IMG/VR virus record: IMGVR_UViG_3300042332_001215
Span: 1-64,000 of that record
Source: a virus
Reading direction: 5' to 3' (one strand)
Length of the DNA: 64,000 nucleotides
Shown here: positions 1-64,000 of the stretch, in pieces
How the letters are laid out: each line of letters starts with the position of its first letter
Numbering within the stretch: position 1 is the stretch's first letter
Notes under the pieces: model-generated
The model's input: the letters and a program-made list of their open reading frames with translations, nothing else
What the model was told of the DNA's origin: nothing
Database searches by the model: none
Program-made: the position numbers and the translations under genes

Positions 1-97
1 GAGCTTCGGTTTGTTTAGAATACTTATATACAGCAAAATGAGCAAATGCAAGACATTGCATAAGCTCTTTGCCTAAATCCCATTTTTCTAGTGCCAT

Positions 98-736
98 TTA
101 CCTTCTTCTACGAATTGTTGGTGATGGATTACGAATCATCTTTTTATCTGCATAATCTGCATCCATTGCAACATGACCAGTTCTTGTATTTTGTACTACT
201 GGCTTTTCCCTTGTAGTTTTTTGTTGTGATGTAAGTCCTTTTGGAATAGTATCAGTTTTAGATACTTTTTTAGCAGGAACTCTATATGATACTACTGCTG
301 GCTTTTTCTTTCTTTGCTTTGAAGTAAACTCTGCATACTTCTCTGCTTTCTTTCTATCTGGTGTGACATAATGACCTGGACCTTCACTTCCTTTTGGTGA
401 TGGTTTTGGACCAGTTCGTTTGATAGATTTTACAGAGTCTTGATCAGACCCATGGTGCAATACTTTGAATCCTATTGTTTTCCCAGTTCTCTTAAATGCT
501 TCATCTAAAAACTGTGAATATGTTTTGCCCTCAGCATAATTTCCAGTAGATTGTGCTCTTTTGCGAAGTGCTTGAATGAGTGGACTATCTCCAGACATTC
601 CTGGTTTTTTACTTAAATTCCTTCTTCTTTCTTTCTCATACTCATATTGTTTAGCAGCAGATCTTTTCTTTTTAGGAACTAGACCACCAGTTTTTGAACC
701 AATTTCTACTTCATCCTTTTCGTAAATTGTATGCAT
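98..736 (-). CDS. Basic protein with ADP-ribosyltransferase-like (HG[ST]...GxYxT...AxxYA) domain; probable packaged internal head protein
   Basis: Motif LHHGS..SIKRTG..GPGHYVTPDRKKAEKYA; internal KTYSQFLDEA resembles the T4 capsid-targeting sequence MKTYQEFIAE; TATAAATA late promoter upstream. Confidence 0.6.
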   Translation of the reverse strand: MHTIYEKDEVEIGSKTGGLVPKKKRSAAKQYEYEKERRRNLSKKPGMSGDSPLIQALRKRAQSTGNYAEGKTYSQFLDEAFKRTGKTIGFKVLHHGSDQDSVKSIKRTGPKPSPKGSEGPGHYVTPDRKKAEKYAEFTSKQRKKKPAVVSYRVPAKKVSKTDTIPKGLTSQQKTTREKPVVQNTRTGHVAMDADYADKKMIRNPSPTIRRRR

Positions 737-758
737 GGAACAATTGATTGATTTTAAG

Positions 759-766
759 TATTTATA
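759..766 (-). promoter_or_regulatory. T4-type late promoter TATAAATA
   Basis: Exact consensus ending 22 nt upstream of the ATG at 736. Confidence 0.8.
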
Positions 767-791
767 AAAAAGAGGGGCTTTTGGCCCCTCT
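766..791 (-). terminator. Rho-independent terminator
   Basis: AGAGGGGC-CAAAA-GCCCCTCT followed by a T-tract, right after the stop of the 795..1205 gene. Confidence 0.85.
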
Positions 792-794
792 AAA

Positions 795-1205
795 TCACTT
801 ATTCATTTGTAGAGTCGGAACTGGCATTCCTCCTTCTGTTGGTACATAGATGGTTACATTACCATTCTTGCTACCATCTTCAAGTCCAGTGATATACAGA
901 TACTGAAGATACTCACGGTTGTCTTTTAGACTGTTACCAATGATTTGGTTTGCCTTGGCAACACCAGTAGCACGAATGATTTCAGCATCAGCAAGTTGTT
1001 GTGCAGAATCTTTTTTTGCTTGTGCTTCAAGCACTGCTACCTGTCGTGTGTATTCTGCTTTTTGAAGCTCTGCTTTACCAGCAAGAGATTGTTGCCACAC
1101 ATTATATTGTGGACCACCAATGAAGATGAGACCACCAATAACAATAACACCAACTGCTAGGAGAGCAACACCAGCATCAATATAACCATTTTGATTAGTC
1201 TTCAT
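795..1205 (-). CDS. Membrane-anchored coiled-coil protein (SPFH/band-7 C-terminal-like)
   Basis: N-terminal hydrophobic helix followed by an Ala/Glu-rich coil (AEIIRATGVAKANQIIG..YLQYLYI). Confidence 0.55.
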   Translation of the reverse strand: MKTNQNGYIDAGVALLAVGVIVIGGLIFIGGPQYNVWQQSLAGKAELQKAEYTRQVAVLEAQAKKDSAQQLADAEIIRATGVAKANQIIGNSLKDNREYLQYLYITGLEDGSKNGNVTIYVPTEGGMPVPTLQMNK

Positions 1206-1352
1206 AAATCATACCTTCCATTTGATTAGAGAGTTCAAGTAGTTCATTTTTTAGTTGAATATTCTCTTCTTCAAGAGATGCAATTTTACTTTTCAGTTGA
1301 GTATTTTCTGCCGAAAGGCACATCATATTCAGTTCATCATCAGTGTATTGAG

Positions 1353-1535
1353 TCATTTCAGACCAACCTCCTTGAGATAATCATGGTAACGCATAAATCG
1401 AGTGAGTGATGGGTGTCCTGGTGGATTCAAGCTCCAACAGCACTCAGTATAGGATAAAAACTCATACCAAGGCGTGGTTGGATCCAGAACATGAACTGGC
1501 ACAGTATCAGAGTTTTCCACCAACAACTCCTTCAT
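1353..1535 (-). CDS. Hypothetical cyanophage protein
   Basis: ORF in the overlapping minus-strand chain; start uncertain. Confidence 0.55.
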   Translation of the reverse strand: MKELLVENSDTVPVHVLDPTTPWYEFLSYTECCWSLNPPGHPSLTRFMRYHDYLKEVGLK

Positions 1536-1743
1536 GTTTAGTTGCTTCAGGAAAACCTTCCTGTTGCCATTTCAGATATTGTCTGGTAGCAGCAATGCAG
1601 TTATTCTCAGACAATGATGTGATGACTTCTTTACCTTCTTTTGTAAAACTCCTCCATGTTTTCCATCGAGTTTGTTCTACACGAAATGCATCATCAATCC
1701 ACTGCACTTCTGCAATTTCAGGATGCTCGTTTTGGTTTGTCAT
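1507..1743 (-). CDS. Hypothetical cyanophage protein
   Basis: ORF with ATGA coupling to the upstream gene. Confidence 0.65.
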   Translation of the reverse strand: MTNQNEHPEIAEVQWIDDAFRVEQTRWKTWRSFTKEGKEVITSLSENNCIAATRQYLKWQQEGFPEATKHEGVVGGKL

Positions 1744-2078
1744 TCAAATTCTCCAGTACGGTTTTTGATTCTACCTGTGTGATAAATGCCCTCAACTCTG
1801 GTGTCTCGGTCCATTCCCAGATTGTGCCGTCTTTCTGGGTATAACTTTTCTGAATAGTCTGAAGTTTCATAAATTTCTACCTGTACATTAATTTCTCTTG
1901 AGTTCCAGTGTCGAATGACACCAGCTACGATGAATAGGTTTGTAGCAAAGTAAGTAATGAAGATGATAGTCCTAACTACTGCTACTTTGTCTGCTACTTG
2001 GTCTTTTTTGTGTGCTTTTTCTCCTAGTGCGAGTGCCCACAGGTGCCACAACGATTTCAGTGGATTCATTTGGTTCAA
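1740..2078 (-). CDS. Small membrane protein
   Basis: LWALALGEKA..DKVAVVRT followed by a TM helix ending VIRHW. Confidence 0.6.
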   Translation of the reverse strand: MNQMNPLKSLWHLWALALGEKAHKKDQVADKVAVVRTIIFITYFATNLFIVAGVIRHWNSREINVQVEIYETSDYSEKLYPERRHNLGMDRDTRVEGIYHTGRIKNRTGEFE

Positions 2079-2283
2079 AAAAGGTTTCTAGTGATGAAAA
2101 CAATTCTTGTTTTTGTTTTCGTGGTGTTTTACCAGTAATGGTTCTAATATCACCATCAATTGGTTTATACCTGTCTATGTATTTCTTTAAATGATCTTCA
2201 CAACTAAACCAACAAACTTTACTTTCACCTTTATCGCTGTGCTCCAACCTATAGGGGAATCCTTCATATGGAAAATCTGTCAT
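1972..2283 (-). CDS. Hypothetical cyanophage protein
   Basis: FPYRLE..CWF.CE.HL.KY pattern. Confidence 0.6.
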   Translation of the reverse strand: MTDFPYEGFPYRLEHSDKGESKVCWFSCEDHLKKYIDRYKPIDGDIRTITGKTPRKQKQELFSSLETFFEPNESTEIVVAPVGTRTRRKSTQKRPSSRQSSSS

Positions 2284-2645
2284 CGAATAATTTCTACATG
2301 TGTAATTTTACCATCTTTGAAACAAATACTACATCGTGGCCATTCTTCCCATTTTTGATGTGGATTTTGTTCAGGATAGACTTCAATGCAATCAGTAACA
2401 TACACTGGCTTTACTTTACCGTGCTGACCATTTGAAATCCATTGAAATCGTGCCCATGGTGGAAGAGATTCATCATCAACTTCTACAAAGTCTGCAGTAT
2501 ATGATTCATCAATCTCATATAATTCACCTGCAGGAGTAATCCAGTACTCAGCCATTTTATTGTCCAATCCTTTAGTCTGTAAAGTATTGGTATTGAAGTG
2601 TTCATTGATTGGATATGAACAATGAACTCGGTCAAACATTCCCAT
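2280..2645 (-). CDS. Conserved phage hypothetical protein (MGMFD...QTK type)
   Basis: N-terminal MGMFD and LQTKGLD motifs. Confidence 0.65.
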   Translation of the reverse strand: MGMFDRVHCSYPINEHFNTNTLQTKGLDNKMAEYWITPAGELYEIDESYTADFVEVDDESLPPWARFQWISNGQHGKVKPVYVTDCIEVYPEQNPHQKWEEWPRCSICFKDGKITHVEIIR

Positions 2646-3118
2646 TAGAAATCACCTTTGCCTTGGGAGACATCAAAAGTAAATATACCACGCTCTTGCC
2701 ACATTGTCAAGACCCTTTTACGATCATCAAAAACTGCAAAGATTTGATACTGTTCTTCAATAATGTCAGCAATCTCTGCCTTCACAATTGCATCATCACG
2801 ATGGTCTTGATACTTTCTCATATAAAGAGCATTGTAATCATCAGTGAAGATATTGTGCCTTTCAAGCCATTCTACAGTCACATCACGATAATCATCAGAT
2901 CGACCACTCACAAAGAAAACAGGAAAGAAATACTTCAATGAATGAAACATTGCAAGTACTTGCTTTACAGGTTCATCTTGACTGATTCCTTTGTTCCATG
3001 CATCCCAGTTTCTAGGTTTGGTTGCAACAAATTGACGACGATGTTTTACATCACAAAGAGTACCATCAAGGTCAAAAATGATGCACTTGTCTTTAGGAGT
3101 ATTCGTAGAGAAATCCAT
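2645..3118 (-). CDS. Polynucleotide 3'-phosphatase (HAD; PseT/Pnkp C-terminal domain, stand-alone)
   Basis: DLDGT, SGR, LYMR..D.R.D..VK and FDDR motifs; start placed at MDFST (the ORF track extends to 3139). Confidence 0.88.
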   Translation of the reverse strand: MDFSTNTPKDKCIIFDLDGTLCDVKHRRQFVATKPRNWDAWNKGISQDEPVKQVLAMFHSLKYFFPVFFVSGRSDDYRDVTVEWLERHNIFTDDYNALYMRKYQDHRDDAIVKAEIADIIEEQYQIFAVFDDRKRVLTMWQERGIFTFDVSQGKGDF

Positions 3119-3470
3119 GATTAGTGGTGTAATGAACATGAGTAATACCAGCTTCTTTCAATGCAAGCTGACAAATAGGACATGGGCGGGCCATTCGTAG
3201 TTTACCTTGTGGATTGACCCTCGCAACGATCACAGTATCAACTTCTTCACGACACTTAACAAGTGCTGCAATCTCTGCATGTAGATAGATTTTCTCTGCA
3301 AGTCCTACACGCTCAGCAAACTTGGCTTGAAGTGGATGTGATTTGGTTTCAAGATTAGTTGCACTTACAATTACTTTGTTCTTGTTCAGTAGGAGTGCTC
3401 CTACCTGTTTTTTGGAAGGAGAGCTTTTTGCAGTTGCAATTACTTGTTCAAATACCGAGTCAGAAATCAT
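3093..3470 (-). CDS. Zn-dependent cytidine/dCMP-type deaminase
   Basis: HAE and RPCPIC zinc-binding motifs. Confidence 0.88.
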   Translation of the reverse strand: MISDSVFEQVIATAKSSPSKKQVGALLLNKNKVIVSATNLETKSHPLQAKFAERVGLAEKIYLHAEIAALVKCREEVDTVIVARVNPQGKLRMARPCPICQLALKEAGITHVHYTTNHGFLYEYS

Positions 3471-3970
3471 CAGGCCACCTGCAATTTAAGATGCGTACCA
3501 TCATGTGTCATGATGACATCAAAACCTTCATCTTCAGTTGGCATTTGAAATTGGTGATACATGCGAGTGATAACGGATCGTGGAATAAACTTATTCGCTC
3601 TTTGCGAATTGCGAATGATAGCATCTTCCAACTCAATAGGAAGAACCACCACAGTTTTAGTGTATGTGTCTGGAATTTTCTTGAGTTTCTGTTTGCGAGA
3701 CTTCTTGGTTAGATTAGTTTGATCCCAGAGAATTGACTTTTCATGCTGAATGGCATAGTCAAGTTGTTCAAACATCTTAGTAGTTGCTTCAGTAATTACA
3801 TCATCAAATACTTCATTATATGATTTATCTACAGACCTTGCATACTCTTCGATGTAGTCGTCTGTAGATAGAATCACATACTCGTCAAAAGCATCTGTGT
3901 TTTCAGTTCCTCTGCGAATGTAAGTAGATTTACCTGCACAGGGAATACCACACATCATAATCAGTTCCAT
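3470..3970 (-). CDS. P-loop polynucleotide kinase (Pnkp N-terminal / AAA_33-like, stand-alone)
   Basis: Walker A GIPCAGKST, STDD, DQTNLT..SR, RN..R. Confidence 0.85.
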   Translation of the reverse strand: MELIMMCGIPCAGKSTYIRRGTENTDAFDEYVILSTDDYIEEYARSVDKSYNEVFDDVITEATTKMFEQLDYAIQHEKSILWDQTNLTKKSRKQKLKKIPDTYTKTVVVLPIELEDAIIRNSQRANKFIPRSVITRMYHQFQMPTEDEGFDVIMTHDGTHLKLQVA

Positions 3971-5124
3971 GAAATACCTCCGAACATCCAGCGAGAATCG
4001 TTGAGTTTAGTTTGAGAAGTCAGAGACTTCTCGATTGAATCAGTGAGTAGTTGCTTGCAGTCTTTACCTTGTTTCATGCCAAACATAAATGGACGATGAA
4101 TAGGTAAAAGCATTCGGTTTACAAATTCAACGGCAAACTCCTTTTTGTCTGGATACATCATATCACCACCTTTGAAGATCTTGGTGAGGTCTGAGGACAC
4201 CTCATCAACTGCACACCAGAACTTCTGTTGGAAATCTTTGAGACGCTGGGCATCTTCAGGAGTTAGCAGAGGAATCATATCATCTACAGAATCATTGAGA
4301 ATAACTTGAATGATATTCTTTTCTGAGTTGATTTGTTCCTTTGAACGATGGCGTAGAATGTATTCATCTGCTTTAATCTTAACCATGTGACCGTTATCAA
4401 AACGAATCACTACACCTTCACCATCATCCCATTTACGAATGTGGTCTACAATCTTTTCAATATCAGTTTCATCACCAGCAATAGCTTTTACAACAGGAAT
4501 ATCATAATTTTTTCCTGTTTCAACCATCTGAGAATATGGAATGTAATTTCCACTACGCATATCTCGCACAGCAGTTAGAATTAGATTATCTTCTGAATAA
4601 TCAACTACAATACGATTCTTTCGTGAACACCATTCAAATATAGGTGTTAACCCACATGAAAAACTTGATTTAATAAACTTAGCATATTCTGGTTTATCTG
4701 CAACAAAATACTCTGCATTCATTGCAACATCAGTAATGCCAGCTTTTGTGCCAAGACGAAAACCTTCTGGTGTTGGAATGGGACGAATCATCGAACCATC
4801 TAGCTTTTCTAGAACTACATGAGGTTGAGTTAAATCAATCTTATCTAAATTAGTTTCTTCTCGCTCACCAACATTGAAGAACTTATGGTATGGGCGAGAA
4901 ATTAGATTACCAGTAGCAGTATCAAAGATCATGCCACGACATTCACGACGAATCTTCATATTATAATGACTACGCTCACGAACAAGTGAGAAAGTCTCTT
5001 CAAATGCTACCATGTAATTGATAACAGTGTACCAATCTTTTTGCATCACTTTGAATTCTTGCCAATCCTCAATGTGTGGAATGACATCATCAATGTGATC
5101 AATTTCTGGAAAGTCGTAGTTCAC
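3961..5124 (-). CDS. rnlA: RNA ligase 1 (T4 RnlA family)
   Basis: ECRG, HKFFN, EKLDGS, EGVV and KIK motifs. Confidence 0.92.
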   Translation of the reverse strand: MNYDFPEIDHIDDVIPHIEDWQEFKVMQKDWYTVINYMVAFEETFSLVRERSHYNMKIRRECRGMIFDTATGNLISRPYHKFFNVGEREETNLDKIDLTQPHVVLEKLDGSMIRPIPTPEGFRLGTKAGITDVAMNAEYFVADKPEYAKFIKSSFSCGLTPIFEWCSRKNRIVVDYSEDNLILTAVRDMRSGNYIPYSQMVETGKNYDIPVVKAIAGDETDIEKIVDHIRKWDDGEGVVIRFDNGHMVKIKADEYILRHRSKEQINSEKNIIQVILNDSVDDMIPLLTPEDAQRLKDFQQKFWCAVDEVSSDLTKIFKGGDMMYPDKKEFAVEFVNRMLLPIHRPFMFGMKQGKDCKQLLTDSIEKSLTSQTKLNDSRWMFGGISWN

Positions 5125-5303
5125 TGGTAATCTTCCTGTTCAAAGGTGAAGTATTCGTAGATTTGAGACATCACAGCTTCATCAATGTGCTGCATAATGG
5201 CACTTGGCAAAGGATTCTCTACATGTTTGTGTGCAAGATGCCAACCACGACGCACACCTTCTTCAATTGCCATTTCTAGTATAACACGGGTTTTAGGTTT
5301 CAT
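5121..5303 (-). CDS. Hypothetical protein
   Basis: IEEGVRRGW..AHKHVENP pattern; overlaps the rnlA start. Confidence 0.7.
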   Translation of the reverse strand: MKPKTRVILEMAIEEGVRRGWHLAHKHVENPLPSAIMQHIDEAVMSQIYEYFTFEQEDYQ

Positions 5304-5484
5304 TTGAATGCTTTACAGTTTTTTGCACATCAGCTTTCCATGCTTCAAGTTTCTCAATCCTATTATGAAGTTCGGTGATGATATATATCAAAGAACGATA
5401 ATCAATGCTCTCAACATCATCTCCACCTTCCATATCATTATAATATGAATATAGGAGTTCTTGTGTAAAGTTTCGGTCAGTCAT
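5293..5484 (-). CDS. Hypothetical protein
   Basis: Start re-placed at the ATGACTGA junction (MTDRN). Confidence 0.6.
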   Translation of the reverse strand: MTDRNFTQELLYSYYNDMEGGDDVESIDYRSLIYIITELHNRIEKLEAWKADVQKTVKHSNET

Positions 5485-5696
5485 TCTGTTTGCTCCCAAA
5501 GTTTTTCACGCATCATTTTAACACATTTATTCCATTGATAGTCATTTGTGGGATGCTCTGATGGCAACCATTCTTCAACGGCAGACACAATCTCATCACA
5601 CATATCAATAGAAAATCCCAATTGAAACCTCATTACATTCCACAGTGATGGTGGGCGTTTGAAATGTTTTTCAAGTAGTTTATCAAGGTCAGTCAT
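5481..5696 (-). CDS. Hypothetical protein
   Basis: ATGACTGA-coupled ORF. Confidence 0.65.
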   Translation of the reverse strand: MTDLDKLLEKHFKRPPSLWNVMRFQLGFSIDMCDEIVSAVEEWLPSEHPTNDYQWNKCVKMMREKLWEQTE

Positions 5697-5878
5697 AAGT
5701 CATAAGGTTGCTGGGGGTCTTTTTTCCAAACTGCTTTGTAAATAATCCAAGGTTCTTCTTGGTGGGTCATTTGAGCAGACCAATGGTATCCATTTTCATC
5801 AACGGCATCCAGATAATGAATGCGTGTCTTTGGGTCAATCACTCGTGTGATAGTTTTGAATTTTACTCGTTCAGTCAT
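5693..5878 (-). CDS. Hypothetical protein
   Basis: ATGACTGA-coupled ORF. Confidence 0.65.
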   Translation of the reverse strand: MTERVKFKTITRVIDPKTRIHYLDAVDENGYHWSAQMTHQEEPWIIYKAVWKKDPQQPYDL

Positions 5879-6216
5879 TTTACACCAAGTTGTTTGAGTT
5901 CGTCTTCAGTTAGATTAGCAAGGTCTTTCTTGAGTTGTTGAAGTTTTCGTTCCTTTGCTTTTGCCTTCTCTGCTTTTTCTTTCTCCAGTTGTTTTACTCG
6001 TTTCTCATACTCTTTATCATTTTCTTCCCGATACTTGTAAAGATAAGGAACTTCTTGGTCGTGACAATCACCATAATTTCGTTCATATTCAATTTCAATA
6101 CCTTCCCAACCAGCATCTAATTCTGCTTGAAGTGAAGAAATAATACTCACAAGAGAACTTTCAAAATCTCCCCAGTATCGTTGAGTTTCTTTGACTTGAA
6201 TTCGTTTGATAGTCAT
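5875..6216 (-). CDS. Hypothetical protein with charged coiled-coil C-terminus
   Basis: Start re-placed at MTIKR, after a GAGGAG RBS. Confidence 0.65.
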   Translation of the reverse strand: MTIKRIQVKETQRYWGDFESSLVSIISSLQAELDAGWEGIEIEYERNYGDCHDQEVPYLYKYREENDKEYEKRVKQLEKEKAEKAKAKERKLQQLKKDLANLTEDELKQLGVK

Positions 6217-6217
6217 T

Positions 6218-6409
6218 TCAGTTCTCCTCTTGATAAAGGAATACTTTAGCAAACTCTTCTGCTGCTTCAAATGAAAGTTCAGCACAAAACTTAAAGATTT
6301 CTCGTCGTTCCTGTTCAGTAGCACTTTGCATATTAGAACAAGTTTTCAACCACTCTGTATAAAGTGTTTGACCCAAATCAACAAATCGTTTTTGAGAGAA
6401 GTCAGTCAT
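6218..6409 (-). CDS. Hypothetical early protein
   Basis: First gene downstream of the early promoter element at 6433-6489. Confidence 0.65.
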   Translation of the reverse strand: MTDFSQKRFVDLGQTLYTEWLKTCSNMQSATEQERREIFKFCAELSFEAAEEFAKVFLYQEEN

Positions 6410-6432
6410 CAGGTGTCTGTGTGTATGAGAGT

Positions 6433-6489
6433 ATTATAGACCAAAAGGAGCACCTGTGGGATGCTCCTGTGCCAGTTCGTCAAGTGTCC
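6433..6489 (-). promoter_or_regulatory. Early promoter / stem-loop element (PeSL-like), copy 1
   Basis: GGACACTTGACGAACTGGCACA + GGAGCA..TGCTCC hairpin + TATAAT. Confidence 0.7.
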
Positions 6490-6491
6490 AA

Positions 6492-6803
6492 TCAAAACTT
6501 ATGGACATAAACCTCAAAGGTGATTTTTGTTCCATACATCATATCCATTTCCATACTCATACTGGATACTTGTGCCTCACCTTTTTTGACTTGTTCTACG
6601 ACTTGATGAAAAGAAACATTCACACTATTAATGTCATAAGATTTGATTTTACTAACAGGAATAGTTGATGTGTCCCGAAGTTTTTTCAGTTCATCTGCGA
6701 ATGTTTCTTCACCCTCATAATCTTCTATTCTTGGAAGTTTTGGTTTCTCTTTCTTTTCAGGGTATAACTCAAAATATTTGTCTATAAGAGGATTAGTCAT
6801 CAT
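6492..6803 (-). CDS. Hypothetical protein
   Basis: ORF track, coupled junction. Confidence 0.65.
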   Translation of the reverse strand: MMTNPLIDKYFELYPEKKEKPKLPRIEDYEGEETFADELKKLRDTSTIPVSKIKSYDINSVNVSFHQVVEQVKKGEAQVSSMSMEMDMMYGTKITFEVYVHKF

Positions 6804-7357
6804 ACATCAACCCATACAAAAGAAAGACAATTTTTCATAAACCAACGAGTGATAAAATTAGGTTTATCCGACATATAATACCTAAAATATCCCGAACCAA
6901 ATGTATAATATCCAACTTCTTTACCACCCGTTTTGATTACAAAACTGGAAGTAATATTACTACCAGTCGCAGTAAGTTTAGAGTAATCTAATTTTGCTGG
7001 AAAACTTCCATTCTTGCGAGCATACTCAATATCCTCAATAATTCTGGTAATCTTTTTACTAAACTGATACTCTTGGTAATATTTGAGTTGTGCGAACTTA
7101 TATTCTACATCCTCAATCTGCTTATCAATCTTCTCATCAAACTCTTGTGAGATTTCTTCTAATGACTTGCGTGGTAGTTTGAATCCAGTAAGTTCTTGTG
7201 GTTCGTTTGGAATTGTGAAGTATTCTTTGAGTAGTTTATAATCTTTAGCATCTTCACTAGCAGAAGCATACAAATTCATACACTCAAAGACATTCTTTAC
7301 ATCTGTGAGTGTTTTGATTTTACTTACATCAAGTTTATGGTTTAATGGTTCAGTCAT
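6800..7357 (-). CDS. Hypothetical protein
   Basis: ORF track, ATGACTGA start. Confidence 0.7.
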   Translation of the reverse strand: MTEPLNHKLDVSKIKTLTDVKNVFECMNLYASASEDAKDYKLLKEYFTIPNEPQELTGFKLPRKSLEEISQEFDEKIDKQIEDVEYKFAQLKYYQEYQFSKKITRIIEDIEYARKNGSFPAKLDYSKLTATGSNITSSFVIKTGGKEVGYYTFGSGYFRYYMSDKPNFITRWFMKNCLSFVWVDV

Positions 7358-7784
7358 ACTTCCCCTTCTTCACATCATTAAACCAAACACCTTCAAGCAG
7401 ACGATGAGTTTCACCATCGGTAATGCGTTCCAACTTCAAATCCAAGTAGGTCTCGTGACTAGTTCTCCTATACCAATAAACCTCATCAGGAAATTCAAAA
7501 CGATAATAACTTTTTTTATTATAAGAGACAACCTCACACTTTCCATCAAATAGAAAGTTCATTTTTGGTTGAGATTTATGTGTTTCAATCTCTTTGAGGA
7601 GTTCCAGTTTCTTTTGAAGCACTTTGATTTCTGCTTCTGTTTTTTCAATATCAGTGTTAAAGGTCATTTGTTTAAAATAAGGAGTAGCATCCATCGCACC
7701 ATCTTTGATTGCTTGTCTAAAAGCATTACGCAGACCTTCATCTACTTGCTCTGGTGTTTGTGGTATTGGTTGAAAGTCAGTCAT
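7350..7784 (-). CDS. Hypothetical protein
   Basis: ORF track, ATGACTGA at both ends. Confidence 0.7.
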   Translation of the reverse strand: MTDFQPIPQTPEQVDEGLRNAFRQAIKDGAMDATPYFKQMTFNTDIEKTEAEIKVLQKKLELLKEIETHKSQPKMNFLFDGKCEVVSYNKKSYYRFEFPDEVYWYRRTSHETYLDLKLERITDGETHRLLEGVWFNDVKKGKYD

Positions 7785-7932
7785 TTTTCTCCTGTTCTAA
7801 AACATCACGGGCACGGTCAGCAATCTGTCTCAAACTAATGCGAGGGTCATTGTAAGAATTTGGGGTCCAATTATCACACCAACTATCAAGTTCAATAATA
7901 ACTCGTTCTAATGCTGATTGTGTTTTAGTCAT
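7777..7932 (-). CDS. Hypothetical 51-aa protein (not in ORF track)
   Basis: MTKTQSALERVIIELDSWCDNW...EKND*, with 8-bp overlaps at both ends. Confidence 0.6.
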   Translation of the reverse strand: MTKTQSALERVIIELDSWCDNWTPNSYNDPRISLRQIADRARDVLEQEKND

Positions 7933-8158
7933 ATGCTTTCACGGTATTACAAGGAATTGTTTGTGGTGGAGTGAGAGAATGAAGAGAAGTATAATGAGAA
8001 GGAGTATAAACTAATGGAGATTTACTCAAATACTCTTCAAGGATATTACAATCCCAAGCATACTCATCATAATGCTTTTTACCATAGTCCATAGTATCTT
8101 CCCGATTTGGAAATGCTACTACAAATGTGTCTTTATAATAGAGTGAATAAACTTTCAT
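7925..8158 (-). CDS. Hypothetical protein
   Basis: ORF track. Confidence 0.6.
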   Translation of the reverse strand: MKVYSLYYKDTFVVAFPNREDTMDYGKKHYDEYAWDCNILEEYLSKSPLVYTPSHYTSLHSLTPPQTIPCNTVKAYD

Positions 8159-8433
8159 TTACAATCCTCATTAGGGTCAAAGTTTAGGTATTCTACCACA
8201 GGTTCTCTACAATACTCACAAAGTCGTTTCTTTGCTTCTTCTAGAGTATCATATCCACCATCAAAATAGACATCAAAAGCAAAGATATTAAACCACCGAA
8301 AGAACCATCTCTCTTGTGGGAAATACTTTGTGGCATTACCATAAGTTTCTTTTTTGATACGATACTTTTTCATCGGTTCTGGTAGAAAATCTTCACGGAT
8401 AAGTCGGGGTTTTGGAAACTCTGGTTTTTTCAT
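8155..8433 (-). CDS. Hypothetical protein
   Basis: KYRIKKE..KYFPQ..W pattern; start at the ATGA overlap. Confidence 0.6.
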   Translation of the reverse strand: MKKPEFPKPRLIREDFLPEPMKKYRIKKETYGNATKYFPQERWFFRWFNIFAFDVYFDGGYDTLEEAKKRLCEYCREPVVEYLNFDPNEDCK

Positions 8434-8642
8434 TTCAGTTCCACCCAATCATCATAATAATACCCATAAGAACCTCCACCACTATGATTTTTACATAGCA
8501 TATTACTACAAGAAACCCAATAATCAAAGTTTTTACTTTCTGGTCGCAATTCCAAAAGAGATTGATTACACAGGTATTCTAACACAGGATTTTCACAGTC
8601 GGTGCATTTACCAACAACACCCAAACAATCTGGTGGTTTCAT
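8430..8642 (-). CDS. Small Cys-rich (CxxC...CxxxxC) putative Zn-binding protein
   Basis: CTDC and CSNMLC..H. Confidence 0.55.
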   Translation of the reverse strand: MKPPDCLGVVGKCTDCENPVLEYLCNQSLLELRPESKNFDYWVSCSNMLCKNHSGGGSYGYYYDDWVELK

Positions 8643-8806
8643 CGTATTCCACTGTCAAAAATCTTTTTTAGTTCGTGATAGACAAGCACCAGTTCTTTAT
8701 CAGGTCCAAGATTATTATTCTTTCTTTCATAATCTAAAATCTCATAGAGTTCTTTTGCTTGTTCCTCTGTGAGAGCAAGATGGTAAGTTTTACTGATTTT
8801 AATCAT
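8639..8806 (-). CDS. Hypothetical 55-aa protein (not in ORF track)
   Basis: MIKISKTYHLALTEEQAKELY...SGIR*, overlaps both neighbours. Confidence 0.55.
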   Translation of the reverse strand: MIKISKTYHLALTEEQAKELYEILDYERKNNNLGPDKELVLVYHELKKIFDSGIR

Positions 8807-9053
8807 TTTTCAACTCCTTGTATTTCATAGCAAAATAACGATATATTTCCATAACAATTTTTACCATATAATCTGTATGATAATGTGGAGGCACTTTTAG
8901 ATTGGAACAAAATGCTCTTGCGTTTTCCCTCAATAAGCAATTTTCAATTTCACCATCACCACTCCACCTTTCATAATCATCAATCATTTCCCACAAACTA
9001 TCTTCGTAGTCGGCAAAGGATTTTACAAATCCTTCAAGTGTGTAGTATTTCAT
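8799..9053 (-). CDS. Hypothetical protein
   Basis: ORF track. Confidence 0.6.
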   Translation of the reverse strand: MKYYTLEGFVKSFADYEDSLWEMIDDYERWSGDGEIENCLLRENARAFCSNLKVPPHYHTDYMVKIVMEIYRYFAMKYKELKND

Positions 9054-9216
9054 AGTTTATTCCTGTAAGTGTAGGTAATTTCTCCAGTTTCCTTATTCAT
9101 CAGGTGTGCCCAGTCAGTTGGAAGTGTATCACAACAATCCCGAAACTTTTCAGTTGAAGATACTTCCATCACAATAGGAAGATTTTGAGAGTGATAGTGA
9201 AAGATTGCTACAAGGG

Positions 9217-9432
9217 TCATTGTGGGTCTCCTACAAGTCCAGAATATTTTTCTCTATCCCAACCATCAGTATAACCTCTTTCATATTCAATTTCAGCAAC
9301 TCGTTGGGCAAACTTCATAGCAACCTCACGAAATGCGTTGTTCATAGCACCAGTCATTACACCAGCACCAAGAGTACTCATCCCAAACTCTGTTCCATCT
9401 CCCCAGAGTTCCATTAGTTCTTGTTCAGTCAT
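9217..9432 (-). CDS. Hypothetical early protein (paralog of 10912..11127)
   Basis: MTEQELMEL..KFA..YERG..GW; start re-placed downstream of the promoter element. Confidence 0.65.
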   Translation of the reverse strand: MTEQELMELWGDGTEFGMSTLGAGVMTGAMNNAFREVAMKFAQRVAEIEYERGYTDGWDREKYSGLVGDPQ

Positions 9433-9456
9433 TGGAATTGCTTTGCTGTTCCTACT

Positions 9457-9513
9457 ATTATAAAGCATCACAGACCACTCTGGATGCCTACTGTGCCAGT
9501 TCTTCAAGTGTCC
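9457..9513 (-). promoter_or_regulatory. Early promoter / stem-loop element (PeSL-like), copy 2
   Basis: GGACACTTGAAGAACTGGCACA + GCATC-CAGA..TCTG-TGATGC hairpin + TATAAT. Confidence 0.7.
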
Positions 9514-9807
9514 TCTGCTTTTATAAATGTTTGTTCTGGAAGGTTAGAACCAACACGATTGAAAAAATATTCACTCATATGTGGATTATAGTTATTTTTC
9601 ATAATCCACAACCAAGTTCTAAAATCTTCAAGAATACTCACTTTTCAATCTCCTCCACATTTACATAAGGAGCAGTCATCCATTCACTCCACACATACTC
9701 ATATGGAGGTGGGCATAATGCTCCATTTGCATCAACTCTAAGCATATGATGACGATACTGAATGTCTGGTTTCATTCCCAGTTCATTCTCAACGATACGA
9801 AGTTCAA

Positions 9808-10062
9808 TCATTTTTCACTCCAATACTCTTCATAATCATCAAAATCTCTGGGTTCAGTATAAGGGTCTTCACAACCAGTATAGGCATACATTTTGTTATT
9901 CATCTTATACCAATCGTGATTGAGACACCACCAGAAATTCATACAATACCAGTCATAAAAACCCAATCCTTCCTTGTCTCCTTCAAGAGACCATAGATTA
10001 GTTTTTACTGGAACTCGCATCCAGATTTTCCACTTATCAAATATCATTCTTGTGAGTTTCAT
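9808..10062 (-). CDS. Trp-rich hypothetical protein (FWxxLNxxW family)
   Basis: NFWWCLNHDWYKMN. Confidence 0.6.
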   Translation of the reverse strand: MKLTRMIFDKWKIWMRVPVKTNLWSLEGDKEGLGFYDWYCMNFWWCLNHDWYKMNNKMYAYTGCEDPYTEPRDFDDYEEYWSEK

Positions 10063-10274
10063 TTCACAAAATCTCCAATCACAGGAACATCACCACAAAT
10101 CTCATTCACTCGTCCTACTGTTTGGTCTTTGAGTACTTGACGACACTCCAAGTTTTTATTGTATGTTTGTTGAAAGAGTGTTCGTTGTTGTTGGGCATCA
10201 TAGGTAAGCACAGCAGCAGCAACGATTATAAAAACAGGGATAGACAAAAATATCCAATCTGGGTCAAATTTCAT
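10059..10274 (-). CDS. Small membrane-anchored protein
   Basis: N-terminal TM helix and a Cys pair. Confidence 0.6.
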   Translation of the reverse strand: MKFDPDWIFLSIPVFIIVAAAVLTYDAQQQRTLFQQTYNKNLECRQVLKDQTVGRVNEICGDVPVIGDFVK

Positions 10275-10474
10275 AGTGCCTCCAATTCATCAGCAAGTTC
10301 ATAAAGCAATCGAGCATCAACTACCATATCTTCTATATCCTGGTCTCTACAACACTGATAGTATTGATGTTCATTCACAATAGCACGAATAACAGCAACA
10401 ACTCCATCTTTTGGAAAGTTGTATGTATCCTCTGCTTCGTATGCTTCCATAATCTTTTTTGCTCGTTCAGTCAT
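10271..10474 (-). CDS. Hypothetical protein (paralog family with 10471 and 12483)
   Basis: MTERA..IR..LADELEAL. Confidence 0.65.
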   Translation of the reverse strand: MTERAKKIMEAYEAEDTYNFPKDGVVAVIRAIVNEHQYYQCCRDQDIEDMVVDARLLYELADELEAL

Positions 10475-10680
10475 AATGCCTCCACATCACCAGCAATTTC
10501 ATTTAGCTCTTGAGCAGTATGAGTAAGCCAAGGTTCATTTGCAAGCACTCCATCTCTATAAATGATAGAAGAAATCACACGAATAGAAGATGCTAATGCT
10601 TGTTTCATATCCTCTGTGGGTTCAACAATCAATTCTGCTTTGAATGCTTCCCAAACTTTGTATGCTGCGTCAGTCATCAT
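10471..10680 (-). CDS. Hypothetical protein (paralog family)
   Basis: MTDAA..IR..IAGDVEAL. Confidence 0.65.
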   Translation of the reverse strand: MMTDAAYKVWEAFKAELIVEPTEDMKQALASSIRVISSIIYRDGVLANEPWLTHTAQELNEIAGDVEAL

Positions 10681-10919
10681 TCCTCACCATAAGCACGCCA
10701 TTCAAGATATTCAATTTGTTCTTCAAGTTCTTTGATTTTTAGTGCTTGTTTATCCATTACCTCATAGCACCATTCACGGTCTTTTCGCAGGTTCTCAATT
10801 GCCCAACGGGCAACTTCGGGTCTCTCATCCTTTGAGTTCTGGTGCCAATCTTTGAAGTCAAGAGGAATGACTGCTGAGAGTTCCTCATCATATTTTTGAA
10901 GTCTTTCTGCGTCAGTCAT
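10677..10919 (-). CDS. Hypothetical coiled-coil protein
   Basis: DFKDWHQNSKDERPEVA pattern. Confidence 0.65.
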   Translation of the reverse strand: MTDAERLQKYDEELSAVIPLDFKDWHQNSKDERPEVARWAIENLRKDREWCYEVMDKQALKIKELEEQIEYLEWRAYGEE

Positions 10920-11127
10920 AGGTATAATCAGTAGGATAAGAGGAGTTCAGTGATACACTTTCTTGGTGACTTTCCCAACCATTTTCATTACCAATTTCAT
11001 AGATTGCTCGGGCAAAGTTTAAAAGAGCATCTTCTTGTAAAGGTTGCCACACTACATTACCAACATCACCAGAATACAGTTCTCTCAAATATGATGAAGC
11101 AAGTTCAAGGATTTGTTCGTCAGTCAT
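10912..11127 (-). CDS. Hypothetical protein (paralog of 9217..9432)
   Basis: MTDEQILELA..NFARAIYE.G..NGW. Confidence 0.65.
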   Translation of the reverse strand: MTDEQILELASSYLRELYSGDVGNVVWQPLQEDALLNFARAIYEIGNENGWESHQESVSLNSSYPTDYTYD

Positions 11128-11381
11128 TCTTCCCACCCATCAAAGTATTCAGTAAAAAAGTTGAAACTCAAACCAACTTTACCAACTTGAAAATCTACTC
11201 CAAATAAAGAATTAGTAAAGAATGAGAATAGGATGTGTAATCCACCATCACTAAAAACTAAACGACTGGGATTTTCATAATGAACCCAGAGTAATGTTTT
11301 ATTGTTGATGATACCAAACTGCCAGGTGTGGTCAGTATCACCATCATCCCATACTTTTAGGTTGTACTGATAGGGTTTCAT
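11124..11381 (-). CDS. Hypothetical protein
   Basis: ORF track. Confidence 0.6.
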   Translation of the reverse strand: MKPYQYNLKVWDDGDTDHTWQFGIINNKTLLWVHYENPSRLVFSDGGLHILFSFFTNSLFGVDFQVGKVGLSFNFFTEYFDGWEE

Positions 11382-11662
11382 AGCAACTCCAATTTACATT
11401 TACCATTTACATCATACACAACTTTTACTTGATACTCATTGACCATATTTGCTCTCCACATAGCATTTTTGAACTCTTCTGTTTCTTTCTCTGGGTATTT
11501 GGCAACAAGTTTGAAGTTCTCATCATACTCATTACAATTCACATCATTAAGATAATGGAGATTTAGGAAACGATTGAGTTGTTGCTTTTGTTCGTGGTCA
11601 AGTTGAATTCTTACAAATGTGGTGAATTCGTTTGATACTGGGAGTTCTTCTTGATCAGTCAT
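11378..11662 (-). CDS. Hypothetical protein
   Basis: ORF track, ATGACTGA start. Confidence 0.65.
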   Translation of the reverse strand: MTDQEELPVSNEFTTFVRIQLDHEQKQQLNRFLNLHYLNDVNCNEYDENFKLVAKYPEKETEEFKNAMWRANMVNEYQVKVVYDVNGKCKLELL

Positions 11663-11834
11663 AATAAGTGTTTGTGTTGCCGTAGTTTAGATAATACCAG
11701 AACAAGTTTCTCATTCTGGTTTTATTAGGATACCCATCAAGATGGTTCCACATATGATTTCTCCAAGAATACATACAATACTCAAAGAGATGAATAGAAG
11801 TCCAGATAGTCCATTTCTTCCAGGTGTCAGTCAT
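11655..11834 (-). CDS. Trp-rich 59-aa protein (not in ORF track)
   Basis: MTDTWKKWTIW...NLFWYYLNYGNTNTYYD*, ATGACTGA at both ends. Confidence 0.6.
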   Translation of the reverse strand: MTDTWKKWTIWTSIHLFEYCMYSWRNHMWNHLDGYPNKTRMRNLFWYYLNYGNTNTYYD

Positions 11835-12105
11835 ACTTTGCCTCCACTTCTTTCACTCGTTCCATAAAACTATCGGAACCGTGATCACCACTATAAAGAT
11901 AATCAATATGCCTCATAATCTCTGCCATTTTACGCATCTGAGGCAGATAGGATTCCAGACACTCAATCACTTCTTCTGGAAATCCTTTGTAATATCCCCA
12001 TTCATCATGCATGAAGTTGTTTTGAATCTCTTCTTCCAACTCATCTGCAAACTGTGATACCTTGTAATAATCATAACTGCAGTTACCGAAATGTCCGCCG
12101 CTCAT
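11827..12105 (-). CDS. Conserved phage hypothetical protein
   Basis: MSGGHF...IDYLYSGDHGSDSF motif. Confidence 0.7.
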   Translation of the reverse strand: MSGGHFGNCSYDYYKVSQFADELEEEIQNNFMHDEWGYYKGFPEEVIECLESYLPQMRKMAEIMRHIDYLYSGDHGSDSFMERVKEVEAKYD

Positions 12106-12413
12106 GGTTGTGTCTCCTGATTAATTGGGGGTGGGGGAGTTAGTGGGGGAAGAGGTACAGGTGGTGGCGTGGCTGGTTTAACCACTGTAGGTTCTGGAAG
12201 TGGTTCTTCAGGTGGTGGAGTTGTAGCAGTAGTTTGCTCTTTCAGATCAGAGAGTTCTTTTTGTAGTTCGGTGATGTGAGTTTCATACTGCACAGGAACT
12301 TCCACTGCAGGTTTCACATTACTTTCTTGTGCGAGTTTCCAACCTGCAGCACCAGCACCGAAAATACTAGCGAGGGCAGCAACGACAGAAATGGTTGATT
12401 GAAATTTGCTCAT
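12102..12413 (-). CDS. Membrane-anchored protein with Pro-rich C-terminus
   Basis: Hydrophobic N-terminus and PPPVPLPPLTPPPP tail; start at MSKFQ downstream of the promoter. Confidence 0.65.
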   Translation of the reverse strand: MSKFQSTISVVAALASIFGAGAAGWKLAQESNVKPAVEVPVQYETHITELQKELSDLKEQTTATTPPPEEPLPEPTVVKPATPPPVPLPPLTPPPPINQETQP

Positions 12414-12435
12414 GATTGAATCTTGAACGAATGTA

Positions 12436-12492
12436 GTATAGGACAAAGGACTCAAGAGGTCAAGAAAAAATGGACAGCTCAGTTACTGTCCA
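12436..12492 (-). promoter_or_regulatory. Early sigma70-like promoter with upstream GGACAG..CTGTCC palindrome
   Basis: TGGACAG-TAACTGAG-CTGTCCA, then TTGACC-N17-TATACT. Confidence 0.7.
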
Positions 12493-12695
12493 TTCAGCTG
12501 CTCTAGCTCGTTGGTGAGTGCTAGTAAATCAGTTTTATCAATCACAGAAAGATTGTTGAGTTTCTGTGCTGTCATAGTTTTTACATGTTCTGTGGTTTTA
12601 CGAATAATTGCAGCAACTAGCTTTTCTTCTGTATCTGCCCATGCATTGCGTTCTTGCCATATCTCAGACATTAATTGTTGTGCTCTTTGTGTCAT
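12483..12695 (-). CDS. Hypothetical protein (paralog family with 10271/10471)
   Basis: MTQRA..IIR..LTNELEQL. Confidence 0.65.
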   Translation of the reverse strand: MTQRAQQLMSEIWQERNAWADTEEKLVAAIIRKTTEHVKTMTAQKLNNLSVIDKTDLLALTNELEQLNGQ

Positions 12696-12696
12696 A

Positions 12697-13023
12697 TCAA
12701 TCCCAAGGTGCCGGTTTTTTCATAATCTCTTTTAATCTTTCAACTACTTTAGGGTCTGGTGGTTCATTCAAGCGTTCTACAAGAGCATCAAAATCTTTTT
12801 TTGGTAAAACAATCCTTTCAGGTTTTGCCCCCTTACCCCAGAACTTTTCAAACTCCCATTGGTAATTCATATCTAACCACCCACCATTCAAAGAGTGCCA
12901 AAACTCTTCCCAAACATAATAATCATCAAGGCGAAATCCTTCATGACTGATCAGACGATACCACCACCAGAATGGCGTATAACGGAGAAATCTATTTGAA
13001 ATGATTAATTTATGAAAGTTCAT
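12697..13023 (-). CDS. Trp-rich protein with C-terminal DUF1778/TacA-like helix
   Basis: EFWHSLNGGWLDMN plus RIVLPKKDFDALVERLNEPPDP. Confidence 0.55.
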   Translation of the reverse strand: MNFHKLIISNRFLRYTPFWWWYRLISHEGFRLDDYYVWEEFWHSLNGGWLDMNYQWEFEKFWGKGAKPERIVLPKKDFDALVERLNEPPDPKVVERLKEIMKKPAPWD

Positions 13024-13427
13024 TTCTTCGCCCAAGAATACTCATACATATACATCCAACCATCATTCATCTCACTCCACATCGCATAAGGAAGTTTATA
13101 AGAATACTTCTTATCTCTCATCCAATAAGACCACGCCTCCCAAGCATTTGCTATATTTTGAAATCCCCAGATAAAGTGTCTCCACTTCTCATTATCATAC
13201 ACCCAGTCGTTGTTTGTATCAAATGGGTTCCACCTGAAGTGAGGTTCAAAATCACCATCATAGCAGTAACGATTATACTGCTTGCGGGTGTAGTTTTTAT
13301 ATCGTTGTAGGAGATTATCCACAATTAGGCATCCAAATGGTAGAGAGTTTGTTTTTCTTTGCAGTGATGTTGAAATGATCAATCTGACCATTCTTATGAT
13401 AGATTCCACACCAGAGGAACCCATCAT
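13020..13427 (-). CDS. Trp-rich hypothetical protein (true start probably ~13320)
   Basis: MWSEMNDGWMYM; the N-terminal part overlaps 13315..13497. Confidence 0.55.
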   Translation of the reverse strand: MMGSSGVESIIRMVRLIISTSLQRKTNSLPFGCLIVDNLLQRYKNYTRKQYNRYCYDGDFEPHFRWNPFDTNNDWVYDNEKWRHFIWGFQNIANAWEAWSYWMRDKKYSYKLPYAMWSEMNDGWMYMYEYSWAKK

Positions 13428-13497
13428 CCATCATCTCAAAGTGTATCATATCAATGTCCCGAATGACAAGTTCATCAGGATTCTTTTCATCGTTCAT
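13315..13497 (-). CDS. Hypothetical protein
   Basis: HFEMMD..LW.GIY. Confidence 0.6.
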   Translation of the reverse strand: MNDEKNPDELVIRDIDMIHFEMMDDGFLWCGIYHKNGQIDHFNITAKKNKLSTIWMPNCG

Positions 13498-13715
13498 TTT
13501 GCCTCCCAGAATTTACCATCAGGACCACAAGAATAATCAAGTTCTTTCCAACATTTTGCTCTCAACATATCACAAAATCGTTGCTTATAACCACTTACAA
13601 GGTCATCAGTCGTATTTGGAGAGGCACACATATCATATTTGCTAGTTCTAAAAAAGATATGTTCTATCCAAGATTTACGATACCACTTACAATCCTTACA
13701 GAGTTTTTTGGTCAT
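13494..13715 (-). CDS. Small Cys-rich protein
   Basis: CKDCKW...C...C...CGPDGKFWE. Confidence 0.7.
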   Translation of the reverse strand: MTKKLCKDCKWYRKSWIEHIFFRTSKYDMCASPNTTDDLVSGYKQRFCDMLRAKCWKELDYSCGPDGKFWEAK

Positions 13716-13978
13716 TGATAAGGGTTCTTGAGATTGTTCAGGATAGCATCAAAGAAAGCAATACGATCTTTGTCGTATTCTACATCAACACCATGTTTTT
13801 TGCAATAGTCCATGATAGATTTTTCTGTTTTAGTTGGAGAATAACAATAACGGAACCTAGCAAAAGTAATATGATCCTTGAACTCTTTTTTCATGATCTC
13901 AAAGAGTTGGAAGAGTTCTTGTTGTGTGAGTTCTACTTCCCGTTCAGTTGTTTGATGTCCTTTGAATTTGATGTTCAT
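13712..13978 (-). CDS. Hypothetical protein
   Basis: ORF track. Confidence 0.6.
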   Translation of the reverse strand: MNIKFKGHQTTEREVELTQQELFQLFEIMKKEFKDHITFARFRYCYSPTKTEKSIMDYCKKHGVDVEYDKDRIAFFDAILNNLKNPYQ

Positions 13979-14274
13979 GAGTAATTAAAATGATAATGTG
14001 TTTCCCAAGTAAAGATTGGTTGATCACGCTTTTCAACCATAATCTTAACACGATCTGGAATTAGATTGTCATAGCGTTTAAAAAACTCTTCTTCAGTTTG
14101 TTCTTCCGAACATTGAAGATGGTATTCATGACCAACAAACTTTTCCCACTGTTCTTTCTCACGGTCTACACCATCATATGATTGATAGTTACGGCAGATC
14201 TTCAACCAAATAGATCTTCCTTCACCAGTGGCAAGATAATCTACTACAAAGAAGCGATAAAATGGTTCAGTCAT
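13975..14274 (-). CDS. Hypothetical protein
   Basis: DYLATGEGR...HFNYS pattern. Confidence 0.65.
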   Translation of the reverse strand: MTEPFYRFFVVDYLATGEGRSIWLKICRNYQSYDGVDREKEQWEKFVGHEYHLQCSEEQTEEEFFKRYDNLIPDRVKIMVEKRDQPIFTWETHYHFNYS

Positions 14275-14776
14275 TCTTTAAATTCCTCACTCTAACAAGA
14301 AACTCATCACTCTGTTTATATAATCCTGCAATCAAATCCTTGATGTCATCAATTGCAATTGCATTGTACTCCACATTCATGTTTTCACAAATGAGAGCAT
14401 CAATCATACATTCTAGTGCCATTGCTTGCATATGCTCTGGTGTGATTGGTGTGCCATGTGGCATCCCAGAACATTCATCATTGTAGAAAGCATTATATCG
14501 TCGAAGAACAGTTTCACTTCGTTCTTTGCGTTCCCATTCTTCTTTTTCAATTGCTGCAAGTTGTTGAAGTGCATCACCATTTTCATCAGCAAGTTTATCT
14601 AAAGCGGTAAATGCTGCTTCTCGTCTTGCAGCTTCTTCAAGCATTTCTTCATGTGTCATTCGCTTTGCCCATCCTAAATTTGGCCAGGTGTCTCTAAAAA
14701 TTTCGTTTAGTTTCTCGTTTTGGTAATACATCAAAGCATACTGAGTTAAATTTACCTCTGACACCACGAAGTTCAA
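14267..14776 (-). CDS. Hypothetical protein (start uncertain)
   Basis: ORF track. Confidence 0.55.
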   Translation of the reverse strand: MNFVVSEVNLTQYALMYYQNEKLNEIFRDTWPNLGWAKRMTHEEMLEEAARREAAFTALDKLADENGDALQQLAAIEKEEWERKERSETVLRRYNAFYNDECSGMPHGTPITPEHMQAMALECMIDALICENMNVEYNAIAIDDIKDLIAGLYKQSDEFLVRVRNLKND

Positions 14777-14921
14777 TTTTAGTATGTTGCGAATGAACTT
14801 CTACATGCTCAACATAATAGGTATCACCAACAATTAGTATACCAGTAGGGTCATCATTATTGCCCCACTTAACTTGCTCTGGTGTACATCCTAAAAATTT
14901 AACATTGTCTCCTGCTTTCAT
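14694..14921 (-). CDS. Hypothetical SH3-like small protein
   Basis: GD.V.F.G..WGNNDDP..L..GD.Y.VE..FNSV.F. Confidence 0.6.
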   Translation of the reverse strand: MKAGDNVKFLGCTPEQVKWGNNDDPTGILIVGDTYYVEHVEVHSQHTKIELRGVRGKFNSVCFDVLPKRETKRNF

Positions 14922-15059
14922 CTTTCTAATTTGGTTTCTATGAACAGATTATTTAAAATGTCATCACAAACACCATACTCTTTACCATTAAGTGGTACTT
15001 TATTCATTTGGTAGTACCGTACAGCGTTAAAGATAATCTTCTTTTGTTCTAGTGTAAAT

Positions 15060-15245
15060 TCAGTCACTGGCCCTCCATTGTGTAAGTTTAGTACGAGTAG
15101 ATTGAAACTCTTCTACTGCTTGAAGAATCATTTGTGCAGATTCATTTGCATCTGATTCATCCCATCCATCATGGTTTATACCATGAGAATAGTAACCATA
15201 CAAATGGTCTTTAATAGTATCAATCAGTTTGTCATAGTGTGTCAT
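15060..15245 (-). CDS. Hypothetical protein
   Basis: ORF track. Confidence 0.6.
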   Translation of the reverse strand: MTHYDKLIDTIKDHLYGYYSHGINHDGWDESDANESAQMILQAVEEFQSTRTKLTQWRASD

Positions 15246-15282
15246 AATAGAAAAGGGAACTGATTAAGTTCCCATGGAAAGA

Positions 15283-15465
15283 TCAATACTCGTAATCGTC
15301 ATAATCTCGGAAGGTGGATTCATTACGATTCCAACGCTTCTTTCCAGAAATTTTGTAATTCTGGAATCCTTCATCATATTCAAGATCTTGAAGTGATGCA
15401 TTCTGGCGAAGCTCAGAGAGGCTGCCAGTTTGAGATTTGTTTCCTTTACGAAATGTGCGTCCCAT
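15283..15465 (-). CDS. Small protein with basic N-terminus and acidic C-terminus
   Basis: MGRTFRKG...DYDDYEY. Confidence 0.6.
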   Translation of the reverse strand: MGRTFRKGNKSQTGSLSELRQNASLQDLEYDEGFQNYKISGKKRWNRNESTFRDYDDYEY

Positions 15466-15474
15466 AGTTAGTAA

Positions 15475-15639
15475 TTAGTCTGCGTAGTCGAAAGTGTAAT
15501 CGTAGTCGTGGTCTGTGGCGTAGTCATCATAGGACTCTTCATCGTACTTGTCAAGCCCCTTTTTGCGATAAATCTCATCAAGTTTGATTTCATCACGAAT
15601 TTGATCCAGAATGGATCCTCGGTAACTTAAATAAGCCAT
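15475..15639 (-). CDS. 54-aa protein with Asp/Tyr-rich tail (not in ORF track)
   Basis: MAYLSYRGS...DKYDEESYDDYATDHDYDYTFDYAD*; GAGGA RBS and own promoter. Confidence 0.6.
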   Translation of the reverse strand: MAYLSYRGSILDQIRDEIKLDEIYRKKGLDKYDEESYDDYATDHDYDYTFDYAD

Positions 15640-15664
15640 AGACGAATCCTCGTTTAACTGTAAT

Positions 15665-15693
15665 AATATATATGAGATTTATGGATTTGTCAA
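15665..15693 (-). promoter_or_regulatory. sigma70-like promoter
   Basis: TTGACA-N17-TATATT. Confidence 0.6.
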
Positions 15694-15977
15694 GGGGTTC
15701 GGGAATCAGTAAAACTTATGAGTCCAATAAATGAAGATGTTCTTTCAAATCAGTGTCTGCAATATGTGCAATCAAGATTAATTGATTGACAATTGTTTGC
15801 AGAGAGTTAACACGAACCTCTAGAGTTTCTATTCGGTCTGCCAACTCTGACATACTGCTATCCATTCGTCAAATTCCTCTCCAATAGAAATTGCATCTTC
15901 ATAGCGACCTTCTTCAATCAGTTGTTGAAAACGATCACAGCGTTCCTTTAGAATTGCATCTAAAATTTTTGTTTTGT

Positions 15978-16250
15978 TCATGATACTTTACCCCATTTAC
16001 CAATTGGACAAGAACCAACTTTGAGTCTGGTTTTTGCACTCATAAAGCAACCGCAGCGGCGACATTGGGTAGTTTTGGCATTAAAGTCCTCACAGGAACG
16101 ACAGGTAGACATTCTGGCCTCCTGCACTGCTGATTCTACAAAGATGTTGTTGCCCTTGGCAATCTCTCCGAAAGAATCTGTAACAGTTTCAGATAGGTTT
16201 TTTAGTCTACCCATCAATTCGTTTTTAATGTCATTGGAATTGGACATCAC
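15978..16250 (-). CDS. Cys-rich protein (DUF6171-like)
   Basis: R..CRSC...CRRCGCF..K......CPIGKW. Confidence 0.7.
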   Translation of the reverse strand: MMSNSNDIKNELMGRLKNLSETVTDSFGEIAKGNNIFVESAVQEARMSTCRSCEDFNAKTTQCRRCGCFMSAKTRLKVGSCPIGKWGKVS

Positions 16251-16453
16251 TCAGCATCAGTTACTACTTCAGTTTCTGATAGTTCAGATACTTCTTCTGG
16301 GCTGAGTAGAGTTAGACCTTCAATAGCACCTTGAAGCTTAACAAATAGTTCTTTCTTTTGTGCTAGCTCAGTGTCAAGCTTACGAATTTCTTCCATCGTT
16401 TGAGCTTGCTGAGACTTGAAATTTTCTAGTAGTTGTTCGGGAGTCATTGTCAT
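16247..16453 (-). CDS. Small coiled-coil protein
   Basis: KLQGAIEGL pattern. Confidence 0.65.
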   Translation of the reverse strand: MTMTPEQLLENFKSQQAQTMEEIRKLDTELAQKKELFVKLQGAIEGLTLLSPEEVSELSETEVVTDAE

Positions 16454-16481
16454 TTTGGTTACCTAGAATAGTGAAAGGTTA

Positions 16482-16510
16482 ATCGTAACATATTTATCGT
16501 GGTTTGTCAA
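16482..16510 (-). promoter_or_regulatory. sigma70-like promoter with nested late TAAATA
   Basis: TTGACA-N17-TACGAT; ATAAATA within the spacer. Confidence 0.65.
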
Positions 16511-16515
16511 GGGGG

Positions 16516-16544
16516 TTGACAAGGGTGCTCAAAGTGTGTATAAT
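16516..16544 (+). promoter_or_regulatory. Perfect-consensus sigma70 promoter with no downstream sense ORF
   Basis: TTGACA-N17 (ending TGTG, extended -10)-TATAAT. Confidence 0.75.
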
Positions 16545-16592
16545 AACTCTGTCAGGGTTCAGAAATTAGGTCTTTAGAGTACTTAGAGACCT

Positions 16593-16943
16593 TTAAGCAA
16601 AGACTCTGTTGGGAGTGCTTGGAGATGGATCTAGAATATATTCTGTTAGTTCTTCTGGTGCAGATCCTTCAAGAATAATATTTACATGCCAACCATCTTT
16701 TGCAGTTGCTTCAGAGATAACAGTTGGATAACCATCCTCATTCATTTCATAAACTGCATCATTATTATAGATTACACCAACAACATCAATGTCACCATTA
16801 AGTTCTGGTCTCATTGAATAATATGTTGGGGGTTCTTGACCTTCTTGAAATACTGGAGAGGTTCTAATCCAGTTCAAAGATTCAAATACAGTTTTCATTT
16901 CTTCTTCAGAAGAAAACTTTAAGTAATAAGTGGTGTAAGTCAT
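16593..16943 (-). CDS. Conserved small protein associated with fibre genes (putative chaperone)
   Basis: YLKF.SE...IDVVGVIY...GWHVN; GGAGA RBS; lies after the adhesin paralogs. Confidence 0.55.
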   Translation of the reverse strand: MTYTTYYLKFSSEEEMKTVFESLNWIRTSPVFQEGQEPPTYYSMRPELNGDIDVVGVIYNNDAVYEMNEDGYPTVISEATAKDGWHVNIILEGSAPEELTEYILDPSPSTPNRVFA

Positions 16944-16959
16944 AATCTCCTTTTTGTTT

Positions 16960-19509
16960 TTATTTAGTCATATTGATTGCAGTATCAATAGATATTGGAT
17001 ACGGATAATACGAACATTTTACAATTTCTCCATTTGTTTGACTTCCTATTGAATCATTACCTATTAATAGAGCATTAAATTTATCAATTACACTGGCACC
17101 TAAAAATTGTGTATGTCTTCTAGATCCATTACAAATAATTGAAAGTTCTGTGTCATCTATTGACATTACAAATTTATCGTTTGTACCTGTTAATGAAAAT
17201 CCCACAAAATTAGTTATAAATGTTCCACTTATTCTTCCTTCACAATATGCAGTTAAAGTGTTTGGAAGAATACCTATTAAAATGTAATCTGAATTTCCAG
17301 TATTGTATAGTGCAATAATTCTTGTGAAAGATCCTGTACTTGGAACTTGTTTGATATTTTTAGTTTCTATATAAAAACTTCCAAATGAAGTTTTATTGTT
17401 AAACCAAGTACTTGTGTTTATATTGTTTATTTGTGTAATATCCCAATTTCTCGTGGTTGCAGCAGTTGAATAGATATCTGCAGATCTGGTGACATTCAAT
17501 GCCCCAGTTGCAGGAATATATGAAGATGCAGAGGCTCCTGTTTCTAACTGAGCACCCCATAGATATACACCGGAAGTTCCATCTCCTGTATATACTGAAT
17601 TGCCGGAAGAATTTAATATATTAATTAAAGGATTATTAACGGTATTTACTGATCCTTTAGTTGCGGTTAATATACATCTAAACCATCCGTCGTGATATGG
17701 AATAATTTCAGCAGATGCATTTGTATAGTCTGTTCCATTTAATCCAAAAGTTAAAGTTGCAGTTCCAGTTGTTAAGTTATATGATGCTTCAGCAACTTCA
17801 TTTAAAAAATTAGATAATTGCATAGAAATGCTATCTCTTTCTATCCTTTTTGCAAATATGCTAAAAGTTACTGTTTCATTGCTTCCAGTTCTACCGTAAA
17901 AAATTGAATGTGAAACACTTCCACTTGCAGCTGGAGATTCGATTATTCTATCTACAGTTATAGTTCCATTTGGAGCTTGTAGACCAGCAATATTAGATGA
18001 TACTGTCACTCCATTTCCTTTAGACCAATCATTTAATGACTCAGTATAACTTAAAAGATTAGTAGATGCAGGTTCTAATAGTAAAAAGTTCGCATCTAAT
18101 CCTGCAGGAAGGTAATCAAGCCTTGCCTGATTCACTGCAGCGGTATTAATTACATATGACGATCCACCATAGAAAGTTGCAGTACTAGCTCTAGAAATAA
18201 ATGTTTCAGTTGATGGAATATAAGATGTTGCAAATGTATGCACTCCATTAAATCTTTCTACTTGCCATCCCCAAATGAATAAAGAATGACCACGAACATT
18301 TGCAGTTCCTTGGTCTCTTACATATACTCTTGGATATATTGTATTATTTGTTCCGTTATTCGTAATTGCAGTAGAAACTCTAAACCAACCATTACCGTAT
18401 GGTGTTATCGTCGCATTTGCACCAGTATCTCCAATTATTGTTTGAGTTTCCCATCTAATATCAACTACAGTTTGTTGGTATGTTCCACCAGTTAATTGCA
18501 TATTGATTGTGCTTTTTGGAGAAGTTCCTGGTTTTAAAAATATAGAAAATACATAAGTTCCAGTATCTGCAGTAATAGGTTCCCATTTTTGAACAAAACA
18601 AGTATTAGAACCTCCATTTAAAGTTGCAACTAATTCATCTGCACTGAAAGTATTGTCTGGAGCTAATTCAATATTTCTTTTTACTTGTGCATTTTCTACA
18701 AAAAAATTACCCATGTCAGATTTATTTGACATAGTAATTAAATTAGTTGCCCGATACTCCATCAATAGTCCATTTGATGTTATATCATATGAAGGATCTA
18801 TAGTTGTTGTAGTTCTTACATATCTTGAAGGGCCAGAACCAACTTCTAGTTGTCCTCCCCAAACATAAACTCCAGATGTTCCATTCCCAGTATATGTATT
18901 GCTATTATTCCATATAAGAGCATATGCTCTTCCAGTTGTTGATGGAAATCCTCCTGTGATTGAACATCTATACCAGCCATTATCAATTAGTTCCATTCTG
19001 CAGGTAAACCCACCAGTTTGAACTATTGTTCCAGTTCTTAAATTAAATACTGCATATGACCCACCATGCAGAGTTAATGCAAAATTTCTATTATCAGAAT
19101 AATTTTTTGCATAAATTGACCAAGTATAAGTTGCACCTTGAGTTACAGTTCCAATATCTTGAAAGATTAAATGTTGGGTATTTGTACTATCTTCTAGAAC
19201 TAAGTTACCAGTTGTTGATCCATCTGGTGCAGTTATTGCACCTGCATTTCTACTAGAAATTCCACCTGCACTCCAGTTTGCTGTATTTTCACTCCAGGGG
19301 TATAAATTTCTAATTTGTTTTACAGAGTGATTGAATCTTGGATTGTCGAATGAACTGTATACAATTGTTCCGTCAACATTTATTGATGTGGCTCTACCAT
19401 TAGTAGATGCAGATCTAACATAATTTATTTTAGGATCTAATTTTCTAGAATTTGCAAAATCTAGATTTAGAGTTGGAGATTCTGATGGAAAATTTTGTGA
19501 AATACTCAT
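16960..19509 (-). CDS. Virion adhesin / head-spike-fibre-like protein, paralog 1 (3 carbohydrate-binding-like modules)
   Basis: Repeated NL..SE..W..AP[DN]G/GW[YF]R/WGxQLE/SYIP modules. Confidence 0.7.
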   Translation of the reverse strand: MSISQNFPSESPTLNLDFANSRKLDPKINYVRSASTNGRATSINVDGTIVYSSFDNPRFNHSVKQIRNLYPWSENTANWSAGGISSRNAGAITAPDGSTTGNLVLEDSTNTQHLIFQDIGTVTQGATYTWSIYAKNYSDNRNFALTLHGGSYAVFNLRTGTIVQTGGFTCRMELIDNGWYRCSITGGFPSTTGRAYALIWNNSNTYTGNGTSGVYVWGGQLEVGSGPSRYVRTTTTIDPSYDITSNGLLMEYRATNLITMSNKSDMGNFFVENAQVKRNIELAPDNTFSADELVATLNGGSNTCFVQKWEPITADTGTYVFSIFLKPGTSPKSTINMQLTGGTYQQTVVDIRWETQTIIGDTGANATITPYGNGWFRVSTAITNNGTNNTIYPRVYVRDQGTANVRGHSLFIWGWQVERFNGVHTFATSYIPSTETFISRASTATFYGGSSYVINTAAVNQARLDYLPAGLDANFLLLEPASTNLLSYTESLNDWSKGNGVTVSSNIAGLQAPNGTITVDRIIESPAASGSVSHSIFYGRTGSNETVTFSIFAKRIERDSISMQLSNFLNEVAEASYNLTTGTATLTFGLNGTDYTNASAEIIPYHDGWFRCILTATKGSVNTVNNPLINILNSSGNSVYTGDGTSGVYLWGAQLETGASASSYIPATGALNVTRSADIYSTAATTRNWDITQINNINTSTWFNNKTSFGSFYIETKNIKQVPSTGSFTRIIALYNTGNSDYILIGILPNTLTAYCEGRISGTFITNFVGFSLTGTNDKFVMSIDDTELSIICNGSRRHTQFLGASVIDKFNALLIGNDSIGSQTNGEIVKCSYYPYPISIDTAINMTK

Positions 19510-21380
19510 TTTACTTCTCTTAATTCAATGTTAGTTACTCTTCTAGGATAATATGACAATCTAGATATAGATCCATTCAAATAATTGTTATCTCCAAAAG
19601 ATCCAATGTCCATAGAATGTGCATTTACAATGGAATTATTTGTTTGTGCTGCATTGCCGATGGCATTAGATTTAAAAATTGCAGAGATTTCATTTCTTTT
19701 TGTAGAAGATGCTAATGTTAAAGTTTCTCCAGTATTTATTTGTTGAGAAGACGCTGTAGTTTGATATTGATTTAATTTGGAATATACTAAATGTCCATAA
19801 ATTCTAGGACCACTTTCCCACCAAATATTCCAAATCATTCCAGTTCCTACAAGTGTATAATTAGTTCTATTCAAAGTACCTAAAATTGGAAAACTATTAA
19901 ATGTAGATTTAACCACAACAGAATGTTGATCAATGCTATTATTATTTACAAATTTTATATCTGCATAACATCTATCTGCATTCCTGGTAGTTGCAGCACC
20001 ATTACAGAAAATATATGATGTTGGAATACCTAGTGCAATTTTATCTGCATTAGTTGTAATAACTGTTCCTGGTTCAATTGGTTCTAATTGATATCCCCAA
20101 ACATAGGTAAATGCACCAACTGATGCACCATCATAATCTGATCCAGGGAATATCCAGGCATTTCCATTAGTAGTTCCTGGAACAAAAGTTGCAGAAATTC
20201 TATACCAACCGTTTGGATACCTTTCAAATCTGTAGTTTCCGAAGTTACCTGGAGAGCCTGTAGTGAAAGTTTCTGTTGCAAAATTCCATGTAACTCTTCC
20301 TCCTTGAGTCCATGCACCAGTGTGTTCTATAACACAAACATCACTATTTCCTCTTTTTACAAAAAGACTCCATGTATGTGCTTTAGTTGCACCATCTGGA
20401 GTATTAATTCCTTTTGTAATTCTTTGCCAACCAGTGCCATTTTGATAAACTTTTGCTGCAGTATTAGTTCCTTCTGGATCAAATACTTCTGTAGTGTTTG
20501 GGGTATATAATGCAATCCAACCTACACCACCTGCTGTCCAAGATCCTGCAGGGAACTCAGAGAAATCAATTAAATTTGTAGATGGTCCTTCAATGAGTAA
20601 TCCAAGTGATTCTACTTTAGTTTCTGTTTTTGATGATGCAATTGGGCTTGGAATATACTCGGATACTGTAGAATTTCTTTCAAGTTGTGCTCCCCATGCA
20701 AGAATACCAGAAGTTCCATCCCCTGCATAACTGGCCAGTACAGAATTGTTCACGATTACTATCGCAGGGTATACAGTTACAGTACCAGAAATAGTCGTAG
20801 TTATACTACACCTATACCAACCATTTCCAACAGCAGTTATCGTACCTGATGTATTTGTGCCAGTAGTTAAATTTAATGTAGATACAACAGTTCCAGAATT
20901 TAAATTAAAATATACTTGTCCACCATTTACAAATCCTGCTTGTGCAACACTAATTGCTACAAAATATCTTTCCACTGCTTTAAAATATACACTAAATGTA
21001 TAAGTTCCAGATGCATTCTGAATTTCTTGATATCTATCATGAACTCCAGTGAACACTGCTTCATATAATTTTTCTGCAGTTGTTGTGCCGTTGGGAGCTA
21101 TTGCGGCATTAGTAGTAATTAATAAACTAGCTGGTCCAGAAGTTCCCCAAACAGTATTATCTTCAAAATTTTCAGATCTTCTTGTTATATTTGTAATCAC
21201 TGTAGGTTTATGATTAAATCTTGGTTCATTTGCTACAGCTATTTTAATCAGTCCATCACTACCAACATATGTGGCAGAACTTGATCTAGTATATACCAAA
21301 CCAGAGTCTAATTTTTTTGACTTTGCAAAATCAAATTCTAAGGATGGTCCTGATGAAGGAAACTTGTGTGAAATGGCCAT
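19506..21380 (-). CDS. Virion adhesin-like protein, paralog 2
   Basis: Same N-terminal anchor and two modules. Confidence 0.7.
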   Translation of the reverse strand: MAISHKFPSSGPSLEFDFAKSKKLDSGLVYTRSSSATYVGSDGLIKIAVANEPRFNHKPTVITNITRRSENFEDNTVWGTSGPASLLITTNAAIAPNGTTTAEKLYEAVFTGVHDRYQEIQNASGTYTFSVYFKAVERYFVAISVAQAGFVNGGQVYFNLNSGTVVSTLNLTTGTNTSGTITAVGNGWYRCSITTTISGTVTVYPAIVIVNNSVLASYAGDGTSGILAWGAQLERNSTVSEYIPSPIASSKTETKVESLGLLIEGPSTNLIDFSEFPAGSWTAGGVGWIALYTPNTTEVFDPEGTNTAAKVYQNGTGWQRITKGINTPDGATKAHTWSLFVKRGNSDVCVIEHTGAWTQGGRVTWNFATETFTTGSPGNFGNYRFERYPNGWYRISATFVPGTTNGNAWIFPGSDYDGASVGAFTYVWGYQLEPIEPGTVITTNADKIALGIPTSYIFCNGAATTRNADRCYADIKFVNNNSIDQHSVVVKSTFNSFPILGTLNRTNYTLVGTGMIWNIWWESGPRIYGHLVYSKLNQYQTTASSQQINTGETLTLASSTKRNEISAIFKSNAIGNAAQTNNSIVNAHSMDIGSFGDNNYLNGSISRLSYYPRRVTNIELREVK

Positions 21381-23245
21381 TATTGTGTTAGCGATTTTAA
21401 CTGTAGACTATTTAATTTTTTGGGATAATATGATACTTTTGATAGTACTAGATTTCCAAAACTACCCGAAGTATAAAAATTTCTCCCCAAAATAAATGAA
21501 TCAAAATCATAAACCAATGCATTCACATTAATTGCTGGAGTAGTTCCAATGCCATTAAAAAAGGATTCATATGAATTGATTGAGTATGAACCAGCAAGTT
21601 TATTTTTAACATTTACTGCGGAATTAAATGTGCCTATTGAACTTGAATTTATAGTTTGCGATCTAGTTGCAACATATTGTCCATATGCATTGTATGGATT
21701 TAAAATTAGGAAATTAAATGGTGCTGGATCAGTTTGAGAAGAAACTCCAAATACTCCTCCAAATAAATCATTGCCCAAAGTTCCCTTTGGAGTAAATTCT
21801 GCAAAGAAAGTTCCTTCATATGGATTATAAGTTCTAGTAAACCCAGAACCAATAATACTTGCAAGGTCTCCTCCTGTACTTACAGTTGAACCTGTAGTTT
21901 TTTTGTATGATGTTGGGTATGAATGATTTTCAAATTGATCTCCCCATATTAATATATCTACATCATTTTCATTAAATCGTATTTCTGATAATGTTGAAAG
22001 TAAAGTTCCTGCACCATTATAAGTTCTAAATGAAAGTGAAACTCTATACCAATTGTTCAGTAGTGGTTCTATAGTTGCAAATCCATATGGAGATACAGTT
22101 GCATCTGTATTTGCAGTTATTATTGGAGTATCAAACGATCCATTTCCAGTCAGATGAAATGTACCACTTACTCTATATGTGTAGTTGTCTCCAGAACCAA
22201 TATTTACATTATTTACTAAATCAAGTCTAACTTTACTAGTGCCATTTGGTTTAACAAATACAGAATAACACATTGGAGTTGCTTTTGTAGTTCCAGGTGC
22301 AGCACTTAATATAGTAGTAATTCTTGCAGCACCTTGACTAGCCACCATTCGTGTTGCAGTATTAGTTCCGTCTGGAGTGACTCCAGCACTACTTGTAAGT
22401 GTAGGAGAATTATTTAAATATTTTGTACCAGACCCACCCGCACCATTCGACCAACTATCAGTAAAAGTTTCACTAAATCTTGAAAAATTAGTAGATGGTG
22501 GTTCTATCAATAGACCAGATGATGTTGGTTTTCTTACATTACTTGTAGTTGTATGTACATATTCAGTTACTGTAGAACCTTCTTCTAGCTGTGGTGCCCA
22601 GAGAAACACAGTTCCAGAAGTTTGGAAATAAACTTGAAATCTTAAATAGTCATTCCCTGCAACTGTTCCAGTAAAAGTAAAATAAATTCTGTACCAATCA
22701 TTTGGATATCTAACTACAGTATGATTTGATCCTCCATTGGTTGATATAATAGTACCAGTTACTGGATTAAATCTGAAATTAAATCCTTGCTGTTGATCAT
22801 ATAAGAAAAATCCTGATAATACTACAGAAGTTTGAGTTCCTGCCTTTACAAAAATGGATGCAGTATATGTACCATTGCCTCTAGCAAAAACATCCTGATA
22901 AATTGACTCTGCACCAGATCCTCCTGCAGTTGCAGTCACTAAAGATGCAGTGGTAGTTCCATCTGGTGCAGTTGCATTAAACCCAGTGGTAGTTACAGAA
23001 CCACCTACTTCAATTTCACTCCAAGGAACAAATGTTTCTGTAAATGGTAATAAATTTCGTTGGGTTCTAAAGTCAAAACAAAACCTTGGAGTATCTGCTG
23101 GAAGAGTTTTTAACTGTCCAGTTTCATCAATAAATGAACCAGAAGTACTTCTAGTAAATAATATTCTTGGATCTAATTTTTGAGACTTTGCAAAGTCTAT
23201 AGACAAAGATGGATATTCGTCTGTGAAATTTTGAGAGATTGCCAT
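21380..23245 (-). CDS. Virion adhesin-like protein, paralog 3
   Basis: Same N-terminal anchor and two modules. Confidence 0.7.
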   Translation of the reverse strand: MAISQNFTDEYPSLSIDFAKSQKLDPRILFTRSTSGSFIDETGQLKTLPADTPRFCFDFRTQRNLLPFTETFVPWSEIEVGGSVTTTGFNATAPDGTTTASLVTATAGGSGAESIYQDVFARGNGTYTASIFVKAGTQTSVVLSGFFLYDQQQGFNFRFNPVTGTIISTNGGSNHTVVRYPNDWYRIYFTFTGTVAGNDYLRFQVYFQTSGTVFLWAPQLEEGSTVTEYVHTTTSNVRKPTSSGLLIEPPSTNFSRFSETFTDSWSNGAGGSGTKYLNNSPTLTSSAGVTPDGTNTATRMVASQGAARITTILSAAPGTTKATPMCYSVFVKPNGTSKVRLDLVNNVNIGSGDNYTYRVSGTFHLTGNGSFDTPIITANTDATVSPYGFATIEPLLNNWYRVSLSFRTYNGAGTLLSTLSEIRFNENDVDILIWGDQFENHSYPTSYKKTTGSTVSTGGDLASIIGSGFTRTYNPYEGTFFAEFTPKGTLGNDLFGGVFGVSSQTDPAPFNFLILNPYNAYGQYVATRSQTINSSSIGTFNSAVNVKNKLAGSYSINSYESFFNGIGTTPAINVNALVYDFDSFILGRNFYTSGSFGNLVLSKVSYYPKKLNSLQLKSLTQ

Positions 23246-23248
23246 AAT

Positions 23249-24547
23249 TTACCTCACTAACCACTCTTCTACAGTTGCACTAATATCTCGCATTTTGATC
23301 CACCTTTCTGCTACTGGTTGCCCTTTACGAAGTCTGAGTTTACCAACTAATCCAACTGGAGACCATTCAGGCCTATCTTCTCTAGAAATATATTCCTGAG
23401 TTGCATCATACTCGGGATTTAATTTGCGATGCATAAATCTTTTTCCATTATCTTCATGAGTTTTAACTATTGCATCTTCTGGAACTATAACACCTTCTGG
23501 AATATTCCAATCTTCAATAGTTTTTGTAACTTCCATTGGAGTTCCAGATTCATCTGTAATAATTTCTTTCCATTCTAAAACATTATGTTCTTCCCAAATA
23601 TAACAATTAAATTCATCTTTTAAATACTTATCTGCCCAGTGATTCCATGCATTATCTGCAAGAACTGCAGGATTTCCAGATACAACTCCAATAATATTTT
23701 CATCTCCTTCAATAGATTTACGAATTTGTGTGCCAACTAAAGTTACACTATATCCTCTGCGGTCTTCATTATTGGGATTGCCATCTTCCCATTCAAACAT
23801 CTCAGCATAGTCTGCAGGACTGGACATGGTTGTGCCACCGTCACTGAAAACTACTCCATCGCCTCTAACTGTAAATTCATTATCTGAATAGGCTCCAGAA
23901 GCATATAACACAAAAGTATATCCATTACTGGCAGATCTATACACTGTGTTTTGAGATAATGTTGAACCATAACTAAAATTACGATTTTCTACAATTAAAC
24001 TAGGATGTGCAGAATTTGCAACAAATTCATTGGTCAATAATGCACTATTAACATAAGACCCATCAGTAGTTACCTTTAAAGCTCCACCATTCATCAACCT
24101 CATTCTTTCATTGTTATTGCCAGTCCAAACATAAGTTCCAGTAGTATCACTATTTCCAAATCTTAAACGATTTCCACCTTCAACATCAATAAAATATCCT
24201 ACATTACCATTGATATAATCAAATTGAAGTTCTCCACCTTCAGTTGCAGCATTAGGTTTTAATCTAAGTTCTCTTCCAACATGTATTGGGCCAGAAGTTT
24301 GACTTCCTAATGTTAATGGTTGAGCACTCCCAGGTAAAATGGATCCTGCTCTTTCAAATCTTAAGTTAACATTATTAATACCATCACCAATATAAACATC
24401 AGCTGCAGTATTACCGACAGATAAACTACCTCCAGTATTGGTAATGGCTAAATTGCCATTGGCATCTATTCTCATTAATGCCTTTGATGAATTATTATCT
24501 TGAAAATCTATTTGGCCAGAAGCTGGCGTTATGATTACATCAGGCAT
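23249..24547 (-). CDS. Tail fibre/spike with C-terminal Peptidase_G2 autocleaving chaperone domain
   Basis: ADYAEMFEWEDGNP..EDRRG...YISREDRPEWSPVGLVGKL. Confidence 0.8.
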   Translation of the reverse strand: MPDVIITPASGQIDFQDNNSSKALMRIDANGNLAITNTGGSLSVGNTAADVYIGDGINNVNLRFERAGSILPGSAQPLTLGSQTSGPIHVGRELRLKPNAATEGGELQFDYINGNVGYFIDVEGGNRLRFGNSDTTGTYVWTGNNNERMRLMNGGALKVTTDGSYVNSALLTNEFVANSAHPSLIVENRNFSYGSTLSQNTVYRSASNGYTFVLYASGAYSDNEFTVRGDGVVFSDGGTTMSSPADYAEMFEWEDGNPNNEDRRGYSVTLVGTQIRKSIEGDENIIGVVSGNPAVLADNAWNHWADKYLKDEFNCYIWEEHNVLEWKEIITDESGTPMEVTKTIEDWNIPEGVIVPEDAIVKTHEDNGKRFMHRKLNPEYDATQEYISREDRPEWSPVGLVGKLRLRKGQPVAERWIKMRDISATVEEWLVR

Positions 24548-27033
24548 TAGATAAACCTCCCTCCGATACGAGTAATTAATGCACCAAATACACTTCTAAT
24601 ACTATAATTTAGTCTAGGTTGGCTGCCACAATTGGCAACATCAAAAGCAGAATTTGGATATGTTCTGTCTAGATAAAGTTCGATATTTTTCATCCAGAAT
24701 CCTTCTGCAGTATCAGTATTGCTCCCAGCAGTAATACCAACTTGAATATTTCTTGCGAAATTAACTGGGTTAATTGTAATTCGTCTTTCTTCATAATTTG
24801 ATACCGACGCTGCAGTAAATGCAATTGATGTCTGCCCACCTGCAAGTCTTGTACTCCACTGGCCACCAGAGTTACTTAATTGATTTGGTGAAATTGCCAG
24901 TTGAAGATCTCTTGCTTCTAAAGTTGGATAGTTAGAGCCAGACCAACCAGTTGCAAGTTTAATATTTGCACTAATTCTAAGTGTAGCTCCTGCAGGAACT
25001 AATATAGTTTCTGTAAATGCATATCCGTATTCATTATAATCATATCTGAATAATACTCTCCATGCATTTTCAGTATTATCCCAAAATCTTTCACAACCAG
25101 TTGCATATTGTCTGACTGCATCATACTCAAAATTATCTTCAAAAATAGTAAATGAACTATACCCAAGATTGCCACGATCTTGTTGCCTAAGACCAGGACC
25201 AGCTTGAGCAGTTCCTAATTGTGGATTGATTAATCCCGAAAGATATCTACTACTTGAATAGTATATTGAGTTTACAATAGTTTCAAAATTATGTCCGTAT
25301 CTCAACCCAGTAAATTTAAATTTATACCCTCCAAGTGCGGCTTGTTGACTATTAAAGTGTGATACTCCATAAGCACCGGCATCAGCAATGAAATCATGAT
25401 ATCCTAAACCATATTCATATGGATGTAACCATCTCATATGGTTGTCTGCTCTACTTGAATAATTGTATGCAAATTCTCCAAGTTCATGGAGTCCTTCGGA
25501 TCTATAATTTGTAGATTGATTTCTAGTTGATATGCAGTTATACACAGCTTGTCCTGGTTGATACCAAGGTGCATTAAAACCATTCCAAGTATTTGCACAA
25601 AAACAGTTTCGTAGTTTTACATATCTACAGTCCCAAGAAAATACTCCACCAATATCAATTACTGCAAGAGTTCCATTTACAGTAAATCCTTCAAACCATC
25701 CATTTCTTTGATGATTTCCAATTGTTTGAGAAATAGTTACTGGAAGTGAGTTTGAACTACACCAGCCTCTAAAACTCACTCCTCTTGCATTACCATCTAC
25801 TGAGTTTCCGACTCTTCTGAACTGAACATCTTTAATAACTATTTTTTTATTGAAATTGGCAATTGTGTTATAATCTCCAGTACCAACATAATAATCAGTA
25901 TGAAAAAAAGCATGGTCACTATCAGTGACTCCTCTAATTTTAATTCTTCTGGTGAGTCTAGTAACTAATGCACCAGACACAACAGTATATGGAAGAGTTG
26001 CACTTAAAGTTATGACATTTCCACTCACCGATGATACTGTACGCATTGTATCATATGCGTTCCATCCAAAATCTGTAGAACCTCCAACTTCACTTCTTGC
26101 TTCTATCCAAATTTCATCTCCAGCAGCAAACCTAGTAGCATCTGCAACTGTAATAGTAGAAGTTCCTGAGTTTGATTGTGCAGTTGTTACTGTTGCAACC
26201 TTTCTGATTTTTTCTCCACTATCATGAAATTTTTCTGTACCTGATAGATAAACTGGCAAGTTTGCAATAGTTCCAGTTGTTGTAGTATCAAATGTTAAAG
26301 TATTGGTTGCATAATCAATTGCAGTAATAAGTTCTGTATTTCTGTTTGTACCTGTTCCAAAAATAACTCTTTGACCTACTCTGAAAACTTTAGCATTTGA
26401 AACTCGAACTATATTGGTTCCAGCTACTGCATTAGATGCTATAGTTGCATCTGGAAATACAAATTGTCTAATAAAGATGGTATTTCCACTAATGTCATGA
26501 ATCCAGAATCCTTCATCACGCATTGTACCATAATATGCTTCATCTGCAGTTGACCCATATGAATTATTGAAAATACTTATCCATTCACCCGCAGCAAATC
26601 CAGTTGAACTTGCTACAGAAAAACCATATGAATTTTCTGCATGTGCAGAAGTTGTGGTAGTAGATGGCATTCCATCTTCACCCTCTGCAATGAAAGCTGC
26701 AGCCGCCTCATTATATACCCACAATCCGTGGTTATCTGCGTTGGTTCCTGTAAATTCACATATTGCATCTCCTCGCATGTGATAAGTTCCCCCACCCCTT
26801 ACATGCAATCTACCATTCATTCTAATAGTGCTTGTACCACTAGAAGTATGTTGAAGAATTCCAAAAATGTTTGAATCTTCAAATCCATTAGTATGTACTG
26901 GAGTAGATGCGTCAACAGTTACAGTATGTCCAGCATTAATTTGAAACCCATCTCTGTTTGCTGGTACTACACCACCACTCCATGTACTGGTTGCACTAAA
27001 GTTTCCTGATTGTGCTGATTGAATATATGCCAT
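24547..27033 (-). CDS. Virion structural protein, G8-like N-terminus plus probable beta-helix
   Basis: SAQSGNFSATSTWSGGVVP..I.AGHTVT.D; repeated V..A..F..G..I modules. Confidence 0.6.
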   Translation of the reverse strand: MAYIQSAQSGNFSATSTWSGGVVPANRDGFQINAGHTVTVDASTPVHTNGFEDSNIFGILQHTSSGTSTIRMNGRLHVRGGGTYHMRGDAICEFTGTNADNHGLWVYNEAAAAFIAEGEDGMPSTTTTSAHAENSYGFSVASSTGFAAGEWISIFNNSYGSTADEAYYGTMRDEGFWIHDISGNTIFIRQFVFPDATIASNAVAGTNIVRVSNAKVFRVGQRVIFGTGTNRNTELITAIDYATNTLTFDTTTTGTIANLPVYLSGTEKFHDSGEKIRKVATVTTAQSNSGTSTITVADATRFAAGDEIWIEARSEVGGSTDFGWNAYDTMRTVSSVSGNVITLSATLPYTVVSGALVTRLTRRIKIRGVTDSDHAFFHTDYYVGTGDYNTIANFNKKIVIKDVQFRRVGNSVDGNARGVSFRGWCSSNSLPVTISQTIGNHQRNGWFEGFTVNGTLAVIDIGGVFSWDCRYVKLRNCFCANTWNGFNAPWYQPGQAVYNCISTRNQSTNYRSEGLHELGEFAYNYSSRADNHMRWLHPYEYGLGYHDFIADAGAYGVSHFNSQQAALGGYKFKFTGLRYGHNFETIVNSIYYSSSRYLSGLINPQLGTAQAGPGLRQQDRGNLGYSSFTIFEDNFEYDAVRQYATGCERFWDNTENAWRVLFRYDYNEYGYAFTETILVPAGATLRISANIKLATGWSGSNYPTLEARDLQLAISPNQLSNSGGQWSTRLAGGQTSIAFTAASVSNYEERRITINPVNFARNIQVGITAGSNTDTAEGFWMKNIELYLDRTYPNSAFDVANCGSQPRLNYSIRSVFGALITRIGGRFI

Positions 27034-27209
27034 TATACCACACTCCTATCAGTAATCAATTGCTCATATACATTTGGCATAGAGTACTCTGGCTTTACAA
27101 CTTCTACCACGATCTCTCCATCATTTTCATAAACTTCATTAATAAGAACTGATGAATCATCACAGGTTACATCCAAAGTTGTTTTGTTTATCGTTAAACG
27201 AATATTCAT
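27033..27209 (-). CDS. 58-aa hypothetical protein (not in ORF track)
   Basis: MNIRLTINK...DRSVV*; GAGG RBS, late promoter, TAATG coupling to the next gene. Confidence 0.65.
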   Translation of the reverse strand: MNIRLTINKTTLDVTCDDSSVLINEVYENDGEIVVEVVKPEYSMPNVYEQLITDRSVV

Positions 27210-27229
27210 TGATAATTACCTCTTCTTAG

Positions 27230-27237
27230 TATTTATG
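27230..27237 (-). promoter_or_regulatory. Late promoter (CATAAATA)
   Basis: Overlaps the stop of the long fibre gene. Confidence 0.55.
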
Positions 27238-30200
27238 ATTCATATTCAGTAATGAGTTTATCAACATCTTTTCTTTCTGCAAATACAGTGAAGAAACAGT
27301 TGATAACATCATTAGAAGATTCGATAACAATACTATTATTTGAGATATCAATCACACTATGAATACCTGGATTTCTTCCGATTGGAGTAAGGTTTACTGT
27401 GATTGAGTCTTCAGCTACCAACTCAGTCCAGTATTCTGGAAGTTCAATAGTATTACTTTCAGACAGTCTTCCTCTGATATAGACTCCGTTTTCTGGACCT
27501 TCTAGAGATCCATAACGAAGTTTGAATCCTGGTTTTGTTGGGTGATCAATTACGAATGACTTGGTGGTTGCAGCAAATGAACCGTTGACTTGTAATTTAA
27601 ATGTTGGAGATGCAGTATCAATACCAACATTTCCAGTGGTAGCTTTAATTATAATTCCAGTAGCAGACATTGCCTGAAGTCTTAAGTCTCCAGAATCATT
27701 CCTGACAGTAGCTGTTCTAGTTCCACCATCTGCAGATCTGTTTTGGCTATTGAGGAAGAAATATGCATTCGCATCACCAGTATTTAAATGGAATGCAGAA
27801 TATGCAGAAACTCCAGTACTAGCGTTTTGAGTGAATGTATGTATTGCTCCATCAGCATTTGTATAATTTGTAAACCTCTGTCCTGGACTATTTGTGTTGA
27901 TGCCAACATTTCCAGTATTTGCAAATGTGTGAAGTATGTTTGGTGCGGATGCTGTGTCACCAAGAGCAGGCATTCTTGCGAAAATTAAGTTTCCTCCTCC
28001 ATTCACCATTGCCCATGGATTACTATTAGTGGAATCTAAAATACCAATGGCATTATTTCTACTTCCACCAACAATAATATTTGCACCATAGTTAAATGCT
28101 GACCATTGAGGGGCATTTGTTCTTACATCAAGTGTTGCTACTGGGCCTGCACTTCCAATTCCAATCCTTCCATCACTTGTGATAGTAAATCTAGGACCAA
28201 CACCAGCACCCCAGTTGCCATTCCAAAAATTGAAAGATCCGTTTCCTTCAGAACCAAAGTGGAAGTTGTTAGTTGCAGTTGCACTTCTACCTAACTGAAT
28301 AAATCCATATCCACTTGTTTGAGATTGTGCAATTGTTAACTGTGCAGTTGTCGTGGATGGATTATAAATCTGAGTAGGACTATAATCATCCATGAATGCC
28401 AACTGACCTAGATATTGGTTCAGTGGAATTTGGTTTGGATTGAAACCAACATCTCGTTGAGTTACTACATTATAAAAAGTTCCATCACCAGGATTCTCTG
28501 TAATATAACCATTAACTGCTAGCGGAGAAGGAGGAGTTGTTAATCCTCCAATTCCTACATGACCAGTTTGGTGATGAATAAAGAATGGACTTCTATTGAT
28601 ATTTGCTTGATATATAGAAAAATCTTCATTTCCATTACCATTGGCATCAATCAAAATCTGATGAGATGCACCATTGCCAAATGCAATTGAAGCTCGTTTT
28701 GAAGTTGCATGTGAAGTATTTTGGATTCTTAATGAATATGGGAATTGTGAAGTTTCTCCGCCAATATCTAATTTAACTAATGCATTTGTGGTGCCTATGC
28801 CAACATTTCCTCCAGATGGATTTAATAAAGTTTGTGCAGTGGTAAATCCAGATCCTCTTTTTGCCCATAAAATATAATTTTCAGTAGAAAATGCATCATT
28901 AATAAATGATATTCTGAAATCATTTGATGTATCATGATAAATTCTAGATTTTTTCTGGTCTGTTCCAGCACCCATGTTTTCCAGAACAATATTAGATTCT
29001 CCAGCTGCAGCTATATGCAATTGTCTGTTTGCATTTGTGGTGCCGATGCCAACATTTCCAGTTGAATTAATTACAAATCTATAAAGAGCTGTTGCATTAT
29101 CATAAATGTAGAATGAATTCGCTGGAGATGATGCAGAACCTCTTGCACCTACTTCCCAATCATTACCATTTGTGAGTAATCTTAAAGTTGCTCTGCCAGT
29201 ATTTACTTGACTTTCTAAAGCAAGTGTATCACCATCTTGAACAACATGTAATTTATATTGAGGATTTGTGGTGCCTATTCCCAGGTTCCCATTGTTATCA
29301 ATTCTTAATTTTTCTCCATTAACATCAAATACAATTTTAGAACTTGCATTAATATATAAACCTGCAGGAATAGAACCAGCACCGATAGTTCCTTCAGCTT
29401 TTGCAGAAATGCTAGCAAATGAATTTTGAATAGTATTATTAGAATCTACTCCTCTCCATAATAAAGTGCCTAATGTATCTCCATTCTGAACAGATAGGTT
29501 ATTTCTACTTTTTTCTAAAATAAAATATCCAGAATTTACATCATTTGAATCATTTCTTGAAATAATTTGAGATTCAAATGATGTGCCACTAGACATTCTC
29601 AATGAACCAAATCCATCAAATGCAAAAGCTGGATTTATATTATTTCCAACTGCAACTCTACCTTGGCGATTAACAAAAAGACCTACAAGTAATTGATTGG
29701 AGGAATTTAATGTAGGAATAGTTGGTGCAGTTCCTATTGAAAAATCCCCCATATTTGAGATAGTTGTAATATCAAATCTAATGTCATTGATAGTGTTTAT
29801 TGGAACTTGTGCAGCATAAGTATAGTTTACAAACAAATAATAACTATCATTATCAATTGTTTGATGGTGGAAAGTTATTTCTCCAGGTAATGCACCTAAA
29901 ACAGTATTAAGAATTGGAATTGAAGCGGTTCCCCAATCTCTATGTAAAGTTACCTCAAATCCTTCTTCAGCGTTATTTCCTCCAGCATAGATGAGTAATT
30001 TAGCAGTTCCATTAAAAAATCTACCAACATAAAGTGGTTTTGCAGTATCTGCGACACCACCTGCAGTTGCTTTTGCTGGAACTGCAATATATCTGTAAAA
30101 TCTTGATACTGAACCAGCACCACCAACTTTTAGATAAGTTACACTTTCATTATGTACACTATTAATATGCAATTTTGCAGTTGCATTAGTATTACCAATA

Positions 30201-33200
30201 CCTACATTTCCAGCAGCTGTAATACGAACTGCTTGAACATTACCATTACTTGTTCTAAAATTGATATAATTTGTTGAAACTATTGTGGCGTTTGCAGCTC
30301 TAAAAGCTACTTCATTTTCTGGAGTAATTGTGAAAGAAAATAGTCTTGCATCTGCACCACTATAAGTTACTCCGTCTAATGGAGTAGTTCTTGAAAATGT
30401 CAGCAAACTATGCACATCCATGTTTGCTGGAGACCCACCATAAGTTACAGTAAAGTTTGTTTGTCCGTTGGTAGCTATTGCAAGTCTATTACTTGTACCA
30501 AGATCTGCCCAGTTGTTTGAAATTTTAAATATATCATTATCAGAATTATCAATACCAGCAGACCAACCAATTACACCTCCAATATCAAAAGAAATAAATG
30601 GATCTCCTGAGTTAGCTCCATTTGTTCTAACTGCTACTGTAGAATGTGCAGTTGTAGAATTAGAATTTCCATTAAGTAGATATATTGATGGAGTATTAGT
30701 ATCTCCAGGACTTGTAAAAGCAGTATTACTGTTTTCAATATGTATCCTGGCTGATGGATTTGTAATTCCAATGCCAATATTTCCAGAAGAAAGAATTGTG
30801 AATCTATCTACAAAAGTTGTAGTTCCGCCATGATTAAATGTATAGTGCAATGCAGAAGTGTTTGTACCACCAGTCTGAACAAATTTCATGTCCAACATAG
30901 CGTTGGTAGTTGGAGTACCTGGATTTACTCTAAATCCAAGAATACTCATAGCATTTGTAGTGGCGCTTTCATTTATAAGAGAAATCGTCCTATTAACATC
31001 GCCAACATCTGTATTCGTTGCAAATGCAGTGTTAGATGTAAACCCTACTGTAAGGCCATTTACAGATCTAGGAGCAGCTCCACCAATTCTTGCGTTTCCA
31101 ATTACATCAAATTTTGTAGTTGGATTGGTGGTGCCTATACCGACATTTCCATTGGCAAGAATACTAAGTCTTTCTGTACTACCTGTAGCAAATGACATTC
31201 TTCCAGTAGTGGAAGTTCCCCAAATTCCATAGTTATCATTTCCATGGAATATGTCTATATAAGTTGCTACTCCGCCACCTTGCACTCTTATATCGGCATT
31301 TCCAACAGGTCTGTATATGTGAAGTTCTTGCTGCGGATTTGTTATGCCAATACCAATAAATCCGTCAGAGTTGATAATCAAGTCGTTTGTTCCGCCACCA
31401 CTTCTTCTAAGAGCAAATGGAGCATAATCATCCATGAATGCAAGTTGACCAAGATACTGGTTCAGTGGTACTTGGTTTGGATTAAACCCAATATCTCTTT
31501 GAGTTACTACATTATAATATATTCCATCTCCAGGATTCTCTGTGATGTATCCATTAACTGCAAGAGTTGATCCTGGATTTGTGGTACCTATGCCGACATT
31601 TCCAGCTGCATCAATTCTTACTCTTTCTTGGTTAGTTCCTGTAGAGTCTGCAAGAACAAATCTCATTGTTGCACCAGTTGCATAATAAGATGTTATGGAA
31701 TATGCCCCAGTATCGGATACAGAAAGAGTTCCAACCGTAGCAATATTTGCGGAAAGTAAGGAAATATTGCCAACGACTTCTAATTTATTTGATGGATTTG
31801 TTCTACCAATACCAACATTTCCACTTATATACGCACCACCACTAACTTGAAGAGATTGAGATGCAGTACCCGTTGCAGAACCTGTGTCAATCAATACTGC
31901 AGCATTTGCACCTGGATCCAAATATATATGACCAGATCCATCAGAAATTTGGTTTGTTATGGTAAACATATTTGAATCTGCATTACCAAAACCAGTCCAA
32001 GCTTTTCTTCCCGCAGCAGATCCATCTGGGAACCATTGAATATAACTATGAGTTCCTCCAACTAAATTCAATGTAGCTCCATCAGCTGTAAATTGACCTA
32101 TGCCAACTACATCAAAAGTATTTAATGGATTTGTTGTGCCAATTCCAACATTTCCACCAGCAGGATTTAATACTAAAGACCTGTATGCAATTCCATTTTC
32201 AGTTGATTGAAGTTGCCATGCAGTATTAGTTAAATTACTAAATGCCAACTCCATAGAGTTTGCATCTGAAGATCTCAGACTCAAATAAGTATTGGATCCA
32301 GACTTACCTCCAGTCATTACAAAAGCTTGACCTGAGACATGAAGTTTTGCAGATGGATTTGTTAAACCAATGCCGACATTACCACTTGGAGTCCAAATGA
32401 GTGCGTCTGTATTTACTGTATCGGAAGATGTTCGACTTCCAATAGCACCGATATCTGAAGAAGAATCTCCTCGCAAATAAACAAATCTAGAACCAAATGA
32501 ACTAAATGCTCTAATAGATCCTGTTGATTGAATGTTCCCACTAACTTCAAATCTCTGACCTGGATTTGTGATGCCGATGCCAACATTTCCATCAGAAATT
32601 CTCATCCATTCGGTATCAGTAGATTCACCAAATCTAATAGTGTTTTCGGATGTTACTGAACTTGTATTGAAGAAACTAATCCAACTTCTCTTAAAACCAT
32701 CCTCATCTACATTATATTGTATTCTAGTTTCTGATGTAACCCAATTTGATCCATTAGATGTTCTTCTAGATAAAATATCTAAGTTTGATTTATTACCAGT
32801 TAAACTCGTAAATCTTGCAACGGTATCAACATCTCCAGATGTCAAACCTAAACTAGATCCAAAAACATGCAATTTTCTTTCTGGAATTGTGGTGCCAATT
32901 CCCACCGAGTTATGAACTACTATATTTCCATTTCCTTCAATGGATAGTCTTTCCGTTCCGTTAGTTCCAAAAGATATAGGTCTATTACCTTCCGCATCAA
33001 TATATGCCCCAGCGAACACACCTGCTCTTCCGCTCCTAGAGACATTTTGAGCTACACCAAAAGAGAGATTTGTTGAGAATGCAGCATTTCCTTTAATTTC
33101 TAACCCTGTGTATGCGCCACCTAGTGCTGTTCCAAAATCAACAGTAATTTTGCCAGTTGTTTTTAAGTCTCCAGATACATCTAATTTTGTCGCTGGATTT

Positions 33201-35332
33201 GTGGTGCCTATACCGACATTACCACCTGGTAAAATATTAACTCTATCATCAACCCCACTTTCTCTAATGACAAAACCATTATCATTGTTAAAGTTTGATG
33301 TAAGACTCCATTTATCTGTTCCATTTTGTGTCAACCAGAGTGCTGGATATTCAGTTAATGCATCAATTCTTATTCCACCGTATTCTGGTGTTTGCACTTC
33401 TAGTTTAGATGTTGGTTGTGGATTTGCGGTGCCTATGCCAACTATTCCATTTGCAATAATTTTTGTCCCTGTTGAACTTCCTTCTAAGTAAAATGCTCCA
33501 GAAGATGAAGTATCAGTAAATACTCCATTTGATAATACTCTAAATGCAGTTCTAGAGTTTAGAAAATCTGTGCCAATTCTTTGTGATGAAACTCCGCCAA
33601 TGAAAACTGCATCTATACTTTGATTTAAATTTGTGGTTGCTGAAAACACCATTCCAGAACCAGCAATCGCAGAAGAATTATTGTTCCACATGTTAAGTGG
33701 AGAATTCACTTCTGTAGATGTTGTCTCGATTACAAATCTGCTGGATGATCCTACAACTGCATGAACTTTAGATACTGGGGTTGTTGTTCCGATGCCAAAA
33801 TTGCCAATATTATTAAACCATACATTACCAGTTGATGTATCTTCAATATAAAATTTATCTAGAGAATTTAAATGATCTCGGATTTTAAATCCATCTGCTT
33901 CACCAGTAAATCTCCATGCCCAGGTTCCATCAGATTTACGAATATCAAATCCTGCACCACCAACTCCACTATTTTGAATAAAAATTCTTGGATCACTTGC
34001 AGTAGTAAGGTAAATATCTCCACCTTGTACATCTAATTTTCCTGTTGGATTTGTGGTGCCAATACCAATACTATTTGTAGTAGTAATTTTACCAGTAGTA
34101 TTAAACTCTGCAGTTACACCAGTTCTTGTAGTAGTTGTATGGAGATACTGTAGATGATCATCATCGGTAAGACCAGTGAGTAATCCATGGTCGGATACTG
34201 CAACACCACCAATACCAACAGAACTTAATTGACGAATATCATAAACGCCTGCAATTCTAGCCTTTGGAGCATTTGCATAGGTAGCATTAGTCTGCCAAAT
34301 AATCTTCCAAAGTGGTCTAAATTCTACAACTGGAAAATTAGTTAATGTTAAATCTGAGAATGAAATAGATTCTTGATCACTAATTTTATTGGATTCACTC
34401 TGTCCCATAATTGCAAGGACAGGATAATTAATATTATTAGTTGCAATAATCCAAGAAGTCGTATAATGAGTATTTGTTGGAACATCAACAGTAGACCAAG
34501 TTCCTGTATTTAATAGGTTATATTGAATTCTTGCAGTTCCTTGTTTCAATGCGTAATCAGTTGGATTATCACGAACCCATCCAGTACCACTGAGATAAAA
34601 CACTGGAATTCTTGCTGGACCTTGTAGATCTTGTTGCCAAGTATTTGCAGTTGGAGTGTTGCTGTGAACAATATCTACTTCTAAATCCTCATCAAAGAAT
34701 GTACCACCCCCAAGATCAAATTGAGAATCTGCGTTGGTAGATCCAGTTCCAGTAGTTGTAAAGTTGCCAAGAGAGAAACCATTGGCAATTACTGCACCAC
34801 GGGTTCTATGAAGATACTCATGAGTTGCCCAGTCTAGAGTAATCCCGTGTCTTTCATCTGCAACAAATGGAGCAGTGCCTGCAGTTGCATTCCAATACAC
34901 ATATGCAGTAGGTGCCTCGTTTTCCCAGTCAAAGTAGGTTGTTCTACTAGAAAGAACTCCACTTGCATTGAAGAAAATATAGTAAAGTCCAGTGGTATTT
35001 GGAATAGTTAAAGTTTGGGCAGTAGTAAAATTATATTTTATTCCCTTAACCCACACATTGAAACTTGTTGATGCGGGTTGAATTGTAAAGACTCTAGTTG
35101 ATGCGTTAAAAGATATAGTACTTTGAGACTTGTCTTCATGTCCCATAGGCTCACTAGTAGCCTGTAGGTGGGCAGTTACATCAATAATTCTATCCGATGC
35201 ACTTCCATCACCTTTTCTAAGGAACAGTTTACCATCAGCAGTGTTTACTGCTAGTTCTCTTAAAGATAAGTCTGAAAGTGTAGGAGTTTTTCCAGCAACT
35301 GAACTGGACTTTAACTTGATGTTTGTTGCCAT
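27233..35332 (-). CDS. Long modular tail fibre (2699 aa)
   Basis: N-terminal IKLKSSSVAGK.P...ELAVNTADGKLF anchor, ~20 GNVGIGTxNP-type repeats, C-terminal KSFVIDHPTK..LEGPE..VY.RG module. Confidence 0.85.
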   Translation of the reverse strand: MATNIKLKSSSVAGKTPTLSDLSLRELAVNTADGKLFLRKGDGSASDRIIDVTAHLQATSEPMGHEDKSQSTISFNASTRVFTIQPASTSFNVWVKGIKYNFTTAQTLTIPNTTGLYYIFFNASGVLSSRTTYFDWENEAPTAYVYWNATAGTAPFVADERHGITLDWATHEYLHRTRGAVIANGFSLGNFTTTGTGSTNADSQFDLGGGTFFDEDLEVDIVHSNTPTANTWQQDLQGPARIPVFYLSGTGWVRDNPTDYALKQGTARIQYNLLNTGTWSTVDVPTNTHYTTSWIIATNNINYPVLAIMGQSESNKISDQESISFSDLTLTNFPVVEFRPLWKIIWQTNATYANAPKARIAGVYDIRQLSSVGIGGVAVSDHGLLTGLTDDDHLQYLHTTTTRTGVTAEFNTTGKITTTNSIGIGTTNPTGKLDVQGGDIYLTTASDPRIFIQNSGVGGAGFDIRKSDGTWAWRFTGEADGFKIRDHLNSLDKFYIEDTSTGNVWFNNIGNFGIGTTTPVSKVHAVVGSSSRFVIETTSTEVNSPLNMWNNNSSAIAGSGMVFSATTNLNQSIDAVFIGGVSSQRIGTDFLNSRTAFRVLSNGVFTDTSSSGAFYLEGSSTGTKIIANGIVGIGTANPQPTSKLEVQTPEYGGIRIDALTEYPALWLTQNGTDKWSLTSNFNNDNGFVIRESGVDDRVNILPGGNVGIGTTNPATKLDVSGDLKTTGKITVDFGTALGGAYTGLEIKGNAAFSTNLSFGVAQNVSRSGRAGVFAGAYIDAEGNRPISFGTNGTERLSIEGNGNIVVHNSVGIGTTIPERKLHVFGSSLGLTSGDVDTVARFTSLTGNKSNLDILSRRTSNGSNWVTSETRIQYNVDEDGFKRSWISFFNTSSVTSENTIRFGESTDTEWMRISDGNVGIGITNPGQRFEVSGNIQSTGSIRAFSSFGSRFVYLRGDSSSDIGAIGSRTSSDTVNTDALIWTPSGNVGIGLTNPSAKLHVSGQAFVMTGGKSGSNTYLSLRSSDANSMELAFSNLTNTAWQLQSTENGIAYRSLVLNPAGGNVGIGTTNPLNTFDVVGIGQFTADGATLNLVGGTHSYIQWFPDGSAAGRKAWTGFGNADSNMFTITNQISDGSGHIYLDPGANAAVLIDTGSATGTASQSLQVSGGAYISGNVGIGRTNPSNKLEVVGNISLLSANIATVGTLSVSDTGAYSITSYYATGATMRFVLADSTGTNQERVRIDAAGNVGIGTTNPGSTLAVNGYITENPGDGIYYNVVTQRDIGFNPNQVPLNQYLGQLAFMDDYAPFALRRSGGGTNDLIINSDGFIGIGITNPQQELHIYRPVGNADIRVQGGGVATYIDIFHGNDNYGIWGTSTTGRMSFATGSTERLSILANGNVGIGTTNPTTKFDVIGNARIGGAAPRSVNGLTVGFTSNTAFATNTDVGDVNRTISLINESATTNAMSILGFRVNPGTPTTNAMLDMKFVQTGGTNTSALHYTFNHGGTTTFVDRFTILSSGNIGIGITNPSARIHIENSNTAFTSPGDTNTPSIYLLNGNSNSTTAHSTVAVRTNGANSGDPFISFDIGGVIGWSAGIDNSDNDIFKISNNWADLGTSNRLAIATNGQTNFTVTYGGSPANMDVHSLLTFSRTTPLDGVTYSGADARLFSFTITPENEVAFRAANATIVSTNYINFRTSNGNVQAVRITAAGNVGIGNTNATAKLHINSVHNESVTYLKVGGAGSVSRFYRYIAVPAKATAGGVADTAKPLYVGRFFNGTAKLLIYAGGNNAEEGFEVTLHRDWGTASIPILNTVLGALPGEITFHHQTIDNDSYYLFVNYTYAAQVPINTINDIRFDITTISNMGDFSIGTAPTIPTLNSSNQLLVGLFVNRQGRVAVGNNINPAFAFDGFGSLRMSSGTSFESQIISRNDSNDVNSGYFILEKSRNNLSVQNGDTLGTLLWRGVDSNNTIQNSFASISAKAEGTIGAGSIPAGLYINASSKIVFDVNGEKLRIDNNGNLGIGTTNPQYKLHVVQDGDTLALESQVNTGRATLRLLTNGNDWEVGARGSASSPANSFYIYDNATALYRFVINSTGNVGIGTTNANRQLHIAAAGESNIVLENMGAGTDQKKSRIYHDTSNDFRISFINDAFSTENYILWAKRGSGFTTAQTLLNPSGGNVGIGTTNALVKLDIGGETSQFPYSLRIQNTSHATSKRASIAFGNGASHQILIDANGNGNEDFSIYQANINRSPFFIHHQTGHVGIGGLTTPPSPLAVNGYITENPGDGTFYNVVTQRDVGFNPNQIPLNQYLGQLAFMDDYSPTQIYNPSTTTAQLTIAQSQTSGYGFIQLGRSATATNNFHFGSEGNGSFNFWNGNWGAGVGPRFTITSDGRIGIGSAGPVATLDVRTNAPQWSAFNYGANIIVGGSRNNAIGILDSTNSNPWAMVNGGGNLIFARMPALGDTASAPNILHTFANTGNVGINTNSPGQRFTNYTNADGAIHTFTQNASTGVSAYSAFHLNTGDANAYFFLNSQNRSADGGTRTATVRNDSGDLRLQAMSATGIIIKATTGNVGIDTASPTFKLQVNGSFAATTKSFVIDHPTKPGFKLRYGSLEGPENGVYIRGRLSESNTIELPEYWTELVAEDSITVNLTPIGRNPGIHSVIDISNNSIVIESSNDVINCFFTVFAERKDVDKLITEYES
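28382..28522 (-). repeat. Internal ~140-bp repeat, copy B (LAVNGYITENPGDG..NQxPLNQYLGQLAFMDDY)
   Basis: About 85% nt identity to 31424-31564 by manual alignment. Confidence 0.9.
31424..31564 (-). repeat. Internal ~140-bp repeat, copy A
   Basis: See copy B. Confidence 0.9.
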
Positions 35333-35364
35333 ATGGCTAGAGTCTCCAATGGTATATACCTATT

Positions 35365-35389
35365 AAAAAAGAGGGATAGATATCCCTCT
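35365..35389 (-). terminator. Rho-independent terminator
   Basis: AGAGGGAT-ATCT-ATCCCTCT followed by a T-tract. Confidence 0.75.
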
Positions 35390-35399
35390 AGTTATTTAT

Positions 35400-35876
35400 T
35401 TAATTTGATGATGGAGGTGCAGCAGACATCATATTTTGCATCATTTGTTCTGCATCAATATTATACTGCATTGTTGGAAGTTGTAATTGTTCAAATGGAT
35501 TTTTGGGATCATTCATTAAATCTTGAGTTTCATCTTTAACATCATCTTTAATTACATTTACCAATGTATCTTTTGCATTAAAAGGATCTGAAACATTCTG
35601 AGAAGGATCAAAAATAACTTCAGATTTATCAGAAATATGATGATGAATATAAACTCTATTGCCATACTCACATGGAGTAAATGAAATGGAATAATATCCA
35701 AATCGTGTATCAAAATAAGGAACTGGACTTCCTGATTCAATTGTTTTTCTAATCATTTCTTTGAACTCAGGTAGAATATCTGGAGATTCTAACTGAGCTT
35801 TACAAATTTGTTCATTTTCTGTGTTGAGGAACAGATTAATCTGTTCCTCCATTTCTTCAGTCAAAAAGAATGACAT
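35400..35876 (-). CDS. Hypothetical protein
   Basis: ORF with GGAGA RBS. Confidence 0.7.
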   Translation of the reverse strand: MSFFLTEEMEEQINLFLNTENEQICKAQLESPDILPEFKEMIRKTIESGSPVPYFDTRFGYYSISFTPCEYGNRVYIHHHISDKSEVIFDPSQNVSDPFNAKDTLVNVIKDDVKDETQDLMNDPKNPFEQLQLPTMQYNIDAEQMMQNMMSAAPPSSN

Positions 35877-35890
35877 AAGGTTTCTCCAAA

Positions 35891-38800
35891 TTAAATATAA
35901 ATTGTGTTAACTCCAAGGTTTGAGAAATTGGAATTGGAAATAACAGATTCTTCGTTATGAATCTTTCTGTTGTATTTAGTAACCACCAAGTTCATTGGAG
36001 ACCACTCAAAGTTACATAGATCACCCATTCTTAGTTTGATAATTCTGTAACCGAACCAGTTTCTTGCAATTGGCTTGGAAATTCCTTCAGTAGACAGTTG
36101 AGTGGTATTGTTGTAACCTCTTCTATCAATTCTGAATGCGAAGTTATAGTGTCTATTGAATGGAATTCCTCCAGATTGAGTTCCTTGTGCAGACCATCCG
36201 TTATTTCCAACAATATTTTGCTGGTTTGGAGGTAGAACATAAGGAGTTGTAGCACTTCCACCACTTGTACTTGAGAGGAATACTTTGCCACCATTTCTAA
36301 TTCCTGATGCAGTTGTAGCATCAAGTTGCATTTCATCCGAATCTACAGTTGAAAGTAGAATTGAAGCTGCAGGGTGGAATACTCTGAATTCAGCAGTAGT
36401 CCAGTTTGTTGGTAGTTCAGTATTGACTTCCATCAATTCAATATATAGAGCTTCATCATACTTTCTACCATATGGAGCACCCCAGAACCAATCCGCAAAG
36501 TGTCCAATAAATCTGTTTTGATCATCATAAATTGCACATGATACATCCATATATTGCCATACATCAAACCAGTTAGGAACTCTGATATACTTTCTTCCAA
36601 TTGCAGTTTGTGATGTAGTATCTCCAAATCCAACTGGTGAGTTGGAACCAAACTGTGATTGTGATAGAATCATTCTAGTGATCGCTGTATCTGGAGTTCC
36701 AGAAGCCAATTGATCTTTATGTCTGTATGCAGTATTGGTTGTCAGTAAATTATCAACTAAACATGGTCTGTAATGTTGTACATACTTAACACGAACTTGT
36801 TCGGATGTGATGGTATTATTACCCTTACCCCAGTTTGGCCAACCACTATTGTAGATCTCAAAATCTTGTAGATCACAGCCTAGAATAATTCTAGTTGCAG
36901 TTTCTCTGTCTCCACCTGTTGGCCACCATTCGTTTGCAGTTGATGCTGGTGATGGATATCTATAGTTTTGAATGTCATATGCACCAACTCCACTTCTCCA
37001 GAATCCAGGACCACCCCACCATTCTCTTCTGTTACGAAGAATACTTGTATTGAAGAATGCATATACTGAATCAGAGTCTCTTGAGATATGCTTGACTGGG
37101 TTATAGAACATCCAACCATCTCTCTCAAGATGTGGAACATTCCACCATCTGTTATATGTAATATCATAACCAACTGCATGATATTCTGCAAGAATTGGTT
37201 GTAGATTAGATACTTGTCTTGCCCAATCCCACTGCCAGAGTGACCAAGATGGTCTGACTGGAGAAGAAACTGCCCAAATTGAGTTGTTTCTTTGTGAGTT
37301 CCATGATAGTTCTAGTGAACCATTTGATGCAGAACCAACAGTCTTAGAACCGTCTAGTTTGGAACCAAAGTTTCCAGTCCAACCAAGTCTTCCATAAGGA
37401 CCATAACCCTTAGCAATACCGAAGTAATTTCCAAACCAAGTATTATTGATGGAGAAATCTCTGAAGGATAGCTTACCACCATTTCTGGAGTATAGGAATG
37501 TATTTAGTGTAGGACCACCAAACTTGACTCTATCTGATAGGTGTGAAACGATAACATCGGAAACACTGAAGAAGTCTTGCTTGGTTGGGTGTGCAGTATA
37601 TAGAATATTATTTGGAGTATCTAATGTAATAGTCACATATCCATCAGAGTCAGCAGATGAAACTGATACGATTGAAGACTTAACTTGCTTGAGATCTGGA
37701 TTTCCAGATATAGAAATTGGTGATCTTCTACCCAAATCATTTCTAAGTGCAGTAGGTTCAATTTGACCACTTCCACTTAAATTATTCTCATTAAATCTTC
37801 CTAATTGTAGTGTACTACCGTCAATAGATCTAATAATTGTCTTAACTTCAAGCATCATGTAGTCAGGAACATTAGATGGAATTATATCTGCAGCTCCAGT
37901 TCCAGCATCCCATGTTGCAGTTGATGTTGGCCAATTATCAAGAGAACTTCTCAGATAGAATTGATTTGGATTTGTTGGGACTACCCAAGCATAGTAAATT
38001 TTTCCATCATTCGCATCTGTAACACCTGTCTTCTGCTGCAATCTTCTGTAAGTAACTGCTTCCTTATCAGTTAATCCATGACCATTAATAGTGAATCTCT
38101 TAGAAGTTGAATTATATACTGCAGTGTCAGTTGCATCTAGAACCAATGAAGCAGTAGAAATTGAATTTCTAACTAATCTTTGATTAGTAAATGTTGCATT
38201 GGTAACAGTTACACGATTTGCAGTAGTTCTATCATATGCAGAGGTTTGGTTGGTATAAAGTTCAAATTCTCCAGTGCTTAGAGATCTTACAAAATATGCA
38301 GTTTTATGAGTTAGTCCCGTAACTTGTTGTAAATTATTGGATGCATCTCTACCTGCTACATAGAAAATCTCATCTCCAGTTTGTAGTCCATGACCAGCAA
38401 TTGCTATACTAGTTGCATTTGATAATCCACTTGGAATAGTTAGTAAAGTATAGTTAGAAAGTGCATCCCCAACAGATAGGCCAGATGTATCACTAATATA
38501 AATGAATGGCTCTCCTGCTCTTGCAATATAATTTTGAGTAGGTAAGTTGGATGATCCAGATTCATATGAGTATGAAAGAATATCACCCTTCTTAATTCTT
38601 GAAGATCTATTTGGAAGCTTAATTTCATACTTACCATCACCTAATTTAATGTTATTAGTTCTATATGCACTGTAGTTTTGTCTTGGGAATGACCAACCAC
38701 CATTATTAATGTTTAGGAAACCAAAGTGCCTTGCAGTATTATCTGCACTTGCAGTCAATTCAAATGGAAGCTCTTCTGCAAGATAAAGTTTGATCTTGCT

Positions 38801-41800
38801 ATTAACTGAATCCTTCTCAACATCAATAATTCTTGACTTAAAGATTCCAGCCATATGGAATCTTTCTTGAGTAAATCCAGGAACCATCTTAAACTTAGTA
38901 CCTGATGCAATGTTTCCAATAAGAGCTTGGTCAAAGTACAGAGTAATTCCACTAATTCCAGTAGAACCAACAGTAATATAATCAACACCCTGCTTAGATC
39001 TAAAAGTAGATAGTGGGTTAATTGCATTAAATACAGTTGTATCAGCTGCAGTCTCAGACGCAACCATGTGTGGTTGCCAAGCTAGATTCCAGAAAATTCT
39101 AACTCTCTGTAGATTAATGGTATGAGTGCCAGTGCCTTGTGAAGTAATATCAATTGCAATGCCATTTTCCGCATTCTCAAGACTTGTTGCAAGACGGAAT
39201 GACCAGTAATCATTTTTGATGATGTAGTAATCTGTTCCAGCGGTCAATCCAGCAGGAATTGTTCCTGTAGATGTAATTCTCACCATATCAGAAGTATGAT
39301 ATGGGTGGTTTGCAAGGACAAAATTATTGTCTGCAACATTAACCTTACCTGAAACTATCTCCATATTCATATTCATTGGAGAAGTAGCACTAGATGTAAT
39401 CTTACCTACAATTTCCTGACTTCCTGCAGTTGCAGCAGAAGTTACTTCAAATGTAATATTTGAATATGGACCATAACCACCATAGTATCTTGCATCTCCA
39501 TAACCATCTCTGAAGATTAGATCACGATATGGAATAGTTACAATTTGTCCAATATCAAATTTCTCAAAGTCTGAATTTACATCTCCAGATGGAACTTCGA
39601 CAACACTAATCTTATTAGTGTAATTACCATAGGGATCCATGTAGCTTCCACCAACCAAAGTAGTATTATAAAGTCCACTTGTAGAATTGGCTAAGGATGG
39701 AAGAATTCTCTTGAAAGTATTAGCAGAAATATCTACTGGATCTGCAAGTCTGATTTCTGTTTTTTGTAGATCACCAACAGTAACATTAGCATCAGAACTA
39801 TCAGTAATATCAAGACCTTCCCAGTCATGAACATATGATGGATAATACTTAGTATTAGATCTTAATAGAGTTAAAGTATAAGTATCGTTTGCAGATGTTA
39901 GAGTGTAATCACAAGTTTCAAGGTTGCCAATAGTAATTCTACCAGTTGTTGGCCAGTAATCTAGAATATTTTCTTTATCATATAGATCAAATCTTTGGTT
40001 TGAAACATATGCAGGTGATGCAGTAGTTTCTTCTAGAATTACTACAATTGCAGTTCTAATATCTGCCTTGTTATTTGGATTTAGATATCTGTAAATGCCA
40101 ATATAAGGCTGATTGGTTGAACTTGTAGCAACTTTATAGAAAATTTGTGATCCACCAGCATACTTAATGAATGAACCTGGCTTATAGGTCATCTTAGCAC
40201 GCTGTAGTTCAGACTTAATTCCAGAAATTGTTCCAGCATTAATATTATTTAAGATGAAACAGTTTCTTGGTGCGACTGCAAGATATTCGCCAGCTTCAAA
40301 GATTGATAGATCATCACTAGTTGTTCTATTTACTTTGAATGAATATCCATTTACAGCTGTTCCAATTGCACCAGAACCACTTAGTGTAAGTGTGTCATTT
40401 TCCTGATGGCCAGATCCAAGACTAATTAAAGCCATTCTGGTGATATTTCCTTGAGAATCTGTGGAGAACCTAATTCTAGCGTTGGTTGTACCAGTTCTGC
40501 TATTTACTAGTTCTCTTTCGGTTCCGTAGGAAACATTAGCTACACCGTTGCCAACTTTTGAAACAACAACATCAGAATGTTGTGCAATAGTATTAGTATT
40601 GCCATCAGCACTTAGAATTAAATATGAACTTGCAGAGTTTGCAACTGCCTTCTGATATCTTGAGGTTGCTCCACCAGTGTAAGTATATCTTTCACTATCA
40701 ATAAACTGAGTTGAGAACTTAATACTTAATTCTGCAAAAACAGTAGAAAGATCAGTTACATTTTCTGGTTTTGTGCTCGTGTAACCATTGAAGTTTAGAT
40801 TTCCTTCATATTCAATTGTAGCAATTTTAGTTGCTCCAGATGTTGTTTTAGTTACTTTAGTCACTGTAGCATAAACAGTAGTCTTGTTATCACTCTTGAC
40901 AATTGATGTGAAGTTGGGGAAGATTTGTGCAACTACAGAATCATCAGTGTAATTAAATTGTAGAGACTTCTTAGGAAGTGCAGCAGAACCAGCTGAACCA
41001 CCAGCAGCAATTGCAAATTGAGTATCATTATATCTTAGATTCCAGCCAGATTTTCCAGTTGTAGTTGAGCTATATTCAATATTATTTGCAGTTAGCTCAG
41101 TTTCTTTTAGTTCAACAGAAGAGTTTAAACTTCCATTATCTAATAGTCTTGGAATTCTTTGAATGGTTTTAATTGGAAGTACACGATAATCATAGTCTAC
41201 CTTCTTATTGTCGGCAGTATAATTTGGTTCAAGATAATTTAGACCACTAGGATTATATTCAGAGACATATTTAAATAGTTCATCATTTTTACCTACATTT
41301 AACTGTTTTGCAGGTGCTTCTTCTGGCAGTCTTTCAAAATAGTTACCTTCTTCATGCTGAAGGAAGTCTACAGAGTGACCATATGTAAATCTCTGATTTT
41401 CATTTAATCTTCTAGCAGATGGAAGAATTCTGGTTACGGTATTGTATGCATCACCACCAACAAAGACTAGTGAACTCCAGTTGGTGCTTATATTACCTCG
41501 TATTCTATTACCAATGAATCTAATTGAAGAACCTCTTGCCTTAATTAGACCACCGAAATATCCACCTCCATAGGTATTATTTTGTCTATTAAATGGTGAG
41601 ATTGCTCCGATGGTTGTATCTTGAATCCAGAGAGGAACATTTGAACCAGGAACTGCATCTACTTCAAAGAATGGAGTGCTAATATTACCAATTGATGGAG
41701 AGTGAGCAGTAGCAATCTTTCTTCTCATAGACTTATAACTATGAGGCCAGTTGATTGTTAGCTTCTTACCTCTAACTTTAACAGCATTTACAAGACCAGC

Positions 41801-44800
41801 GGGTGTAGTATTGATAGTATCAGTTGATTGGGTAGTAGCTCTATAAGGATTATCTGCATTTGCTAGAAGATTTAGATTTTTCTTAGCTGCTACGATAAAT
41901 GCTTCATCAGTGGCAAAGTTGGTCTCTGCATCAAATCCTGAAGTTAGTAAGCCATAGTTTAAAATAACAGAGTTGATACCCATATTATAATTGTCATCAA
42001 AATTACCAATATCTTCTGGTACAAATTCAATTAGATAGAATCTAGTAGTTGCTTTACCAAATAGTGACTTGAATCCATTAGGGAAGTATGGAAGTGAAAC
42101 CGCAGTTTCTTCATTTTGTGTGGAACTATACTGGAATTGTGCAGCAGATTGTCTTCCATACCAAGTAGCAAATGGATATTCAGCTTTTGGAGTTACTGTA
42201 ATTGAAGTTCCAGATGGAATAAGTTCAGTATGATTAATGTTTGTTCCCTTCGCATTCTTGATAGTAATTGTGGTATTTGTTCCATCAGTGGTAATATCAG
42301 AAATTAAAGCTTCAAAACCAATTCCACTTCCAGATAGCTTTTGACCTACTCTTATATTGTTGATGTTAGTGTCAGTATTTGCAATTCTAATAGTATTAGT
42401 TCCAGAAGTTTTCTGTTGGTTTAAAATAATTGTGAATTGATTAATTCCAACATCAAGTGGTTGAGTTGGATTGCTATCAATTACTAAGTTCACAGTACCT
42501 CTTCTATAACCAGCAACTACACCAAAGATTTCTGGAGTATCGAAGTCTTGCTCGTCATAACCATACTTGTCTCCGCCACCATTTAGAGTGTATGATGAAG
42601 GCATGAACTGAGTTCTATAATATATACCCAGATTAAAGACAAGAGTTACAAACTCATCTCCATCAACATTTGCAAACTTAATAGTATAATCAGTGGAGTT
42701 TGAATAGTTTGATGGTAATACTAGATCTTCAGCCTTGTTTTGCTTGAAGTCATTATCGCTGGTATATAATGCACAAGTGTATGTTAGAGTTTCTACACCT
42801 GTAGATTCATTCTTATTATAAATTCTGCTTAGAACTTTTGTTTCTTGATCATCTGCACCAAAATACAGTGTAGTACCAGGAATTACATATTCTTTTAGCC
42901 AACCAAACTTAATTAGATTTGATGGAGTTCCAGTCGCATCAGTGAAGTTAGATGATGTAAATGTGAATTCAATGAATCTTGCGTTGGAACTAGTTGCAGT
43001 ATTTGTGACTCCTGCTACAGTTAGTACTTCATCATTTCTAATTTTGAATGAAATGCCTGCCTTTCCAGCTGCGACTGTACCATTTGCAGTAAATGATAGT
43101 CTGCCATCTGTTGGGAAGTTAGTTTGCTTCTTGACATACCAAGCTTTTCTAACATCTCTTCTAGCTCTTTGAATGAATGGATCACTGCTATAGCTACTAT
43201 CAAGAATTTCATTGACAGTAATTGCCTCATTTAATCCTAGGAAGTTTACATTAGAAATCTTGACACCACCATTAAATTGTGGATAACCATCAGTAGTAAT
43301 ATAAAGTCTATCAGTTCTTTGTACATACTGTGGGGTATAATGAATAGTTTTATAGAAGTTTACACTATCAGCTCTCTTGGTTAGATCATTTGAATATCCA
43401 CCAATTTTTCCTGCAGAAGTATTTGCAGTCTCTTTACCATAAGCTTCATTTGTTCTTTCAATACCACTACCATTGATCTTGATTACAGGAGTAAATTTAT
43501 GACGGCTACCATCACTTTCATTTAGTTTATAATATCCTGGTTTAAATAGTAGTTCAACTTCATCAGATGATGTAAATCCAATCTTATTGCAATATTGTGA
43601 AATTTGACCGAAGCTTGTGAGTGGGGCAAACTTCTTAATTGCTTGCCTGGTTTGTAAGTTAATACCTAAAGCTTTTGATGTAATTGGGTTTGGCACATTA
43701 TTATTAATGTACTCATCATTCACTGTAGATACAAATGGAATTGGCTTCTCATATGGAGTAAATAGAGTTGCACTCTCAAGATCTACATCCTCAGTAATTT
43801 GATCTGTGCTTGGAATAAATGGACCTTCAGCCGCCCATCTGTCGGCATAAGTTACAGAAGTGCTACAGCCAGCAAAGAAAATAGTTGTTCCATTTGGATA
43901 TGTGCTGGATGACAATTGCTGATCGGAACTAAATCCAGTTACCTTTCTAATAGCGTTAATTCCATTGTTCTTATAGTATACAAATGTACTATAGTAAACA
44001 GTTGTGTTTACTTTATATCTTAGTACAACAGCTCCCCTATCTGGAAGTTTATTATAAAAATCACTTGCAGTATTTACAGGAATTATCTGTGGAGTGGTTT
44101 CATTAATAGTTGAGGAAATATTAAATGTATTATTAATAGTTCCTTTTAGGAACTTAGAATCAAATAAAACTCCGTCACTTACAATTCCCTCATTGGATTC
44201 AACAACTCCATTTCTATTTGGATCGTAGTCAAATGGTGATGACCAATTTGCTACAACTGCTTTATGAGTTCCTGTTGGGAGAATATTGCTGATATATGTA
44301 GATAATGTATTTGATCCTAGTTTATTTTGATTTGATTTAAATGTGACGGTGTTATTTGTGTAGTCAATAGTATCATATTCAAGTGTTATTGAGATAGATG
44401 GATTTAGATATTGTCTAGCTCCATTTAGAACATAATAAGCATCTTGACTTACTGCCTTCATGGTCATTTCGATATCAATCTTTCCATTTGATGGAATGCC
44501 AACTGTATCGACAACTTTAATTTGAGATGTTGAAGTAGTTAGTCCAACAGAGCTTGTAGATCCAGAATCTGGAGTTGATAGTGCAGTTCTGTTTAGTGAT
44601 GAAACATAAATTCTGTTGTTGTCAAGATTGATATTTGAAGCAGAAACTAGCTGCCTCTTGAGTCTCCAAGCATCAAGGAATTTAGGTGATACATAGAGTC
44701 TATCATTAGTATCAGTTGAAATGAAACCAGTTTTTTCTGGTTTTGCACCCTTAGTGAAGCCAAATCCATCTGGGCTACCTTCTGGGAACTTTTCTCCATT

Positions 44801-47800
44801 TGCAATCTTAGAGTTTGCAATAGCAAAGGTATCACTAATGAATACGCTTTGGATGTTAGCTCTATCAGTAACACTAAGCTTAGAAGTTGTGAAGAAATTA
44901 GATAGACCCTTGAGGAATGCTTGAGCAGCAGAATTCTTCTTCTCTGATGCAGTTACATTGACAACAGCGTTAGAAATTCTATTTTCAATATTATGAAGAA
45001 TTTCATCAGTAGTTCCATTTGAATTTGTATCGGAATATGAAATAATTTCTAGGAAGTTAGATTCGGAGGACTTACGAACCTTAGGTACATTTAGAGTAAA
45101 TGTTGACTGACCACCTGCCTGTACAACTTGATTTCCTACATACTGGTCTCCGTTGGAGTTAGTACCAGTAGATGCAACGAAACCACCTCCATTCTCATAG
45201 CTTTGCAGAATGAACTGCTCATATCCTTTGAGTACTCTGGTTTGTAGATTTGGGAAGCCAGTTGAATAGTTACCAGAACCTAGACCGATGTATTCCCAGG
45301 TATGTGAAGATGCACGAAGAATAGATGGTCTGTATAGAGGTAGTTTCGGACACTTATCAAGTAGAGATTCTAAAGTTCTTCCAGCAATTGTATTTGCTCC
45401 AAATGATTCTGCTTGAGGAGAAATTACAGGAATTCTTCTGGAATTAGTTCCATCATTAATACCAAATTGGTTGTTGGCAAATACTTCTTCTAGGCTTGGA
45501 GCAGGAGCACCTTCTCTTGGGCCATATACATATTTTCCATTACCATATACTGGAAGACCTTCCCATGAAGTATAGCCTCTATCATCCCAATAAGTTGTTG
45601 GGGCAACATTAACTCTGCCAGCAGAATTGAGTTTTGTTGATACATTTTTATCAATACGAACATATCTTAGATCCAATGCTTCCACTAGTCTATGTACTGC
45701 TTCTGCAGTTACAGACAGCATTGATGGAACATCTGCAAATGGTTTTCTATGGACATAGCCCATTTGACCATTAGTTCCTAGTTCTAGGAAATAAACTGTA
45801 ACTGGAGTTTCTGGATCGAATGCAGTATTAAAATCTGCAGCATTTGATCCAGTAGCTAGAGTAATGGTATTACCACTTACACTTTGAACTCTTGCAGTGT
45901 CTGTAATTCCTGCATCTGCAGAAATATATTGTCCTGCTACAATATTAGATGGATCTGATACAACTAATTTATAAGTAGATCCATCTACAATCTTATTGGT
46001 TACAGTTTTTGCAATAAATGTTGATGGATTTGTTACATTGATCTTAAATTGTGTTCTACCACTTACAGTAGTTAAATTATAAATCCCATGAATATTATTG
46101 ATTATATCTCCACTATTTCCAGAAATTTGAATGGAAGAACCATCTTGTATGTTTGCAGTTACATCAGAATCTAATACTACAGTTACATCTATTCTTTCTG
46201 AAGTTGCACTACCTGCAGCGAATGTGCCAGATTCAAATTCGTCTTCATAGATTGTAAATGTAGTAGGAGATGGTACAGTAGAAATATCTCTATACCCATC
46301 AATATTTGAATTAGTTCCTCTTACATAAACTACTGAATCAGTAGTGTAACCATGGGACTGAGATGTAGTTACTGTTACTAGTTGAGTTTGAGTAGAATGT
46401 GAAATTGATTGAATTGTAATTTTTTTGTGAGTTGGATTAGCTGGAGTAATAGAGAAGATATTTGAAATCTTGGATACAAACTCTGCCTTGTTTGGAACAG
46501 ATAAATCCTTCGGTCTGAATCCATTTGCAATTTTCTCTACAAGAACTCTGGAATCCATTTGTGGTGGGTTCCAGATCTGTCTTACTCTATGACTTAAACC
46601 TTCCTCGTCAGTTGATGGATATAGGTAGTTAATGTTTGATGAAGATCTGAAGTTAATATTGTTATTATTAAATTCACTGATACTATCATACTTAGCATAG
46701 CTACCTCTTTGAATATTGATAGCTTTATTAAGATATGATCCCTCATACCAGTCCACAAACTTGTCAACATCAGCTCGGATAACAGTTAGGTAGTAAACAC
46801 CATTCTTAGATCCTTTCTCCCAAGCCTGAACTTCTTCTACATCAAGAACACTAAATCTGTAATTAGTAAATGGAACTCCATCTAGACCATTAGATGGTCT
46901 AGTTCCTTTGATAATAAATCTCTTTTCAGGTGGCTTTGGAGTGACTGGACAATTCTTGTCAATTGTATACTCAACTCTCCAGATTAAATCACTTGGAGTA
47001 GAACCTCTAGAGTCTACATACTTTCTAGTTACAATTGGAGCTGGGAATGAAGTTGAATACTCAAGAACCTGAGTAGTTGCTGGGCCACTTACTACAGTAA
47101 GAGTTCCATCTGGTTCTGTTTGAGTGGTGGTTTTGAAGATATTCTTGGTAGTTGTTTTAAATAGGAAATTGAAAATGAAGTTTTTGGTATTTCCAAAAGA
47201 GTTATCTAGAATTAGATAGATTCCTCCATCATCAAAGAAATATCCTTGTCTCTCAGCGTTTGCAGTTCCTGTTTCTCCATTAGAGAGTTTTACAGTTGCA
47301 CTATAAGTTGTTTGTCCACCAGATTCGTTATCTACAACTATTTGGATTGTGCAATTGTCTTTCTTGGTGGTGCCAGTTACAGAGTAATAATCCCTGAATA
47401 GTGCAAGATTTCCATTATTGTATAGGAAATATCTCTTAGTCTGTTGAGTTCCATTTAGATTATCTTTAGCAGAAATTTCTAGTTCTGGAATATCATCTTC
47501 AGAATTAATACTAGCAATATCTAGGTATAGTTTGAATTCAGTTTGCTGGTTGTTTACAAAATTATTTCTTGCTTCTGCAGAAAATTCAATATAGTTTAGT
47601 GATGGATCAATTGGATATCCATTCTTTTGCCAAGTAGTTCTAGCATCAATGCCAGAAATTTCAAATGTTTGTAGAGAATTATCAATACCTCTTGGTGGAA
47701 CAAGTGCGGTAATTCTACCTTGATTTGCTGGTTCAAATGATTCAAACTGATGGCCAACTGCTCTGAGTGAAATTTGACCGAAGTTTGAGTTTGAGTTGGT

Positions 47801-49804
47801 GATAGACATGTCTCCACCAGACTCGGCAAGGAATTGGTCAGCATAACCAACTGCGAAAACAGAAACTACCTGAATGAATGCAGAATCAGTTGCTTTGATA
47901 TGGAAGTGTCTGCACCCTTGCTTGTATTCTGCATCTGGGTCTGCATAAATTGGAAGCTGAGTTTTCTCTTCGCCAGTAGTTGGGTTTGTTGTTTGAGTAG
48001 CAACTCCATCTGCAGCTTTTGGTTGCCAGAAGCAATTGGAATCTCTTTGCAGAGAGATACCAGTAAACTGTGCAACAACCATGGACTTGAAGGACTTGGG
48101 CTGAACCTTACTTCCATCAGCCCACATACCATTAAGACCAAGAACTGAACGAAGTGAACAGTTAAAGATGTATGGTGATGCAGAGTTTACCGTATCAATC
48201 TGAGTTCTTAATGTAGAATTACCTACAATTTCATATTCTTCTCTTCTAACCTGTCTTGGATCACCGTATGCAGTATCCCAAGCATCAATCTTGCTGTAAT
48301 ATGTCTCTAGTTCTCCTTCTTCAGTTCTCTGGTCTGCATATGTAAATGCAATTACTCTATGGTGAGAATAGTTTACTTGACCTTTATCATTATATTCGGA
48401 CTGAGATAGGACAGAGTGTGTTGGAACTCCGTTACTGAAGCTTGTATTCTTGAAAATTCCAGAATATGAACCTAGGGATCCTGCAGTTGCTTTAGCATCC
48501 TTAAAGGTCATCTGCCAGAAATAGCAACCACCAGTTACCTTAAAGATAGCAGTTGGCTCATATACTCCAAGAGTCTTCTTAATAAGAGAAGAATAATTTG
48601 AAGGATTGTTGATAATTGTTGTAATAACTGCAGTTAGCTGATTTACTGCAGATGCGGCATCTGCACAATCTCCTACAGTGAAATCTACACCAGATGTAAA
48701 AGTAGTTCTGGAAATAGTGCCAGATCTTTGAGTAAATGTAAATCCTACTGGTTGAGTTGAAGGCCAATTGTAGAGTGCATTGATTGCAATGTTTCTTGCA
48801 TATTCAAATGCTGCTACAGTTAGAGGCTTTTCATTTCCTGGTAAATTGATATTAGCAGTTCCATCAGTGTAGAACTGACCTGCATTATATGAATTAGCAT
48901 TGCCGCCATTTCTAAGGTCAGCAATGATAGCATCTACAATATATCCGAGATCTCTAACACAAAGATCTTTCTTTTCTTGAGTTAGAGTTGCATAAATTGC
49001 ACTTACAGTAGAACCTGCTAGTGCAGCAGTAGATTGTTCTAGATATAGTCTGGTTTGCTCTTGAATATAACCACGATTCTTTTCAATCATGTTTGCAGAA
49101 TCAAACATGATTTGAGTTAGTTTATAAGTTCCATCATTAATAATGGAACCATCATCTGAAGTTGTATTGGTTAGATTATAAACTGGCTTGGGTACATACT
49201 TTGGACGAACTACGGTTTTTCTTAAATCGTAACCGATTACAGAAGTACCTCTAGGAATGATTACACCACCATTTCTTGGGTTAAATCTCCAAAGATTTGA
49301 CTCAAAATTATCACTACCAATTGGGTTGGTTAGTACATCATATCCTGGTCTGTTATCAATGGTGTAATCACCCGGCATTACTAGAACAGTAAATGCCTCA
49401 AACTTATCGTTTGTATCACCAGAGACATAGCTTCTTCTTGCTGCTTCTAATAGAGCCCTCTCAATGGTCTTAAATGGTCTGTTTAGATTAGTACCATCGT
49501 TATCAGCAGCATCGGATGAGTTTGCATCTGACTGGTTTACATATAACGCAACATTTACTGCACCTGCTGCAGTAGAGTTAGTTACTGGAAGAAATGTTCC
49601 TGAGGAAAGACTTAGCTTTCCAGCTCCATCAATAGAAAGTCTTTTCTGACCTCCTGTAGCGATAGAAATTTCTCCACCTGAGCTAAGAATACCTGAATTG
49701 CTATCGTCAAAACCAATAGCAGGAGTTGCTGGATTATTATTACTATCAAACTTAATTACAACACCTTCCGCAATGCCACCAGATGTAATTCTAGTTAGAG
49801 CCAT
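35891..49804 (-). CDS. Giant virion structural protein (4637 aa)
   Basis: MALTRI.. start; YVN..D..N.G..LNRPFKTIERALLEAAR..Y, GDMSITNSNSNFG and LRASSHTWEY.G.GSGNYSTG.P blocks typical of large cyanomyophage structural proteins. Confidence 0.8.
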   Translation of the reverse strand: MALTRITSGGIAEGVVIKFDSNNNPATPAIGFDDSNSGILSSGGEISIATGGQKRLSIDGAGKLSLSSGTFLPVTNSTAAGAVNVALYVNQSDANSSDAADNDGTNLNRPFKTIERALLEAARRSYVSGDTNDKFEAFTVLVMPGDYTIDNRPGYDVLTNPIGSDNFESNLWRFNPRNGGVIIPRGTSVIGYDLRKTVVRPKYVPKPVYNLTNTTSDDGSIINDGTYKLTQIMFDSANMIEKNRGYIQEQTRLYLEQSTAALAGSTVSAIYATLTQEKKDLCVRDLGYIVDAIIADLRNGGNANSYNAGQFYTDGTANINLPGNEKPLTVAAFEYARNIAINALYNWPSTQPVGFTFTQRSGTISRTTFTSGVDFTVGDCADAASAVNQLTAVITTIINNPSNYSSLIKKTLGVYEPTAIFKVTGGCYFWQMTFKDAKATAGSLGSYSGIFKNTSFSNGVPTHSVLSQSEYNDKGQVNYSHHRVIAFTYADQRTEEGELETYYSKIDAWDTAYGDPRQVRREEYEIVGNSTLRTQIDTVNSASPYIFNCSLRSVLGLNGMWADGSKVQPKSFKSMVVAQFTGISLQRDSNCFWQPKAADGVATQTTNPTTGEEKTQLPIYADPDAEYKQGCRHFHIKATDSAFIQVVSVFAVGYADQFLAESGGDMSITNSNSNFGQISLRAVGHQFESFEPANQGRITALVPPRGIDNSLQTFEISGIDARTTWQKNGYPIDPSLNYIEFSAEARNNFVNNQQTEFKLYLDIASINSEDDIPELEISAKDNLNGTQQTKRYFLYNNGNLALFRDYYSVTGTTKKDNCTIQIVVDNESGGQTTYSATVKLSNGETGTANAERQGYFFDDGGIYLILDNSFGNTKNFIFNFLFKTTTKNIFKTTTQTEPDGTLTVVSGPATTQVLEYSTSFPAPIVTRKYVDSRGSTPSDLIWRVEYTIDKNCPVTPKPPEKRFIIKGTRPSNGLDGVPFTNYRFSVLDVEEVQAWEKGSKNGVYYLTVIRADVDKFVDWYEGSYLNKAINIQRGSYAKYDSISEFNNNNINFRSSSNINYLYPSTDEEGLSHRVRQIWNPPQMDSRVLVEKIANGFRPKDLSVPNKAEFVSKISNIFSITPANPTHKKITIQSISHSTQTQLVTVTTSQSHGYTTDSVVYVRGTNSNIDGYRDISTVPSPTTFTIYEDEFESGTFAAGSATSERIDVTVVLDSDVTANIQDGSSIQISGNSGDIINNIHGIYNLTTVSGRTQFKINVTNPSTFIAKTVTNKIVDGSTYKLVVSDPSNIVAGQYISADAGITDTARVQSVSGNTITLATGSNAADFNTAFDPETPVTVYFLELGTNGQMGYVHRKPFADVPSMLSVTAEAVHRLVEALDLRYVRIDKNVSTKLNSAGRVNVAPTTYWDDRGYTSWEGLPVYGNGKYVYGPREGAPAPSLEEVFANNQFGINDGTNSRRIPVISPQAESFGANTIAGRTLESLLDKCPKLPLYRPSILRASSHTWEYIGLGSGNYSTGFPNLQTRVLKGYEQFILQSYENGGGFVASTGTNSNGDQYVGNQVVQAGGQSTFTLNVPKVRKSSESNFLEIISYSDTNSNGTTDEILHNIENRISNAVVNVTASEKKNSAAQAFLKGLSNFFTTSKLSVTDRANIQSVFISDTFAIANSKIANGEKFPEGSPDGFGFTKGAKPEKTGFISTDTNDRLYVSPKFLDAWRLKRQLVSASNINLDNNRIYVSSLNRTALSTPDSGSTSSVGLTTSTSQIKVVDTVGIPSNGKIDIEMTMKAVSQDAYYVLNGARQYLNPSISITLEYDTIDYTNNTVTFKSNQNKLGSNTLSTYISNILPTGTHKAVVANWSSPFDYDPNRNGVVESNEGIVSDGVLFDSKFLKGTINNTFNISSTINETTPQIIPVNTASDFYNKLPDRGAVVLRYKVNTTVYYSTFVYYKNNGINAIRKVTGFSSDQQLSSSTYPNGTTIFFAGCSTSVTYADRWAAEGPFIPSTDQITEDVDLESATLFTPYEKPIPFVSTVNDEYINNNVPNPITSKALGINLQTRQAIKKFAPLTSFGQISQYCNKIGFTSSDEVELLFKPGYYKLNESDGSRHKFTPVIKINGSGIERTNEAYGKETANTSAGKIGGYSNDLTKRADSVNFYKTIHYTPQYVQRTDRLYITTDGYPQFNGGVKISNVNFLGLNEAITVNEILDSSYSSDPFIQRARRDVRKAWYVKKQTNFPTDGRLSFTANGTVAAGKAGISFKIRNDEVLTVAGVTNTATSSNARFIEFTFTSSNFTDATGTPSNLIKFGWLKEYVIPGTTLYFGADDQETKVLSRIYNKNESTGVETLTYTCALYTSDNDFKQNKAEDLVLPSNYSNSTDYTIKFANVDGDEFVTLVFNLGIYYRTQFMPSSYTLNGGGDKYGYDEQDFDTPEIFGVVAGYRRGTVNLVIDSNPTQPLDVGINQFTIILNQQKTSGTNTIRIANTDTNINNIRVGQKLSGSGIGFEALISDITTDGTNTTITIKNAKGTNINHTELIPSGTSITVTPKAEYPFATWYGRQSAAQFQYSSTQNEETAVSLPYFPNGFKSLFGKATTRFYLIEFVPEDIGNFDDNYNMGINSVILNYGLLTSGFDAETNFATDEAFIVAAKKNLNLLANADNPYRATTQSTDTINTTPAGLVNAVKVRGKKLTINWPHSYKSMRRKIATAHSPSIGNISTPFFEVDAVPGSNVPLWIQDTTIGAISPFNRQNNTYGGGYFGGLIKARGSSIRFIGNRIRGNISTNWSSLVFVGGDAYNTVTRILPSARRLNENQRFTYGHSVDFLQHEEGNYFERLPEEAPAKQLNVGKNDELFKYVSEYNPSGLNYLEPNYTADNKKVDYDYRVLPIKTIQRIPRLLDNGSLNSSVELKETELTANNIEYSSTTTGKSGWNLRYNDTQFAIAAGGSAGSAALPKKSLQFNYTDDSVVAQIFPNFTSIVKSDNKTTVYATVTKVTKTTSGATKIATIEYEGNLNFNGYTSTKPENVTDLSTVFAELSIKFSTQFIDSERYTYTGGATSRYQKAVANSASSYLILSADGNTNTIAQHSDVVVSKVGNGVANVSYGTERELVNSRTGTTNARIRFSTDSQGNITRMALISLGSGHQENDTLTLSGSGAIGTAVNGYSFKVNRTTSDDLSIFEAGEYLAVAPRNCFILNNINAGTISGIKSELQRAKMTYKPGSFIKYAGGSQIFYKVATSSTNQPYIGIYRYLNPNNKADIRTAIVVILEETTASPAYVSNQRFDLYDKENILDYWPTTGRITIGNLETCDYTLTSANDTYTLTLLRSNTKYYPSYVHDWEGLDITDSSDANVTVGDLQKTEIRLADPVDISANTFKRILPSLANSTSGLYNTTLVGGSYMDPYGNYTNKISVVEVPSGDVNSDFEKFDIGQIVTIPYRDLIFRDGYGDARYYGGYGPYSNITFEVTSAATAGSQEIVGKITSSATSPMNMNMEIVSGKVNVADNNFVLANHPYHTSDMVRITSTGTIPAGLTAGTDYYIIKNDYWSFRLATSLENAENGIAIDITSQGTGTHTINLQRVRIFWNLAWQPHMVASETAADTTVFNAINPLSTFRSKQGVDYITVGSTGISGITLYFDQALIGNIASGTKFKMVPGFTQERFHMAGIFKSRIIDVEKDSVNSKIKLYLAEELPFELTASADNTARHFGFLNINNGGWSFPRQNYSAYRTNNIKLGDGKYEIKLPNRSSRIKKGDILSYSYESGSSNLPTQNYIARAGEPFIYISDTSGLSVGDALSNYTLLTIPSGLSNATSIAIAGHGLQTGDEIFYVAGRDASNNLQQVTGLTHKTAYFVRSLSTGEFELYTNQTSAYDRTTANRVTVTNATFTNQRLVRNSISTASLVLDATDTAVYNSTSKRFTINGHGLTDKEAVTYRRLQQKTGVTDANDGKIYYAWVVPTNPNQFYLRSSLDNWPTSTATWDAGTGAADIIPSNVPDYMMLEVKTIIRSIDGSTLQLGRFNENNLSGSGQIEPTALRNDLGRRSPISISGNPDLKQVKSSIVSVSSADSDGYVTITLDTPNNILYTAHPTKQDFFSVSDVIVSHLSDRVKFGGPTLNTFLYSRNGGKLSFRDFSINNTWFGNYFGIAKGYGPYGRLGWTGNFGSKLDGSKTVGSASNGSLELSWNSQRNNSIWAVSSPVRPSWSLWQWDWARQVSNLQPILAEYHAVGYDITYNRWWNVPHLERDGWMFYNPVKHISRDSDSVYAFFNTSILRNRREWWGGPGFWRSGVGAYDIQNYRYPSPASTANEWWPTGGDRETATRIILGCDLQDFEIYNSGWPNWGKGNNTITSEQVRVKYVQHYRPCLVDNLLTTNTAYRHKDQLASGTPDTAITRMILSQSQFGSNSPVGFGDTTSQTAIGRKYIRVPNWFDVWQYMDVSCAIYDDQNRFIGHFADWFWGAPYGRKYDEALYIELMEVNTELPTNWTTAEFRVFHPAASILLSTVDSDEMQLDATTASGIRNGGKVFLSSTSGGSATTPYVLPPNQQNIVGNNGWSAQGTQSGGIPFNRHYNFAFRIDRRGYNNTTQLSTEGISKPIARNWFGYRIIKLRMGDLCNFEWSPMNLVVTKYNRKIHNEESVISNSNFSNLGVNTIYI

Positions 49805-49837
49805 ATATTTACCTTGAGAGAGGCTAAAAACTAGATT

Positions 49838-49845
49838 TATTTATA
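49838..49845 (-). promoter_or_regulatory. T4-type late promoter TATAAATA
   Basis: Exact consensus upstream of the giant gene. Confidence 0.8.
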
Positions 49846-49855
49846 AGATTTATTC

Positions 49856-50191
49856 CTATCTATCGAAGCAATTCATGTTATATTCTGTTGGTTTTAGGAA
49901 ATTTATGATGTGTAAAAGAGCTAAATCTGGCTTAGAATTTCCGCAGGTAAAAACATCTAATGCGGCGTTTCCATCCTCTGGCCAAGTATGAATAGAAATA
50001 TGACTTTCTGATAATAGAGCTACAATAGTAACTCCTTGTGGAGTAAATTTATGAGAAGAAATATCTAAAAGAGTTGCTTCAGCAATATCAATAGCTTCTT
50101 TAATTAATTCGATTAAAGTCTTTTCATTATCGAGAATAGAATGGTCGCATCCGTACAATTCTGCGACACAATGTTTTCCTAAATTTTTCAA
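49856..50191 (-). CDS. speD: S-adenosylmethionine decarboxylase proenzyme (pyruvoyl-dependent)
   Basis: GKH, HKF.PQGVT, autocleavage motif SESHISIHTWPE, DVFTCG; TTG start. Confidence 0.92.
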   Translation of the reverse strand: MKNLGKHCVAELYGCDHSILDNEKTLIELIKEAIDIAEATLLDISSHKFTPQGVTIVALLSESHISIHTWPEDGNAALDVFTCGNSKPDLALLHIINFLKPTEYNMNCFDR

Positions 50192-50244
50192 TTCTGTATT
50201 TGAAGAAACGATATTTTATTTATTTCTTATTTTTGCCTTGATAA

Positions 50245-50318
50245 TACCCGAGGTGGGATTTGAACCCACGACTGCTCGATTTTAAGTCGAGAACCTCATT
50301 CCGCTGGGTCACTCGGGC
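50245..50318 (-). tRNA. tRNA-Leu (UAA), short variable loop, no encoded CCA
   Basis: GCCCGAG/CTCGGGT acceptor, CTCGA-CTTAAAA-TCGAG anticodon arm, GTGGG-TTCAAAT-CCCAC T arm. Confidence 0.9.
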
Positions 50319-50330
50319 ATTTATGCGACA

Positions 50331-50359
50331 ATCATAACACATGGTCAGAGGACTGTCAA
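50331..50359 (-). promoter_or_regulatory. sigma70 promoter for tRNA-Leu
   Basis: TTGACA-N17-TATGAT. Confidence 0.8.
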
Positions 50360-50360
50360 G

Positions 50361-50433
50361 TGCTGGTTGAGGGGATCGAACCCACCTATCTTGTCTTATG
50401 AGGACAGTGCTTTCACCAGAGAGCTAAACCAGC
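50361..50433 (-). tRNA. tRNA with CAU anticodon (Ile2/lysidine or elongator Met)
   Basis: GCTGGTT/AACCAGC acceptor, CTCATAA loop, GGTTCGATCC T arm; G1-C72 is paired, so not an initiator. Confidence 0.85.
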
Positions 50434-50530
50434 AGAAAACCCGAAAAACCTATAAAGGCAAAAATTTTGGAGAATTTTTTTTCGGGTATTTTGCAATCAG
50501 CTACGCATTTTCCTTCACACGGACCATGGT

Positions 50531-50559
50531 ATCATAGCACACTGGCTTTGAGTTGTCAA
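50531..50559 (-). promoter_or_regulatory. sigma70 promoter upstream of the structured leader and tRNA(CAU)
   Basis: TTGACA-N17-TATGAT. Confidence 0.8.
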
Positions 50560-50741
50560 TACCTGTATTGAATTCTATCCTCGGTTAAAGTTTCGTTAAT
50601 AAACTTACACATATTAGTGAAGTCTTGTGAATCTGGTTCATGTACTTCAAGATATTCTCCATCATAACCATGTAGATGAATCGTTCTTGATAGGACATCA
50701 ACCTCTACTCGTTCTAGAGTTGAATCGCTTCGGATGTTCAT
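50556..50741 (-). CDS. Small conserved cyanophage protein
   Basis: VEVDVLSRT..L.G.DG pattern; own promoter. Confidence 0.65.
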   Translation of the reverse strand: MNIRSDSTLERVEVDVLSRTIHLHGYDGEYLEVHEPDSQDFTNMCKFINETLTEDRIQYRY

Positions 50742-50762
50742 TGGCAGGGGCTGTAATGCTCA

Positions 50763-50791
50763 ATCATACCACAGGTCGTGTGGCTTGTCAA
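50763..50791 (-). promoter_or_regulatory. sigma70 promoter
   Basis: TTGACA-N17-TATGAT. Confidence 0.75.
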
Positions 50792-50802
50792 GCACCTCAG
50801 TA

Positions 50803-53250
50803 TTATGTATCGAAGATCGCTGGTGCTTGTCTCATACATAAAGAACTACTCAAGTCTAACAATGGCCCTTCACTTATTCTTGATTCTGGAGCGGCAACGG
50901 TGCAGAAATTAGCTCCGCCGATAGCTTCAAGTTGAACTGCCAATCTATTTTTAGATGTTGCTCCTACAGTTGTATCATTATTAATTCCCAAACGAGTTGT
51001 ACTATTTGTTCCCATAATCGTAGTATTATACAATCCACCTTTCCAAACATTTTCTGCAGTTGCTTGGAATTTATTTGATATTCCAGATCCAATATCTGTA
51101 TTAGTTCCTGCACGAAGATTAATTTTATTTCCTCCAACCAAACAGAATTTATTCAGTCCAATGTATTTGTTTTCATATGATGTAAATAAGTTCCAAGATC
51201 CAGTGCAAAGATGATTCTGCTCGGTGCAATATGTACTAAATGAAGGTGAATGTAAATCTAGTTGTCCAGATGCACTGAGTCCTAATTTAGATGCTCCAAG
51301 AGCAAATCCATTGGCAGCACTTAGTTTGGCATCGTTACTGTAAATAGTTTCATGTTCACCAGCATAAGTTACTTTACTTTCTCTGTTTGCAAATACATTA
51401 TATTGTCCATCAACTTCTAAATGATAGTTGCCACCAACTTTTAGATGGTAATTGCCTTTAACATTTAAAAATGCATCTCCTTTAATATTAACTTCTTGTT
51501 TTCCAAAAGTAACTTCGGTTTTATTATTGCTGTTGGTAACACGAATATTTCCGGCATCATCTACCTGAAATCCAGTTCTACTTCCACCAGCCTCAATGAC
51601 AAGTCTATTATTGTATGGAGTATCATCCATGATAATAACATGTCCAGTTTCGCTAGCTTGAACAAACTGTTTTGAATATTCTGGATTCCATTTGCCTTGT
51701 ATATTATTAGTAACTCTGAAATTAAATGGGTTACAATTATTACCTGTTAGAGCACACTCATCCCAGTCAATTTGAATTGGAGATTCTGTAGTTCTATTAC
51801 ATCCTACTCCGAGAAGGTTCAAAATAAATGAAACAATGTTTCCAACATTTGCTAACAGATTAGCATTCACATAACCATTTGAATCAAACAATTCACCCAT
51901 CTCTCCTATGGATCCTACACCCTTTATCAAGTCAATAATTCCAGTAATTGCACTTGCAATTTCAGTTCCAACTGATACAATTTCAAATATGGATCCAAAG
52001 ATATTATTGATACACTGCTCTGCAAAATTAATATAATTTTCTGCCATACTGATTAGATCATTTGCAAGATTCTCAACAAAATCTGTTATGAATCCTTCAA
52101 TACCGTTCATTAAAGCATCTACTAATGCTTCATCTAAAGTGCAAGAAATACTTTTTAGTATTTGAATGATTACTTCAGTTACTGTTTTGACGAAATATGG
52201 AATTGGACTACTTGATGCTAAGCCAATTGCATTTAATATCTTGGTGACTTCTGCCATCAACCAAGACTTAACTTTATTAACTACATACCAAACTAAATTT
52301 TTAATTATCTGAATGCACCTATCTACTGCAGATTTTAAATTTACTACCTTATTTGTAAACTTGCCGTAAATTTCAATAGGTGTATCAGTCTTTTTAATAT
52401 AAGTTACCTTAGCTTTGGCCGAATGATTAGCTGGTTTTGTTCCATTCATTCCCCTTTTTAGAAGAATGAGGCTGCTTTCATTCTTTCCATTATATCCTAT
52501 CTGCTCACTTCCAATTTTTATTACGCCAACTGGAGGAAATGAATCGACATTAGCTACAGGAATATAAGCTTGCTCTGACGATATATCATTAGTTAGTGTT
52601 GGATTTGTTGCATTTGGGTCATACACAACACCAGTTTTAAAAATATTTCCAAGCCCTTCAATGCATCTTTTTATGTCTTCAGCTAATGTTTTAGCAGGAC
52701 CATCTTTACCATCTGCGATTGAAGTAGTTCCTAAATTTCCAGATGGATTTGATGCAGATGCAGGGAGAGAAGATGCAGCAACAGATTCAGATACTAATCC
52801 ACCTGCATCATTAGTTCTTTCTGAATCTTGAGGTTGTCCAGTTTCAGTCTTTTTAGGGGTGATTGCATTTACTGCACCTGGGGTTGTTGCCTGAGATTGA
52901 GTTTCTGGAATTACTACAGATTTAATTTGACTGTAGAAAGATCCCATCACAACTGGCTGTTGGCAGTCTGGATAGTCCAGAAAAAATCCCATGACAAAAC
53001 TACCAGCTTTTAGCCCTCCATTTGCAGCATTTCCAACTCCACTGACTGCAGCGTTTGTAGTTGGTTGGAGAACTAAAGCCCAAGGTAAATTCTCTGGCTT
53101 TTCAAATGGATCATGGAATCCAAGAATTTTAACACGAACTCTGCCTAACTTAGCATCTCTATCATCAGCATTTTCTACTGTGCCAAGCCACCAAGTAAAA
53201 TCATTATTACCAAGAAATGCAGAGTTCTGTAATGTAGGATTAATTGACAT
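50803..53250 (-). CDS. gp5: Baseplate hub/spike gp5-like protein (OB-fold + beta-helix, no lysozyme domain seen)
   Basis: WWLG.VE..D...LGRVRVKILGFH..LPWA..GFFLD..QQPVVMGS; ETGHVI.MDDTP; C-terminal V.GNY.L.V.G repeats. Confidence 0.85.
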   Translation of the reverse strand: MSINPTLQNSAFLGNNDFTWWLGTVENADDRDAKLGRVRVKILGFHDPFEKPENLPWALVLQPTTNAAVSGVGNAANGGLKAGSFVMGFFLDYPDCQQPVVMGSFYSQIKSVVIPETQSQATTPGAVNAITPKKTETGQPQDSERTNDAGGLVSESVAASSLPASASNPSGNLGTTSIADGKDGPAKTLAEDIKRCIEGLGNIFKTGVVYDPNATNPTLTNDISSEQAYIPVANVDSFPPVGVIKIGSEQIGYNGKNESSLILLKRGMNGTKPANHSAKAKVTYIKKTDTPIEIYGKFTNKVVNLKSAVDRCIQIIKNLVWYVVNKVKSWLMAEVTKILNAIGLASSSPIPYFVKTVTEVIIQILKSISCTLDEALVDALMNGIEGFITDFVENLANDLISMAENYINFAEQCINNIFGSIFEIVSVGTEIASAITGIIDLIKGVGSIGEMGELFDSNGYVNANLLANVGNIVSFILNLLGVGCNRTTESPIQIDWDECALTGNNCNPFNFRVTNNIQGKWNPEYSKQFVQASETGHVIIMDDTPYNNRLVIEAGGSRTGFQVDDAGNIRVTNSNNKTEVTFGKQEVNIKGDAFLNVKGNYHLKVGGNYHLEVDGQYNVFANRESKVTYAGEHETIYSNDAKLSAANGFALGASKLGLSASGQLDLHSPSFSTYCTEQNHLCTGSWNLFTSYENKYIGLNKFCLVGGNKINLRAGTNTDIGSGISNKFQATAENVWKGGLYNTTIMGTNSTTRLGINNDTTVGATSKNRLAVQLEAIGGANFCTVAAPESRISEGPLLDLSSSLCMRQAPAIFDT

Positions 53251-53253
53251 TTA

Positions 53254-53469
53254 TCAAACTTCGTATATACGGCATTCAGGGGCGTCTGGATTTTCATCAC
53301 AGAATAGTTCCAATGGACTTGGATTTTTAATTTTAGTTGGGTTATTTTCTTTATATTTTAATAGTGACTCAAGTTCGTTTTCCAGGAAACGACGACGCTG
53401 AGAATTTGTATTTGGATCACAAACCTCGTTACGATTTTTTTCTATGTGGTTGTCTAAAGTGTTATCCAT
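53254..53469 (-). CDS. cp12: CP12 carbon-metabolism regulator (phage type)
   Basis: C-terminal LELFCDENPDAPECRIYE. Confidence 0.92.
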   Translation of the reverse strand: MDNTLDNHIEKNRNEVCDPNTNSQRRRFLENELESLLKYKENNPTKIKNPSPLELFCDENPDAPECRIYEV

Positions 53470-54798
53470 TTAGAATGTTTCTCTAGTTTCTACGGAAATA
53501 GGATTAATTTCATTGCCACCAAAAGAATCTCTAGTTAATGTTGCAATGGTTCTCAATTCAGTTCTATTTAGGATAGTATGCCTAATAGAATGTACTAGAT
53601 ACTTTCCACTTATTCTTTTATCTTCAACAACTTTATTTGTTTTATCTCTCTTGGGAGATGGAATAGAAACATTAATAACATTACCTGCTCTCAGTTTCAG
53701 ATCTCCAGGAATAGCAACCTCCAGTTTATTATACTCCAAGAAATAATATCTGTATATAGATTTTTCAAAAGTCTTATTTACTTCATCAATATTATTTAAA
53801 CTTTCAATTTGAGATGATGACATTGGCTTCCAATTAAAAGTAGAAATAGTAGTAGGTCGGTATACTAATCTGGATGGGTTCTTTAAAAGATCTTCATTTG
53901 GAAATGGAGTCATATTTCCGAGATGAGTCATATCCTTCCAGTAGGTAGATGCATTTGTATTCCAATTCTGATAATTTCTATTATTGATATCCACATATAA
54001 AGCATTATGAGAGAATGCACCATTCCTCAAGTCTTCAAAAATATCAAATGCTTTTGTTGAAGAATAATCCATGATTCTATAATTGTTAGAATCAGATCCT
54101 GTAGAACTAGTATTTCCCTGAATAAATGTATACTTTGTATTCTTGTTTGGATATGGAGTTGTATCAAAGAGAACATCTAAAGATTTAAAATTATATCCAT
54201 CTAGAGTTTCATAGAAAAGATATCCAACAGAATCTTTATACTTTGTTGATACAGATCTTCTAGACATCCATATAGCAGTATCAAATAATCTCCAATTCGT
54301 AACATACATATCGAATGGATGTAGAGTGCTATCAACTCTACCTTCAAAAGTTTTATCGCTGATTAATTCTAGTTTTTCTTTTAGAAAATCTTCTGCTTTC
54401 TTTCCATCTATTCTCTCACGAATTCTGGTATGTTCATTTATCAAAGCTTCTTTACTTACAGCATGAATGACATAGACCTGATTTTTTTCTTTCATCACTC
54501 TACCATCAATCTTGTAGATGTAGAAGTTTAAATTGTAGTCTGCATAAGAAGTTGATATAATTAATTGAATTCTTTCCTGTCCAATTATAGGCAACTCTCC
54601 AATAATATTATTTCCAATATCTTGAATTACTAACTGACAATATAAACTTGTAGAAATAATACTTTCATTGATTGTAACTTCTTGTACTAATTGTTTTATA
54701 TCAATAAACTTTCTATTGCCCGCAAGACCACCTTCGTCTTTTACGGGATACAATTTTACTTCTTTGAGAGAAAAATCTCCAGCAAAAAATTGATTCAT
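53470..54798 (-). CDS. Baseplate hub protein (gp27-like)
   Basis: I.ESI...LPIIGQERI, YLFYETLDGYNFKSLD.L, IPGD..L.AG..I..SGKYLV..I.H. Confidence 0.7.
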   Translation of the reverse strand: MNQFFAGDFSLKEVKLYPVKDEGGLAGNRKFIDIKQLVQEVTINESIISTSLYCQLVIQDIGNNIIGELPIIGQERIQLIISTSYADYNLNFYIYKIDGRVMKEKNQVYVIHAVSKEALINEHTRIRERIDGKKAEDFLKEKLELISDKTFEGRVDSTLHPFDMYVTNWRLFDTAIWMSRRSVSTKYKDSVGYLFYETLDGYNFKSLDVLFDTTPYPNKNTKYTFIQGNTSSTGSDSNNYRIMDYSSTKAFDIFEDLRNGAFSHNALYVDINNRNYQNWNTNASTYWKDMTHLGNMTPFPNEDLLKNPSRLVYRPTTISTFNWKPMSSSQIESLNNIDEVNKTFEKSIYRYYFLEYNKLEVAIPGDLKLRAGNVINVSIPSPKRDKTNKVVEDKRISGKYLVHSIRHTILNRTELRTIATLTRDSFGGNEINPISVETRETF

Positions 54799-57647
54799 TA
54801 TAGTCTACGCTGTCCTAAGTAAGATGAGCTATCTATGTGTGCAAATGATCCAACTGAATAGTCTGTCCTTTCTAGTGGAGTGACTACATTCAAATTGGAA
54901 ATCATAGTATTTCCTTGGGGTATAATATATGTATCTGATAGAGCCACAGGAAGTTTGGATGCCTGAACAAAATCCATACTGCTTGAAGATAATTGTTCTG
55001 AATTAACTTTTGGTGTAGATGGTAATAGAAGTTCCGCCAGCTGTTTTAATTGTGATCCAATATCAGTCCAAGATGGAGTGGAATCTTGTGTGGAAGTTTC
55101 TGCAGTTCTTGATTCTTGAGTTTGTGAAGGAGAATCTGATGGCCGAATTCCTTGTCCAACAAATTCAAAGTGGCCTCCATGATCTCTGGGACCACCATAT
55201 GGAGCCCAATTCCAACCATACTTAGATCCATTTTTCTTTATCCATTCTTTGGAGGAATTATGAATATCCATTCCAATTCCATATAAATGTTTTGATCTAG
55301 TAGCACCACCTTCACGGTTGTTTTTTGCGATACTTCTTTTGCTGCTTGCAATATCAGTTCCCTTAACTACTCCACCAGAATCTTTCATCATTTTTGCAAA
55401 TGCAGAAGCAGCAGCTTGTGAAAACACTACTGGTCTACCTTGTTGATCTGATGCACCTTGAATTGTATATCCAGGTCCAGTATCGGGAACTCCCTGAGTT
55501 GCAACTACTCCACCAGTTTGATATCTGTCTCTAAACCAGTTTCCTCCATCAGGTCTTCTTCTTCCACCTTTACCTTTATATCCAAGAAAATATTGAGCAC
55601 CACCAACAAACTTCTTTGCCGATTGAGATAAAGGACCATTTTTCTCAAAGTCTGCAAGAACTTGAGCAGCAACTTTAGGATTTCCAGCTTGGAATCTATT
55701 TGTTAGTTGTTGAATGCCATCTGGTTTTGCAGCCAAATCAAATAATTCCTTTTTAGTTAATCCAAGACCACCATATTTTGAATTTGCATTTTCATCCCCA
55801 GGGCTACCGCCATGTAATGCTGCCGAATATGGAGTAAACTGTTCCTTGGCAGTAATTACTGCAGGAATCCCCCCACTTTGTCCTGCAGCCCTGTTTAAAA
55901 TAACTTGATATACATCAGCAACATGCTGTGGTGCTGTAGCTTCCAGTGTTGCTAGATGGGCAGCAGCTCGTTTGTCTGCAGAAGATGCCTTAATAGCATC
56001 CAATTCTGCCGCAGTTAATGATTGATCTGCTCCAGCTCCTCCACCGCCGTCACCACCAGCTCCTCCACCAGCTCCTCCACCAGTATCGCCAGAACTAAAA
56101 TCTAGATTGATAAAATTGTTCAAGATATCTGCAAGAATTTCACGAACACTAGACCCACTGTTATATCTTTCTTTCTTTTCTTGCTCTTTTCTTTGAATAA
56201 TATTCAGTGACAAATCGGATCCTATAATTTTATTTAATTCTTTATCAGTTGATTCAGATACCGATGAAGCTAATATTGAAGGTGACTTTCCAGATTGCTT
56301 AGCTAGATCTGAAGTAAATGCATAATTAGTTTTTCCAAACTCTCTAGTATATGGAGATAGTAACTGTTGTGCAAATGGCCTAATTGCTATTCCAACTGGA
56401 CCCATTGAATTGATCAGTGCATCTATTCCACCAATCATAGAAGACGCAATAATACCAAATGGAGCACTTAATATTCCACCATTGTAAATATGTCCAAGAG
56501 GAATTACTGCCTCTGGTCCAGCCTCACCAATCAAAGCTCTAGTTGGTTTGGTGACAATACCACCAACTGCAAGTGCAGGTTCTTCTTTTTTGGAAACTGC
56601 ACTCTTCATCCAATCATATAAATTTGAAGCTGCCCAATCTCCTACAATTCCACCCAAAGCTCCACCAACAATAGTTCCAGGACCAGGGAATACAGAACCA
56701 ACAACTGCACCCAATCCCATTCCTAAAGTAGATCCAACAGTTTTGACAATTGCTTTGTCTATTGGATCACCTAATAATAAATTAATACCTAAATTGAGTA
56801 AAGGACCTACTACAGGAATTCCAGCAACTGTCTTACTAGCTATTGCTTTTAATGGTCCACCTACAAGTTTTAATATTCCTCCAACTGCAGGTGCGGCAGC
56901 TTTAGCTAGAAACTTAAACCCTCCTTTACCAAATACTTTTAATACTGCTCGGACAAGTCCTTTAGCTAATCCTCTTTTAAAAATACTTGTAGTTTTAGTT
57001 AGACCTTGTGCAAGATTAGCAGCTCCTTCTTTAATGCCAGATTTTTTGAAGGCATTAAATATTTCTCCTATCTTGTCGCCATTTTTAATTACAAATTTTA
57101 AATCTTTAATTAATTTTAAAGGATTTAGTAAATATCGTAATCCAAAAAATCCTACAATAGCAGAAAATAGTCCGAGGATTCTTTCTAATATTGAACCTCC
57201 AAACACCAGACTATGTACACCATTTAATAAATTATTAACTGAGCCAGTTGCAAACCAGTCTATAAATTTAAATACTCCAGATAAACCTTTGACTATAGCT
57301 TGAACTTTCTTTAAATTTTCAGGATCTCCTAGCCACATTAAAGCTTTCAATTTAATGAAAGTCATTAATAAATTTATTATTGTTGTAGACGCTACATCTT
57401 GACCCTTTTTAATTAGTTTAGATTCTCTGGGTTTTTTCTTTTTTGCTTCCTGATTTTTTTCCCTATCTAAAATTGTTTGCCTGGTGGAAAATTTATCTTT
57501 GGTTTCTTGATATTTCTTTTCTAATTTTAATCTATCTTTTTTAAACTTGAGTAGAGTTATTGACGCACTACGAATTTTGGTAAGCTCCTGAAGTCGCTTA
57601 CCTTGAGTTAAAAATGCACCTGTTTTAATTGAAGTGAATGTCTGCAT
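54798..57647 (-). CDS. Tape-measure-like tail protein with SleB-like hydrolase and M15 peptidase domains
   Basis: LE..VYQVILNR..VI.AKEQF (SleB-like); SKH..GIGMDI..YGW..HFEF (M15/VanY-like). Confidence 0.7.
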   Translation of the reverse strand: MQTFTSIKTGAFLTQGKRLQELTKIRSASITLLKFKKDRLKLEKKYQETKDKFSTRQTILDREKNQEAKKKKPRESKLIKKGQDVASTTIINLLMTFIKLKALMWLGDPENLKKVQAIVKGLSGVFKFIDWFATGSVNNLLNGVHSLVFGGSILERILGLFSAIVGFFGLRYLLNPLKLIKDLKFVIKNGDKIGEIFNAFKKSGIKEGAANLAQGLTKTTSIFKRGLAKGLVRAVLKVFGKGGFKFLAKAAAPAVGGILKLVGGPLKAIASKTVAGIPVVGPLLNLGINLLLGDPIDKAIVKTVGSTLGMGLGAVVGSVFPGPGTIVGGALGGIVGDWAASNLYDWMKSAVSKKEEPALAVGGIVTKPTRALIGEAGPEAVIPLGHIYNGGILSAPFGIIASSMIGGIDALINSMGPVGIAIRPFAQQLLSPYTREFGKTNYAFTSDLAKQSGKSPSILASSVSESTDKELNKIIGSDLSLNIIQRKEQEKKERYNSGSSVREILADILNNFINLDFSSGDTGGGAGGGAGGDGGGGAGADQSLTAAELDAIKASSADKRAAAHLATLEATAPQHVADVYQVILNRAAGQSGGIPAVITAKEQFTPYSAALHGGSPGDENANSKYGGLGLTKKELFDLAAKPDGIQQLTNRFQAGNPKVAAQVLADFEKNGPLSQSAKKFVGGAQYFLGYKGKGGRRRPDGGNWFRDRYQTGGVVATQGVPDTGPGYTIQGASDQQGRPVVFSQAAASAFAKMMKDSGGVVKGTDIASSKRSIAKNNREGGATRSKHLYGIGMDIHNSSKEWIKKNGSKYGWNWAPYGGPRDHGGHFEFVGQGIRPSDSPSQTQESRTAETSTQDSTPSWTDIGSQLKQLAELLLPSTPKVNSEQLSSSSMDFVQASKLPVALSDTYIIPQGNTMISNLNVVTPLERTDYSVGSFAHIDSSSYLGQRRL

Positions 57648-57648
57648 T

Positions 57649-60600
57649 TTATGGTGCTAGTGGATAGGTTGCTAGTGGAATTGGTGGAGTTGTTCCTCCC
57701 AATGTTTGTGACATTGGTTGAGTTGATGATTCAGTTATAGTTTTGTTTGGAGAAGGTAATGTAATTACATTACCACCAGTAGATCCAGCAGATCTGCGTT
57801 GAGCTTGAATATTTGAATTTTCTTTTTGTGCTGCCTGTAATTGTTGAGATCTAGCTGGAACAGATCCAGTAACTTGTGCTGCTGGTAGTTGTGTAGGAGC
57901 TGGAGCTGGAGCTGGAGTTGCAGAAGCTCCAGTCAACATTTTAGTTAAGTCTGCAAGATGGGGAATTATTGATGTCAAAGTAGGTTCTGATGTAGAGCCT
58001 GAAGATGATGATGATGTCGATGTATCCGCTCCAGGTCCTACTTCCCCAGATGCACCTAAACGAATTCCAGCAGCAAATGTTTGGCCTCCAGAACTTGTGT
58101 ACATACTAGCTTTTCTAAATCCAGCAGTTCTACCATGATGCCATAAATCATTTCCTTCTCCTTTAATTCCTACATGAGTAATAGCACCTGCAGGATATCC
58201 ATTTCCACCTTTCCACAAAACAACATCTCCAGCTTGAAGATTGGATGCTTGTTTAACCACTGCTCCCATATCACTCCCAGCAAAAGAAGCTGCATATCTT
58301 ACTCCGTTATATTTTGTTCCCTCAGAATCTAGGTCTCCTTTCTGAGTAACTTTTCCTGCAGCAGGATGTCCAGCAGCTCTCAATGCAGCTCTAGTTGTTA
58401 CTGCACACATGTCTCCCTGACCTTTACCCATACCAACTATTTTTTTAGCACCTTCTAATATCGCAGCTCCTCCAATTTGAAACTTTGTTCTTGGTCTTCC
58501 ATCTCCACTAGCTTTATTTTCGTTCCTTGTAATTTGAGACATTTTTGAAGAACCAAATCTAGGGAACATTCCAAAATTAATTTTATCTAATTCTTTTGCT
58601 CCCCCCATACCTGCAACTGCATTTCTATTCAATACATATTCATTATTTTCCAATACTGCAGGATACTTGTCTCCAATCCCAGAACCATGTACATTCCCTC
58701 CACCAATAATAAACTTTGCAGGTTCCCCATATTTTCCATTCTGTGGAGTCTCCCATGCATCCTTTGTATCAGTTCCCCTTCCACTCACTCCTTTAGATTT
58801 TAAAATCTTATTCATCTGATAATTATACATTCCAACTGCAGTTTGATCTCCACCAAACATTCCCTTCAGAATTTTGACCTCTCCACTTGAAGGTATTCTA
58901 ACTAATGTGCCACCTAGAGTTTTAGAATCAAATAATCTGTTTGTAGTAATGTCAGTTAATGGATCTCCTGGTTTTTCCCATCTAAATACATCTCCATGAG
59001 AATTATACCAGTATTTCTTGTTTCCGTTGATGACTGGTTTTAATCCTGCCCCTGGAGAATGTTCTTCTATAGTTCCCCCTCCACGAGTATTTGATACTAC
59101 TTGAGTAGTTCCTTGAACTCCCTTGAGAGTTCCATCTTCTCTAAATCCACCTACTTTTCCAATAGATTGTTTTGCAGTATCTACTGGTGCAGCTGCTCCG
59201 TTTCCATTTCCAGATGCAGAAGGAGAACCAGTGGCTCCAGGATTTCCAGATGCAGCAGGTGAAGTATTAGTTGATTGAGTATTACTTGAAGCATTCTTGC
59301 TAATTAATGCACTTAGAATATCTCCAAGTAATCCTCTAACAGAAGTATCTCCAGATGGTTTAAACTCATCAGCTTTTGATTTTGTAATTTTTGGTTCTTC
59401 CATTCCAAATACTTCTTTCACTGCAGACATTCCTTGCCCCACAGATTTAACTGCAGTTTCAGCAAAATTTGTCATTCCTTTTACCAGTGAGGGAGGAATA
59501 CCAAACATTGAAGCCACATTAGAAATCAATGGCATCAGCATGGGGCCAATCCCAGGAATTTTAGATACACTGGAAGATATTAAAGCTACAATTCCAGCAC
59601 CTACAATTTTAAATGGAAGAGTAAGTAATTTTATAAAACTTGGAATTTGTTTATCTACTCGACCTTTAAACTCATTAACTCCAAAAGATCCAAGTTTATC
59701 TAATGGAAGAATAGCTTCTGGTCCGGCTTCCCCAACAATAGCTTCAGTTGGTTTAGTAACAATTCCTCCCTTTGCAAGCATTGGAAGACCTTGATCCTTT
59801 GCAATATCTCTTCCAATTAAAGCTGCATCAATTCCAAGAGATGCCGCAGTTCCCCATCCAGGAACTAATGATGCAACTCCTGATAATACTTCTCCACCAG
59901 CACCAAGCCAATCTCCTTTGGATGCTCGATCAGCTGCAAAAAATGCACTTGAAACTGCACCAATTACAGGAAGTGCTTTTAATAAAGATTTACCAGTAAT
60001 CTTAGCTCCTCCTTTAGCAGCAGCTCCAGCACCTCTAACAGCAGCACCAGCACCTTCAGTAGCAGCTCCAGCACCTCTAGCAGCAGCTCCCGCACCTCTA
60101 GCAGCAGCTCCAGCACCCTCAGTAGCAGCCCCAGCGCCTTCAGCAGCAGCTCCAGCACCTGCTGAAATCTGTCTACCAGCTTGAGATAAAGCCTCATCTG
60201 CAGCTTCTCCTGCTGCCTTAGGAATCAAATTAGAAAAGAAATTAATTACACCATTAATTGCGTTTGGAATTACCTTTGTAAAAAGGTTTCCAATCATTTT
60301 AATATCTGAAATAATTTTAGTTGGATTCAGTAACCATTTTAAAGTGAAGAATCCAACTACAGCTTCAAGAAATCCAAATACTCTAGTTACACCTTCTCCG
60401 CCAACTAGTTTAGATAATCCACTAAACAATTTATCAATTCCAAACCCAACTATGGCATTTAGAAATTTAAATATATTCCCAAAAAGATTGACAAAATCTT
60501 GAATTTTTTTTACATTCTCTGGATTTCCTGCCCACTCAAGAAATTTATATGCAATGAATGTTTTTATTAAGCCTTGGAAAAAATTTCCTATGCCTTCAAG

Positions 60601-60960
60601 AGTTTTAGCCCCTTGCTTAACTATAGGATTTTTTGATTCATTTTTTCTATTTCTATCTGGTCTTCTTTCTTGCTGAGCTTCTTCATCTCTTGCCTGCTTT
60701 TTCTGTTCAGACAAAACAAATTCTTTGATGGAATCTGTGACCATCTCGTAATGTCTTTTCTCAAGAGTAACGAGAGTTTCAAGTGCTCTTCTAATATAAC
60801 TTAATTCTTTTACTTCTTTAATTGCAGTTGCTTTTTCAGCAACCTCACTCCTTAGTGGTTTTCTTGCACCAGAAACAGTCCCACCAAACTTAGTTGGGTC
60901 TACGAAAGATGATACTTTCTGTGTGGGAGATTTCTTTAAACTAAAGAGTGAGATTGCCAT
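57649..60960 (-). CDS. Tape-measure-like tail protein (gp29-like) with C-terminal NlpC/P60-CHAP-like amidase
   Basis: Amphipathic/Gly-Ala regions; CAVTTRAAL...AGDVVLW...HVGI (Cys/His dyad). Confidence 0.7.
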   Translation of the reverse strand: MAISLFSLKKSPTQKVSSFVDPTKFGGTVSGARKPLRSEVAEKATAIKEVKELSYIRRALETLVTLEKRHYEMVTDSIKEFVLSEQKKQARDEEAQQERRPDRNRKNESKNPIVKQGAKTLEGIGNFFQGLIKTFIAYKFLEWAGNPENVKKIQDFVNLFGNIFKFLNAIVGFGIDKLFSGLSKLVGGEGVTRVFGFLEAVVGFFTLKWLLNPTKIISDIKMIGNLFTKVIPNAINGVINFFSNLIPKAAGEAADEALSQAGRQISAGAGAAAEGAGAATEGAGAAARGAGAAARGAGAATEGAGAAVRGAGAAAKGGAKITGKSLLKALPVIGAVSSAFFAADRASKGDWLGAGGEVLSGVASLVPGWGTAASLGIDAALIGRDIAKDQGLPMLAKGGIVTKPTEAIVGEAGPEAILPLDKLGSFGVNEFKGRVDKQIPSFIKLLTLPFKIVGAGIVALISSSVSKIPGIGPMLMPLISNVASMFGIPPSLVKGMTNFAETAVKSVGQGMSAVKEVFGMEEPKITKSKADEFKPSGDTSVRGLLGDILSALISKNASSNTQSTNTSPAASGNPGATGSPSASGNGNGAAAPVDTAKQSIGKVGGFREDGTLKGVQGTTQVVSNTRGGGTIEEHSPGAGLKPVINGNKKYWYNSHGDVFRWEKPGDPLTDITTNRLFDSKTLGGTLVRIPSSGEVKILKGMFGGDQTAVGMYNYQMNKILKSKGVSGRGTDTKDAWETPQNGKYGEPAKFIIGGGNVHGSGIGDKYPAVLENNEYVLNRNAVAGMGGAKELDKINFGMFPRFGSSKMSQITRNENKASGDGRPRTKFQIGGAAILEGAKKIVGMGKGQGDMCAVTTRAALRAAGHPAAGKVTQKGDLDSEGTKYNGVRYAASFAGSDMGAVVKQASNLQAGDVVLWKGGNGYPAGAITHVGIKGEGNDLWHHGRTAGFRKASMYTSSGGQTFAAGIRLGASGEVGPGADTSTSSSSSGSTSEPTLTSIIPHLADLTKMLTGASATPAPAPAPTQLPAAQVTGSVPARSQQLQAAQKENSNIQAQRRSAGSTGGNVITLPSPNKTITESSTQPMSQTLGGTTPPIPLATYPLAP
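60013..60159 (-). repeat. 7 x 21-bp tandem repeat encoding GAGAAxx
   Basis: GAGAAAE GAGAATE GAGAAAR GAGAAAR GAGAATE GAGAAVR GAGAAAK. Confidence 0.9.
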
Positions 60961-60963
60961 TTA

Positions 60964-61158
60964 TTAAAGCGGCTGTGAAGTTTTATTCCGATTATTTTCT
61001 TCTTCAATAAAGTCAATTAACATTTGAATGTAAATATCTCGTTCCCAAGGAAGCATTATTTCAACCTCAGTCAATGACCACTTATGGTGTTGCAATAATA
61101 TAAAGTTAGTCCGAAAATAATTTTCTAGCGTTTGGTGAGCTAGAGCTATGCGAAAAAA
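60964..61158 (-). CDS. gp51: gp51-like baseplate hub assembly protein (no upstream ATG; probably the -1 frameshift extension of gp26)
   Basis: FFRIALAHQTLENYFRTNFILLQHHKWSLTEVEIMLPWERDIYIQML..., in the -1 frame of gp26. Confidence 0.8.
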   Translation of the reverse strand, partial: FFRIALAHQTLENYFRTNFILLQHHKWSLTEVEIMLPWERDIYIQMLIDFIEEENNRNKTSQPL

Positions 61159-61856
61159 GATGCAAGACCCTCAATAACAACTTCATTTTCCTTCTTTGTA
61201 TTTGGATTCATAATAGTTACAGTATGACTCAGTTTAGGCATAGTCTCAAAGAACTTCTGAACTTTCAAGAATTGACTGGTATCAAGACTATCCAAAAATT
61301 CATCAATCTCTTTTTTACTAAAGCTCTTAACTTCAAATACATCTTCGCCTTCAATAACTTGATCAATGCAGGAAGTAGCAAGATCAAATACATCTTCAGA
61401 TTTCATGTTTCCAGTAAAATTATTCTGGACAAACATTTCCATACTTGGATATTTCATAACCAAAGAAATAGAATCAGTAAGTGAAATAATTCTTTCATGA
61501 TCATCTGACTTCTTAATTTGAATATCTTCAACATTAAGAGTAACTGGAACTGCAGTCTCACCATCATCTGGACAAGTAATATTCAGTTCGATTTCTTCCC
61601 CAACTGATTTAGCACGAATATTCAGAAACAAATATTCAATATCAAAAACAGCTAGGTCATCAACTTTTAATTTAGTTTGAATGCAATTTTTCAAAATAGC
61701 TTTGACTGCATTGATCATCTGTTTTTCATCTTCAGATTCCATAGCAAGGAGAAGAATTTTTTCTTCTTTAACTAGGAATGGACGATACTTAATTTTTTGA
61801 CCAGTTGAAGGAAGTTCCAACTCATATGTCGGTGCAACTAATTTAGGTAAAGGCAT
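61146..61856 (-). CDS. gp26: Baseplate hub subunit/chaperone gp26
   Basis: MPLPK..PTYELELPSTG.KIKYRPFLVKEEKILL...FF.TMPKL...IEGL.SFF. Confidence 0.9.
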   Translation of the reverse strand: MPLPKLVAPTYELELPSTGQKIKYRPFLVKEEKILLLAMESEDEKQMINAVKAILKNCIQTKLKVDDLAVFDIEYLFLNIRAKSVGEEIELNITCPDDGETAVPVTLNVEDIQIKKSDDHERIISLTDSISLVMKYPSMEMFVQNNFTGNMKSEDVFDLATSCIDQVIEGEDVFEVKSFSKKEIDEFLDSLDTSQFLKVQKFFETMPKLSHTVTIMNPNTKKENEVVIEGLASFFA

Positions 61857-61888
61857 ATTAAATTATAATATAATTTTGAATTATTTAG

Positions 61889-62743
61889 TTAATCAACAAC
61901 AGTACGCCATTCACTACTAGCTTTAACACTTCCTCCAGTTTGAGATGCAGGGACTGCCATATCATATTCAAAGGTAACTTGAATTTTGACTAATTGAGAA
62001 GATCCACTACTCAAAGGAATAGCAGAGATAGTAGTTGGAAATGCGTTTTTTAATCTTACCGAATACTTCTGGATTGCTTGACCAAAACCAGATTCTACAA
62101 TATCAAATTTAGAAAGGTCAGTTCCAGGAAAAATACTACTGATAGGAACTTGTTTAAATGCTTTTGGTTTATTTGGATCTGATAAATCTCTTATAGAATT
62201 TTGCTTACTACTAGAAAATCTTTCCAATTTTATTACCACAATATCCAAAGTATAATCATCTTTATATCTTGTTCTTCCTAGGTCATTTATAGCATTAATG
62301 TTTGGACCTCTTCTATTTACAGTATTAGATGATACTCCACTATAAATGTAGTTACCCCATGAATCAAATATCTGTCGTATCTCAGAATCTGCATCCGAGA
62401 TAAAAGACATTGTAATTTCATTATTTACAATTCCATATGCATATTTCATATTAGGACTATTTGTAATTCTAAAGTCTCCAGTAGAAATTGAATATCCTGG
62501 AATTGTACACTCATCTGCATATAATCTTAGTAGATTAGTAAGAGAATAAGGTGAGTTTAAATTATTAGAATAGTTTCTAGTAAATACACTTGTCAAAAAA
62601 CTAGAACCTGAGTTTCCAATTAGAAACTGAACATCATAAAAATTTGTTAGCGAGAAGCCGTACTTTGCTACATGAGATCTAAATTGTTGAAAATTATTAA
62701 TGTCTCTATTGATAATATCACTCATCTTTTTGAATCTCCCCAA
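61889..62743 (-). CDS. Tail tube-fold protein (gp19/gp54-like tube initiator)
   Basis: FD.W..YI...YKDDY...L.NAFPT.IS..L......VTF.Y. Confidence 0.65.
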   Translation of the reverse strand: MGRFKKMSDIINRDINNFQQFRSHVAKYGFSLTNFYDVQFLIGNSGSSFLTSVFTRNYSNNLNSPYSLTNLLRLYADECTIPGYSISTGDFRITNSPNMKYAYGIVNNEITMSFISDADSEIRQIFDSWGNYIYSGVSSNTVNRRGPNINAINDLGRTRYKDDYTLDIVVIKLERFSSSKQNSIRDLSDPNKPKAFKQVPISSIFPGTDLSKFDIVESGFGQAIQKYSVRLKNAFPTTISAIPLSSGSSQLVKIQVTFEYDMAVPASQTGGSVKASSEWRTVVD

Positions 62744-63285
62744 ACATAGGATTTACTTACTTGCTTATATGATCCTCTTTGCCTACTAACAAAACTTTCC
62801 AATGGCAGGAAGATAGATTTTATCCAATCTTCACTATTTATTTTAAATAATGGTGTTTCAAGACCTTCATAAACATAATTATGAAAGCACTGTTTAGGAA
62901 TTGTTGGTCGTCCATCTATAATACTTTGTAATACTTTATACCTAGTAGGATAATTTAGATAATGAAGATTTGCTCCGAAAAATTTTCGCCCCCCTTGTAA
63001 CATATAGACTAAAGGAAACTCATCATAATACGGAAGTTTCTTTGCCCATGTTGCATTGTATTCAAACAGATATAGATTTCCTCCAGATGGAATTAAAGTT
63101 TCATCTAGAGTAACCAGAGTCTTATAGATATCATTTTTTCTCGCTATTTCAGCAACAGTATCCTTATACCAGCTATAAGATAATGTATAAAAACCTTTTT
63201 GTTTTTTCTTTGCTATCTCATCTACTTGTTCAAATATACTGAGATTTGAATCTCTTTTTGTTCTAGCCGATACTTCTCTTCTCAT
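62722..63285 (-). CDS. gp2: DNA end-protector protein (gp2-like)
   Basis: LPYYDEFPLV..F.GANLHYL..W..I.LP.E.F. Confidence 0.75.
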   Translation of the reverse strand: MRREVSARTKRDSNLSIFEQVDEIAKKKQKGFYTLSYSWYKDTVAEIARKNDIYKTLVTLDETLIPSGGNLYLFEYNATWAKKLPYYDEFPLVYMLQGGRKFFGANLHYLNYPTRYKVLQSIIDGRPTIPKQCFHNYVYEGLETPLFKINSEDWIKSIFLPLESFVSRQRGSYKQVSKSYVWGDSKR

Positions 63286-63719
63286 ACTTTTAACTCCGAT
63301 TCTGTGAGGATTTTAAATTTCCACATTTTATCATCACAGAATTCTTTAGCAGCTTTCCATTTAGCTTGGTTTTTTACATACTCAGTAACTTCATAGATGT
63401 AACTTTTGGTTTGTCTCTGAGGTTTTTTGGGAGGAACAGTCTGCTTGCTAGGTTTGATTTCGATCAAATACTTTGTTATATCGCCATTTGAATCTTGAAT
63501 TTTCACATAGAAATCTACATAGTATCTATGAATTCTGTTGTCCAATGGAGACCTATATGGAATAACAATTTCTTCAGATCCCCATTCCAGAACATTTGGT
63601 CTTGTGTCACAATACTTCATAAACTTTAGTTCCCAGGAAGACCTATAGATTATATTTCTATAGTTTCCTTTGTACTTATGAATATTCTTTGGGATAAATT
63701 TTCCCTTTAAAGTATTCAT
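63282..63719 (-). CDS. gp4: Head completion nuclease gp4 (TnsA N-terminal-like fold)
   Basis: KY.G..IIYRSSWE.KFM.YCD..W.SEE..IPY..HRYYVDF..IEIKP..NQAKW. Confidence 0.92.
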   Translation of the reverse strand: MNTLKGKFIPKNIHKYKGNYRNIIYRSSWELKFMKYCDTRPNVLEWGSEEIVIPYRSPLDNRIHRYYVDFYVKIQDSNGDITKYLIEIKPSKQTVPPKKPQRQTKSYIYEVTEYVKNQAKWKAAKEFCDDKMWKFKILTESELKV

Positions 63720-63757
63720 AAATATTATTATAATGGGCATATCATAAAATATTTATG
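63717..63757. promoter_or_regulatory. Overlapping late promoters for the divergent gp4 and gp48-like genes (CATAAATA on both strands)
   Basis: CATAAATA at 63717-63724 (+) and 63750-63757 (-) at the strand switch. Confidence 0.6.
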
Positions 63758-64000
63758 TCAACTAGAGCAAGTAAAGACTATAATACAGAAGATGCCTACA
63801 GTTCCACTGATTTTAAAGAGGGATTATATTGGCCTGATGTAAACAACATGCATGACATGTTAAAAATTAACATTGTTGAATATTTGCCCATCGCAAAATC
63901 TACTGTTGGTGCTACAAGTCAATTCACAAATATTTCAAATATTCAAAGTCAAACTCAAGTATTTGAAATCGGAACTAATGCAAATAAAAGAAATAAAAAA
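63755..64000 (+). CDS. Partial CDS, probably baseplate tail-tube cap gp48-like (runs off window)
   Basis: MSTRASK..LYWP..DMLKINIVEY; open to the window end; divergent from gp4 as in the cyanomyophage gene order. Confidence 0.55.
   Translation, partial: MSTRASKDYNTEDAYSSTDFKEGLYWPDVNNMHDMLKINIVEYLPIAKSTVGATSQFTNISNIQSQTQVFEIGTNANKRNKK

Follow-up and report, generated by a model that had tools for sequence, protein, structure and literature searches.

Phage T4 offers the best-described counterpart of the locus analyzed here. Its early block runs rnlA-alc-pseT.3/.2/.1-pseT-cd.5..cd.1-cd on one strand, with rnlA to cd inside 5.3 kb, and is a precedent for the nonfunctional proximity of a deaminase gene to RNA-repair genes. 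Pairs of an Rnl1-type ligase gene and a kinase gene are also found in Synechococcus phage B23, Roseobacter phage DSS3P8, and Caulobacter phage Cr30. The window, i.e., the whole stretch of DNA analyzed (64,000 nucleotides; positions 1 to 64,000 of IMG/VR record IMGVR_UViG_3300042332_001215, an uncultured T4-like cyanophage; G+C content of ~36%), has on its minus strand, from 5124 down to 2645, four overlapping ORFs that encode Rnl1, a kinase, a deaminase, and a HAD phosphatase (Table 1). Most likely, these are an independent RNA-repair set and a nucleotide-pool deaminase that happen to be neighbors in one cyanophage lineage.

Table 1. Genes of the RNA-repair locus and the ORFs adjoining it (window coordinates)
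Feature	Position	Strand	Matches and remarks
Rnl1-type ATP-dependent RNA ligase, 387 aa	3961..5124	-	PF09511, phrog_562; sealing enzyme
Stand-alone P-loop kinase, 166 aa	3470..3970	-	AAA_33, phrog_505; probable 5'-OH polynucleotide kinase (healing)
Compact zinc deaminase, 125 aa, cytidine/dCMP deaminase superfamily	3093..3470	-	PF00383, phrog_174
Stand-alone Pnkp-type HAD 3'-phosphatase, 164 aa	2645..3139	-	PF25109 HAD_PNKP; healing
Small ORF p60	5121..5303	-	Overlaps Rnl1 start by 4 nt; no known family match
ORF p121	2280..2645	-	phrog_1615, unknown function; overlaps HAD stop by 1 nt

The genes overlap by 10 nt (Rnl1/kinase), 1 nt (kinase/deaminase), and 47 nt (deaminase/HAD), and a second in-frame ATG of the HAD ORF lies at 3118. 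The translational close packing of the genes is an observation that we counted against the nucleotide-pool reading. The overlapping string runs past both ends of the four genes (p68>p60>Rnl1 ... HAD>p121>p103, overlaps of 1 to 47 nt), and therefore, overlap does not mark the boundary of a four-gene unit. Neither can operon boundaries be claimed from the promoter/terminator scan, since its 21 promoter-like sites are close to the 18.7 expected from shuffled sequence. Homologs of p60 are located upstream of Rnl1 in the clade that shares the four-gene order (the linked clade), downstream of HAD in a sister lineage, and also ~1 kb upstream of unlinked deaminases in two loci (L024 and L025), and p121 is kept downstream of HAD across the linked clade (77 to 79% identity). 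A megablast search of the locus against cultured phages gave no match.

The assignment of the repair proteins is based on profile matches and aligned catalytic motifs. Rnl1 matches PF09511 (E = 2.3e-30; 106.6 bits, cut-off 28.3) and phrog_562 (E = 9e-74); its match to TIGR02308 (E = 4.8e-39; 134.5 bits) stays under the equivalog cut-off of 242, and that to the tRNA-specific C-terminal domain PF20819 is weak (E = 1.5e-4; 22.5 bits versus a cut-off of 27). In a phmmer comparison, the structure of T4 Rnl1 (2c5u) is matched with an E value of 2.9e-18, and the motifs KLDGS (K107), EGVV, and VKIK align with KEDGS (K99), EGYV, and FKIK of the T4 enzyme. The kinase matches AAA_33 (E = 3.9e-18), the N-terminal half of phrog_505, "polynucleotide kinase" (E = 9e-17), and the kinase-ligase fusion profile phrog_8238 (E = 1.4e-8), and its PDB matches are PSTK (1.3e-6), Pnkp1 (6e-4), and T4 Pnk (2.8e-3). 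Its P-loop reads GKST, the Asp of STDD aligns with T4 D35, and RNSQR aligns with T4 R122/R126. The catalytic residues of the T4 Pnk kinase are K15, S16, D35, R38, and R126; equivalents of K15, S16, D35, and R126 are present, and the position of R38 is occupied by Ile. The HAD protein matches PF25109 (E = 2.7e-28; 99.3 bits, cut-off 27.6), phrog_415 (E = 3.6e-39), and the C-terminal half of phrog_505 (E = 8.5e-34), as well as the phosphatase domains of Pnkp1 (1.8e-12) and T4 Pnkp (3.4e-6), with both of which its motifs DLDGT and FDDR align. On sequence evidence, Rnl1, kinase, and HAD are a T4-type heal-and-seal RNA-repair set with Pnkp split in two. The initial annotation had proposed such a set, a PseT in the form of two proteins, and four overlapping genes in the order Rnl1, kinase, HAE/PCxxC deaminase, and HAD at 2645-5124, and our data agree with it on these points: all ORFs and families were confirmed, a bifunctional PseT-type single polypeptide is absent, ORFs 3970..3470 and 3139..2645 are separate with the deaminase ORF between them, and kinase and HAD each match their own half of phrog_505 alone.

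The deaminase matches PF00383 (E = 5e-10) and phrog_174, "dCMP deaminase" (E = 7e-19), and has the zinc/catalytic motifs HAE (residues 64-66) and PCPIC (96-100), both invariant in 102 family members. Across the family alignment, H64, E66, P96, C97, and C100 are invariant and N39, K43, H45, P46, Q48, and R84 nearly so, and the family has an insert of its own, N-x3-KTHPxQ. Its proteins of 110 to 140 aa (480 and 1563 clusters at 90% and 50% identity, respectively) are found in cyanophages as well as in jumbo phages of the Rak2-like and phiKZ-like groups and are annotated inconsistently as TadA, CDA, or dCD. The best PDB matches of the family profile are dCMP deaminases (5.6e-12 [4p9c] to 8e-8), with tetrameric CDAs much weaker (7e-5), and hhalign aligns the family with T4 Cd at 97.5%, over ~100 columns only. 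NCBIfam matches among the 102 members are weak and fall to anti-phage dCTP deaminase (34 members), ComEB (19), CDA (14), and TadA (3); the best E values, 1.7e-8 for anti-phage dCTP deaminase and 1.9e-7 for ComEB (TIGR02571), are weak for equivalog models, and no curated equivalog was matched above its cut-off by the window deaminase or the 102 members. The motif G-Y/W-N-G after strand 2, which we take to be the allosteric dCTP/dTTP site of dCDs, is GWNG in S-TIM5 and GYNG in Streptococcus mutans and aligns where the family keeps the Asn (N39) alone. According to the AF2 model (pLDDT 97), the protein ends in a beta hairpin (strands 111-116 and 119-124, two residues between). The family is not a canonical dCMP deaminase, given the missing G-Y/W-N-G, the lack of an equivalog match above cut-off, and the predicted CDA-like hairpin, which we also counted against the nucleotide-pool reading. 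In TadA, C-terminal helices that follow the PCxxC helix hold the anticodon loop. The window protein ends 25 residues past PCxxC, with the two predicted beta strands in this stretch, and therefore has no TadA-type C-terminal helices; for this reason, and because TadA was matched weakly and in 3/102 members, membership in TadA was rejected.

In the complete relative G001, no PF00383 gene other than the deaminase is present. ThyX is encoded by the window's genome, by G001, and by each of five further genomes tested; it is found also in G005, a genome without the deaminase, which makes the deaminase an accessory enzyme and was likewise counted against the nucleotide-pool reading. Two jumbo phages, BF and JP4, have the family member no more than ~2 kb from genes of anaerobic ribonucleotide reductase; that of BF adjoins thymidylate kinase. 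The enzyme might instead work at the nucleoside level, as a cytidine/deoxycytidine deaminase of CDA-like salvage and not as a dCMP/dCTP deaminase, and would still be unrelated to RNA repair; we consider this unlikely. Tetrameric CDAs are indeed the best structural matches of the AF2 model (Z of 11.5 to 12.8, with 100 to 108 residues aligned over residues 1-125) and have the same C-terminal beta hairpin, but the advantage over dCDs (Z of 10 to 11) is just 1 to 2 units, TadA chains scoring 9.6 to 10.7. Likewise, the window protein's own NCBIfam matches are to cytidine-deaminase models only (TIGR01354 with E = 4.6e-6 and 26.9 bits, cut-off 113.65, and two weaker ones), dCD models of NCBIfam giving no match, whereas the sequence profiles favor dCMP/dCTP deaminases. 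Furthermore, the zinc ligand is the His of HAE and not the Cys of tetrameric CDAs, and the near-invariant basic residues K43, H45, and R84 could bind a phosphate.

The four-gene order is repeated in 10 independent IMG/VR contigs in addition to the window, all from one genus-level clade, and is therefore a real inherited arrangement and not a product of chance ORFs. In this clade, no gene of the block is conserved as well as the deaminase (90 to 96%), and Rnl1 has diverged to 76% identity; that the order was kept over this divergence, with the deaminase best conserved, is a further observation counted against the nucleotide-pool reading. The only cassette loci with a deaminase are L043-L051 (Rnl1 at least 76% identical). 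A kinase homolog follows Rnl1 in 46 of 67 Rnl1 loci of IMG/VR, and also in B23, DSS3P8, and Cr30. Rnl1, kinase, and HAD occur together without the deaminase at 22 IMG/VR loci outside the linked clade, in most of which kinase and HAD overlap or are at most 226 nt apart, and none of these 22 complete cassettes has a deaminase within 5 kb; five IMG/VR cassettes are ordered HAD-Rnl1-kinase, with HAD upstream of Rnl1. A split Pnkp, consisting of a stand-alone kinase and a stand-alone HAD, is common. The cassette is present in the near-complete sister genomes G005 (98%) and G006 (88%), in which even a search with the family profile revealed no deaminase. The uninterrupted order Rnl1-kinase-HAD is widespread, which makes the deaminase the later arrival, and an insertion of RNA-repair genes around a resident deaminase was therefore rejected.

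From the side of the deaminase, no RNA-repair genes were found within 4- to 5-kb flanks in 19 of 29 IMG/VR loci and in 9 of 9 cultured-phage loci (Sf-CH8, S-T4, ACG-2014f, BF, phiKZ, Tomas, JP4, XaC1, and 4L372XY), the distant part of the family being sampled through cultured-phage records only. A search with a positive control found no Rnl1 in the genomes of Sf-CH8, S-T4, and ACG-2014f, though the deaminase is present, and the two loci are separated by 22 kb in B23 and by 6.6 kb in G008. Deaminase and RNA-repair cassette assort independently among genomes. The linked deaminases are one group in the family, so that a single linkage event is enough for the data, and the position between kinase and HAD is consistent with one insertion event in one clade. 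Contig L018 carries a mosaic deaminase allele, placed among unlinked deaminases (99/98), and an 860-nt insert between deaminase and HAD. A search for an "empty" ancestral deaminase site next to the helicase of G001, which follows the block at a distance of ~4.8 kb, revealed no 2OG-Fe(II) oxygenase neighbors, and therefore, the original position of the deaminase is not reconstructable.

The initial annotation had inferred from the four genes a possible heal-seal-and-edit counterdefense. In such a reading, the deaminase would be a working part of the repair module and edit tRNA from C to U (or A to I), be it for evasion of the anticodon nuclease or for decoding restored after repair. We regard this as very unlikely, and we see an equally slim chance that the deaminase was recruited in the clade and edits a C (or A) in or near the anticodon loop, hiding resealed, phage, or host tRNA from the nuclease. 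The tight packing between both healing genes (1-nt and 47-nt overlaps) and the order held in 10 contigs, with Rnl1 down to 76% identity, would fit such a role, but one event in one clade explains the linkage: the deaminase is found in 0/22 other complete cassettes and the cassette at 0/28 other deaminase loci, sister genomes keep the cassette without it, and in L018 the junction between deaminase and HAD is broken by the insert and a foreign allele. Many family members are auto-named TadA by JGI pipelines, yet the TadA-type helices are missing, and the TadA matches are few and weak. Activity on ssDNA and on 5mC/5hmC nucleotides is reported for some phage "dCMP deaminases," and some phage deaminases of the superfamily thus act on polynucleotides (bioRxiv 10.1101/2024.12.05.627091), which makes a polynucleotide activity possible on sequence grounds; however, the linked copies keep all family-invariant residues and share 79% identity with the unlinked copy of Sf-CH8. 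A literature search for phage operons that combine a deaminase with RNA ligase and polynucleotide kinase returned nothing relevant. The counterdefense, and the recurrent linkage of deaminase and RNA repair looked for in the neighborhood check, thus found no backing, the linkage being confined to one clade. What did stand of the earlier proposal is the insertion, as sister lineages have the Rnl1-kinase-HAD order without the deaminase, and, for the proposed operon or module, the order inherited in the clade, though not its limits, given that the overlaps extend past both ends. We attach hardly any probability to a deaminase acting on modified cytosine nucleotides or ssDNA (5mC/5hmC selective or mutator-like) in DNA modification or host conflict: 65 of 102 members match MafB19-deam besides PF00383, a pair that in the same preprint marks phage deaminases active on 5mC/5hmC nucleotides and ssDNA, but those 5mC/5hmC deaminases were chosen for a distance of 3 kb or less to a ThyA-type dCMP methylase/hydroxymethylase (bioRxiv 10.1101/2024.12.05.627091), whereas the sole thymidylate synthase found here is ThyX, ~66 kb from the deaminase, and ORFs and family searches revealed no cytosine-modification gene near it.

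In our model of an independent repair set next to a nucleotide-pool deaminase, the stand-alone kinase would phosphorylate 5'-OH ends, the stand-alone HAD phosphatase would strip 3'-phosphates, and Rnl1 would rejoin the broken RNA, presumably tRNA cleaved by an anticodon nuclease of the host; we infer target RNA and host nuclease from T4 RnlA/PseT versus PrrC. The deaminase is most likely a pyrimidine nucleotide-pool enzyme outside the repair pathway. Its substrate would be dCMP, dCTP, or dC, and deamination of this cytosine nucleotide or nucleoside would supply dUMP for the phage ThyX; the extra dUMP may help a 36% G+C genome to replicate on the pool of a host presumably richer in G+C. A nucleotide-pool dCMP-type deaminase had been the fallback of the earlier proposal; it is now better supported (profiles, T4 Cd, and ThyX), with the qualification that the canonical dCD motif is missing and the substrate is an inferred one. 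A rearrangement in the hypervariable early-gene region may have lodged the deaminase between the kinase and phosphatase genes, where it would have been inherited since.

In sum, a stand-alone kinase and a stand-alone HAD beside Rnl1 are a common cassette of cyanophage-like and alphaproteobacterial phage genomes, which implies that tRNA-cleaving defenses are common in their hosts. The window locus is a routine annotation result: a cyanomyovirus has, in its hypervariable early region, a split T4-type set next to an accessory deaminase. The N-x3-KTHPxQ family is large and inconsistently named, and thousands of annotations would be put right by one enzyme assay. If true, tRNA editing by the deaminase would be a new type of counterdefense with three activities (heal, seal, and edit); the comparative evidence is against it.

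Compared to the known systems, the locus resembles T4 RnlA (gp63) and PseT in its P-loop 5'-kinase, its DxDGT HAD 3'-phosphatase, and its Rnl1-type ligase, whose lysine motif is shared with T4, and the T4 early block likewise includes a cytosine deaminase gene, cd, on the same strand and just downstream of pseT. In contrast to T4, where PseT is one 301-aa protein and cd lies ~1.3 kb downstream of pseT, kinase and phosphatase are two proteins and the deaminase gene is located between them; furthermore, the kinase is nearer to PSTK/KTI12-type kinases than to T4 Pnk, and the deaminase is compact (125 aa), unlike the allosteric T4 Cd (193 aa). With the dCMP deaminases of cyanophage S-TIM5 (4p9c), S. 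mutans (2hvv), human (2w4l), and T4 (1vq2), the window deaminase shares the HAE + PCxxC zinc site and the core fold, but G-Y/W-N-G is cut to one Asn, the N-x3-KTHPxQ insert is its own, and a C-terminal beta hairpin without helix 4 is predicted for its family. The tetrameric CDAs (Bacillus subtilis 1jtk, human 1mq0, and plant 5jfy) are similar in size, in the topology of the C-terminal hairpin, and by the best Z, but differ in the zinc ligand (Cys instead of His) and give a far weaker profile match. The other cyanophage-like Rnl1-kinase-HAD cassettes and the pairs of B23, DSS3P8, and Cr30 have no deaminase between kinase and HAD, and the HAD gene of DSS3P8 lies 2 kb upstream of Rnl1; like the window, they have the same protein families in the same order with frequent overlaps, and their Rnl1 proteins are 34 to 70% identical.

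Our comparisons suggest that the deaminase is an accessory gene of a hypervariable early region that it shares with the RNA-repair set, and that it probably came to lie between the kinase and phosphatase genes in a single lineage of genus rank. The source record comprises 86 kb in IMG/VR, with an estimated completeness of about 45%; the window, its first 64 kb, has a G+C content of about 36%, contains tail-fiber and baseplate genes of huge size, and has its relatives among the Kyanoviridae cyanomyoviruses. The phage also has two tRNA genes of its own, for tRNA-Leu(taa) and tRNA-Met(cat), situated between large structural genes. The four overlapping genes described in the initial annotation (ligase, kinase, deaminase, and HAD phosphatase, 5124..2645) are borne out by the ORFs and their family matches. 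Overlaps of 1 to 47 nt are found all along the gene string p68>p60>Rnl1>kinase>deaminase>HAD>p121>p103, in which the p-numbers are small flanking ORFs, and because the string runs on from p68 to p103, tight overlaps are not peculiar to the four genes. p121 and p60 accompany the Rnl1 cassette region both in the clade in which the deaminase gene is linked, that is, located between kinase and HAD genes, and in its sister lineage, in differing order. Promoter-like and terminator-like sites were not more frequent in the region than in shuffled sequence; its best sigma-70-like match falls shortly before p121, in the terminal (3′) part of the HAD gene, and may be an internal early promoter.

Coordinates of the four-gene block and of further features in the window and in compared loci
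Feature	Coordinates	Strand	Evidence
Rnl1-type RNA ligase, 387 aa	within 5124..2645	-	PF09511 E=2.3e-30; phrog_562 E=9e-74
P-loop kinase, 166 aa	3470-3970	-	AAA_33 E=3.9e-18; phrog_505 "polynucleotide kinase" N-terminal half E=9e-17
Deaminase, 125 aa	within 5124..2645	-	HAE + PCPIC; PF00383 E=5e-10; phrog_174 E=7e-19
HAD phosphatase, 164 aa	within 5124..2645	-	PF25109 HAD_PNKP E=2.7e-28
p60	5121-5303	-	
p121	2280-2645	-	phrog_1615
Sigma-70-like match	2710..2682	-	TTGACA-17-TATATT + upstream TG, 11/12
tRNA-Leu(taa), tRNA-Met(cat)	50244-50433	-	
ThyX (window's own record, outside window)	G000:C1:69945-70523		PF02511 E=3.7e-46
Deaminase mosaic, locus L018	IMGVR_UViG_3300025646_000024:5001-6236		
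Homing-endonuclease-like ORF, locus L022	L022:3412-4308		NUMOD3
Homing-endonuclease-like ORF, locus L025	L025:5802-6611		NUMOD3
Deaminase locus L120, Serratia phage BF	69221-70407		

Judged by their sequences, the RNA-repair genes make up a normal heal-and-seal module of the T4 type, in split form. Rnl1 matches the structure of T4 Rnl1 (2c5u, E=2.9e-18), with KLDGS aligned on the T4 K99 motif and VKIK on T4 FKIK, and DLDGT and FDDR of the HAD protein align with Pnkp1 and the T4 phosphatase domain. In the kinase, the P-loop of T4 Pnk is conserved, as are its catalytic Asp and the arginines of RNSxR, but R38 of the T4 enzyme is replaced by Ile. Furthermore, its closest solved structure is the tRNA kinase PSTK (archaeal L-seryl-tRNA(Sec) kinase; E=1.3e-6); T4 Pnk is a more distant match (E=2.8e-3) than either PSTK or KTI12, and the cyanophage kinase and the T4 enzyme may prefer different substrates. 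Pnkp is indeed divided between two proteins, as had been noted, but this is not unusual, since stand-alone kinases and HAD phosphatases recur widely. Of 67 IMG/VR loci retrieved with the Rnl1 protein as the query (5-kb flanks), 46 have a stand-alone kinase within 5 kb of Rnl1 and 31 have kinase and stand-alone HAD genes. Rnl1 is directly followed by a kinase of the same family in Synechococcus phage B23, Roseobacter phage DSS3P8 (with an HAD_PNKP gene 2 kb upstream), and Caulobacter phage Cr30. In large phages, polynucleotide kinases and HAD phosphatases, fused or stand-alone, accompany ATP-grasp RNA ligases (Iyer et al. 2021, PMC7824862).

The deaminase family falls into 480 clusters when sequences are grouped at 90% identity and 1563 at 50% (E ≤ 1e-3), from cyanophages and from Rak2-like, phiKZ-like, and Streptomyces phages, under conflicting automatic names (TadA, cytidine deaminase, deoxycytidylate deaminase). 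Among 102 aligned members, H64, E66, P96, C97, and C100 are invariant and N39, K43, H45, P46, Q48, and R84 nearly so (motif N-x3-KTHPxQ); of these, K43, H45, and R84 may bind a phosphate. The best matches of the family profile are dCMP deaminases (S-TIM5, 5.6e-12; Streptococcus mutans, 1.2e-9; human and T4, about 1e-7), ahead of TadA (2.9e-6) and CDA (7e-5), and hhalign gave 97.5% against T4 Cd. Weak NCBIfam matches of family members were to dCTP deaminase (34), ComEB (19), CDA (14), and TadA (3). The AF2 model (pLDDT 97) predicts a terminal beta hairpin without helix 4 and lacks the C-terminal helices of the TadA type. Taken together, sequence and model indicate a compact, distinct branch that is claimed by no curated model.

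In G001, a complete member of the clade, the deaminase is the sole PF00383 gene. ThyX is encoded there, in the window's genome (on the same contig, at a distance of about 66 kb from the deaminase gene), and in each of five further genomes examined. In the Rak2-like jumbo phages BF and JP4 (Escherichia; L123), no more than about 2 kb separates a compact deaminase of this family from the genes for anaerobic ribonucleotide reductase; the BF copy adjoins thymidylate kinase. Because of family affinities, predicted structure, and this context, we favor a predicted cytosine nucleotide or nucleoside deaminase that would feed dUMP to ThyX. Structural Z scores of the model (tetrameric CDAs, 11.5 to 12.8; dCMP deaminases, 10 to 11; TadA, 9.6 to 10.7) give CDAs a slight edge, and a role at the nucleoside level, as a CDA, is possible. 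It is also possible that the enzyme uses modified cytosines or ssDNA, substrates on which other "dCMP deaminases" of phages have been shown to act (bioRxiv 10.1101/2024.12.05.627091).

That the deaminase belongs to the repair module and supplies an "edit" step after healing and sealing, a possibility raised in the initial annotation, is highly improbable: its position in the cassette speaks for it, and ligase-first, deaminase-first, and whole-genome comparisons are all against it. The deaminase is between kinase and HAD genes in 9/67 Rnl1 loci (L043 to L051), the Rnl1 of each being at least 76% identical to that of the window, and is absent from the 22 remaining loci that have ligase, kinase, and HAD phosphatase genes, in most of which kinase and HAD genes overlap or are ≤226 nt apart. 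Starting from the deaminase, the four-gene order was found in 10 of 29 IMG/VR loci, the same contig group as before; in the other 19 (cyanophage copies of 57 to 79% identity and relatives of 34 to 45%), Rnl1, kinase, and HAD genes were not found within 5 kb. More distant family members were covered through cultured phages only. Neighbors of unlinked copies are DEAD/ResIII helicase, 2OG-Fe(II) oxygenase, denV, and NUMOD3 homing-endonuclease-like genes. As for genomes, G005 (98% complete) and G006 (88%) have the cassette, but deaminase-superfamily genes were absent from both even when the family profile was the query, and Sf-CH8, S-T4, and ACG-2014f have the deaminase, with Rnl1 not found by a search that detects it in four positive controls. 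B23 and G008 (complete) have both, 22 kb and 6.6 kb apart, respectively; in Streptomyces phages, deaminase and repair gene are >20 kb apart.

In the deaminase tree, the window and eight linked copies form one group, and the L018 copy groups with unlinked deaminases (99/98). The latter is a mosaic, with the first 45 nt resembling the linked clade and the rest the unlinked L024 type. Therefore, the kinase-deaminase-HAD linkage needs only one event and is not protected from recombination. An 860-nt insert separates deaminase and HAD genes in L018; it contains a 297-aa ORF without a Pfam match, and a piece of about 105 nt, with matches at two positions in L022, resembles a small repeated element. 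Homing-endonuclease-like ORFs adjoin unlinked deaminase genes in L022 and L025, which suggests that endonuclease-driven gene conversion helps to move or mosaicize the deaminase gene.

The early block of T4 is a direct precedent for a deaminase gene near RNA-repair genes: rnlA, alc, pseT.3-.1, pseT, cd.5-cd.1, and cd, encoding dCMP deaminase, are on one strand within 5.3 kb. T4 Cd is an enzyme of the nucleotide pool, and its gene is close to the repair genes because of how the early region is laid out, not because the proteins share a pathway.
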